Shown: piece after piece, positions 1 to 33,508 of the stretch
How the letters are laid out: every line of letters begins with the position of its first letter
How positions within the stretch are numbered: the first letter of the stretch is position 1
Source: a virus
Taxonomy: Duplodnaviria > Heunggongvirae > Uroviricota > Caudoviricetes
Direction: 5' to 3' (one strand)
Virus record (IMG/VR): IMGVR_UViG_2706794686_000007
Length of the DNA stretch: 33,508 nucleotides
The notes under the pieces: model-generated
What the model was told of the DNA's origin: nothing
Database searches by the model: none
The model's input: the letters and a program-made list of their open reading frames with translations, nothing else
Position numbers and translations under genes: made by a program

Positions 1-63
1 TCTCAGTTATAAATAGTCAGTAAATAATATATTTTAAAACAGATTTATTTCCAGGAGGATTTT

Positions 64-585
64 ATGGAACTAAAAAATATAACCCGTTATTATCCTGAAA
101 ATATGCCATATGGTAATAATGTTCAGTATTTCCAGAGTGAAGATGGTAAGGATTTCTACGAATCCCTGCCATTATTCACCAAAAAATATAAACTTTGCAT
201 AACACCTGACAGCGGCGTTATCTGCTCAATATCACAGGACGCCTCGGCGCTGTATCCTGCGGGGTTTTCTGTGGTTGAGGTCGATGAACTCCCTGAAGGC
301 ACGGATATTTCAGGAAACTGGAAGTTTGATAATGGCATAATCTCCCGTATTCCGGTTAACTACGCAAGAAAACTGGAAGCAATGCGCCAGTCATATCTTA
401 ATCAGGCATATGAAAAAATTAATGACTGGAGAACGGAGCTACAACTGGGCACCATCAGCGATGAAGACAGAGCAGCACTTACCCAATGGATGGCATACAT
501 CAGTCAGGTGAAGAAAATGGAACTACCCGCCATTAAAACAGAAGCTGAATTTAACGCCATTAAATGGCCTGAGCAGCCACAGTAA
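64..585 (+). CDS. tail fibre assembly protein (Tfa; Mu U / P2 G / lambda Tfa family)
   Basis: 173-aa ORF with aggagg SD upstream; C-terminal region (…DEDRAALTQWMAYISQVKKMELPAIKTEAEFNAIKWPEQPQ) matches the conserved Tfa C-terminal pattern. Visibly AT-rich compared with neighbours; convergent with the tail fibre gene. Confidence 0.8.
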   Translation: MELKNITRYYPENMPYGNNVQYFQSEDGKDFYESLPLFTKKYKLCITPDSGVICSISQDASALYPAGFSVVEVDELPEGTDISGNWKFDNGIISRIPVNYARKLEAMRQSYLNQAYEKINDWRTELQLGTISDEDRAALTQWMAYISQVKKMELPAIKTEAEFNAIKWPEQPQ

Positions 586-588
586 TAA

Positions 589-608
589 AGAAGGCCGGAA
601 GGCCTTCT
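589..608. terminator. bidirectional hairpin between convergent tfa and tail fibre genes
   Basis: AGAAGGCC-GGAA-GGCCTTCT inverted repeat directly after the tfa stop (585) and the tail fibre stop (617); T-rich flank on the minus side (CTTTATTACT). Confidence 0.5.
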
Positions 609-616
609 GAATATCA

Positions 617-1760
617 TTATATACTTGCAGCCGTCACCCATGCTCCATTTAACAGATACTGCAACGGCCGGTAATACACGCCGCCGACGTTATCTGCCGT
701 ATTCTTACCGACATCCTGTACTTTAATTCCGGTAAGAACATTGCCGCCCCCCAGATTCAGANNNNNNNNNNNNNNNNNNNNNNNNNNNNNNNNNNNNNNN
801 NNNNNNNNNNNNNNNNNNNNNNNNNNNNNNNNNNNNNNNNNNNNNNNNNNNNNNNNNNNNNNNNNNNNNNNNNNNNNNNNNNNNNNNNNNNNNNNNNNNN
901 NNNNNNNNNNNNNNNNNNNNNNNNNNNNNNNNNNNNNNNNNNNNNNNNNNNNNNNNNNNNNNNNNNNNNNNNNNNNNNNNNNNNNNNNNNNNNNNNNNNN
1001 NNNNNNNNNNNNNNNNNNNNNNNNNNNNNNTCTCTGCTCCCAGCCTGATATCCTGGATATATCGGGAATCCGCATCCTGCTGTGTTATACCAGAAGTGAT
1101 GTTTATGTCCTGCGTCCCGTCAAAGGGAACCCCATTAATATTTCTTGGGGTGGCGAGTCTATTCGCGGCAACGGCGGTGCCGTCCGATGGCAGAGCATTC
1201 GCCGCCCTGTTTACCGTTTCCCGTAAACCGACGTTATCGATAAAAGCCCCTTTATCCGGAATGTCTGCGCCGTTCTGCTCCCTGCGCAGGTAACGGTTAT
1301 CACCTTCGCTTTTGCTGTAAACATCCAGATTATTACGGGCGGTTCCCTTATTCTCCAGGTCGGCGAGATTCTGATCCTTCGCCAGGGCATTAACGTCAGC
1401 GGGACCAAGACTGTTTTTTGTGGCAAGCGTCCCCAGACCAAGATAACCACGGGCCAGACGCTGGGCCTCCGCACCGGCATCAGCAATTTCTTTCAGGTTA
1501 TTTTTCCGGGAAAAGGCATTCGCAGCGATAATGGCTTTAATGGACAGCGTAAGCTGGTTTAACTGCGCCTTATCCGGCTGAATACTGGCTTCAGCCAGAA
1601 TATTCAGCAGTTCGGCCTGGAGAATATTCAGCCAGTCCTGACCAATCCAGCTGATACCTTTTTGTCCGTCACCTTCGGTAAACCAGGTGGTGGTATTACT
1701 CTGCGCCGGTGCCAGCGCAGGCATATTCGCCACGCCGGAATTATTATCAACATGAAACAT
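617..1760 (-). CDS. tail fibre protein (Mu S / P2 H-like C-terminal region), interrupted by N-mask 762-1030
   Basis: ORF from 1760 runs into the N-run; motifs [23 protein letters not shown] and C-terminal [17 protein letters not shown] resemble P2 gpH as I recall it. Frame across the mask cannot be verified. Confidence 0.75.
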
Positions 1761-2320
1761 TAAATAGTCTCCTCTTCATGGCTGTTTGCATAAACGTAAA
1801 TAAACGTCTGCCATGCAGGCTTATAACGGTTCAGAATACATTCCAGCGCACCGCCTTCATAAATACGCAGCGGCGTGAGAATATCATCCAGCACATTCAT
1901 ATTCCGGTAGCCGGTTTCACTGTTAATCGTGACAATACTGACCCACTGCGAATCCGGTGAGGGCTGAATGTCAATCTGATAACCAAACTCCGCCGCAAAC
2001 CGGATATAAAATTCACGGTTCAGCGAGGGCTTCATCCGGTATTTATTTCCGGCATAACGCTGTCGCTCCGTGAGGGTGGCTCCGGCCATATCACACTCGG
2101 GAAGCCCGAGATAACGCTCCCAGTCTTCCAGCAGCAGGCGCGACGTGTCAGGGAAACGCTCGGCAAGCAGCTGTTTACCCGTCCAGGATACACGCGCTGT
2201 CGAATGACTGAGGCCCAGACATAATGATGCCAGTACGGATGACGGACGCTTGTCCCATGCCAGCCCGTCAGGCAGTAACTGCAACAGGGCGCGCTGATGC
2301 GGGGTCAGGGTTACAGCCAT
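1760..2320 (-). CDS. tail/baseplate protein (Mu gp48-like, DUF2313-type)
   Basis: 186-aa ORF between the baseplate J-like gene and the tail fibre; position and size match Mu gp48; start overlaps the upstream stop. Confidence 0.6.
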
Positions 2321-3393
2321 GTGATTTCTCCTACCGTCAGCAGCTCACTGTCTCCCGCCTGAACTGACGTCAGCGGACTGCGCACTTCAAAATCCTCCAG
2401 ATTTTTCACCCCTGCCACCGCCCGCCAGAAAGACGACGGCAGAACCAGACCGCCGGGCCGGGATTCGTTATACAACAGGTCGGTCAGCGCCTGTTTTACG
2501 GCCGCCTGATTCTCCGGTGTTTTCGGGATGATCCTGATGCTGAAGGGCACCGGCTTATTGGTCAGTTTAAACACGGTCACCGTCGGCCCCAGAGGCTGTC
2601 CGACAGGCTGGCCGGTCGCCGGATCATCATGACTGCGGATATAATCCGCCACCCGCTGAACATCACCGTCACCGGGGAAAATATCCGGGTTATTATCCTG
2701 AACAAACGTTACCCCCACGCTGCCCGCCTGCGGCCATTCCGGGCGGCACCATGCCCGCGTCACGCCCGGCACTTCACGCGCCCAGCGTTCAAAATCATAC
2801 TGCGTGCCGCCGGACGGTGGATTCTGCACCCGGAAAACCAGACGGGAAAGCAGCTCCGGCACGGTTTCCACATCCGCACCACCGGTGATCCCCGTTCCGG
2901 TCACCGTGGCCGTCTGGTTGATCCCCGCCTGCGGTGTGATAAATGTCAGTTTTGTCCCTGCCGGGGCATTCCCCGCACGACCGGCACTTTCGGCTTCCAC
3001 ACTGACATTCAGCGTACCGGCCTTACCGGTCAGGGAGGTGGTGATACGGTAAACCACGCCATCACTTCGCTGGAGAAGCACACCTTCCTTGATCCCCGCA
3101 TCCGTGGTCAGCATCAGCTGAACCGGCCCGTCCCCCCGAGAGGCAGGCTTACGCATGACGCCCCAGAATGCACAGTGTTTCAGCAGTTCGGCTTCATCGG
3201 CTTCGGTCGGGATGATCTGACGCGCAATCCAGGCCAGATGCTCATGCTCCTGAGCAGATAACCCTGCCTGAGCGTAAGCAATGGCATTCAGGGTGGTTTC
3301 ATTCACACCCGGCTGCGAGCCGGGCAGGCGCTGGCTGATATCCTGCTGTGTCTGCGTGATTAACTGTGCCAGCGGTAAAGGCTGATAAGGCAT
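2311..3393 (-). CDS. baseplate J-like protein (Mu gp47-like)
   Basis: 360-aa ORF, translationally coupled to neighbours, in the position of Mu gp47 (baseplate J family). Confidence 0.7.
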   Translation of the reverse strand: MPYQPLPLAQLITQTQQDISQRLPGSQPGVNETTLNAIAYAQAGLSAQEHEHLAWIARQIIPTEADEAELLKHCAFWGVMRKPASRGDGPVQLMLTTDAGIKEGVLLQRSDGVVYRITTSLTGKAGTLNVSVEAESAGRAGNAPAGTKLTFITPQAGINQTATVTGTGITGGADVETVPELLSRLVFRVQNPPSGGTQYDFERWAREVPGVTRAWCRPEWPQAGSVGVTFVQDNNPDIFPGDGDVQRVADYIRSHDDPATGQPVGQPLGPTVTVFKLTNKPVPFSIRIIPKTPENQAAVKQALTDLLYNESRPGGLVLPSSFWRAVAGVKNLEDFEVRSPLTSVQAGDSELLTVGEITWL

Positions 3394-3830
3394 TACTCCC
3401 CCTTAAGATCAGCATAAAAAATCATGGGCCTCACTGAACCATCAGGCAGGGTTATGCGCACCGAAAGCGCCAGCCGCGCGTGTCCCACACGTTCTGCATG
3501 ACAGACCACGGATGACGCCACGCCATCCTGACTGAGCCAGCCCAGCGCCTCATCCGCGTAAGCACGGGCACGGCTTATCACCGAGGCCAGCGTTTTTTCC
3601 CGGCTGAGAAGCCACAGACGGGAGCCAATGGGGCGCGGGCGAAAACTGTCTCCCCACCATCCCCGGCGGTCGCGCGTACCGTCAGGGATTTCATCCGATG
3701 CCAGCGCCCGGCGGTCAGTAAACAGCGAAATCAGAACGGCCGTCAGCAGACTGTCATCCGTCAGCAAGTCGGCACCGTTCAGTTGCAGCGAACCGCACCC
3801 CTGATCCCATACAATTGCAATATCAGCCAT
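3393..3830 (-). CDS. baseplate protein (Mu gp46-like, phage GP46 family)
   Basis: Internal start MADIAIVWDQG… chosen over the ORF-track start at 3974 because the longer version overlaps the upstream gene by about 150 nt. Motifs LFTDRRA and DRRGWWGD resemble the GP46 family. Confidence 0.65.
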   Translation of the reverse strand: MADIAIVWDQGCGSLQLNGADLLTDDSLLTAVLISLFTDRRALASDEIPDGTRDRRGWWGDSFRPRPIGSRLWLLSREKTLASVISRARAYADEALGWLSQDGVASSVVCHAERVGHARLALSVRITLPDGSVRPMIFYADLKGE

Positions 3831-4437
3831 TCTCCGGCGCTCCTGTCTTACTGCCTTTGCCGTTATCCTGATGCACATGGCCGGAATAGGTGATCCCGGC
3901 AATAACGGCATCAGACATCGTGAACAGCCCGTCTGATTTACCTGTACCATCAAGCACGAAATTACCCTTAACATGCAGGTTTTTATCCACCGTCACATTG
4001 CCCGTAAAGGTGGCCTCCGGCGTATCCACCCGCATCCCCTCATCGGCGTAAATCTCCAGCATTTTGCATGTCACAATAATGCGACCATCCTTTGTTAACC
4101 GTATCCGGTGCCCCTCATGGTGATACACCCCCGTATCTCCGGCTGTGAGTCCGGTCGGGCGGCTGCGCCGGTCTTCCACCACAAGCACCACAGTCTGATC
4201 CCGCTGTCCGCCCAGACAGGCAAAAAAGGTTTCCGCACCCGGCAGGGGAACGCTGATCTGCCCGTACTGCTGGGGACGCTCCACATCATCAAAGGTTTCG
4301 CCGTCCATGCCGGTGAGCTGCACATTCTGCATTTTCAGTTCGTCATGTGTGCCGGTCAGAACGCCCCGGCCAAACAACAGGCGAATACCGCGCGTTACCG
4401 GGGCAATCAGGCGGCTGAACACTTCATCATTCATCAA
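3823..4437 (-). CDS. baseplate spike / assembly protein V-like (Mu gp45-like)
   Basis: 204-aa ORF between the P-like and gp46-like genes; Gly-rich C-terminus typical of spike proteins. Confidence 0.6.
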   Translation of the reverse strand: MMNDEVFSRLIAPVTRGIRLLFGRGVLTGTHDELKMQNVQLTGMDGETFDDVERPQQYGQISVPLPGAETFFACLGGQRDQTVVLVVEDRRSRPTGLTAGDTGVYHHEGHRIRLTKDGRIIVTCKMLEIYADEGMRVDTPEATFTGNVTVDKNLHVKGNFVLDGTGKSDGLFTMSDAVIAGITYSGHVHQDNGKGSKTGAPENG

Positions 4438-5551
4438 AGCTGATCCCCTGTTTTTTCATCTGCTGGCGAATAAAGGCATCAACATCGTCACCGGAACCAC
4501 CCCGGCCCTTACTGTCCGGCTCTGCCGGAACGATAAAGCCGTCACGCGGTGCCAGTACCAGCCGGGTGACTTCCCCGTTATGTTCATCAAGTAAAAACTC
4601 CACCTGACAGACCAGCAGTTCAGTCTGTTCTATACCGAAACGCAGGGCTGAAACACCGGTCAGCAGATTGACATCCCATAACCGGCCATCATCCCGGAAC
4701 CAGCCACGCACGGTGGCAGAAAACCGTTCTGAACGGGCAATCGCACGGCGCATTTCACGCAGGGCACGCTGCCGTGCACCGGTGGTGTCTGTCTGTTGAT
4801 CGGCGAGGATGATTTTCGACCGGTAGCGGCCGATCTGCTCATCACTGATGACGCCCACAGGTGCTGCCAGACGGGCGGCGGATTCGCTGTCTCCCCGTTT
4901 GCCACCACCGCGCCCGTGTCCCCGGACACGGTATTCGCTGTATCGTCCTCGCCAGTCCGTGTTGTAATCGGCATCAAGCAGGTTATCTCCCAGCACCAGT
5001 CTGTCCGTCTGCTGGCTTCCTGCCTGGGTGAACACCAGATCGCCGTCAGCATTACTGGTCACCAGCACCCCGCGATGCCGGGCAGCACGGGTCAGCGCAT
5101 CCGCCACGGTTTCTGAGTTTTCCAGCGTAAAAGAGCTGAAGGGGCGTGCAGCCGTGTCGTCGTTAACCTGCCAGCGCACGGCTATCCCGAAGGGCGCACA
5201 TAAATCTGCGGCAATCTGTGCCAGCGTCCGGTTGCGCCACTGGCTGCCGGGATGGATGGCGGCACAGTCCACCAGGTCGCCGGTTTTATCCCGACCGCTG
5301 ATGCTGATCTGATGACGGGTTGCACTGATCCGCTGACTGACCTGATCCAGCCAGCCACTGATGACCGTCTGCCCGTTAATTCTGAGCGTCAGGGACTGAC
5401 CGGTTCGCAGGGCTGAGGGGATGCGCTCACCGGGCAGCATCAGCCCCAGTTCAAACGACCCGGCCAGATGCTCCAGCGAGCGACGGACGCTGACCGTCAG
5501 CCAGCCGGAAAAAATACTGCCACCGATATACAGTTCAATCCTGCTGCTCAC
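4427..5551 (-). CDS. tail protein P-like (baseplate hub, gpD-like)
   Basis: 374-aa ORF directly after N, as in Mu (N then P); start overlaps the end of N. Confidence 0.7.
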   Translation of the reverse strand: MSSRIELYIGGSIFSGWLTVSVRRSLEHLAGSFELGLMLPGERIPSALRTGQSLTLRINGQTVISGWLDQVSQRISATRHQISISGRDKTGDLVDCAAIHPGSQWRNRTLAQIAADLCAPFGIAVRWQVNDDTAARPFSSFTLENSETVADALTRAARHRGVLVTSNADGDLVFTQAGSQQTDRLVLGDNLLDADYNTDWRGRYSEYRVRGHGRGGGKRGDSESAARLAAPVGVISDEQIGRYRSKIILADQQTDTTGARQRALREMRRAIARSERFSATVRGWFRDDGRLWDVNLLTGVSALRFGIEQTELLVCQVEFLLDEHNGEVTRLVLAPRDGFIVPAEPDSKGRGGSGDDVDAFIRQQMKKQGISFDE

Positions 5552-6893
5552 TGATCACCTCCACGCTGCGGCCACCCGGAACAAAAACCGGATCGGGGAT
5601 ATTGTTTCTGCGGACAAAATACTGCCAGCGACTGCTGTTGCCGGTGGCACGGTACAGCGTGACCAGTGCCGGTTCGGTGGTGCGAACCATGACCTGAAAA
5701 GCACCGGGAAGATGCACGCTCCGTGTGGTTAAATCTTCTGTCAGCGCAAGCCCTGCATCACGTAATGCAAGGGCAGTCCCGGTATAGCCCTGTGCGGACA
5801 GATCCAGCACCTGTTGTTCCATGGCATCGCTCAAATCCCGGTTGATACGCTGCACATCAGCAGAACTTTCCAGCCAGGCCAGTCCGCCCGAACGGTCAGT
5901 ATCCTGAACGTGCGTCGTATTCTGCCGGATGACCTGATCCAGCAGTTTTCCGAGCGTCTGTGCCTGCGACACCAGGGTTGCACTCTGCATCACGCTCCGC
6001 AGCAGACGGATATTTTTCTGTGCCGCAGGCGTCAGGCCAATCAGGCGCTGTGGATCATCCTGTTCGCTGAGGGTGTAACGCAGGGAGGAAAGTGTGCGGT
6101 ACAGCTGCGGCATGGCCTGCTCTGCCATGCTGTCACGGTTTGTGGTCAGGCTGCCGGACGGCGTTCCGGCTTTTCCGGTCAGAGACAGGGAAGGATCGCC
6201 GGGCAGCCCGGTCAGCACGGCAAACATTCCGGCCAGCGATTCAGCCATGCGACGGGGCGCATTAATCAGGGCGGCGGCATTGCCTTTCAGGGCAGTAAAA
6301 CTGGCCGTAAAGGCACTGATATCCTGCACAATCCCCATCCCCGAAACGGCATTCTCCAGTGCATCAATCTTATCGCTGATGGTGTCGGTCATGGCCTGTA
6401 CATCATGCAGACCGTCTGAAATCACCGTCCAGCCGTCTGAAAGCGTGTTAAACAGCTGATTCATTGCTGAGCCGCTTTTCTGCTCCAGCGCAGCTGCCGT
6501 ATCTTCTGCCACCGCAGGGGCGGTATCGTCACTGGCGGGGATCACGTTGATCGTGAACTCAACCGTTCCCTGCTCGCTGGCGTTATAACGGCTTTCAAAG
6601 CTGTTTATCAGCACGTTTAACGTGCCGTAATCCGGGTGCATCAGTTCACCGGCACCGGGTGCACGCAGCGCATCACGCAGGCGGCTTCGCTGTGTCTGAA
6701 GATCGTCTCCGGTCACCAGAACCGTGAATGTGAACTCCGGGAGTTTTGGCCCCAGATCATCCGCACCGCCGCTTTCACGCAGTGGGTATTCACGGCGCAC
6801 AATGTTACGTCCGCCCCGTTCCCGCTGCTCCTGATAAACCAGGAACGGTACGCCACGAAAGGAGCCACGCCCCGGCGTGTCAGTAGAGGCCAT
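5535..6893 (-). CDS. DNA circularisation protein N-like
   Basis: 452-aa ORF after the tape measure gene; N-terminal motif …GRGSFRGVPFLV… resembles the Mu N family signature. Confidence 0.75.
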   Translation of the reverse strand: MASTDTPGRGSFRGVPFLVYQEQRERGGRNIVRREYPLRESGGADDLGPKLPEFTFTVLVTGDDLQTQRSRLRDALRAPGAGELMHPDYGTLNVLINSFESRYNASEQGTVEFTINVIPASDDTAPAVAEDTAAALEQKSGSAMNQLFNTLSDGWTVISDGLHDVQAMTDTISDKIDALENAVSGMGIVQDISAFTASFTALKGNAAALINAPRRMAESLAGMFAVLTGLPGDPSLSLTGKAGTPSGSLTTNRDSMAEQAMPQLYRTLSSLRYTLSEQDDPQRLIGLTPAAQKNIRLLRSVMQSATLVSQAQTLGKLLDQVIRQNTTHVQDTDRSGGLAWLESSADVQRINRDLSDAMEQQVLDLSAQGYTGTALALRDAGLALTEDLTTRSVHLPGAFQVMVRTTEPALVTLYRATGNSSRWQYFVRRNNIPDPVFVPGGRSVEVISEQQD

Positions 6894-8937
6894 AGTTCCC
6901 TCCGTTCCAGACGTTCACATCCAGGCCATGCTGTGCGGTATCATCCACATCAATACTGCGCGCCCGCCAGCCTTCAGGGGCAACAAGCTCCACCCGTGCG
7001 GCGGTTTTCGCGGTGGCCTGTCCGCCGTTTTCGTCACTGCCGCCACGCAGTTTCTGCCAGGCCTGCGTCAGCCAGCCCCCCAGATAATCACCGAGATAGC
7101 TGCCCACCGTGGAACCAATGGCAACCCCGACCGGACCGGCAGCCGCCCCCAGCGCGCCACCGGCGATACTTCCGGCAAGGGAACCCACGGCACCGGCTTT
7201 ATCGGCTGCACTGGCGCTGCTGTCCAGCAGTACAGGAGCCGCCATGGCACCGGCCCACAGGGCACCACCACCCAGCCGACCGGCACCACGGAACAGCCCG
7301 GCAAAACGCCCCAGCCCCATGCGGTTTCCGGCCGCCGTTAGCAGACCACCGGCACGGCTCATCATACGACCGAAGAAGCCCTGTTTACCGGCACTCTCCG
7401 CCAGTTGCTCACCGGCAGTCACGACGGTCGTGACACCCCGTCCACGTCCGGGGCCGCGTTTTTTACGGCCGCGCACGGTTTTGCCGTCACCGCTGACCAC
7501 CACATCCCCGCCACCTGAGGCCAGGCCACCCGCAGGCCAATTGGTGACCAGCACGGGCTGAACGGCAGCCGGATTTACCCCGGTAAGGAAATTCAGGAAC
7601 CGGCCAGCGCGTCCGGGCTGCGTTCCCGGTACAGTGGTCTGCGGTTTGCGGAAGGGCGACGTCAGCACGGAGGTCATCGCCATGCCATAGCGTAAGGGGG
7701 TTGCGCCGAGACGTAATGCCCCCGTCCCCGCAAACCTGAGCACCTTCAGCGCACGGGAGGCGAGATACATATACATCAGGTACTTTGCGGCGGTCTGCGC
7801 ACCCTGACCAATGCGATCCAGCGCATCGCCATAACCGGCGTCGCGCAGTGCCTGAAGCGTTTCCCTGACTTTCTGAATGACCCGGTAAAAGCCGGTCGCA
7901 GCGTCTCTGGCATACTCAAATCCCTGATTCAGGGCTGAGGCCGTCTGTGTGGCCAGCTTATCCTGTAAGCCGCTTTTCTGTGCCGCATCAGCATAATCCA
8001 GAAAGCCTTTCAGGCTCTTTTTCAGGCTGTCAAACGGTCCCTTTGCCATCACCTCGCGGGCAAATCCGTCCCAGACATCGCCCATCATGGACGTCATTCC
8101 CGTCCAGGAATTCATGGCGTTTTTCTGGGCACCTTTTGCCTGTTCGGCCATCACCTGAAATAACAGGCGAATGCTGTCCGGTCCCAGTTTTCCTTTCTCG
8201 CCTTTCTCACGGATGATCTTCTGGTTTACACCCAGCTTATCGGCCAGCAACTGGTAAACGTTAATCCCGTATCCGGTCAGAATATTGGCGTCCGCTGCCT
8301 GGATACTCTGGCGGGCAAACATCTGTTTGAGTTGCAGGGACGCACCCTGTGCATCTGACAGTGACCAGCCGTGATAGCCGCCCTGATCCTGAAGCATGGT
8401 AATAAAGCGACGGGCTTCCCTGTCACTCATACCGAACCCGCGACTGGAGGCGTATTCCTGCATAACCCCCGCCAGCCCCCAGGTGGTGTCTTTGGCGTTC
8501 TGTACCGCCCAGGCTTTCACTGCTTCCGTTTTTGCCGTATCGCCATGATTAATGGCGTTGAGACGCAGAATATAGTTCTCCATCTCTGCGGCCGGGCGGA
8601 TAAAGGCTTTATTAAACCCGTAGACCGCAGCCCCTCCCGCCAGCATCCCGTAAAGGTTGCTTATCCGCCCGATGGTGCCGGTAATGCTGCCCTGAAGGCG
8701 GTCAAAATCTGACGTCACCGTGCGGATACTGCCACGAACACCGGCAAGCGTTCGCTGCATACGGGAGCCGACAAGTTCTGTCTCCTGACCGGCACGACGT
8801 GCTGCATTTCCAAGACCACCCAGCCCCGTCCTGCCGGAACGGGAGAATGCCCCCAGCTCCTGTGACCACTGGCGGGATTTGGCAGAAATATTGCCGAGTA
8901 AATCGACAATCAGGGAGGCTTTCAGGTTTTTTGCCAT
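6880..8937 (-). CDS. tail tape measure protein
   Basis: 685-aa ORF, Gly/Ala-rich with a low-complexity C-terminal third, downstream of the tail assembly chaperone. Confidence 0.8.
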   Translation of the reverse strand: MAKNLKASLIVDLLGNISAKSRQWSQELGAFSRSGRTGLGGLGNAARRAGQETELVGSRMQRTLAGVRGSIRTVTSDFDRLQGSITGTIGRISNLYGMLAGGAAVYGFNKAFIRPAAEMENYILRLNAINHGDTAKTEAVKAWAVQNAKDTTWGLAGVMQEYASSRGFGMSDREARRFITMLQDQGGYHGWSLSDAQGASLQLKQMFARQSIQAADANILTGYGINVYQLLADKLGVNQKIIREKGEKGKLGPDSIRLLFQVMAEQAKGAQKNAMNSWTGMTSMMGDVWDGFAREVMAKGPFDSLKKSLKGFLDYADAAQKSGLQDKLATQTASALNQGFEYARDAATGFYRVIQKVRETLQALRDAGYGDALDRIGQGAQTAAKYLMYMYLASRALKVLRFAGTGALRLGATPLRYGMAMTSVLTSPFRKPQTTVPGTQPGRAGRFLNFLTGVNPAAVQPVLVTNWPAGGLASGGGDVVVSGDGKTVRGRKKRGPGRGRGVTTVVTAGEQLAESAGKQGFFGRMMSRAGGLLTAAGNRMGLGRFAGLFRGAGRLGGGALWAGAMAAPVLLDSSASAADKAGAVGSLAGSIAGGALGAAAGPVGVAIGSTVGSYLGDYLGGWLTQAWQKLRGGSDENGGQATAKTAARVELVAPEGWRARSIDVDDTAQHGLDVNVWNGGNYGLY

Positions 8938-8940
8938 GGG

Positions 8941-9135
8941 TTACTGCTTCGTTCTGAGAATTTTTTCGGTCTGTCGGCAGTGCCGGTAAAGCTGCGATAA
9001 GGGGAGGTTAAGCGCCCACTCCGGGCCGCTTTTTGTCACCATCCCCAGCACAATTGCGGCTTCTTCAATCTGATCCCGGCACTGCATCTGGTCGCCCCCG
9101 TTCAGCGACCAGCTTTCCGGCCATCGCGGAATCAA
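8941..9135 (-). CDS. possible frameshift extension of the tail assembly chaperone
   Basis: 64-aa ORF overlapping the 3' end of the chaperone ORF (9065-9135) in the +1/-2 frame and ending 4 nt before the tape measure start. Confidence 0.35.
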   Translation of the reverse strand: MIPRWPESWSLNGGDQMQCRDQIEEAAIVLGMVTKSGPEWALNLPLSQLYRHCRQTEKILRTKQ

Positions 9136-9541
9136 GCAGGCTTACTGCCGCCATCAGTCGGGAGAGATCGCGCTCGCTGAGCTGTCCTATCTGACGCGGA
9201 GACAATGGCCCCTCAATCTGGCCGACAGCGGCAATCTGACGGCGCAGCAGCGCAATGCCGCGCAGTGCCGGTGAGGCCACAAGAACCGGACCGTTTCGGG
9301 TTTCCATAAGACGCTCGGCCTCGCTCTCCGCATCAATGCTGTCTTTTGCCGTCAGTTCGCGGAAGGTGACGCGGTATTCACGGGATTCCCCGAACGGCAG
9401 ACCGTCGAGCAGATCCACATAGCCGTTCGCCAGTTGTTCAGCCAGCCCGGCGGTGCGGGGATCGCCGTCTTCAAGTGCATCCCGGATAGCCTCCATCACG
9501 GCCTCGTCAGAAACCGCCGTTTTTTTCTTACGTGTGCTCAT
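9065..9541 (-). CDS. tail assembly chaperone (Mu gp41-like)
   Basis: 158-aa acidic ORF between the tail tube and tape measure genes, the conserved chaperone position. Confidence 0.55.
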   Translation of the reverse strand: MSTRKKKTAVSDEAVMEAIRDALEDGDPRTAGLAEQLANGYVDLLDGLPFGESREYRVTFRELTAKDSIDAESEAERLMETRNGPVLVASPALRGIALLRRQIAAVGQIEGPLSPRQIGQLSERDLSRLMAAVSLLDSAMAGKLVAERGRPDAVPGSD

Positions 9542-9555
9542 TACATTTTTCCTGA

Positions 9556-9921
9556 TTACTGGACACGGGTACTGGTGGCGCTGGCGAACTTCGCGGAGAT
9601 ATCACCACCACCGTCAAGCGAGGCCGGTTCACTGCTCCAGGCCTTCGTCATCATGTGGACTTCACCGGTATCGGCCACGAACTCAATCGTGACCGCAGTC
9701 CAGGTGTTGATTTCATCGGCAGCCGGTGAACCTTCTCCGCCCGCCGGGAATTTACAGTCCAGCGTCGCCTCACGGGGTTTCTCGCGATAGCCGTAAACTT
9801 TCGCGCCTTTCACCACTTCACGCTCAAAGCCGGACGGGGAGAACGTGGCCCCCTCAAGGGTGTCGTACTCCTGCCCGTTCACACGGATGGTGGCCGTGCC
9901 CTGATACTGTTTTCCGCTCAT
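9556..9921 (-). CDS. tail tube protein (Mu M-like)
   Basis: 121-aa ORF directly downstream of the sheath gene. Confidence 0.7.
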   Translation of the reverse strand: MSGKQYQGTATIRVNGQEYDTLEGATFSPSGFEREVVKGAKVYGYREKPREATLDCKFPAGGEGSPAADEINTWTAVTIEFVADTGEVHMMTKAWSSEPASLDGGGDISAKFASATSTRVQ

Positions 9922-9929
9922 GCCTTACC

Positions 9930-18850: not shown

Positions 18851-20517
18851 TACCAGCCCCCCCGATCAAATTCATGATATGCCTCATCGTCATCACGATA
18901 ACCGCCCTCCATTGCCCGCGACCGCTCCTGTAGCGCCTGACAGGCTGATTCATCCAGGATGAAGCCCTCCATGTATGACGCCCGGTTTGCCATACAGAGC
19001 GCCACGGCAAAATCACCATGGCGGCGGGCGTTCGCAGCCGTTGCGTTCTGGTCCTTCGTGCGCCCCTTGTCGATTTGCGGGATACCATTCACTACCTTCA
19101 CATGGCGCAAATCATCAAGCGTGGTCTGATGGCGGGCGACGAGGATATTCTGATCTTCAAACTCGGCTTTCAGTTTTGGCATCCACTCGCCGTACCACTT
19201 CGGCGACAACATCACGCAGTCGATGATGTCCGGGCCAAAGGCCAGCAGTGCGGCCTCTGCCAGATAGCCGCCGTTACCGGTGGCGTCGAACGCCGCACCG
19301 ACCAGCGCCGGAACGCGGGTCAGGATGTACATCATCACCTGTTCCTGCTGGGCATACGGCAGGTTGCGCAGCTCCACGCGAAACACCTCGCGCTTTGCCA
19401 GGGATTCGGTGATTTCCAGCAGCACAAAGCAGGACAGGTCACCGGTGCGGGCAAAGTCTTCCCCGAAGCTGAAGCGGGAACGGGGATTTAATTTCTCTAA
19501 AAGCGGTTTTAAATGTTCTTCACACCAGGTTAAAACTTCCGATTCACGCAGCCATGCGGCACGGCTGATGAAGTTGTCCGGGGCTTCAAACGTCAGAATC
19601 GGGATGTCGCGGATCATCGCCATTTCAATAAGCGCGTGGGGGATATAGGCACCGCCGGATTTTTTCGGGATACAGCCGTATTCCTCGTCGGCATCCTCAC
19701 GGGTCGGGGCGTTTTTGTAGAGATCATCACGCCATTTCTGCTCGCTTTCCGGTGACCATTCCTGATCGGTGACGTAACAGATACGACGGTACAGCCCGTC
19801 CGCAATGGCATCATCCAGGGTTATGCGGTGGACGCTGTAATCCTTGCGCCCCTCGCGGGCTTCCTGAATGTACTGATTAAACAGATTATCGACGCCGTTA
19901 TGCGTGGAGATAATACGCACGCGCGCGCCCCACATAGTGAGCGCCATTGCCGCCTTGAGAAGCTCATCCAGTGACTCGTGGAACGCGGCTTCATCAATCA
20001 CCACATCCCCCTGAAGGCCGCGCAGGTTTGACGGACGGGAAGACAATGCCTGAATTTTGAATCCACTGTTCGGAAAGCGGATCATGTAGGTCAAAATTTC
20101 TTCTTTTTTATCCCGATCCCAGAATGTCTGCTCATACACATCAGCATCTGCCAGCTGGTTAAAGGCACGGGAGAACAGCGCGCAGGCAGAAATATATTCC
20201 AGCGCCATCTCCTGCTTTGATCCCACATAAAACACATTGCGGCCACCACGACGCTTCGGTTTTGCAGCAGTAATGACGTTACGCCCGGCTTCCGCCCAGG
20301 TAAGACCGGTGCGGCGGGATTTCTCCGCGATGCAGACCTGACTTTCATCTGCAAACCAGCGGGCCTGATAATCCAGAAACACCGGCATATCACCGGGCAA
20401 ATCAAGGCTGTCCGGCACATCCACGCCCAGCAGGGCTTTTTCACCTGACAGATCAATTTTGCGGGGAGGCGTCATTTGCATCAGTGAAGGCGACGTTTCT
20501 CTGGCTTTGTTCATCAT
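18850..20517 (-). CDS. terminase large subunit (Mu gp28-like)
   Basis: 555-aa ORF with Walker-B-like VVIDEAAF; upstream of the portal. Confidence 0.8.
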   Translation of the reverse strand: MMNKARETSPSLMQMTPPRKIDLSGEKALLGVDVPDSLDLPGDMPVFLDYQARWFADESQVCIAEKSRRTGLTWAEAGRNVITAAKPKRRGGRNVFYVGSKQEMALEYISACALFSRAFNQLADADVYEQTFWDRDKKEEILTYMIRFPNSGFKIQALSSRPSNLRGLQGDVVIDEAAFHESLDELLKAAMALTMWGARVRIISTHNGVDNLFNQYIQEAREGRKDYSVHRITLDDAIADGLYRRICYVTDQEWSPESEQKWRDDLYKNAPTREDADEEYGCIPKKSGGAYIPHALIEMAMIRDIPILTFEAPDNFISRAAWLRESEVLTWCEEHLKPLLEKLNPRSRFSFGEDFARTGDLSCFVLLEITESLAKREVFRVELRNLPYAQQEQVMMYILTRVPALVGAAFDATGNGGYLAEAALLAFGPDIIDCVMLSPKWYGEWMPKLKAEFEDQNILVARHQTTLDDLRHVKVVNGIPQIDKGRTKDQNATAANARRHGDFAVALCMANRASYMEGFILDESACQALQERSRAMEGGYRDDDEAYHEFDRGGW

Positions 20518-20762
20518 GCTTTACCTGTCAGAATGCTTTTGATTCGGGACTCAAGCTCTTCAGTCATCACGTCCACGCCGCTCAACTCATCAGTGGCAGC
20601 CTCTGCCAGCAGCGAATGCAGTTGTTCCAGGGATATTTCCCCGGCAATGCTGAGTTCAGTCAACTCACGACATACCTTTATGGTTTCAGGAGGTAACTGT
20701 GTTGCAAGACTGAATGCTTTCTGATGGGCACTGCTCATCAGTGAGCGGTTATCTGTTGCCAT
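20514..20762 (-). CDS. small protein sharing the C-terminal motif of the upstream gp27-like protein
   Basis: 82-aa ORF with strong SD (GGAGGTGAAT); C-terminal 28 aa are about 60% identical to the C-terminus of the 20773-21354 product, with visible DNA similarity. Confidence 0.45.
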   Translation of the reverse strand: MATDNRSLMSSAHQKAFSLATQLPPETIKVCRELTELSIAGEISLEQLHSLLAEAATDELSGVDVMTEELESRIKSILTGKA

Positions 20763-20772
20763 GATTCACCTC

Positions 20773-21354
20773 CTACGCCTTACCCAGCAGCATCTGCCTG
20801 ATACGGAATTCGATCTGCTCGCTCATGCCATCCACGCCGCGCAACTCATCGGTGACCGCATTCGCCATCTCTTCAGCAAATGCGGCCCGGATTTCTTTTT
20901 CACGCTTAATGCTGCGCTCGGCGGCACTTTCTGCACGCTGTGCCGACAGGAGGATGTCCTTAATAAGGCGCATATCCACATCGCTGTCGCTGTTCAGGGA
21001 TTCGGTGGCGGCACGCAGACGGCGGTACATCAGGGCACGGGACATCTCCAGAATCAGTGCCGTGGTTTCACCGGTCGGCTTATCCCCCAGTTCGGCCATC
21101 ATGGCTTTTGTCTGCTCGCGTAAATCACGCAGATTACGGGCAATCAGCTCATTACGGGAGGCTTCCCGGCTGATGGCCGCCGGTGAGAGCTGCTGCTCTT
21201 CCGGCAGACCTGCTTCACGGATCAGACGGTTGATTTCCTCGCGGATCTGGACCTGCGTCAGACGTTTTTCACGCAGCATTTCCAGCAGCGGCTTACGGAT
21301 GCTGTCGGGGAGCAAATCCACCTTGCGTACACGGCCACGCGCTGGCTTATCCAT
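20773..21354 (-). CDS. Mu gp27-like protein (putative small terminase, DUF3486-type)
   Basis: 193-aa charged, coiled-coil-like ORF immediately upstream of the terminase large subunit. Confidence 0.55.
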   Translation of the reverse strand: MDKPARGRVRKVDLLPDSIRKPLLEMLREKRLTQVQIREEINRLIREAGLPEEQQLSPAAISREASRNELIARNLRDLREQTKAMMAELGDKPTGETTALILEMSRALMYRRLRAATESLNSDSDVDMRLIKDILLSAQRAESAAERSIKREKEIRAAFAEEMANAVTDELRGVDGMSEQIEFRIRQMLLGKA

Positions 21355-21356
21355 CG

Positions 21357-21647
21357 TTACCCCCTTGCGCGTGGTTTCTTCACACCCGGAACGGTGGCGC
21401 GGCCTTCCGCCACATCCTGACCCCGGCCGGTCAGTTCAGCGATGAAATAACCGTTAACAAGCGTGCGCTTACGCACCAGTCCCTGCTCGGCAAGCCAGGC
21501 AATGTGGGTATGAACGGTGTCGCGGGACACGCGGTGACCGTAATCATCCAGGCAGTCCTGAAGCACGGATTCGCCCAGTTCGCCGTTGTAATCCGCCAGC
21601 GACCGCAGAATGACAAGACGCTGATCTTCAGTAATGAAATCACTCAT
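21357..21647 (-). CDS. putative winged-helix DNA-binding protein
   Basis: 96-aa ORF with basic C-terminal tail; translationally coupled into the terminase cluster. Confidence 0.4.
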   Translation of the reverse strand: MSDFITEDQRLVILRSLADYNGELGESVLQDCLDDYGHRVSRDTVHTHIAWLAEQGLVRKRTLVNGYFIAELTGRGQDVAEGRATVPGVKKPRARG

Positions 21648-21951
21648 TGTGTTTTTTCCTTACAGCCTGCTCCAGCAGCAGTTCGTTCTGATGGGAGACG
21701 GATTTCAGGGTGGCATTGGTGGCCTTAAGCTCACCGCGCAGGGTGGTGATTTCGATATTGAGTCTGTTCACCTCCTGCTGCGTGGGCAGGCCGGAAATCC
21801 GGCTCTCCACCCGCTCAACCCGGTCGGAGAGTTTTTCAAAGGCCTCGCGGGGGACAAAGGTTTTGCGCATCAGCGCCATGAAGATCCCCCCGGCTGTGGC
21901 CGTTGCCGACAGGATCGGCACGACATAATCTTTAACGATGCTGACCCACAT
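21640..21951 (-). CDS. small membrane protein (holin- or releasin-like candidate)
   Basis: 103-aa ORF with hydrophobic N-terminal segment (VVPILSATATAGGIFMALM) and coiled-coil C-terminus, near the lysis genes. Confidence 0.4.
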   Translation of the reverse strand: MWVSIVKDYVVPILSATATAGGIFMALMRKTFVPREAFEKLSDRVERVESRISGLPTQQEVNRLNIEITTLRGELKATNATLKSVSHQNELLLEQAVRKKHNE

Positions 21952-22159
21952 GACCGGCCTCCATGATGTTCTGGCAGTTCACACAACGGATGGCATCCGG
22001 CACGGCAACCAGACGGGCAGCCGGAATGTCACCCCCGCAGTCCGCGCATACACGCCTGCCCGGTGTCTCCGCCACCCGGCGCTTACGTGTCAGCCGGTCA
22101 CAAAGGGCGCGTTCTGTTGCACGCTCCATGACTGCCTGAGCACAATCTGAATCATCCAT
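21932..22159 (-). CDS. TraR/DksA-family C4 zinc-finger protein
   Basis: CADCGG…CVNCQ motif. Start taken at internal Met (MDDSDCAQ…) because the ORF-track start at 22225 overlaps the Rz1-like gene. Confidence 0.55.
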   Translation of the reverse strand: MDDSDCAQAVMERATERALCDRLTRKRRVAETPGRRVCADCGGDIPAARLVAVPDAIRCVNCQNIMEAGHVGQHR

Positions 22160-22169
22160 ACCTTTTTCC

Positions 22170-22541
22170 TTACTTCGTCTTTCCTGCCGGAACAGCAGTC
22201 GTTCCGGCCATATCAGTAAATTCATGCTGTCGCTGTGTCTCCAGACGGCGGATGCTGGCCTTGTCCACGTTGCAGTTTTTAATCACCGCCAGCAGTTGCA
22301 GGTTGTAAGTGACCGATGCACCAAACGTGAACGGCTGCGGCGCGGGAGGGACCAGGCAGTCAGCCAGCCATTCAGCGGGGATCGGCACCGGCTTCACCGG
22401 CACGTATTTCACAGACGGCCCGCCGCACCCGGTCAGCCACATCATCAGGCACAGGCACAGCGGCAGCAGGCACCGTTGCCAGTGACCGGCGGACAATGCT
22501 CTGCTGTTCCTCGCTGTGCTGCATGTTCTGCTGTTTTTCAT
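22170..22541 (-). CDS. o-spanin (Rz1-like outer-membrane lipoprotein)
   Basis: Lipobox LTGC after a hydrophobic stretch; Pro-rich mature region. Starts inside the Rz-like gene in another frame and runs past its end. Start codon uncertain (22541 or 22445). Confidence 0.5.
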   Translation of the reverse strand: MKNSRTCSTARNSRALSAGHWQRCLLPLCLCLMMWLTGCGGPSVKYVPVKPVPIPAEWLADCLVPPAPQPFTFGASVTYNLQLLAVIKNCNVDKASIRRLETQRQHEFTDMAGTTAVPAGKTK

Positions 22542-22893
22542 TCGTGGCCGCCTTGCTGATTTGTGAAATGAGTTGCAGGGTGCGTTGCTGGTTTGCCAGC
22601 ACCAGACGGGCTTCGTCCCGTTCACGCACAAGCACATGATTATTGTCCTCAAGGCGCTGCGTCTTCTGGTGCATTCCCCATACCACGGCAGCCAGCACGC
22701 TCATCACCCCCAGCGCCGCCATACAGCCTCCGGCAATCAGGGCCGGTAAGGGATTGTTCACCGCAGACACAGCACACCCCGCAGCAGCACAACGGCACAC
22801 AGCAGCGCAATCATGAGCGGTCGCCAGAAGCGGTTCAGACTTTCGGCAAATCGTAACGACATAACCATTCATCCGCCGAACGGCGGGCCTCAA
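22372..22893 (-). CDS. i-spanin (Rz-like)
   Basis: Hydrophobic N-terminal segment (LPALIAGGCMAALGVMSVLAAVVWG) then Gln/Arg-rich coiled coil; follows the endolysin; start uncertain. Confidence 0.5.
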   Translation of the reverse strand: MRPAVRRMNGYVVTICRKSEPLLATAHDCAAVCRCAAAGCAVSAVNNPLPALIAGGCMAALGVMSVLAAVVWGMHQKTQRLEDNNHVLVRERDEARLVLANQQRTLQLISQISKAATNEKQQNMQHSEEQQSIVRRSLATVPAAAVPVPDDVADRVRRAVCEIRAGEAGADPR

Positions 22894-23335
22894 GACCGGG
22901 GAGTTTTACCCCCTTTGAATAAATCCAGCGGATATACTGCTTACAGGACGCGGGCATCTGCCCGGCATTGATAAGGCGCAGGAGCGTGGAGTTGCGAAAG
23001 TTCGTTTCACCGGCCCAGAAAATCCAGGAGGCCAGCGCCACCGTCTGACCACGGGTAAGCGGCACCTGAACATGACGATCGATAGCCGCAAAGGCCCATT
23101 TCATGTCCTTTTCCAGCAGCTCCAGACACTCTTCATCAGTTTTTGTCATCCCCGGTTTCACATCCGGGCCGGTATGGCCGTAACAGATGGTGGGGGTGCC
23201 GGTGGGATCAATGTACGTGGTGTTTTCTTTCCCTTCCCAGTAGCCGGTGTAGTGCGTGGCAATGGTGAACGTCCCGGCTCCGGCCAGAACAAGGGCAATC
23301 AGCTTTTTACGCAGGGGTGCGGGGAGTTTTGGCAT
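22835..23335 (-). CDS. SAR endolysin (T4-lysozyme-like GH24)
   Basis: 166-aa ORF; Gly/Ala-rich weakly hydrophobic N-terminus (LIALVLAGAGTFTIAT); catalytic-region pattern E-x8-D-x5-T (WEGKENTTYIDPTGTPTICYGHTG). Confidence 0.8.
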   Translation of the reverse strand: MPKLPAPLRKKLIALVLAGAGTFTIATHYTGYWEGKENTTYIDPTGTPTICYGHTGPDVKPGMTKTDEECLELLEKDMKWAFAAIDRHVQVPLTRGQTVALASWIFWAGETNFRNSTLLRLINAGQMPASCKQYIRWIYSKGVKLPGLEARRSADEWLCRYDLPKV

Positions 23336-23401
23336 TGTTACGCTGTCTCATGGTGTTCTCTGAGTCAGCGTAACCGTGAGGAAAAGGGGGCAGGATTTGC
23401 G

Positions 23402-23842
23402 NNNNNNNNNNNNNNNNNNNNNNNNNNNNNNNNNNNNNNNNNNNNNNNNNNNNNNNNNNNNNNNNNNNNNNNNNNNNNNNNNNNNNNNNNNNNNNNNNNN
23501 NNNNNNNNNNNNNNNNNNNNNNNNNNNNNNNNNNNNNNNNNNNNNNNNNNNNNNNNNNNNNNNNNNNNNNNNNNNNNNNNNNNNNNNNNNNNNNNNNNNN
23601 NNNNNNNNNNNNNNNNNNNNNNNNNNNNNNNNNNNNNNNNNNNNNNNNNNNNNNNNNNNNNNNNCCGCCTGAGCAGGTTCAATCCCCTGACGGTGCAGTT
23701 CAGCACTGATCACATCAACCAGGTCCCGCAGCGTGCCGGGCCAGTTCTTTTTCAGCTCATCATCAGGAATATCATCCAGACGGTCAATCAGCGCGTGCAG
23801 CTGTTCGCTGTCACCAAACATGCTCATCTGTGTTTCAGCCAT
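23402..23842 (-). CDS. Mor/C-family transcriptional activator, 3' part N-masked
   Basis: N-terminus MAETQMSMFGDSEQLHALIDRLDD…GIEPAQA resembles the Mu Mor N-terminus as I recall it; SD GGAGG upstream; the rest is hidden by the N-run. Confidence 0.55.
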
Positions 23843-23872
23843 ACCCGCCTCCGGTCATCATTACACAGGGCA

Positions 23873-23906
23873 AGTTTAAAATAAAAATCCCGCGCTGTGG
23901 CGGGAT
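23873..23906 (-). terminator. intrinsic terminator-like hairpin between gemA and the Mor/C-family gene
   Basis: Minus strand: ATCCCGC-CACAGC-GCGGGAT (7-bp stem) followed by TTTTATTTTT. Confidence 0.5.
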
Positions 23907-23912
23907 TTGGGG

Positions 23913-24425
23913 TTAACGGGGGAATGATTTTTCATACAGCCTGCAAACACGCTCATAACTCATCACTGCACGTTCCGACATATCCAGGGCTGCCAGCATT
24001 TTGCGGCGGTGCCAGCGTTTGAGACGCTCCAGCACATCAGAGGCCAGCGCGGGTTGTTGCTCCAGCCACTGCCAGTTAGCCACACCTTCGCCGTCGTTCT
24101 GCGCGGCCGTCTGCGATTTCACCCAGCGGTTAAGGGCCGTTTCCCCGCCATCAGAGATAAATCCCTGCCGGTGCATCACTTTCCAGATGGCGCGAATTTT
24201 GGCGGTCACCGTACCCGGTTTTAAGGCCCGGTTAACCGGCTTCTGACGCACTTTAAAACCGCGTTTTTTGAAAACATCCAGCACGCGGGATAACTCACCG
24301 GGTGACATATCACGGCAACTGGATTTGCCGGTGGCTGCCAGCAGCGCGGATGTATAGGTATCATGGTCAAGCTGTAGATCGCGTTTTGCGACATGTATTA
24401 AGGTAATCAGGGAAGCGCGATTCAT
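23913..24425 (-). CDS. gemA: GemA-like regulatory protein (Mu gp16, DUF1018-type)
   Basis: 170-aa ORF; N-terminus MNRASLITLIHVAKRDLQLDHDTY…GKSSCRDMSPGEL… resembles the GemA/gp16 family; sits upstream of the Mor/C-family gene as in Mu. Confidence 0.65.
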   Translation of the reverse strand: MNRASLITLIHVAKRDLQLDHDTYTSALLAATGKSSCRDMSPGELSRVLDVFKKRGFKVRQKPVNRALKPGTVTAKIRAIWKVMHRQGFISDGGETALNRWVKSQTAAQNDGEGVANWQWLEQQPALASDVLERLKRWHRRKMLAALDMSERAVMSYERVCRLYEKSFPR

Positions 24426-24437
24426 TATCGTGGCTCC

Positions 24438-24467
24438 ATAAAAAATGGGCGGTGTTACCGCACCGCC
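24438..24467 (-). terminator. intrinsic terminator-like hairpin upstream of gemA
   Basis: Minus strand: GGCGGTG-CGGTAA-CACCGCC (7-bp stem) followed by CATTTTTTAT. Confidence 0.45.
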
Positions 24468-24495
24468 ATGTCAATTAACATAAAAGGAAAAATCT

Positions 24496-24735
24496 ATGTC
24501 AGATATAAAAAATGCACTTGATGTTGCCGCATTCACAATGGCTGGAAATCTTATGGTAACCCTGTTCGATAAGGGGCTGATTTCCCGTGAGGAGGCAATA
24601 CATATTATCAATCTCGCTCAAAAAAACTCTACCCCGGAAAATGCAGAAGATATCCAGGATGGCTCATATATTAATACCGACTGGCATTTCGACAATCTCC
24701 GGGCCTGTATGGGGATTACCGCTGAAAAAGATTAA
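24496..24735 (+). CDS. hypothetical protein, plus-strand gene antisense to the early operon
   Basis: 79-aa ORF with SD (aaaggaaaaatct-ATG); AT-rich block; 3' end overlaps the convergent 24716-25018 ORF by 20 nt. Confidence 0.5.
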   Translation: MSDIKNALDVAAFTMAGNLMVTLFDKGLISREEAIHIINLAQKNSTPENAEDIQDGSYINTDWHFDNLRACMGITAEKD

Positions 24736-25018
24736 AAATTTTTGCATAATGTTCAGATGTAAGAATTGCTGAACCATCAACACCGAGCCTACGGCGAACG
24801 TATTCCTCGCGGGCTATTTTATTATCCAGAGATACAGCATCCTTAATCAGGTTAATCTCCCGCTCCATTATCAAAAGGGCTTCTCTGGCTGCAAGATTTT
24901 CTTTTATCGCATATTCGATAATGTCCCGCATACGTTCAAGCATGCCGATTTTAGCCAGTTCTTCGTCGATAGATTTAGGCGCAAATTTGATTTCTTTTTC
25001 CATATTATTCATCCTCAC
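24716..25018 (-). CDS. hypothetical coiled-coil protein (AT-rich moron)
   Basis: ORF-track start is GTG at 25018; ATG starts at 25010 or 25003 (MEKEIKF…) are more likely. Charged, helical-looking sequence. Confidence 0.5.
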   Translation of the reverse strand: MRMNNMEKEIKFAPKSIDEELAKIGMLERMRDIIEYAIKENLAAREALLIMEREINLIKDAVSLDNKIAREEYVRRRLGVDGSAILTSEHYAKIFNLFQR

Positions 25019-25148
25019 AATTTATACATGCAGTGTCGTCGCCCATATCGCAGTGGTTACATTTTATCTCACCACAATGTGGGCACTCTTTCAGATACTC
25101 CGGGTCCTCATTTCCACAGGTGGGACATTCAACAATTTGCTCATCCAT
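25005..25148 (-). CDS. zinc-ribbon microprotein (four CxxC pairs), absent from the ORF track
   Basis: Hand translation: MDEQIVECPTCGNEDPEYLKECPHCGEIKCNHCDMGDDTACINCEDE (47 aa). SD AGGGGA upstream; ATG overlaps the upstream stop (ATGGATGA); its stop overlaps the next start. Confidence 0.4.
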   Translation of the reverse strand: MDEQIVECPTCGNEDPEYLKECPHCGEIKCNHCDMGDDTACINCEDE

Positions 25149-25473
25149 TATGTATCCCCTGTAATTCCGGCAAGGCCGAAAGATGGCACCAGTGCGTCAC
25201 CTGTCCGTCCTCATCTTCAAGGCAGGCTCCGGTTTCTTCATCAATAAAAAAGCCTTCATACCCCATATGGCCGATGCGCAGTTCCTGTTGGTCACCATAC
25301 TGAACAATCAGCACGACAGCCTCCATATCAGGCGGAAATGCGTCATCCAGTGAATGCCAGGGATAACCGCGCAAATCCCCGAAATAAACGCCGGTCAGCG
25401 TTCCGCCACAGAGCGGCATTCCGGCGGCACACACAAGAGGTTCATCTGATTCAACAAATAAGGTCGTTATCAT
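25141..25473 (-). CDS. hypothetical early protein
   Basis: 110-aa acidic ORF, translationally coupled to both neighbours. Confidence 0.45.
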   Translation of the reverse strand: MITTLFVESDEPLVCAAGMPLCGGTLTGVYFGDLRGYPWHSLDDAFPPDMEAVVLIVQYGDQQELRIGHMGYEGFFIDEETGACLEDEDGQVTHWCHLSALPELQGIHNG

Positions 25474-26021
25474 GGCGTTAACTCCCGTAATACAGCGTCC
25501 TCGGCAGTCCGGCGACGGTAATAAACTGCGTGAGCAGAATGTTCAGATATTCCAAACTTTTCGCCAATTTCCCGGAATGACAGACGGCGTGGGTAATCGG
25601 AATCACGCAGCTCACGTATAAGACGTACATCATCATCAGATATGCGCGTGCCGGGGCGTAACTCTCCGCACTTTGTTAATCCAGCACCAATCATTCCTGC
25701 CCGACATCTGACAGAATCTTTATTACGTCCGAGATATTCTCCCATTTGCTGGCAGGTCATTGTTCTGGCATTTTTTCGAATAAACTTATCTTCATCAGGT
25801 GTAAATCTTGGGTGTTTATATTTCAGTAACTCCGGGTATGAACTGCGCAATACACCAGTCCGGTTATATACAGCCCAGACAGTTCTTTTTATTCTGGCAG
25901 CAATATCCTTAACCGGGGTGGATGAATAAAGCGCAATCAGCAGCGCATCTTCTTCAGGTGTCCACGGACGGACATGAGCGGGGGCGCGACCTTTTAGTCC
26001 CATGGGTTGTAATTTCATCAT
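25470..26021 (-). CDS. DNA-binding protein with three tandem HTH-like repeats
   Basis: Three repeats begin WTPEEDALL…, FTPDEDKFI…, ISDDDVRLI…, each followed by a basic helix; the last resembles a sigma region-4-like HTH (RLSFREIGEKFGISEHSAHAVYYRRR). Confidence 0.45.
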   Translation of the reverse strand: MMKLQPMGLKGRAPAHVRPWTPEEDALLIALYSSTPVKDIAARIKRTVWAVYNRTGVLRSSYPELLKYKHPRFTPDEDKFIRKNARTMTCQQMGEYLGRNKDSVRCRAGMIGAGLTKCGELRPGTRISDDDVRLIRELRDSDYPRRLSFREIGEKFGISEHSAHAVYYRRRTAEDAVLRELTP

Positions 26022-26024
26022 GCA

Positions 26025-26540
26025 TCACCCCCTGACTCGCTTTTCAGCAGCATAAAACTCATCAGACAGTATTTCGGTCATTTTCTGTTTTGCGGGTTTT
26101 ACGCCGCACTGAAGGTAAATCACATCGTCAACGCAGAACCACTTCACAGGGCCAAACAGGATTGCCGAGAAATCAATACCCAACCAGAACAACAGCGCAT
26201 CGGTTCTGGCATACGTGACGGGCGAATATTCACGCCACAGACTGTTCAGTTCATCAGAGGCAACACGCAGGGTTTTAGGGATACGTGATGTGCGCGGTGT
26301 GCAGCTCCAGCCATTCGACGCAGTCGGTTTTCGCCATAAGTCGCGATGAAAAGGATATTTGTCCTCCGTAAAACGCAGTCCCTTAAAGTAAAATCCACTG
26401 ATACCGGATACAAATACCGACCGGCACGCAACATTCAGCACGGCCTCAAGGCGTTTTGCCTCATCCTTAACTTTCTGGCAGTCCTGCTGGTATTTTTGCC
26501 ACGCAGCCAGCGCGGAAGGGTTTGATGTTTTAAAGAACAT
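26025..26540 (-). CDS. hypothetical early protein
   Basis: 171-aa Trp/Cys-containing ORF; no family recognised. Confidence 0.45.
   Translation of the reverse strand: MFFKTSNPSALAAWQKYQQDCQKVKDEAKRLEAVLNVACRSVFVSGISGFYFKGLRFTEDKYPFHRDLWRKPTASNGWSCTPRTSRIPKTLRVASDELNSLWREYSPVTYARTDALLFWLGIDFSAILFGPVKWFCVDDVIYLQCGVKPAKQKMTEILSDEFYAAEKRVRG

Positions 26541-33508: not shown

Follow-up and report, generated by a model that had tools for sequence, protein, structure and literature searches.

A probable Gin-type invertible tail-fibre segment with a single chaperone gene in a Mu-like prophage of Escherichia coli and Shigella

1. Introduction

Serine invertases of the Din family (Gin/Cin/Pin/Hin) swap the C-termini of tail fibres in the C segment of P1 (Cin), the P segment of e14 (Pin) and a Mu-like locus of the enteropathogenic Escherichia coli (EPEC) strain E2348/69, and the described system closest to the locus presented here is the G segment of phage Mu with its invertase Gin, also found in D108 and SfMu. 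P1 and e14 carry two tfa (tail fibre assembly) genes. In Mu, the segment measures 3.06 kb, its variable cassette extends over about 330 residues from the crossover site, and the two fibre tips are accompanied by a pair of chaperone genes, U and U' (layout S-U/U'-S'). Two chaperone genes were likewise described for SfMu (PMC4406740), and inversion in e14 and in the Mu-like prophage of E2348/69 was confirmed by sequencing and PCR (PMC4272514). A further group, comprising Min of p15B, the shufflons and a three-repeat P2-like EPEC locus, undergoes multiple site-specific inversions that yield hybrid tips on fibres or pili. Tail fibre genes with programmed inversions have been widely catalogued (PMC9881135). 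No paper describing a variant with one tfa gene was found in a limited literature search.

Here, we analyse a stretch of 33,508 nucleotides (IMG/VR record IMGVR_UViG_2706794686_000007), hereafter the window, the left end of which very probably covers the right portion of an invertible tail-fibre segment, of Gin type, in a Mu-like prophage, presented in a record that mixes both inversion states. The gene order is the one known from Mu, D108 and SfMu (gp43 to gp48, fibre, invertible segment, invertase, com/mom). The segment differs from that of Mu by its size (1.3 kb), by the length of its variable cassettes (about 120 residues from the crossover site) and by the presence of one tfa gene between two short paralogous cassettes in place of the U/U' pair; with one tfa instead of a pair, one of the two states is therefore left without a co-directional chaperone gene for its fibre. 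Indeed, an own chaperone gene for each tip, as provided by the two genes of Mu and of the E2348/69 prophage, is not what we found here.

The E2348/69 locus shares with P1, e14 and the present locus a Din-family invertase system that swaps fibre C-termini, but differs by its two convergent tfa genes and its e14-type repeat, AAACCTTGGTTTGGGAGAA. It is a different, two-tfa segment and therefore not direct experimental evidence for the one-tfa family. In the genome of E. coli E2348/69 (L047, NC_011601.1 2749191-2751433), we observed this two-tfa layout, with no recombinase annotated between the locus and the flanking eut genes.

2. Material and methods

Comparator genomes and contigs are designated by L-numbers where they need to be told apart. 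A set of 14 relatives, the window's own source not among them, was obtained from a scan of viral contigs, whereas a scan of genome contigs for an exact pattern gave no hit. The proteins encoded near the fibre in the window are too common to point to one source genome. Further relatives 100% identical to the window (L040-L043, L045) were retrieved through exact-protein look-ups, the queries being Tfa, the tape measure protein, the portal protein, the 47-aa Sv tail and a chimeric cassette, P0115, described below. The invertase, the partner crossover site and most of the S'v cassette lie outside the window, and what is said of them is derived from relatives 100% identical over the visible flanks. 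We call Sc the constant 5' part of the fibre gene, Sv and S'v the two alternative C-terminal cassettes, state A the arrangement with a convergent tfa and state B the arrangement with a co-directional tfa.

3. Results and discussion

A Mu-like prophage in reversed orientation

Judging by its ORFs and Pfam families, and by a near-identical annotated prophage in the complete E. coli genome HH35, the window is most of a Mu-like prophage of E. coli/Shigella, reversed, with the Tfa/fibre region at the G-segment end of the prophage. ORF listing and Pfam scans place Mu-type tail and baseplate genes (Gp48, Baseplate_J, onward) on the minus strand, and a Mu-type transposase and repressor region at the far right. 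The HH35 prophage, 99.1-99.9% identical to the visible window, is annotated with a Mu transposase, Mor, Gam, Mu-like head genes and com/mom. From this annotation and from the Pfam families of relatives, transposase A/B, Mor, Gam and a head and baseplate set are all present, as is characteristic of Mu-like (transposable) prophages. Positions 1-761, which include the tfa gene, are 100% identical to about 20 complete E. coli genomes. The host sequences flanking the prophage differ strain by strain; the prophage occupies a different chromosomal site in each strain and has therefore transposed recently.

Table 1. Features at the left end of the window (strand: +, plus; -, minus;., not stranded).
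Feature	Position	Strand	Description
S'v end	1-12	+	closing four codons (S Q L stop) of the alternative C-terminal cassette; remainder left of the window
AT-rich leader	13-63	+	between the cassette stop and tfa; Shine-Dalgarno AGGAGG at 53-58
tfa	64-585	+	tail fibre assembly protein, PF02413, E 4.8e-19; sole chaperone gene of the invertible segment
Hairpin AGAAGGCC-GGAA-GGCCTTCT	589-608	.	8-bp stem, G+C-rich, between convergent stops
Sv tail	617-761	-	47 codons and stop; other C-terminal cassette; stop at 617-619
N-run	762-1030	.	most likely a scaffold gap, length unreliable; flanks from different inversion states
S'v head	1031-1212	-	inside the invertible segment; 100% identical to L006 5607-5788 and to L002
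gix-like site TTATCGATAACGTCGGTTTACGGGAA	1218-1243	-	26 bp, core TC at 1230-1231; 22/26 bases identical to Mu gix
Sc, constant 5' part of fibre	1244-1760	-	ATG at 1758-1760, abutting the gp48 gene

Crossover sites, invertase and alternative cassette

Residues 1-198 of the fibre are 47% identical to residues 1-191 of Mu S, and homologues of Mu gp48 and gp47 are encoded upstream of the gene. At the end of this constant part stands a crossover site homologous to Mu gix (table 1), which is the sole match in the window in a scan with Mu gix, none being expected by chance. The bases that follow the site, ACGGTAAAC, match Mu too, and the site sits at the same fibre codon position as the boundary of the Mu G segment. 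Its partner, TTCCTGAAAACCTCGGTTTACGGGAA, is inverted and located between the invertase and the silent cassette in relatives, adjoining the invertase in L001, L002, L006 and L038/L039; a TC core is present in both sites. Imperfect inverted repeats of 86 and 50 nt run inward from the sites, the resemblance of bases 1105-1212, in the S'v head, to the Sv head being such an inverted repeat.

The candidate invertase is best described from L001 (NCCP15648), where the start codon of a 190-aa ‘recombinase family protein’ lies about 430 nt left of the window start. Over 184 aa, this recombinase shares 74% identity with Mu Gin, and it matches the Gin structures 4M6F and 3UJ3 (E 2.5e-88); its domains are PF00239 and HTH_7, and the N-terminal MLIGYIRVSTNDQ motif is conserved. 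The layout left of the window, with a silent cassette and then the recombinase, recurs in every relative fetched.

Gin-type segments require a promoterless alternative C-terminal cassette facing the opposite way, and such a cassette is present in the relatives, its end being visible as window 1-12. These 12 bases are identical to the end of L001 feature 7638-8012, annotated in RefSeq as ‘phage tail protein, missing N-terminus’, and to that of the 296-aa L006 fibre. The other cassette is visible in the window by its tail, 100% identical to the last stretch of the gene for the 293-aa fibre in state-A genomes such as L001 (8617-8761). The Sv and S'v tips are paralogues with a tip domain of roughly 70 residues, also carried by Mu S and S', so that the tips of both phages have a homologous C-terminal domain in common (...RLG...G.V.TG...YRP.Q...G.W...S).

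These comparisons settle several points raised by an earlier, sequence-only reading of the window. The alternative fibre and the invertase that it placed beyond the left edge both stand within 1 kb to the left in genomes identical to window 1-761, and the inverted repeats that it expected in the unmasked part of the fibre were found, together with the gix-like site. Its suggestion that the N-run could hide a crossover site was mistaken, the site being visible at 1218-1243.

Beyond the recombinase, L001 contains a SASA/DUF6645 gene, two small DUF genes and com/mom. In the interval between invertase and com/mom (L001 2501-6915, L003 438-4852), a 684-aa protein combines a SASA domain (sialate O-acetylesterase-like, PF03629) with DUF6645, and small DUF1378 and DUF826 genes share this interval in relatives. 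These three extra genes are a further difference from Mu, which has nothing there, and may provide a second receptor-interacting or surface-modifying function.

Two states related by an exact inversion

The E. coli strains FORC_029 and NCCP 13983 are identical over the 8 kb compared, except for a flip of 1,315 bp. When the breakpoints are set at the two TC cores, the intervening 1,315 nt are an exact reverse complement, and the flanks are identical over 2,884 nt to the left and 3,794 nt to the right. Judged from this alignment, the difference between the two strains is a clean conservative site-specific inversion, in agreement with the Mu G-like invertible layout in two orientations that had been proposed for the window. 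Together with the Gin-family invertase, the paired inverted sites and the silent cassette, the occurrence of both orientations completes the features that characterize Din-family systems (Gin/Cin/Pin/Hin).

State B is found in STEC2018-553, FORC_043, NCCP 13983, L006 and the Shigella sonnei scaffold L043, with the order 296-aa fibre, same-strand tfa, convergent fibre fragment and invertase. State A accounts for about 23 of the best 30 matches among complete genomes, and state B for 3. Draft contigs moreover break at the site: a scaffold gap begins at window-equivalent 1195 in L031, two Logan contigs stop here as well, ERR9438916_14 at about 1202 and L045 exactly at the site core, and the IMG/VR contigs L021 and L024 end within the repeat. 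Such breaks are expected if cultures hold both states.

Recombination at the two TC cores, very probably by the invertase, flips the 1,315 bp between them, a segment in which S'v, the leader, the one tfa and the hairpin are followed by Sv facing the other way. In state B, the fibre consists of Sc and S'v (296 aa), with tfa downstream on the same strand, in the late operon. In state A, it consists of Sc and Sv (293 aa) and stops at the hairpin, tfa being convergent. The flip would be predicted to change receptor specificity or host range.

Convergence of tfa and fibre could also be permanent, the switch being dead and the invertase and silent cassette lost. This has happened in some relatives: L028 and L032 (JE86-ST02, S1-CAM-01-A) have the fibre gix site and a convergent tfa, without partner site, silent cassette or invertase. 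For the window, however, a fixed arrangement is very improbable. Indeed, the silent cassette, absent from the frozen variants, has its end in window 1-12; all relatives identical to window 1-761 have both the cassette and an intact invertase; and the invertase is present in the S. sonnei scaffold identical to window 1031-8265. An invertible segment of Gin type thus accounts better for the left end of the window.

A single tfa gene as a trait of the lineage

The sequence-only reading had described tfa as the only Tfa gene, convergent on the plus strand, AT-rich, with its own Shine-Dalgarno sequence and an AT-rich leader, and the present analysis agrees with it on each of these points (PF02413 at 64-585; AGGAGG at 53-58, 5 nt ahead of the tfa ATG). 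Exactly one PF02413 gene stands between fibre and invertase in about 30 related loci. The G+C content is 22% in the 51-nt leader and 42.5% in tfa, whereas the baseplate genes reach 58% and the window as a whole 54.5%.

The minus-strand stop attributed to the fibre at 617 was likewise recovered, the frame ending at 617-619, and so was the hairpin between the stops of Tfa and fibre. This hairpin (-16.4 kcal/mol, z -3.8) is terminator-like on the fibre-sense strand in L006 and is likely a terminator. The diverged relatives L044 and L028 have a hairpin of different sequence at the equivalent place. On the tfa strand of the equivalent L006 region, leader included, no sigma-70 promoter for tfa was found, overall matches being at chance level.

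A G+C content below that of the neighbouring genes, and an identity to the Mu chaperones of merely 28% (U) and 32% (U'), could be taken as signs of a foreign insertion unrelated to the fibre, either a moron or a remnant of another phage. We hold this origin to be extremely improbable, as tfa lies within the invertible segment in all relatives and directly after the fibre, on the same strand, in state B, and as the one-tfa layout is kept in a diverged relative whose Tfa is 62% identical. Mu U and U' also share the low G+C content (44% and 42.5%, versus 54% for the Mu baseplate genes), so that the composition of tfa is not special. The term ‘compositionally foreign’ that had been applied to it was overstated: this is the usual low G+C of fibre-tip/Tfa modules.

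As far as the relatives indicate, the single tfa is a trait of the phage lineage rather than the outcome of a loss. The earlier remark that a same-strand Tfa is missing is thus accurate as a description and inaccurate as the record of a loss, since this lineage has one tfa in its segment.

As the two tips share a homologous C-terminal domain, one Tfa could plausibly serve both. In the proposed mechanism, the single Tfa would serve both tips, being either expressed regardless of orientation or dispensable for Sv. That a phage with a convergent tfa can function is suggested, though not proved, by three observations: the predominance of state A in sequenced lysogens, the varied insertion sites, and the frozen relatives, in which the convergent tfa is intact although the invertase is lacking. 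Tentatively, we put forward two forms that this could take: one Tfa shared by both tips and expressed on its own (e.g. through the leader, with the hairpin as a two-way terminator), or an inversion that acts as an on/off switch of chaperone supply. If either were true, the locus would be a compact Mu switch whose orientation determines more than the sequence of the tip; if the on/off reading were true, state A, the commoner one in sequenced lysogens, would give fibres without co-transcribed Tfa.

The chimeric fibre across the N-run

The window itself corresponds to neither state. Right of the N-run, bases 1031-1212 are the S'v head, whereas left of it, bases 617-761 are the Sv tail in state-A orientation. 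In every comparator, the S'v head runs into the S'v tail, window 1-12, the leader and tfa, all on the same strand. The region 617-1760 had been taken as one fibre gene merely masked in part, a view that was not confirmed: the reading frames differ on the two sides of the N-run, the flanks come from different cassettes, and an S'v head joined to an Sv tail on one strand occurs in none of 5,426 complete E. coli genomes. Neither was the arrangement of the window found in the 100%-identical L040-L043 and L045. Both halves are present and 100% identical in L006, but there the 1-761 block is reversed and lies at a distance of 149 nt.

The length of the N-run is of little help. In L040, a contig that matches window 7261-28893 at 100% identity, the place of a run of 263 N is taken by 250 nt and that of a run of 270 N by 240 nt. 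N-run lengths being unfaithful, frames and distances across the runs are therefore untrustworthy. The two other runs are located at 23402-23664, in the Mor region, and at 27359-27628, inside Gam; none of the three runs is length-true.

The S. sonnei scaffold L043 offers a parallel case. It is 100% identical to window 1031-8265, holds the window 1-761 block in reverse orientation, and has a run of 250 N over the partner site, with the chimeric cassette P0115 beside it. P0115 (L043 7177-7485) is a silent cassette into which 57 nt are inserted that are identical to the head of its counterpart (...RYIQDI|TISSG...). It is a single sequence in the protein collection; either the inverted repeats underwent gene conversion or the assembly is chimeric at this point.

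We consider it probable that the chimera across the N-run is a scaffold artefact of a short-read draft, probably of S. sonnei or a close E. coli, obtained from a culture of mixed orientation, because the junction exists in no complete genome, because N-run lengths are unfaithful, and because the sister scaffold L043 has its own N-run and chimera. If L043 is taken at face value, the distance from the site core to base 761 in state A would be about 263 nt, close to the 269 N of the window and consistent with a contig that originally terminated at the core and that gap filling then lengthened.

A real chimeric fibre appears unlikely in comparison. It would suppose a secondary rearrangement joining the S'v head to the Sv tail, by illegitimate or homologous recombination between the cassettes or by action of the invertase at a pseudo-site, and would leave a hybrid, possibly frameshifted fibre with tfa locked in the convergent orientation. 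Short repeats common to both cassettes, e.g. CAGGATATC, could have served such an event, and each visible flank is 100% identical to natural sequence; S'v, however, has no gix-like pseudo-site at 7 or fewer mismatches. P0115 shows that another hybrid cassette, different from this one and in frame, exists within the lineage, in an S. sonnei scaffold, but it is the only exception in a protein search that returned no matching hybrid. Similarly, an independent Logan contig begins at the same base, window-equivalent 760, yet this shared break adjoins a G6/GGC motif, and such motifs are a cause of Illumina coverage drops. The absence of the junction from the 5,426 complete genomes also speaks against a real hybrid, and the unfaithful N-run lengths, together with the N-run at the partner site of the sister scaffold, point to an assembly problem. 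A scaffold artefact is thus the reading that we retain. Whether artefact or real hybrid, the relative orientation of tfa and fibre seen in the window is not permanent in this phage.

Multiple-inversion systems were considered as well, because the window pairs the head of one cassette with the tail of the other. They resemble the present case by the hybrid tips that site-specific inversion creates, but differ in that the relatives examined here have two gix-like sites only, and none within the cassettes. A third crossover site within the cassettes was rejected, since no sequence there comes as close to Mu gix as 7 mismatches. We also rejected a long hybrid cassette of natural origin: it occurs in 0 of the 5,426 complete genomes, and a protein query made of head and tail returned fragments and P0115 only.

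Consequences for annotation and assembly

The mechanism is a textbook host-range switch, and its 1.3-kb one-chaperone form a modest architectural variant; the main value of its recognition is therefore practical. The switch explains the inconsistent ‘fibre’, ‘tfa’ and ‘partial tail protein’ annotations across genomes carrying this very common Mu-like prophage of E. coli/Shigella, as well as the tendency of draft assemblies to break or turn chimeric at the fibre locus. N-runs in such records should not be read as length-true masks. The one-chaperone layout further raises the questions of whether one Tfa can fold two tips and of how it is expressed when facing the late operon.

Other observations on the prophage and its relatives

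ARAGORN detected no tRNA in the whole window; in the HH35 prophage, however, the RefSeq annotation includes a ‘tRNA-OTHER’ flanked by the virion morphogenesis and minor head genes (L037 22726-22805, about window 15860-15940). The frozen variants L028 (17178-18950) and L032 encode a 303-aa fibre with an intact gix site, and their SASA/DUF6645 gene follows tfa at about 300 nt.

At its right end (33445-33508), the prophage adjoins a multi-copy sequence with matches in thousands of E. coli records, the window stopping 64 nt into it. The translation of this sequence is, as we read it, presumably IS66-family TnpB-like, and transposase domains of the IS66 family are encoded beyond Mom in the S. sonnei scaffold (L043 1317-1775). 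Because of this right end and of the gene beyond Mom, the prophage appears to be inserted in an IS66-family element.

Deletion derivatives of the prophage were also encountered: P0128 is a 178-aa fusion of the Gp45 N-terminus and the Sv tail, and the prophage loci of L004 and L010 are devoid of baseplate genes.

What the first reader, a model, noticed from the sequence alone, without database searches (positions are those of the whole stretch)
20514..21354. C-terminal motif of the gp27-like protein duplicated in a separate small ORF
The 193-aa gp27-like protein ends …AVTDELRGVDGMSEQIEFRIRQMLLGKA and the downstream 82-aa ORF ends …AATDELSGVDVMTEELESRIKSILTGKA (about 60% identity over 28 aa, with DNA similarity between 20773-20860 and 20520-20605). 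The small ORF has a strong SD and overlaps the terminase start, so it is probably expressed. A shared C-terminal tail could be a common docking motif, for example for the large terminase.
Basis: seen in the sequence. Interest (0 to 1): 0.45.

Follow-up and report, generated by a model that had tools for sequence, protein, structure and literature searches.

The report
Chimeric ORF carrying duplicated TerS tail
In an E. coli Mu-like prophage, a small gene wedged between the two DNA-packaging (terminase) genes ends with a diverged copy of the last ~30 codons of the small-terminase gene; this looks like a scar of recombination at that gene junction, and the copy drifts almost freely, so it is an instructive but fairly ordinary piece of phage mosaicism.

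Summary
The last 31 residues of the gp27-like protein (20773-21354, minus strand) and of the 82-aa ORF (20514-20762) align at 18/31 identity (E 3e-10), and the DNA aligns ungapped over 91 nt (0/2000 shuffles reach the score). The window is an E. coli Mu-like prophage: gp27 is the predicted small terminase (TerS) and the next gene the large terminase (TerL).

ORF82 is a chimera.
- Residues 4-56 belong to a fast-evolving small-ORF family found between terS and terL in Salmonella, Citrobacter and E. coli Mu-like prophages. That family is homologous to an N-terminal segment of the MuF/gp30 minor head protein.
- Only the E. coli ORF82 allele also carries the gp27 tail plus the stop/start overlap with terL.

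The gp27 tail is the best-conserved part of gp27 (pN/pS 0.02). The ORF82 copy evolves almost neutrally (31 nonsynonymous : 12 synonymous changes, against 7:50 in gp27) and has lost residues that never vary in true tails.

ORF82 is absent from about 89% of the closest E. coli relatives.

Most likely it is a recombination-born junction duplicate that keeps terL translationally coupled. A TerL-docking role is not excluded and was not tested.

The parts
20773..21354 (-). gp27-like gene (Phage_Mu_Gp27 / DUF3486), the predicted small terminase subunit (terS), 193 aa
   Evidence: PF11985 E 3.1e-33 over residues 12-193. phrog_426 'terminase small subunit' E 1.8e-54. 57% identical to Mu gp27. Lies directly upstream of the large terminase gene.
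20776..20868 (-). Tail copy A: the last 31 codons of gp27 (MANAVTDELRGVDGMSEQIEFRIRQMLLGKA), the most conserved segment of the gp27 family
   Evidence: Same motif in E. coli, Salmonella, Mu and 15 other gammaproteobacterial loci, down to 31% overall identity. pN/pS 0.02. 1 nonsynonymous: 12 synonymous changes.
20767..20774 (-). Shine-Dalgarno sequence AGGAGGTG for ORF82; it overlaps the gp27 stop codon TAG (20773-20775)
   Evidence: Read directly. Conserved in all ORF82, ORF67 and ORF65-type loci.
20514..20762 (-). ORF82, a chimeric small ORF (RefSeq WP_000179787.1, hypothetical protein; phrog_30922, unknown function)
   Evidence: phrog_30922 E 6.9e-52. Homologues found only in E. coli.
20595..20753 (-). 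MuF-N-terminal-like module of ORF82 (residues 4-56), shared with the small ORFs between terS and terL of Salmonella and Citrobacter prophages and with E. coli ORF67
   Evidence: ORF82 vs Citrobacter ORF65 E 4e-7. ORF65 tblastn vs Mu gp30 residues 32-79, E 1e-4 database-wide. ORF82 vs Mu gp30 E 2e-4. hhalign probability 88.9%, E 2.4e-6, ORF82 4-56 = MuF 32-84. Salmonella ORF65 vs phrog_220 (MuF) E 8.4e-6.
20517..20609 (-). Tail copy B: the last 31 codons of ORF82 (LAEAATDELSGVDVMTEELESRIKSILTGKA), a diverged duplicate of the gp27 3' end
   Evidence: BLASTP E 3e-10. 91-nt ungapped DNA alignment, z = 14.8. Closest known tail is that of the ORF-less E. coli lineage, 72/93 nt. 9 nonsynonymous: 5 synonymous changes.
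20512..20517 (-). Stop/start overlap ATGATG: ORF82 stop TGA (20514-20516) overlaps the terL start ATG (20515-20517, or 20512-20514 as RefSeq annotates it)
   Evidence: In relatives without a small ORF, the gp27 stop abuts or overlaps the terL start in the same way, with a gap of -4 to +5 nt.
18850..20517 (-). Large terminase (Mu gp28-like, terL), 555 aa. The first ~20 residues are hypervariable; the protein is conserved from PRKIDL onward.
   Evidence: phrog_2 'terminase large subunit' E 5.2e-43. Collinear with Mu gp28. pN/pS 1.04 for residues 2-20 against 0.06 for the rest.
15946..17277 (-). MuF / gp30-like minor head protein of the same prophage. Its residues ~31-84 are the distant paralogue of the ORF82 N-module; it is not a recent donor.
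   Evidence: PF04233 E 4.8e-30. ORF65 vs this protein residues 31-78, E 2e-5. ORF82 vs this protein gives no direct BLASTP hit.

Best explanation
ORF82 is a young, lineage-restricted chimeric gene at the terS-terL junction of an E. coli Mu-like prophage.

Its first ~56 residues are the local allele of a fast-evolving small accessory ORF. That ORF sits between gp27 (terS) and gp28 (terL) in a clade of enterobacterial Mu-like prophages and is itself an old offshoot of the N-terminal segment of the MuF/gp30 head protein.

Its last 26-31 codons, together with the stop/start overlap onto terL, are a diverged duplicate of the 3' end of a gp27 gene. I infer that one illegitimate crossover created it. 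The left parent carried the small ORF. The right parent was an ORF-less relative in which gp27 runs directly into terL. The crossover joined the small ORF in frame to that gp27 tail.

Shown: the homology of both modules, the anatomy, the distribution, and the relaxed constraint.

Inferred: ORF82 is translated from its own strong SD. Ribosomes that terminate at its TGA re-initiate at the overlapping terL ATG, as they do after gp27 in ORF-less relatives. What is kept is therefore an open frame running into terL, not the tail's amino-acid sequence. On this reading the shared tail is a relic of descent rather than a selected common docking motif.
For: (1) The duplication is real at protein and DNA level.

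(2) The ORF82 N-module is homologous to tail-less small ORFs at the same position: Citrobacter L016/L042 ORF65 (E 4e-7), Salmonella L043-L048 (ORF69 hits phrog_30922 at 4.5e-5) and E. coli ORF67, P0012/L011. It is also homologous to the MuF N-terminus. None of the other alleles has a significant gp27-like tail.

(3) The arrangement gp27 full tail, then SD, then small-ORF start is common to all ORF-bearing loci. The 3' side is what varies: direct ATGA overlap, insertion of an extra unrelated gene (a moron), or the gp27 tail.

(4) Tail B is closest to the tail of the ORF-less E. coli lineage (72/93 nt, against 62/93 to its own neighbour A).

(5) Constraint among 15 ORF82-bearing loci: ORF82 has 31 nonsynonymous: 12 synonymous changes, against gp27 7:50 (Fisher 1e-9) and TerL 25:88. 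The tail alone has 9:5, against 1:12 for the gp27 tail (p 0.004). pN/pS is 0.56 against 0.04.

(6) Tail B carries substitutions at positions invariant or near-invariant in about 60 distinct true gp27 tails. In-frame 2-3 aa deletions at the start of the tail also occur (P0003, P0004).

(7) 25 of 231 E. coli genomes that carry this gp27/terL region have ORF82. In the other ~207 the match is 259 nt shorter and gp27 overlaps terL.

(8) The gp27 stop abuts or overlaps the terL start (gap -4 to +5 nt) in all 11 ORF-less loci from other genera where both genes could be called. The ORF82, ORF65 and ORF87 stops all overlap the terL ATG as ATGA.
Against: - No donor with a near-identical tail was found, and the first 18 terL codons after tail B resemble the ORF-less lineage only weakly. 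The crossover scenario is therefore a reconstruction, not an observation.
- Coupling is not obligatory in the family. In L011 and L043/L044 an insertion separates the small ORF from terL.
- No stop codon or frameshift was seen in 15 loci, but with about 43 substitutions only about 2 nonsense changes are expected, so the intact frame is weak evidence either way.
- High N/S could also reflect diversifying selection on a functional protein.
- The amphipathic pattern and most family-conserved residues of the tail (TDEL.G.D.M.E.LE.RI..L.GKA) are still present, so residual binding to the tail's partner is possible.
- No expression data were available.
Confidence: 0.6

Rival explanations
1. One reading: the tail is a functional docking helix shared by gp27 and ORF82. 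ORF82 would be a small packaging accessory that binds the large terminase (or whatever the TerS tail binds). It could be an assembly factor, or an adaptor linking the partner of the MuF-N-like module (for example the portal) to TerL.
For: - The TerS C-termini of lambda and P22 bind TerL (PMC9611059).
- The gp27 tail is the most conserved part of the family.
- ORF82 keeps the predicted helix-loop-helix shape of the tail (helices 45-60 and 68-79, against 128-171 and 179-189 in gp27) and most conserved tail residues.
- It has a strong SD and lies inside the packaging operon.
- ORF82-bearing prophages occur in 2-3 copies in some genomes, which suggests they are viable.
Against: - The tail evolves near neutrally and has lost invariant residues.
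- Homologous small ORFs do without the tail.
- The ORF is absent from about 89% of the closest relatives, from Mu itself and from the other ORF-less loci examined.
- Both AF2 models are of low or moderate confidence, and no complex could be modelled.
Confidence: 0.2
2. Competition decoy: ORF82 presents a foreign-type TerS tail (closest to that of the ORF-less E. coli lineage) in order to sequester the TerL of co-resident or superinfecting Mu-like phages. Its fast evolution would then reflect an arms race.
For: - Tail B is nearer to the ORF-less lineage's tail than to its own gp27 tail (72 against 62 of 93 nt).
- The N/S ratio is high.
- E. coli genomes often carry several Mu-like prophages, up to 4 places per genome.
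- From my own knowledge, satellites are known to interfere with helper-phage small terminase function in order to redirect packaging.
Against: - N/S (2.6:1) does not exceed the neutral expectation (about 3:1), so there is no signal of positive selection.
- Substitutions hit positions invariant in every real tail, including those of the supposed targets.
- There is no evidence of interference.
Confidence: 0.08
3. ORF82 is not translated or is entirely functionless: an annotation-level ORF in an inert spacer left by recombination.
For: Near-neutral substitution pattern. Narrow distribution. One frameshifted variant in an assembly, P0010.
Against: - A consensus SD at ideal spacing is conserved in every allele, with ATG or GTG starts.
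- The frame stays open through to the terL start in 15/15 loci.
- The wider small-ORF family persists across Salmonella, Citrobacter and E. coli with dN/dS about 0.45, that is, some constraint.
Confidence: 0.12

Closest known systems
Bacteriophage Mu gp27 (Phage_Mu_Gp27, PF11985/DUF3486; phrog_426, annotated small terminase subunit)
   Same: The last 26-31 residues of ORF82 are homologous to the gp27 C-terminal tail, including the stop/start junction with terL.
   Different: ORF82 has none of the first ~160 residues of gp27 (predicted N-terminal helix-turn-helix region and long helices), does not hit PF11985, and its tail is not under the strong constraint seen in gp27.
MuF / Mu gp30 (F) / SPP1 gp7 minor head protein family (PF04233, phrog_220)
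   Same: ORF82 residues 4-56 and the related small ORFs align with MuF residues ~32-84.
   Different: Only a ~50-residue N-terminal segment is present. It lies mostly upstream of the PF04233 domain (residues 58-187 in the window's MuF), and none of the small ORFs tested (ORF82; P0006, ORF65 and P0012) hits PF04233. The similarity to the prophage's own MuF is remote, so this is not a recent internal duplication. MuF function is itself poorly known; SPP1 gp7 binds the portal (PMC5576092).
phrog_30922 (unknown function) and the unnamed small ORFs between terS and terL of Salmonella and Citrobacter Mu-like prophages
   Same: ORF82 is a full-length member of phrog_30922 (E 6.9e-52). It occupies the same position, has the same SD context and shares the N-terminal module with the 65-, 67-, 69- and 87-aa ORFs.
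   Different: Only ORF82 carries a recognisable gp27 tail. The other alleles end differently or are followed by an inserted gene (a moron) on the opposite strand.
TerS C-terminal TerL-binding tails of lambda gpNu1 and P22 gp3
   Same: A short C-terminal segment of the small terminase, beyond the oligomerisation core, that binds TerL (PMC9611059). The strongly conserved gp27 tail is the positional analogue.
   Different: No sequence or structural homology was shown. The binding role of the Mu gp27 tail is inferred, not tested. No case of such a tail being duplicated onto a second ORF turned up in the literature searches.

Membership tests
Phage_Mu_Gp27 / DUF3486 (PF11985) | Match of ORF82 to the family HMM above the gathering score | tested here: not met
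   ORF82 gives no PF11985 hit at E <= 0.1, whereas gp27 scores 116 bits against a cutoff of 28.
Phage_Mu_Gp27 / DUF3486 (PF11985) | Conserved C-terminal tail AANAV[ST][DE]ELRG.DGMSE.LE..I...LLGKA | tested here: inconclusive
   ORF82 has a homologous tail (18/31, E 3e-10) but departs at five positions that are invariant or near-invariant in true tails.
Phage_Mu_Gp27 / DUF3486 (PF11985) | N-terminal ~160 residues (predicted helix-turn-helix region plus long helices) | tested here: not met
   No similarity between ORF82 residues 1-51 and gp27 residues 1-162 at protein level or DNA level.
phrog_30922 (unknown function) | Full-length match to the profile | tested here: met
   E 6.9e-52, residues 2-82 on profile positions 2-82 of 82.
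MuF / Phage_Mu_F (PF04233, phrog_220) | Match to the PF04233 domain model | tested here: not met
   No PF04233 hit for ORF82, nor for P0006, P0012 or ORF65.
MuF / Phage_Mu_F (PF04233, phrog_220) | Homology to the N-terminal segment (residues ~32-84) of MuF proteins | tested here: met
   hhalign probability 88.9%, E 2.4e-6. tblastn of ORF65 against Mu-family gp30, E 1e-4. phrog_220 E 8.4e-6 for Salmonella ORF65.
Small terminase (TerS), applied to gp27 | Gene immediately upstream of, and translationally linked to, terL in the packaging module | tested here: met
   Gene order and stop/start spacing in Mu and 11 other loci. phrog_426 is annotated as terminase small subunit.
Small terminase (TerS), applied to gp27 | TerS fold: N-terminal HTH, helical oligomerisation core, flexible C-terminal moiety | tested here: inconclusive
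   The AF2 model is all-helical but has pLDDT 57, too low for a fold search. No solved relative by sequence.
Small terminase (TerS), applied to gp27 | C-terminal segment binds TerL | not testable with these tools
   The structure tool predicts one chain at a time and takes only window or database sequences, so no complex could be modelled. The role is inferred from lambda and P22 (PMC9611059).
Translationally coupled gene pair | Overlapping stop and start codons (ATGA / TGATG) between the upstream ORF and terL | tested here: met
   ORF82 TGA 20514-20516 overlaps the terL ATG. The same holds for gp27 in ORF-less relatives and for ORF65 and ORF87.
Translationally coupled gene pair | terL translation depends on translation of the upstream ORF | not testable with these tools
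   This needs reporter fusions or an early nonsense mutant.

The most novel reading that the evidence does not exclude
ORF82 is a functional two-module adaptor or decoy born by exon-shuffling-like recombination. A MuF-N-like module would bind what the MuF N-terminus binds (for example the portal). It is fused to a TerS-type tail that would bind TerL. The protein would then modulate terminase recruitment, or would poison the terminase of competing Mu-like phages whose tail it most resembles.
Probability: 0.12. Interest if true: 0.6.

Novelty: new variant of a known kind. Interest (0 to 1): 0.3.

Why it matters
The locus is a clean, datable example of how phage genomes make new small genes. A junction between two essential, translationally coupled genes (terS and terL) acts as a hotspot of mosaic variation: at least four alleles occur among close relatives. 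One recombination event fused a fragment-derived accessory ORF to a copy of the neighbour's C-terminus.

It also does two practical things. It marks the gp27 tail as the most constrained segment of the Mu-type small terminase, and so as the obvious target for mapping the TerS-TerL contact in Mu, which is still uncharacterised. And it identifies a previously undescribed family of MuF-N-terminal-like small proteins in the packaging operon of Salmonella, Citrobacter and E. coli Mu-like prophages.

If the tail copy still binds TerL, ORF82 would be a natural competitor peptide for that interface.

Tried and rejected
1. Tandem duplication of 'gp27 tail + terL 5' end'. ORF82 residues 8-46 against TerL residues 1-39 gave a Smith-Waterman score of 37 (shuffle p about 0.001 before correction for 7 tests), and there is a shared in-frame TCACTGATG. 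The signal is weak and not reproduced with other TerL N-termini. It is superseded by the much better supported MuF-N homology.

2. ORF82 as a 5'-truncated divergent gp27. No similarity upstream of the tail and no PF11985 hit.

3. Recent in-genome duplication of the prophage's own MuF 5' end. ORF82 against the window's MuF gives no BLASTP hit. Citrobacter ORF65 is only 24% identical to its own MuF.

No donor allele was found among about 45 distinct E. coli and Salmonella tails or among the 18 other gp27 tails compared at DNA level.

5. A decayed gp27 tail in the Salmonella 87-aa ORF (AEGLRGAE...VGKTS). DNA match 17/22, shuffle p about 0.05; no BLASTP alignment. Not accepted.

6. ORF-less relatives as deletion derivatives by recombination between tails A and B. 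The ORF-less tail does look like 'first half A + second half B', but it falls within the normal variation of gp27 tails, and ORF-less is the state in Mu and most distant relatives.

Full report
**Context**

The window is a Mu-like prophage of E. coli with its late genes on the minus strand. It is 99.9% identical over the tested 1.3 kb to strain 102651. Gene order, in the direction of transcription, is:
- lysozyme, spanin genes, TraR/DksA-like, DUF2730;
- gp26-like;
- gp27-like (20773-21354; PF11985 E 3e-33; phrog_426 'terminase small subunit');
- ORF82 (20514-20762);
- large terminase (18850-20517; phrog_2);
- portal (17261-18850);
- MuF/gp30-like (15946-17277).

In Mu itself, gp27 is followed after 7 nt by gp28, with no intervening ORF.

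Yes.
- The last 31 residues of gp27 and of ORF82 align without gaps at 18/31 identity and 24/31 positives (E 3e-10).
- At DNA level there is an ungapped, in-frame 91-nt alignment, 20777-20867 against 20518-20608. It scores 33 against 11.2 +/- 1.5 in 2000 codon shuffles, none of which reach it. Identity is 62/93 nt over the 31 codons.
- Nothing upstream of the tail is similar.
- ORF82 has an AGGAGGTG Shine-Dalgarno sequence 6 nt before its ATG, and its TGA overlaps the terL ATG.

**What the gp27 tail is**

Across E. coli, Salmonella and Mu, and across 15 loci from other Gammaproteobacteria down to 31% overall identity, the tail AANAV[ST][DE]ELRG.DGMSE.LE..I...LLGKA is the best-conserved part of gp27. 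Within the E. coli lineage its pN/pS is 0.02.

The gp27 stop abuts or overlaps the terL start (gap -4 to +5 nt) in all 11 ORF-less loci from other genera where both genes could be called. In the two other ORF-less relatives examined, the ORF-less E. coli lineage overlaps in the same way and Mu has a 7-nt spacer.

In lambda and P22 the TerS C-terminus binds TerL (PMC9611059). A TerL-binding role for the gp27 tail is therefore a reasonable inference, but it is untested. No study of the Mu pair was found, and there is no solved relative.

**What ORF82 is**

It has homologues only in E. coli and is catalogued as phrog_30922, unknown function. The decisive lead came from relatives.

- A Citrobacter braakii prophage has a 65-aa ORF in the same position, with the same SD context and an ATGA overlap with terL. 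It is homologous to ORF82 residues 4-46 (E 4e-7) but has no gp27-like tail.
- Salmonella Mu-like prophages carry 65-, 69- or 87-aa alleles at this position.
- One E. coli lineage carries a 67-aa allele, P0012.

None of these has a significant gp27 tail.

The Citrobacter ORF hits, database-wide, the N-terminal region of Mu gp30/F and its relatives (41.7% over 48 aa, E 1e-4). Further support:
- ORF82 against Mu gp30, E 2e-4;
- a profile-profile comparison aligns ORF82 residues 4-56 with MuF residues 32-84 (probability 88.9%, E 2.4e-6);
- PHROGs independently links Salmonella ORF65 to phrog_220, 'minor head protein and DNA pilot' (E 8.4e-6), and ORF69 to both phrog_30922 and phrog_220.

The similarity to each prophage's own MuF is remote, so the small ORF is an old offshoot and not a fresh duplicate.

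ORF82 is therefore a chimera: a MuF-N-like module (about residues 4-56) plus a gp27 tail (about residues 52/57-82) plus the coupled junction with terL. The AF2 model (pLDDT 69.7) shows helices 3-22, 25-39 and 45-60, a low-confidence loop, then helix 68-79. This mirrors the helix-loop-helix at the gp27 C-terminus in its own low-confidence model.

**Distribution**

231 of 5426 complete E. coli genomes carry this gp27/terL region, but only 25 carry the ORF82-specific DNA. In the other ~207, mostly O157 and other Shiga-toxin-producing E. coli (STEC), the match spans 1042 nt instead of 1301 nt. In the one ORF-less relative read base by base (L002), gp27 ends ...EQLESRIKGILLGKA with TGATG onto terL.

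The terS-terL junction therefore has at least four alleles among close relatives: no ORF, ORF82, ORF67 plus an AT-rich insert, and the ORF65 type.

**Constraint**

Among 15 ORF82-bearing loci:

| Region | Nonsynonymous : synonymous changes |
|---|---|
| ORF82 | 31 : 12 |
| gp27 | 7 : 50 (Fisher 1e-9 against ORF82) |
| TerL 21-554 | 25 : 88 |
| ORF82 tail | 9 : 5 |
| gp27 tail | 1 : 12 (p 0.004 against the ORF82 tail) |

pN/pS is 0.56 for ORF82, against 0.04 for gp27 and 0.06 for TerL. The ORF82 ratio is close to the neutral expectation of about 3:1.

Tail B differs from every true tail at positions that otherwise never or almost never vary: V->A, R->S, G->V, S->T, L->T. In-frame 2-3 aa deletions at the start of the tail exist. 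The broader ORF65 family shows dN/dS of about 0.45, against 0.12 for gp27 and 0.04 for TerL. It is fast-evolving but probably not junk.

**Origin**

The left side (gp27 full tail, SD, small-ORF start) is common to all ORF-bearing loci; the variable side is the ORF's 3' end. Tail B is closest to the tail of the ORF-less E. coli lineage (72/93 nt) and less close to its neighbour A (62/93).

The simplest reconstruction is a single illegitimate crossover between an ORF-bearing genome on the left and an ORF-less genome on the right. The join would be in frame, about 26-31 codons before the gp27 stop, and the copy would then have drifted. No donor was found, and the first 18 terL codons are themselves hypervariable (pN/pS about 1), so the event cannot be pinned down further.

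**Mechanism**

- Shown: the anatomy, the homology of both modules, the distribution and the relaxed constraint.
- Inferred: ORF82 is translated. Its termination at ATGA hands ribosomes to terL, as gp27 does in ORF-less relatives. Selection therefore maintains an open frame into terL rather than the peptide sequence.
- Caveat: coupling is not universal in the family (L011 and L043 alleles).

The evolutionary evidence does not favour it, and it could not be tested here.

**Novelty**

The ORF is already catalogued as a hypothetical protein and a PHROG. Three things do not appear in the annotation or in the literature I could search: its chimeric nature, the MuF-N-like small-ORF family at the terS-terL junction, and the contrast between the ultra-conserved gp27 tail and its drifting copy. 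As a kind of event this is ordinary phage mosaicism and gene birth, so interest is modest.

Noticed in passing
window 762-1030, 23402-23664, 27359-27628: Three runs of N (263-270 nt each) mask parts of the prophage. One interrupts the ORF at 23348-23842(-) just upstream of the lysozyme gene.
   Followed up: partly
window 20458-20517 (terL codons 1-20); L002, L011, L016-L031, L043-L048: The first ~17-25 residues of the large terminase are hypervariable between lineages and evolve at pN/pS about 1, whereas the protein is strongly conserved from PRKIDL..LGVD onward. In P22 and lambda the TerL N-terminus is the TerS-binding site, so the conserved PRKIDL block is the candidate partner of the gp27 tail.
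   Followed up: partly
L011 4181-4300 (minus strand); L043/L044 3429-3647 (minus strand): In the ORF67 (E. coli) and ORF69 (Salmonella) alleles, an AT-rich insert between the small ORF and terL carries an opposite-strand ORF of 39 aa (with a strong SD) or 72 aa. Both share a QLEL..E motif. The 72-aa ORF has no PHROG or NCBIfam hit; the 39-aa ORF was not searched. This is probably a moron at the terS-terL junction.
   Followed up: partly
E. coli JE86-ST05 (NZ_AP022815.1), JE86-ST02, strain 48: The ORF82-specific segment occurs 2-3 times per chromosome in some strains. This suggests the ORF82-bearing Mu-like phage is transposition-competent, so the extra ORF does not cripple it.
   Followed up: no
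L004 and L007 2514-2565 / 3001-3050 (ORF82 codons 1-17); P0005, P0006: A second mosaic breakpoint lies inside ORF82. Some alleles have a completely different first ~16 codons (MEKNIRALIISARHEAF instead of MATDNRSLMSSAHQKAF). The commonest allele starts with GTG instead of ATG.
   Followed up: partly
L026 (Erwinia tracheiphila) 3071-4733: The terL gene of this Mu-like prophage appears frameshifted: its N-terminal part lies in separate short ORFs. This indicates a decaying prophage.
   Followed up: no
P0016 (291 aa, Logan contig): A gp27 homologue about 98 residues longer than normal, roughly the size expected for a gp26-gp27 fusion. It could be a real frameshift fusion or an assembly error.
   Followed up: no
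L015 371-613 (P0011): One short metagenomic contig has the first ~24 codons of ORF82 fused to unrelated sequence and followed by baseplate-like genes (GpP-like). This is probably a chimeric assembly or a deletion derivative.
   Followed up: no

What the first reader, a model, noticed from the sequence alone, without database searches (positions are those of the whole stretch)
23348..24467. Only one Mor/C-family activator visible, and terminator-like hairpins bracket gemA
Mu has two Mor/C-family regulators between gemA and lys. Here only about 507 nt separate the Mor/C-family start (23842) from the lys start (23335), room for one gene plus a promoter, though 263 nt of it are N-masked. Strong terminator-like hairpins lie upstream of gemA (24438-24467) and between gemA and the activator (23873-23906), which would put the activator in its own unit. 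The cascade may be shortened or rewired. The call rests on my recollection of Mu organisation and on the masked length being accurate.
Basis: partly seen in the sequence, partly recalled or inferred. Interest (0 to 1): 0.5.

Follow-up and report, generated by a model that had tools for sequence, protein, structure and literature searches.

The report
Single late activator in Mu-like prophage
This Mu-like prophage really has only one Mor/C-type activator, closest to Mu's late activator C and flanked by real terminator hairpins, but this layout is normal for a large, common group of E. coli, Shigella and Salmonella prophages.

Summary
Near-identical unmasked relatives show that the N run hides the 3' 245 nt of one 140-aa Mor/C-family gene (423 nt). 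The real stretch is 250 nt, not 263. A profile search finds no second Mor/C ORF in the prophage. The protein is 40% identical to Mu C and 28% to Mor.

Both hairpins are gene-sense, terminator-like elements. Under strict criteria they are two of only three such sites on the whole 33.5-kb sense strand (0.24 expected).

About 40 related loci all show gemA, one activator, then lys. Mu-type loci keep Mor plus C.

Two late promoters carry perfect TCTGA-N6-GCAAA sites placed 23 nt upstream of a -10 hexamer, which is Mu's -43.5 geometry. One precedes lys and one precedes the head protease gene. This points to a two-tier cascade.

The hairpin after gemA (T2) sits where Mu's early terminator t9.2 sits. 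T2 overlaps a conserved promoter-like block (GCCACA-17-TAAACT). That block stays next to the activator gene even where opposite-strand cargo genes separate the activator from gemA. What switches this putative promoter on is unknown.

The hairpin before gemA (T1) is shared with Mu. It occurs wherever a divergent accessory gene precedes gemA.

Verdict: ordinary for its clade, with modest novelty.

The parts
22835..23335 (-). lys (endolysin), first late gene
   Evidence: Pfam Phage_lysozyme, E 1e-36. Annotated as lysozyme in HH35.
23367..23411 (-). Predicted late promoter Plys. The -10 hexamer TACGCT is at 23372-23367 and the spacer at 23395-23373. The activator site is TCTGA TATTCC GCAAA. Only its last 6 nt (23401-23396) are visible. 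The first 10 nt, which include the activator gene's TGA stop, lie in the N mask. 31 nt separate the -10 hexamer from the lys ATG.
   Evidence: Sequence read. Masked half taken from HH35 and IMG/VR relatives. The same architecture is conserved in 19 distinct relatives.
23402..23842 (-). The single Mor/C-family activator gene. Residues 1-59 are visible at 23665-23842. The rest, including the beta-strand linker and the HTH, is N-masked. The real gene is 423 nt (140 aa). Counted from the right flank, the stop codon falls at about 23409-23407.
   Evidence: Pfam Mor PF08765, E 7e-31. 40% identity to MuC and 28% to Mor. PDB matches to MuC 9l0x/9vw8 (2e-28) and Mor 1rr7 (2.5e-11). Reconstruction.
23873..23901 (-). 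Predicted promoter-like element of the activator gene, here called P(act). -35-like GCCACA at 23901-23896, 17-bp spacer at 23895-23879, -10-like TAAACT at 23878-23873. It overlaps the loop, right arm and T tract of T2.
   Evidence: The block CCACAG(C)GCGGGATTTTT-N4-TA(A/T)A(C/G/T)T is near-invariant upstream of the activator gene in most of 23 distinct sequences. This includes loci where 0.55-1.5 kb of cargo separates the gene from gemA. It scores 7/12 to consensus, so one search did not flag it.
23875..23908 (-). T2: intrinsic-terminator-like hairpin plus U tract, starting 4 nt after the gemA stop codon
   Evidence: Found after gemA in 34 of 37 related loci. The stem is invariant, the loop varies, and there is one G.U-compatible change. 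The exact 24-mer occurs in 18 IMG/VR loci, each with one copy directly after gemA; two loci carry a second copy just upstream of the activator gene.
23913..24425 (-). gemA (gp16 family)
   Evidence: Pfam GemA PF06252, E 2e-28.
24438..24467 (-). T1: hairpin plus U tract. The U tract ends 3 nt before the gemA Shine-Dalgarno sequence GGAG.
   Evidence: The stem is conserved in Mu, Mu-type, clade-3 and window-type loci. 93% of cells are paired and there is one compensatory UA->CG pair. T1 is present only where the upstream gene is on the opposite strand.
24496..24735 (+). Opposite-strand accessory ORF (79 aa) in the position of Mu gp15
   Evidence: phrog_32893, unknown function, E 1e-45. No Pfam or PADLOC hit. 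Mu gp15 has the same position and orientation.
15180..15224 (-). Predicted late promoter PI. Site TCTGA AGTCCC GCAAA at 15224-15209, 23-nt spacer, -10 hexamer TATGCT at 15185-15180, then 6 nt to the annotated protease ATG at 15173.
   Evidence: 10/10 match. Shuffles expect 0.06 sites with at least 9/10 matches per strand. It aligns in register with the Mu G-I intergenic region.

Best explanation
This is the early-to-late regulatory junction of a widespread enterobacterial Mu-like prophage lineage that runs a two-tier lytic cascade instead of Mu's three tiers.

One 140-aa Mor/C-family protein, closest to Mu C, is the only activator. It is predicted to bind as a dimer to TCTGA-N6-GCAAA elements centred at -43.5. 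It would switch on at least the lysis operon (Plys) and the head operon (PI) directly.

T2 is the counterpart of Mu's early-operon terminator t9.2. It sits 4 nt after the stop codon of the last early gene, which here is gemA and in Mu is mor. T2 is fused to a weak sigma-70-type promoter-like element (GCCACA-17-TAAACT) that belongs to the activator gene. The 45-nt element therefore both ends early transcription and starts the activator unit. It also marks a slot where opposite-strand cargo genes are inserted in relatives.

T1 is a second gene-sense terminator-type hairpin. It marks the boundary between a divergent accessory gene and gemA, and Mu has it too.

Shown here: gene content, hairpins, conservation patterns, site geometry.
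Inferred: termination activity, promoter activity, binding of the activator to the sites.
Unknown: what turns on the activator's promoter.
For: One activator:
- Searches show a single Mor/C gene.
- It is C-like: 40% identity to C and 28% to Mor.
- It has the family's GG-x3-Y-x-P-x-G linker and an SETQIY recognition helix like C's SQPQIY (PMC2582627).

Clade-wide layout:
- All window-type loci, plus L003, L004 and L005, show gemA, one activator, then lys. Mu-type loci have Mor plus C.

Late promoters:
- Plys and PI both match 10/10, with the same 23-nt spacing to a TAyGCT hexamer.
- The Plys architecture is conserved across activators of 50-100% identity.
- PI aligns with the Mu G-I intergenic region.
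- The geometry equals that of the Mu C and Mor sites, a 16-bp dyad centred at -43.5 (PMC2582627, PMC4390567).

T2:
- Its energy and T tail are equal to those of Mu t9.2.
- In Mu, t9.2 starts 5 nt after the mor stop codon.
- T2 is present in 34 of 37 loci.

P(act):
- The loop, right arm, T tract and -10 block is retained next to the activator gene in 10 cargo-bearing loci, while the full hairpin stays with gemA.
- The sequence between the -10 hexamer and the RBS diverges completely between clades, yet a TAnAnT hexamer keeps its position.
Against: - No transcript data exist: neither termination nor promoter activity has been measured.
- P(act) matches the consensus only 7/12 (8/12 in clade B), and nothing explains how it stays silent in a lysogen.
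- T2 lies 4 nt from a stop codon, where ribosomes repressed a model terminator from about 90% to under 10% (PMC4824070). Read-through from the early promoter could therefore be the main route.
- The T2 stem shows no compensatory changes, so its conservation could also reflect a DNA-level role.
- Only two of the four late promoters expected by analogy with Mu were found. No PP- or Pmom-like site reached 8/10 in a sensible place.
- If T1 is efficient, it would block gemA expression from the early promoter, and no promoter fits between T1 and gemA.
Confidence: 0.6

Rival explanations
1. Pure attenuation, with no separate promoter. The activator is made only by read-through of T1 and T2 from the early promoter. 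T2 is a leaky terminator, or one suppressed by translation of gemA, and it sets the delay and dose. The conserved block upstream of the activator gene is just the 3' half of the terminator.
For: - The T2 hairpin starts 4 nt after the gemA stop codon, and this 3-4-nt spacing is conserved.
- Terminators this close to a stop codon are strongly repressed by ribosomes (PMC4824070).
- In the Pseudomonas Mu-like phage Fc02, RNA-seq places the gemA and mor homologues in the early pE operon (PMC9936078).
- P(act) is a poor consensus match (one search did not flag it).
Against: - In 10 relatives, 0.55-1.5 kb of opposite-strand, presumably untranslated-in-sense DNA lies between T2 and the activator gene.
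- Several of those loci have lost the left arm of the second hairpin copy but keep the T tract plus a -10-like hexamer at a fixed distance.
Confidence: 0.25
2. Positive autoregulation. The single activator binds at or near T2 and drives its own promoter, so it plays both the Mor and the C roles.
For: The motif CCAAATCCCGCC at the left arm of T2 resembles CGCAAATCCTGCC at Plys. In Mu, the Mor site overlaps t9.2 (primers in PMC4390567 combined).
Against: - The 16 bp at the -43.5 position relative to TAAACT (GTTAA CCCCAA ATCCC) match the site consensus at 2/10.
- The best alternative register matches 5/10 and sits 4 nt out of phase in clade B (analysis).
- The region upstream of the hairpin is not conserved in cargo-bearing loci.
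Confidence: 0.07
3. The hairpins are mainly insulators or module-boundary sequences. They stop stray sense transcription that arises in AT-rich, opposite-strand cargo from reaching gemA, the activator and hence the lysis genes in a lysogen. They also serve as conserved recombination joints for cargo exchange. Lytic transcription bypasses them by translational coupling or by an unknown antitermination.
For: - T1 occurs only where an opposite-strand gene precedes gemA, whatever that gene is.
- Cargo ORFs of 106, 113, 140 and 143 aa occupy the T2 slot, in two loci between two full T2 copies.
- T2 sequence identity persists although the flanking proteins are only 55-69% identical.
Against: T2 is present in 'empty-slot' genomes such as this one. 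No antitermination system is known for Mu-like phages (my knowledge). This reading is compatible with the best explanation rather than exclusive of it.
Confidence: 0.35
4. Defective prophage or masking artefact: a second Mor/C gene has been lost by deletion or is hidden in a mask.
For: 263 nt are masked within the interval, and two more masks exist.
Against: - Unmasked relatives at 99.8-100% identity show one gene that fills the interval.
- The other masks are too short (269-270 nt) to hold a 390-nt gene. The mask at 27359-27628 falls in gam in HH35.
- The layout is fixed across the clade.
Confidence: 0.02

Closest known systems
Bacteriophage Mu early-middle-late cascade (Pe -> Mor -> Pm -> C -> Plys, PI, PP, Pmom)
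   Same: - The gene order is the same: opposite-strand gp15-like ORF, gemA..., activator, lys.
- The activator belongs to the Mor/C family.
- The late promoters have a TAnnnT -10 hexamer, no -35 hexamer, and a 16-bp imperfect dyad (5+6+5) centred at -43.5 (PMC2582627).
- A terminator sits 4-5 nt after the last early gene and is overlapped by the next promoter.
   Different: - There is no mor, no gp18-20 middle operon and no Mor-type site.
- The half-sites are TCTGA/GCAAA rather than Mu C's A/T-rich ATTAT/ATAAC type.
- The activator gene directly follows the early terminator.
Mu early terminator t9.2 overlapping the middle promoter Pm
   Same: - It is a hairpin with an A tract, a G+C stem and a run of 5 or more T.
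- The energies are similar (-12.2 vs -13.5 kcal/mol).
- It starts 5 nt (Mu) or 4 nt (here) after a stop codon.
- A -10 hexamer follows downstream.
   Different: - In Mu, the Mor site AGTAA-AGCCGG-TTAAT overlaps the hairpin, and the -10 hexamer TATCCT lies 14 nt after it (+1 = 9224, derived from primers in PMC4390567).
- Here the -10-like hexamer lies 6 nt after the hairpin, and no activator site is recognisable.
Other Mu-like phages with a single Mor/C homologue (BcepMu, Pseudomonas Fc02/D3112-like phages, Shewanella MuM16-1, Vibrio and Pseudoalteromonas Mu-like phages)
   Same: - tblastn finds one Mor/C place per record in all non-Muvirus phage records.
- GemA is next to the single regulator in BcepMu and MuM16-1 (PMC8541194).
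- Fc02 RNA-seq shows gemA and mor at the end of the early operon, followed by sequential late clusters (PMC9936078).
   Different: - Those regulators are only 28-39% identical to this one.
- No terminator/promoter composite or binding site has been described for them in the papers I could search.
Morons: accessory genes in temperate phages flanked by their own promoter and terminator
   Same: Opposite-strand accessory ORFs sit at fixed slots bounded by terminator-type hairpins.
   Different: The hairpins face the phage-sense direction and belong to the phage backbone. They are present even when the slot is empty.

Membership tests
[quoted passage not shown] | Significant match to the family profile over the full domain | tested here: met
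   PF08765, 106.9 bits (cut-off 24.9), profile positions 2-107 of 107. The C-terminal 81 residues were taken from the 99.8%-identical HH35 copy because they are masked in the window.
[quoted passage not shown] | Small size (about 100-150 aa), invariant G-G-x3-Y-x-P-x-G beta-strand linker, and an HTH near the C-terminus (PMC2582627) | tested here: met
   140 aa. The linker GGRGYYLPVG aligns with C's GGRQFYIPCG. The HTH region MSETQIYSVIRNQRR aligns with C's LSQPQIYQIIARQRK.
[quoted passage not shown] | Sequence relationship to solved Mor and C structures | tested here: met
   MuC 9l0x/9vw8, E 2e-28. Mor 1rr7/9l0y, E 2.5e-11. No structure was predicted here.
[quoted passage not shown] | Dimer binding to a dyad element and activation of sigma-70 RNA polymerase | not testable with these tools
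   Only candidate sites were found.
Mu-type three-tier cascade (Muvirus) | Two paralogous activators, Mor and C | tested here: not met
   One profile hit in the window and in HH35, against two in Mu. One in all window-type loci.
Mu-type three-tier cascade (Muvirus) | Middle operon (gp18-gp20) between the early terminator and C, driven by a Mor-dependent Pm | tested here: not met
   Only 70 nt separate gemA from the activator gene. No AGTAA-N6-TTAAT-type site is present.
C-type late promoters | -10 hexamer, no -35 hexamer, 16-bp imperfect dyad centred at -43.5, upstream of late operons | tested here: met
   Plys and PI. PP and Pmom counterparts were not found.
Intrinsic (Rho-independent) terminator | G+C-rich stem-loop immediately followed by a U tract, on the transcribed strand, downstream of a gene | tested here: met
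   T2 has a 9-bp stem with 5 G-C pairs and the tail UUAUUUUAAA. T1 has a 7-bp stem with 6 G-C pairs and the tail CAUUUUUUAU. T1 lies upstream of gemA, not after a sense-strand gene.
Intrinsic (Rho-independent) terminator | Measured release of transcripts at the U tract | not testable with these tools
   No transcript data are available.
Structured RNA element supported by covariation | Compensatory base changes beyond what relatedness gives | tested here: inconclusive
   T1 has 1 pair with a double change; 251 of 500 shuffles reach the covariation score. The T2 stem is invariant apart from one G.U-compatible change.

The most novel reading that the evidence does not exclude
The 45-nt element after gemA is a fused terminator-promoter cassette, and its promoter half is switched on by something other than a Mor/C protein. 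Candidates are the early D5-like DNA-binding protein at 25470-26021 (present in 31 of 46 single-activator loci but in 2 of 38 Mu-type loci), GemA, or replication/supercoiling. If so, this lineage times late expression by a wiring different from Mu's. The same cassette would also serve as the recombination joint through which opposite-strand cargo genes are swapped.
Probability: 0.25. Interest if true: 0.5.

Novelty: new variant of a known kind. Interest (0 to 1): 0.3.

Why it matters
Mu is the textbook model for transposable phages, and its Mor-to-C relay is usually taken as the template for annotation. Here a very common enterobacterial prophage lineage does without Mor. Its sequence matches 231 of 5426 complete E. 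coli genomes, and its activator protein is seen on 1000 or more contigs. The analysis gives concrete, testable predictions:
- a binding site, TCTGA-N6-GCAAA at -43.5;
- two late promoters;
- a terminator/promoter composite;
- two fixed slots for accessory genes.

This helps annotate such prophages, some of which sit inside Stx phages. It also frames a simple question: how is the only late activator kept off in the lysogen? It does not change the understanding of the family.

Tried and rejected
- **Second Mor/C gene.** A profile of Mor, C and the HH35 protein was searched against every six-frame ORF of 25 aa or more. There was one hit in the window and in HH35, and no other hit below E = 4.
- **Autoregulation through T2.** The shared motif AAATCCYGCC looked promising. 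The other two exact copies (8880-8871 and 20322-20313) lie inside coding sequence without hairpins. The region at -43.5 of P(act) matches the site consensus at only 2/10.
- **Homology of the T2-to-activator spacer with Mu Pm (CCTGTG..ATGA..ACCG).** It is not conserved in clade B or in the 83% clade, so I dropped it.
- **A translated sense ORF ending just before T1, which could suppress T1.** This holds only in the window's own variant (46 aa, TTG start) and not in other T1 variants.
- **T1 covariation.** Not significant.
- **PP and Pmom counterparts.** The hits at 8034 (8/10, inside the tape-measure gene) and 1800 (7/10, -10 overlapping a start codon) were judged chance.
- **Genome-contig scan with the protein.** It found nothing.
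- **Rfam.** Only sub-threshold hits: Trp_leader at 21.5 bits against 41 required, and a snoRNA.
- **ARAGORN.** It did not reproduce the 'tRNA-OTHER' annotated in HH35.
- **A d'Aubenton-Carafa-type score written from memory.** It gave negative values even for Mu t9.2. I use only the relative numbers: T-tail weight 3.28 for T2, 3.27 for t9.2, 1.62 for T1 and 0.53 for the Mu T1-like hairpin.
- **Clean consensus sigma-70 promoters for gemA or for the accessory ORF.** I looked by eye around T1 and found none.
Full report
**What is at the coordinates**

All phage genes in the window run on the minus strand.
- lys is 22835-23335.
- An ORF starting at 23842 runs into an N run at 23402-23664.
- gemA is 23913-24425.
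- A 79-aa ORF on the plus strand is at 24496-24735.

The window holds three N runs of 263-270 nt, so the masking is generic.

**Filling the mask**

The region is 99.8% identical to a prophage in E. coli HH35 and in four other complete genomes. It matches 231 of 5426 complete E. coli genomes at 80% identity or more. In HH35 the interval holds one annotated 'Mor transcription activator family protein' of 140 aa. It lies 70 nt after gp16/gemA and 71 nt before lysozyme.

The masked stretch is 250 nt in HH35 and in five IMG/VR loci that share both flanks. The 263 Ns therefore overstate it by 13 nt. The mask hides residues 60-140 of the protein, its TGA stop and 5 more nt. No second gene can fit.

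**Only one activator, and it is C-like**

I built a profile from Mu Mor, Mu C and the HH35 protein and searched every six-frame ORF. It hits one ORF in the window, one in HH35 and two in Mu.

| Comparison | Result |
|---|---|
| Pfam Mor PF08765 | E 7e-31 |
| Identity to Mu C | 40% (E 2e-37) |
| Identity to Mu Mor | 28% (E 5e-17) |
| PDB, MuC 9l0x/9vw8 | E 2e-28 |
| PDB, Mor 1rr7 | E 2.5e-11 |

The protein keeps the family's GG-x3-Y-x-P-x-G linker and a C-like recognition helix (PMC2582627).

**Mu for comparison**

The Mu layout is as follows:
- gp15 on the opposite strand;
- gemA at 8233-8784;
- mor at 8781-9170, overlapping gemA;
- the hairpin at 9176-9196 (t9.2);
- gp18-20;
- C at 9963-10385;
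- lys at 10480.

From the primer sequences in PMC4390567, Pm +1 is at 9224 and the Mor site (-51 to -36) is AGTAA-AGCCGG-TTAAT at 9173-9188. The Mor site therefore overlaps the terminator hairpin.

**The hairpins are real**

Both hairpins lie on the gene strand.
- T1: stem 24467-24448, tail CATTTTTTAT, -13.3 kcal/mol.
- T2: stem 23908-23885, tail TTATTTTAAA, -13.5 kcal/mol.
- Mu t9.2 for comparison: -12.2 kcal/mol.

The loose scan is not enriched overall, with 16 sites against 13.9 expected. Under strict criteria only three sites exist on the whole sense strand (T1, T2 and 607-590), against 0.24 expected.

**Relatives**

Proteins 67%, 66% and 50% identical to the activator all sit between GemA and a lysozyme.

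The exact T2 24-mer occurs in 18 IMG/VR loci, always directly after gemA. This holds even where GemA is 67% and the activator 55% identical.

Eighty gemA loci fall into three groups:
- The window type (GemA at least 66% identical) always has one C-like activator before lys.
- The Mu type has Mor (87-99% identical to Mu Mor) plus C (mostly about 98-99% identical; one at 75%).
- A third group has a Mor-like gene followed by a Mu-like t9.2/Pm.

In the phage collection, only Muvirus records show two Mor/C places; all others show one. The single-activator layout is therefore normal for this clade, and apparently for most Mu-like phages. In Pseudomonas phage Fc02, RNA-seq places the gemA and mor homologues at the end of the early operon (PMC9936078).

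**Late promoters**

In HH35 the sequence before lys reads TCTGA TATTCC GCAAA, then 23 nt, then TACGCT, then 31 nt to the ATG. The TGA of the left half-site is the activator's own stop codon. In the window, only the part from CGCAAA onwards is unmasked.

The same pattern occurs once more in the window, immediately before the head protease gene. It reads TCTGA AGTCCC GCAAA, then 23 nt, then TATGCT, at 15224-15180. Shuffles expect 0.06 sites of this quality. This second site aligns in register with Mu's G-I intergenic region.

The Plys architecture recurs in 19 distinct relatives: [A/T]CT[G/A]A-N6-GCAA[A/T]-N23-TAnnCT, then 27-31 nt to the start. One Salmonella locus (L003) keeps only the promoter-proximal half-site and has a 22-nt spacer.

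A 16-bp 5+6+5 element whose last base is 23 nt from the -10 hexamer is centred at -43.5. This is exactly the geometry reported for Mu C and Mor (PMC2582627, PMC4390567). I infer that the single activator turns on late operons directly. No binding was tested.

**What T2 is**

T2 follows the last early gene by 4 nt, as t9.2 follows mor by 5 nt. Its stem is invariant in 34 of 37 loci, while its loop varies.

Ten relatives carry 0.55-1.5 kb between gemA and the activator gene. The inserts hold opposite-strand ORFs of 106, 113, 140 or 143 aa, two of them with signal-peptide-like N termini. In these loci the full hairpin stays with gemA.

Next to the activator gene, one block is retained: CCACAG(C)GCGGGATTTTT, then 4 nt, then TAAACT, TATAGT or TATATT. 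In two loci this block is part of a second complete hairpin. Elsewhere the left arm is lost. Between clades, the sequence downstream of this hexamer is unrelated, yet the hexamer keeps its position.

I read the block as a weak promoter: GCCACA at 23901-23896, a 17-bp spacer, and TAAACT at 23878-23873.

I found no activator-type site in front of this promoter. What switches it on, and what keeps it off in a lysogen, is unknown.

T2 also lies within the distance where ribosomes repressed a model terminator from about 90% to under 10% (PMC4824070). Read-through from the early promoter therefore remains a serious alternative.

**What T1 is**

The stem GGCGGTG...CACCGCC and the following GGAGGxACGATxATG are conserved from Mu to this phage, although the GemA proteins are only 43-50% identical. 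The U tract varies from CCCTTTCC in Mu to TCTTTTTTTT.
- 93% of cells pair.
- There is one compensatory UA-to-CG change.
- There is no statistical covariation.

T1 is present only where the gene upstream of gemA is on the opposite strand, whatever that gene is. The counts were 17 loci with T1 and an opposite-strand upstream gene, and 17 without T1 and a same-strand upstream gene. The 6 loci with T1 and an apparent same-strand ORF are cases where the gemA reading frame extends upstream.

I take T1 to be a boundary terminator or insulator. Its real effect on gemA expression is open, because no promoter fits between T1 and gemA. Older work cited in PMC3820752 and PMC12407980 treats gemA-gemB(mor) as a separately expressed 'gem operon' in Mu. 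A conserved boundary element there would fit that view.

**Verdict**

The new points are modest and need experiments:
- the predicted site consensus;
- the two late promoters;
- the terminator/promoter composite;
- the two cargo slots.

Noticed in passing
window 762-1030, 23402-23664, 27359-27628: There are three N-masked stretches of 269, 263 and 270 nt. The middle one replaces 250 nt in all close relatives, so mask lengths are not exact. ORFs read through the masks (for example the 164-aa ORF at 23348-23842) are artefacts.
   Followed up: yes
L012, L014, L016, L020, L021, L023 (= L052, L047, L059, L051, L031, L048), also L034, L050, L053, L056: The gemA/activator junction is an insertion slot. 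Opposite-strand cargo ORFs of 106, 113, 140 and 143 aa sit there. Two have signal-peptide-like N termini, and one belongs to phrog_15648. None has a PADLOC hit. In L016 and L021 the cargo lies between two complete copies of the T2 hairpin.
   Followed up: partly
window 24496-24735 (+): A 79-aa opposite-strand ORF (phrog_32893, function unknown) occupies the position and orientation of Mu gp15. Relatives carry unrelated opposite-strand ORFs (83-167 aa) in the same slot, always with T1.
   Followed up: partly
activator protein, residues 5-9 (visible, about 23830-23816) and the last 5 residues (masked): QMSMF near the N terminus and QPRLF at the C terminus align with MuC's QHDLF and QPDLF. Those are the two beta-clamp-binding motifs reported to be needed for MuC-dependent transcription (PMC12867686). 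The C-terminal QPxLF is kept in nearly all relatives listed.
   Followed up: partly
window 25470-26021 (-): This early 183-aa ORF is a 'transcriptional regulator, D5-like' (phrog_323, E 5e-53; weak Myb/HTH Pfam hits). It is present near gemA in 31 of 46 single-activator loci but in 2 of 38 Mu-type loci. It is a candidate early regulator, with no evidence of a link to the activator promoter.
   Followed up: partly
window 15250-15330 (-): The intergenic region between the virion morphogenesis gene (G homologue) and the protease gene aligns with Mu's G-I region around the annotated gyrase cut site. The shared block is CG.GATTTT..AACC.GTATTTAACGG. The strong gyrase site may be conserved.
   Followed up: no
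window 15173-15185 (-): The predicted PI -10 hexamer ends only 6 nt before the annotated protease ATG, and there is no Shine-Dalgarno sequence. Either the mRNA is leaderless or the true start codon lies further downstream.
   Followed up: no
window 607-590 (-): This is the third and only other strict terminator-like site on the sense strand (GAAGGCC-ttcc-GGCCTTC followed by TTTATTACT). It lies near the tail-fibre end of the prophage.
   Followed up: no
L001 13031-13110 (HH35), about window 15865-15944: RefSeq annotates a 'tRNA-OTHER' here in HH35. ARAGORN finds no tRNA or tmRNA anywhere in the window.
   Followed up: partly
L002 10382-10408 (Mu): Mu has a strong hairpin (-15.5 kcal/mol, z -6) overlapping the C stop codon, with a poor T tail, just upstream of the Plys C site. 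The Salmonella relative L003 also has a hairpin after its activator gene. The window-type clade A has none, because its Plys site overlaps the stop codon.
   Followed up: no

What the first reader, a model, noticed from the sequence alone, without database searches (positions are those of the whole stretch)
24438..25148. AT-rich convergent gene pair plus zinc-ribbon microprotein embedded in the early operon
The 24496-25148 block is visibly more AT-rich than the flanking genes. It holds a plus-strand 79-aa gene with its own SD, antisense to the minus-strand early operon, overlapping by 20 nt the 3' end of a convergent 100-aa coiled-coil gene; immediately upstream on the minus strand is an unannotated 47-aa four-CxxC microprotein. 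A terminator-like hairpin (24438-24467) sits between the cassette and gemA. This looks like a horizontally acquired moron, possibly expressed from the prophage (exclusion, toxin/antitoxin-like or anti-defence). I recognise none of the three proteins.
Basis: seen in the sequence. Interest (0 to 1): 0.65.

Follow-up and report, generated by a model that had tools for sequence, protein, structure and literature searches.

The report
Phage Mu genes 13-15 homologues
The AT-rich block is this Mu-like prophage's copy of phage Mu early genes 13, 14 and 15, long-annotated genes of unknown function, and not a foreign insertion; what is new is that the backwards-facing gene 15 has its own ribosome site and its own terminator hidden inside gene 14.

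Summary
The ORFs, the Shine-Dalgarno site, the 20-nt overlap, the low GC and the hairpin are all present. The hairpin is terminator-like on the minus (early) strand, not the plus strand.

The three "unrecognised" proteins are homologues of phage Mu proteins:
- The 47-aa zinc ribbon matches gp13 (88% identity).
- The 95/100-aa helical protein matches gp14 (49% identity, E 4e-29).
- The plus-strand 79-aa protein matches gp15 (profile-profile probability 97%, E 1e-10, N-terminal 56 residues). RefSeq annotates gp15 as a leftward gene, Mup15.

The gp14 and gp15 homologues travel as a convergent pair beside gemA in all 11 loci examined, from E. coli, Klebsiella and metagenome contigs. The zinc ribbon also occurs without them.

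Window-to-Mu nucleotide identity is 72% in the block. It is 71% and 70.5% in two flanking segments, so this is not a recent acquisition. The slot is nevertheless a swap site: 232 of 5,426 E. coli genomes match the 2.2-kb query spanning gemA, the block and its right-hand flank, but only 14 carry this block.

New here: a stem-loop plus U-tract on the gp15 strand lies inside gp14 codons. It is more stable than 95.5-100% of synonymous recodings in 10 of 11 loci. gp15 therefore looks like an autonomous antisense unit. No promoter was found, and no hit points to a toxin or defence function. Function remains unknown.

The parts
24438..24467 (-). GC stem-loop (stem 24448-24454 / 24461-24467, loop TTACCG) followed on the minus strand by a U-tract (24439-24446) and then the gemA Shine-Dalgarno site. 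It is terminator-like for the early (Pe) transcript, and it lies where the Mu GenBank record places the 'semi-early' gem promoter.
   Evidence: One search lists it as a terminator-like site on the minus strand. One search finds it in all 12 loci folded, Mu included, with different stem sequences that still pair (L012, L002, L022, L023). One search gives the Mu promoter annotation at 8151-8217, which covers the equivalent hairpin.
24484..24488 (+). Shine-Dalgarno site (AAGGA) of the gp15-like gene, 7 nt before the ATG.
   Evidence: An AGGA-type Shine-Dalgarno sequence sits upstream of the start codon in all 11 homologous loci, one of which starts at TTG.
24496..24735 (+). Homologue of Mu gp15: a 79-aa, all-helical protein encoded antisense to the early operon. 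Conserved motifs are FDxAAFTxAGNLLxTLxxKGxxSxxEA and WHxDNL.
   Evidence: phrog_32893, E 1.3e-45. Only 9 representatives among 1.84 billion. hhalign against the Mu gp15 subfamily gives probability 97%, E 1e-10. RefSeq annotates Mup15 on the same strand and at the same position. Frame test. AF2 model pLDDT 80.4.
24786..24825 (+). Proposed intrinsic terminator of the gp15 unit: stem-loop 24786-24815 and U-tract 24816-24825, embedded in the gp14 codons DNKIAREEYVRRRLG. It starts 51 nt after the gp15 stop codon.
   Evidence: an equivalent stem-loop with a U-rich tail lies shortly after the gp15 stop in 10 of 11 loci; the 54-nt segments extracted for folding begin 16-77 nt past that stop; it is more stable than 95.5-100% of synonymous recodings in those 10 loci. 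The window copy is the weakest (-10.8 kcal/mol, lowest 4.5%). The Mu equivalent, 7839-7873, is annotated as a TransTermHP terminator.
24716..25003 (-). Homologue of Mu gp14 (formerly E15): 95 aa from ATG 25003, with alternative starts at 25012 and 25018. It is a helical hairpin protein translated from the early transcript. Its 3' end overlaps gp15 by 20 nt.
   Evidence: BLASTP against Mu gp14: 49% identity, E 4e-29. phrog_6075, E 6e-44. AF2 model pLDDT 87.8. A gp14 homologue lies convergent with every gp15 homologue examined.
25005..25148 (-). Homologue of Mu gp13 (formerly E14): a 47-aa microprotein with four CxxC motifs, presumably binding two zinc ions. It lacks the 19-residue N-terminal extension of Mu gp13.
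   Evidence: 88% identity to Mu gp13 over 41 residues, E 9e-26. phrog_5584, E 3e-26. Six of the eight Cys are invariant and the first two nearly so across 12 sequences. It occurs without gp14/gp15 in L024.
24445..25157 (.). Extent of the exchangeable cassette, defined by where similarity to prophages carrying other cassettes stops.
   Evidence: flanking similarity ends at 24398-24444 on the left and resumes at 25135-25158 on the right.

Best explanation
The block is this prophage's version of the gp13-gp14-gp15 segment at the right end of phage Mu's semi-essential early region.

Shown or directly read from sequence:
- gp13 (zinc-ribbon microprotein) and gp14 (helical protein) lie on the early-operon strand, so they would be translated from the early Pe transcript.
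- gp15 lies on the opposite strand, with its own Shine-Dalgarno site. A stem-loop with a U-tract follows it, built into the gp14 codons N-K-x-A-R...R-R-x-L-G.
- A second conserved stem-loop with a U-tract lies on the early strand, just before the gemA ribosome site. The Mu GenBank record annotates a separate 'semi-early' gem promoter there.

Inferred:
- Early transcripts cross gp15 in antisense and tend to stop at the gemA-proximal hairpin. gp15 transcripts stop inside gp14. The two RNAs would then be complementary over about 380 nt (24448-24825).
- This would make expression reciprocal. Once Pe fires, gp15 is silenced by transcriptional interference and RNA pairing. While Pe is repressed, as in a lysogen, gp15 can be made and its RNA opposes stray gp14 message.
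- gp14 and gp15 are always inherited together, so they probably act on one process as a lytic-phase and a repressed-state partner.
- What that process is remains unknown. These are accessory genes, not core functions, because most related prophages have replaced the cassette.

The confidence given (0.6) applies to the identity of the genes and the transcript architecture taken together. Identity as Mu gp13-15 homologues alone is about 0.95. The reciprocal-expression step alone is about 0.35.
For: - Homology to Mu gp13, gp14 and gp15, in the same order and orientation. UniProt lists the Mu protein as GP15_BPMU.
- The gp15 frame is conserved with its Shine-Dalgarno site in 11 loci at 18-49% identity to the window protein.
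- gp14 and gp15 homologues co-occur as a convergent pair in 11 of 11 loci, with overlaps of 4-98 nt. In L024 both are deleted together and only their first codons remain.
- The embedded stem-loop has a U-tail on the gp15 strand only, and is more stable than 95.5-100% of synonymous recodings in 10 of 11 loci.
- The gemA-proximal hairpin is present in all 12 loci folded, with stem variants that still pair and a T-rich tail on the early strand.
- The Mu record annotates a promoter over that site. The gem operon is reported as constitutively expressed in lysogens (Paolozzi and Ghelardini 1992, seen only as a reference title in PMC3820752).
- Divergence from Mu equals that of the aligned flanks.
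- A 212-nt tract, 24365-24576, spanning the gemA start, the hairpin and the gp15 start, has 1 variable site among six variants. Elsewhere there are 6-20 per 100 nt. This fits dense regulatory signals there.
Against: - No positionally conserved sigma-70 promoter was found for gp15. There are no transcript data, so both gp15 expression and its timing are inference.
- The window's embedded stem-loop is the weakest of the set (-10.8 kcal/mol). The tool's own terminator scan did not list it.
- In Mu the U-tract after the gemA-proximal hairpin is poor (CCCCTTTCC), so termination there may be weak. That hairpin could instead be a 5' element of the gem transcript or a protein-binding dyad.
- In the embedded terminator, the U-tail is largely dictated by the Asn-Lys codons and is not enriched beyond expectation.
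- gp15 types have been swapped behind nearly identical gp14 N-terminal parts (window against L014). This argues against tight protein-protein co-evolution.
- Five of 10 close gp15 protein clusters are frameshifted in the C-terminal half, so that half may be dispensable or decaying.
Confidence: 0.6

Rival explanations
1. Horizontally acquired moron. On this view the cassette is a foreign insertion expressed from the prophage, giving the host exclusion, toxin-antitoxin-like or anti-defence activity.
For: - Presence/absence polymorphism at one slot in related prophages.
- Lower GC than the flanks.
- gp15 is antisense to the lytic operon, with its own Shine-Dalgarno site and terminator.
- Another cassette in the same slot (L002) also carries a reverse-oriented gene (DUF2513) with the same hairpin layout.
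Against: - The same three genes, in the same order and orientation, are in phage Mu, and SfMu and a Yersinia Muvirus annotate the gp14-gp15-gemA part of that arrangement.
- Window-to-Mu nucleotide identity in the block (72%) equals that of the aligned flanks (71%, 70.5%).
- Mu's own block is also low in GC.
- Two of the three genes are on the lytic strand and so are not moron-like.
- No PADLOC hits for the three proteins, only sub-threshold Pfam and NCBIfam hits, and no informative fold matches.
Confidence: 0.12
2. The plus-strand ORF is not a gene. On this view the interval codes on the early strand, as the current GenBank Mu record assumes with its forward ORF 'Mu_54', or it is an untranslated 3' region. 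The apparent conservation of the antisense frame would then be a by-product.
For: - The early strand also has long stop-free stretches here (53-75 codons). The Mu_54 frame shares its wobble position with gp15.
- AF083977 annotates Mu_54.
- No promoter was found for gp15.
- Frameshifted gp15 variants are common.
Against: - Every early-strand frame carries stop codons in 10 of 11 loci.
- Early-strand ORFs with a start codon vary from 19 to 65 codons, with no conserved start.
- The gp15 frame is open end to end in all 11 loci, with an AGGA-type Shine-Dalgarno sequence upstream of its start codon.
- BLOSUM per codon is 1.42 against 0.36 in favour of gp15, in 54 of 54 pairs.
- HMMER finds gp15 relatives at E 2e-11 to 9e-4 in 1.84 billion proteins.
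- AF2 gives a confident helical bundle.
- RefSeq Mu, SfMu and Yersinia phage Tongde all annotate the leftward gene.
Confidence: 0.06
3. gp15 is a small regulator of the neighbouring gem (gemA-mor) promoter. On this view the GC dyad GGCGGTG-N6-CACCGCC is its operator and not a terminator, so the arrangement is a divergent regulator-operon pair.
For: - The gene lies head-to-head with gemA in most loci.
- The dyad sequence is nearly identical across loci whose proteins share only 40-50% identity.
- The 212-nt tract around the dyad is almost invariant.
- The Mu record places a promoter over it.
- The KGxISxxEAxxII segment loosely resembles a helix-turn-helix motif. This is my reading of the sequence, not a tested result.
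Against: - No helix-turn-helix family hit in Pfam or NCBIfam.
- The stem varies by changes that keep pairing, and it is followed by a T-rich tail. That is the signature of an RNA hairpin, not of a fixed operator sequence.
- In L023 the neighbouring gene is not gemA.
Confidence: 0.12

Closest known systems
Phage Mu genes 13, 14 and 15 (Mup13/E14, Mup14/E15, Mup15; UniProt GP15_BPMU), at the right end of the semi-essential early region
   Same: Same three protein families, in the same order: gp13, then gp14, then gp15 on the opposite strand, then a hairpin, then gemA. gp14 and gp15 converge and overlap in both. The stem-loop inside gp14 and the stem-loop before gemA are also shared.
   Different: - gp15 here is only about 18-23% identical to Mu gp15. 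It belongs to a WHxDNL subfamily with a different C-terminal third.
- gp13 lacks the 19-residue N-terminal extension.
- Two extra genes (183 aa and 110 aa) lie between gp12 and gp13.
- In Mu gemA and mor overlap; here they are separated by a terminator-like hairpin.
- None of the three Mu proteins carries a functional annotation in the records consulted, so the match names the genes but does not explain them.
Short antisense transcripts convergent with a lytic gene in lambdoid phages, such as lambda oop RNA opposite the 3' end of cII (recalled from the literature, not tested here)
   Same: A short leftward transcript ends inside the 3' part of a rightward gene, so the two RNAs are complementary and can silence each other.
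   Different: The antisense transcript here would be a protein-coding mRNA of about 330 nt or more. No RNA data exist for it, and no promoter has been identified.
Phage morons (autonomous promoter-gene-terminator units inserted between conserved genes)
   Same: gp15 has its own ribosome site and terminator, lies opposite to the surrounding operon, is lower in GC, and sits in a slot that varies between related prophages.
   Different: It is old and co-diverged with the backbone. It is always paired with a lytic-strand gene. Its terminator is built into that neighbour's codons instead of arriving with the gene. No promoter was found.
Mu middle promoter Pm overlapping the terminator at the end of the early operon
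   Same: In the Mu record a GC hairpin predicted as a terminator (9179-9200) lies inside an annotated promoter (9163-9233). The gemA-proximal hairpin likewise lies inside the annotated semi-early promoter (8151-8217).
   Different: Pm is Mor-activated and well studied. The gem-proximal element is taken from an annotation line only, and I could not read the cited paper (PMID 9454718).

Membership tests
Mu gp15 family (GP15_BPMU; phrog_32893) | Sequence homology to Mu gp15 | tested here: met
   hhalign of the window subfamily (A5) against the Mu subfamily (A9): probability 97%, E 1e-10, over the N-terminal 56 residues. The C-terminal third does not align. phrog_32893, E 1.3e-45.
Mu gp15 family (GP15_BPMU; phrog_32893) | Encoded opposite to the early operon, between gp14 and gemA, convergent with gp14 | tested here: met
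   Same arrangement in the window, in Mu (complement 7896-8162), in SfMu, in Yersinia phage Tongde and in 9 prophage or metagenome loci. In two of those loci (L022, L023) the next gene is not gemA.
Mu gp14 family (E15; phrog_6075) | Sequence homology to Mu gp14, positioned upstream of and convergent with gp15 | tested here: met
   BLASTP 49% identity over 94 residues, E 4e-29. phrog_6075, E 6e-44. Synteny.
Mu gp13 family (E14; phrog_5584) | Sequence homology, including the eight Cys of four CxxC motifs | tested here: met
   88% identity over 41 residues, E 9e-26. Six Cys are invariant and two nearly so across 12 sequences.
Moron | Present or absent between otherwise related phages | tested here: met
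   14 of 232 related E. coli prophage regions carry it. Other cassettes occupy the slot in L002-L005.
Moron | Own terminator | tested here: met
   Stem-loop with U-tract on the gp15 strand, 24786-24825. It is more stable than 95.5-100% of synonymous recodings in 10 of 11 loci. This is a sequence inference only.
Moron | Own promoter | tested here: inconclusive
   No positionally conserved sigma-70 match upstream of gp15 in 11 loci. The single window hit, at 24335-24364 (9 of 12 positions), is not conserved.
Moron | Foreign origin, acquired independently of the backbone | tested here: not met
   Present in Mu itself. The block is 72% identical to Mu, against 71% and 70.5% for aligned flanking segments. 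Mu's own block is also low in GC.
Moron | Expressed from the repressed prophage | not testable with these tools
   Needs strand-specific RNA-seq of a lysogen.
Type II toxin-antitoxin pair | Two co-directional, co-transcribed genes, one with a recognisable toxin or antitoxin domain | tested here: not met
   The genes are convergent, not co-directional. No Pfam, NCBIfam or PADLOC domain passes threshold.
Known anti-phage defence systems (PADLOC) | Match to a defence-system protein model | tested here: not met
   No families matched for the three proteins at E <= 1.
Intrinsic (Rho-independent) terminator | GC-rich stem-loop immediately followed by a U-tract on the transcribed strand | tested here: met
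   - Minus strand, 24467-24439: 7-bp stem with 6 G-C pairs, followed by CATTTTTTAT.
- Plus strand, 24786-24825: imperfect stem followed by ATTTTATTAT.
- Whether either actually terminates transcription was not tested.
Double zinc ribbon / DnaJ-like CxxCxG zinc finger | Match to a curated zinc-ribbon model above its threshold | tested here: inconclusive
   All Pfam hits fall below gathering score: Zn_ribbon_LapB E 0.005, DZR E 0.03. The four-CxxC pattern itself is clear in the sequence.

The most novel reading that the evidence does not exclude
gp14 and gp15 form a convergent, antisense-coupled two-state switch that is conserved across enterobacterial Mu-like phages. On this reading gp15 is made only while the early promoter is silent, that is, in the prophage or before the commitment to lytic growth. 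It would carry out a lysogen-specific task, such as restraining the neighbouring gem operon or excluding a related phage. Early transcription would both silence gp15 RNA and supply gp14 as its lytic-phase counterpart. The terminator written into gp14's conserved codons would then be a dual-use coding and RNA signal kept by selection.
Probability: 0.15. Interest if true: 0.55.

Novelty: new member of a known kind. Interest (0 to 1): 0.3.

Why it matters
- **Correct naming.** The region should be labelled as homologues of Mu genes 13-15, not as a foreign moron. That prevents a false lead towards defence or toxin functions.
- **Support for the leftward gp15 gene.** Comparative evidence favours the leftward gene 15 of Mu. 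The current GenBank Mu record has replaced it with a forward ORF, Mu_54.
- **A testable transcript map for Mu biologists.** An antisense protein-coding unit appears to sit at the end of the early operon, bracketed by two one-way terminators. One of them is encoded inside conserved gp14 codons. This is a modest point.
- **A swap site for accessory genes.** The slot next to gemA exchanges small accessory genes between E. coli Mu-like prophages, and it also accepts other reverse-oriented genes.
- **Function still unknown.** None of this reveals what the three proteins do.

Tried and rejected
- **Family libraries.** Pfam, NCBIfam and PADLOC scans of the three proteins gave nothing above threshold. 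PHROGs placed each in a family of unknown function.
- **Rfam.** A scan of 23300-25600 at E <= 1 gave three weak matches, all in or next to gemA and mor, all below gathering score, and none in the block.
- **Wider locus searches.**
  - Both genome-contig scans found no relative in species-representative genomes.
  - IMG/VR gave one locus.
- **Promoter.** A consensus scan on both strands of 11 loci found no positionally conserved promoter for gp15.
- **Literature.** PMID 9454718, cited for the semi-early promoter, is not held. Searches for gp13, gp14 and gp15 of Mu returned only unrelated papers.
- **Programmed frameshift at the A7 run.** I considered this for A AAA AAC at 24620-24627. I rejected it as the main reading for three reasons:
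  - The run is absent from close variants.
  - The 0-frame C-terminus (WHxDNL) is conserved in distant homologues.
  - The frameshifted variants shift at several different positions.
- **Obligate three-gene module.** Rejected, because the zinc ribbon also occurs without the pair.
Full report
**1. What the window is**

The window is an E. coli Mu-like prophage lying in reverse, so the early operon runs on the minus strand. An identical region in E. coli JE86-ST05 is annotated with these genes in order: Mu transposase, AAA ATPase (MuB-like), Gam, a run of small hypothetical genes, the gp16 (GemA) family protein, Mor, and lysozyme. In the window, gemA is 23913-24425 (Pfam GemA, E 2e-28).

**2. 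Checking the observation**

All the sequence features are real.
- The plus-strand ORF is 24496-24735 (79 aa), with AAGGA 7 nt before the ATG.
- A convergent minus-strand ORF ends at 24716, giving a 20-nt overlap. It is 100 aa from GTG 25018. ATG 25003 (95 aa) is the likelier start: it has a GAGGA Shine-Dalgarno site 8 nt upstream, RefSeq uses it, and homologues begin there.
- The 47-aa ORF at 25005-25148 has four CxxC motifs. It is unannotated in the RefSeq genome.
- GC is 0.418 in 24445-25157, against 0.546 for gemA and 0.502 for the genes to the right.
- The hairpin has a 7-bp stem at 24448-24454 / 24461-24467. Its T-run follows it on the minus strand, so it is terminator-like for the early operon and sits immediately before the gemA Shine-Dalgarno site.

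**3. The block is a swap site**

A 2.2-kb query spanning gemA, the block and its right-hand flank matches 232 of 5,426 complete E. coli genomes. Only 14 carry this block. Similarity to prophages with other cassettes stops at 24398-24444 on the left and resumes at 25135-25158 on the right. The same slot holds other gene sets:
- In L002, a plus-strand DUF2513 gene convergent with a 102-aa gene, plus a 116-aa gene.
- In L003, four minus-strand genes.
- In L004 and L005, one or two genes.

**4. The plus-strand ORF is a real gene, and it has a fixed partner**

Close relatives are few: 10 clusters at 90% identity. An exhaustive HMMER search of 1.84 billion representatives found only 9 proteins. Seven of them share only 37-49% identity with the query and carry the motifs FDxAAFTLAGNLLxTL..KGxxSxxEA and WHLDNL.

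I recovered the genomic context of these relatives and of divergent relatives of the 100-aa protein. In every case:
- the gene lies opposite to the early operon of a Mu-like prophage;
- it converges on a 89-121-aa gene that is a homologue of the window's 100-aa protein (43-47% identity, E about 1e-23), with overlaps of 4-98 nt;
- an AGGA-type Shine-Dalgarno sequence lies upstream of its start codon.

gemA is the next gene in most of these loci.

The opposite (early) strand also has long stop-free stretches here, so I tested which strand codes.
- The early-strand frames carry stop codons in 10 of 11 loci.
- They have no conserved start.
- The gp15 frame scored higher in 54 of 54 pairs under 60% identity: BLOSUM62 per codon 1.42, against 0.36 for the frame that shares its wobble position. 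That alignment was built on the sense protein, which biases the score somewhat. The stop-codon and Shine-Dalgarno evidence does not depend on it.

Among six close variants, third codon positions carry most changes in gp14 (18 of 26), gp13 (6 of 9) and the flanking genes. The bias is weaker in gp15 (14 of 27), because a hypervariable linker at codons 40-53 takes many replacements.

**5. These are phage Mu genes 13, 14 and 15**

Mu itself has the same arrangement.
- Mu gp13 (E14, 60 aa) is 88% identical to the zinc ribbon.
- Mu gp14 (E15, 100 aa) is 49% identical to the helical protein (E 4e-29).
- On the complement of 7896-8162 lies an 88-aa ORF that RefSeq NC_000929 annotates as Mup15 (gp15). 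SfMu and Yersinia phage Tongde annotate the same ORF, and UniProt names it GP15_BPMU.

Profile-profile comparison of the window's subfamily with the Mu subfamily gives probability 97% and E 1e-10 over the N-terminal 56 residues. The C-terminal thirds differ.

Nucleotide identity between the window and Mu is 72% across gp13-gp14. It is 71% across the gp11 segment and 70.5% across the hairpin plus the gemA 5' end. The block has therefore diverged in step with the aligned flanks. Mu's own gp13-15 block is also lower in GC than its neighbours (0.46 against 0.53-0.55).

The module is therefore old, and it has been replaced by other cassettes in most E. coli relatives. The exact window protein occurs on at least 1,000 contigs of E. 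coli and Shigella sonnei. Other subfamilies are named from Klebsiella michiganensis, Citrobacter rodentium and Salmonella.

The zinc ribbon is a separate gene. In L024 it sits alone before gemA, next to the stumps of a deleted gp14-gp15 pair.

**6. Transcript architecture (new here, inferred from sequence)**

*The hairpin before gemA.* It is present in all 12 loci folded, Mu included. The common stem is GGCGGTG/CACCGCC. Other stems that still pair occur in L012, L002, L022 and L023. On the early strand a T-rich tail and then the gemA Shine-Dalgarno site follow it. The Mu GenBank record marks 8151-8217, which covers this hairpin and the first codons of gp15, as a "semi-early promoter". I could not read the cited paper. 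A 1992 paper title reports constitutive expression of the gem operon in lysogens; I saw it only as a reference in PMC3820752.

*A second stem-loop inside gp14.* It lies on the gp15 strand, shortly after the gp15 stop codon. The 54-nt segments extracted for folding begin 16-77 nt past that stop. It is made by the gp14 codons for A-R-x...R-R-x-L (for example AGCTCGCGAC...GTCGCGAGCT). A U-rich tail supplied by the N-K codons follows it. On the early strand the same hairpin has no U-tail.
- For 10 of 11 loci, the observed folding energy falls in the lowest 0-4.5% of 1,000 synonymous recodings of the same 12 codons. Codon choice is therefore selected for the stem.
- In the window this is 24786-24815 plus the tail at 24816-24825. 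It is the weakest copy, at -10.8 kcal/mol.
- In Mu it coincides with a TransTermHP terminator annotated inside gene 14.

*Taken together.* gp15 has a ribosome site, an ORF and a terminator of its own. Early and gp15 transcripts would be complementary over about 380 nt.

*Open points.* No positionally conserved sigma-70 promoter was found for gp15. A 212-nt tract (24365-24576) spanning the gemA start, the hairpin and the gp15 start is almost invariant among six variants that differ at 6-20 sites per 100 nt elsewhere. This fits dense regulatory signals, but a recent recombination tract would look the same.

**7. Function**

No family, defence-model or fold search gives a functional lead.
- gp14 is predicted as a helical hairpin (pLDDT 87.8).
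- gp15 is predicted as a small helical bundle (pLDDT 80.4).
- gp13 is a microprotein with eight cysteines, presumably binding two zinc ions.

My best reading is that gp13 and gp14 are lytic-phase accessory proteins. On that reading gp15 is a reciprocal, antisense-coupled partner made when the early promoter is silent. The architecture rests on sequence evidence. The timing and the biological role are inference.

**8. Verdict**

The "foreign moron" interpretation is only partly right. The genes are divergent members of known but uncharacterised Mu gene families. Interest is modest, resting on the conserved antisense unit with an in-codon terminator and on an apparent strand error in the current Mu GenBank record.

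Noticed in passing
Locus L027 (Mu AF083977, 7896-8162) compared with L031 (NC_000929): The current GenBank Mu record annotates a forward 55-aa ORF, 'Mu_54' (7960-8127), where RefSeq has the leftward Mup15/gp15. Comparative evidence favours gp15: the frame is open in all 11 loci, an AGGA-type Shine-Dalgarno sequence is always present, and BLOSUM per codon is 1.42 against 0.36.
   Followed up: yes
Locus L002, 826-1420 (E. coli TOE17, alternative cassette): A reverse-oriented DUF2513 gene occupies the gp15 position. It has its own GC hairpin next to gemA. About 30 nt after its stop, inside the convergent 102-aa gene, lies the hairpin CAGGCGGC-GACA-GCCGCCTG with a T-rich tail. This is the same layout, built from unrelated genes.
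   Followed up: partly
window 23885-23908 (minus strand): A strong terminator-like hairpin (9-bp stem followed by TTATTTTAAA) lies between gemA and mor. It is conserved in L002, L003 and L004. In Mu these two genes overlap and there is no such element, so mor may have a promoter of its own in this lineage.
   Followed up: partly
window 24365-24576: A 212-nt tract covers the first 20 gemA codons, the intergenic hairpin and the first 27 gp15 codons. It has a single variable column among six prophage variants, against 6-20 per 100 nt elsewhere.
   Followed up: partly
window 24620-24626 and 24587-24772: An A7 run (C AAA AAA C) lies in the gp15-like ORF. Five of 10 close protein clusters are frameshifted after about codon 43, at different positions. 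Four of them run into the +1 frame, which stays open to 24772 (tail ...KNFCIMFRCKNC). This could be decay in prophages, assembly error or something else.
   Followed up: partly
Locus L024, 4150-4290: This is a deletion derivative. gp13 is followed by the first six codons of gp14 and, on the other strand, the first few codons of a gp15-like gene. The hairpin and gemA are intact.
   Followed up: yes
window 762-1030, 23402-23664, 27359-27628: Three runs of N (263-270 nt) mask parts of the window. The second lies inside mor, which prevents analysis of that gene and of part of its surroundings.
   Followed up: no
NZ_CP027586.1, 3282920-3284427 (hit H11): An IS1A element is inserted within this block in E. 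coli 2012EL-2448.
   Followed up: no
window 25141-26021: Two genes lie between the gp12 and gp13 homologues that Mu lacks. One is a 183-aa SANT/Myb-like helix-turn-helix protein (phrog_323, 'transcriptional regulator, D5-like'). The other is a 110-aa protein (phrog_6925, with a weak DUF551 match).
   Followed up: no
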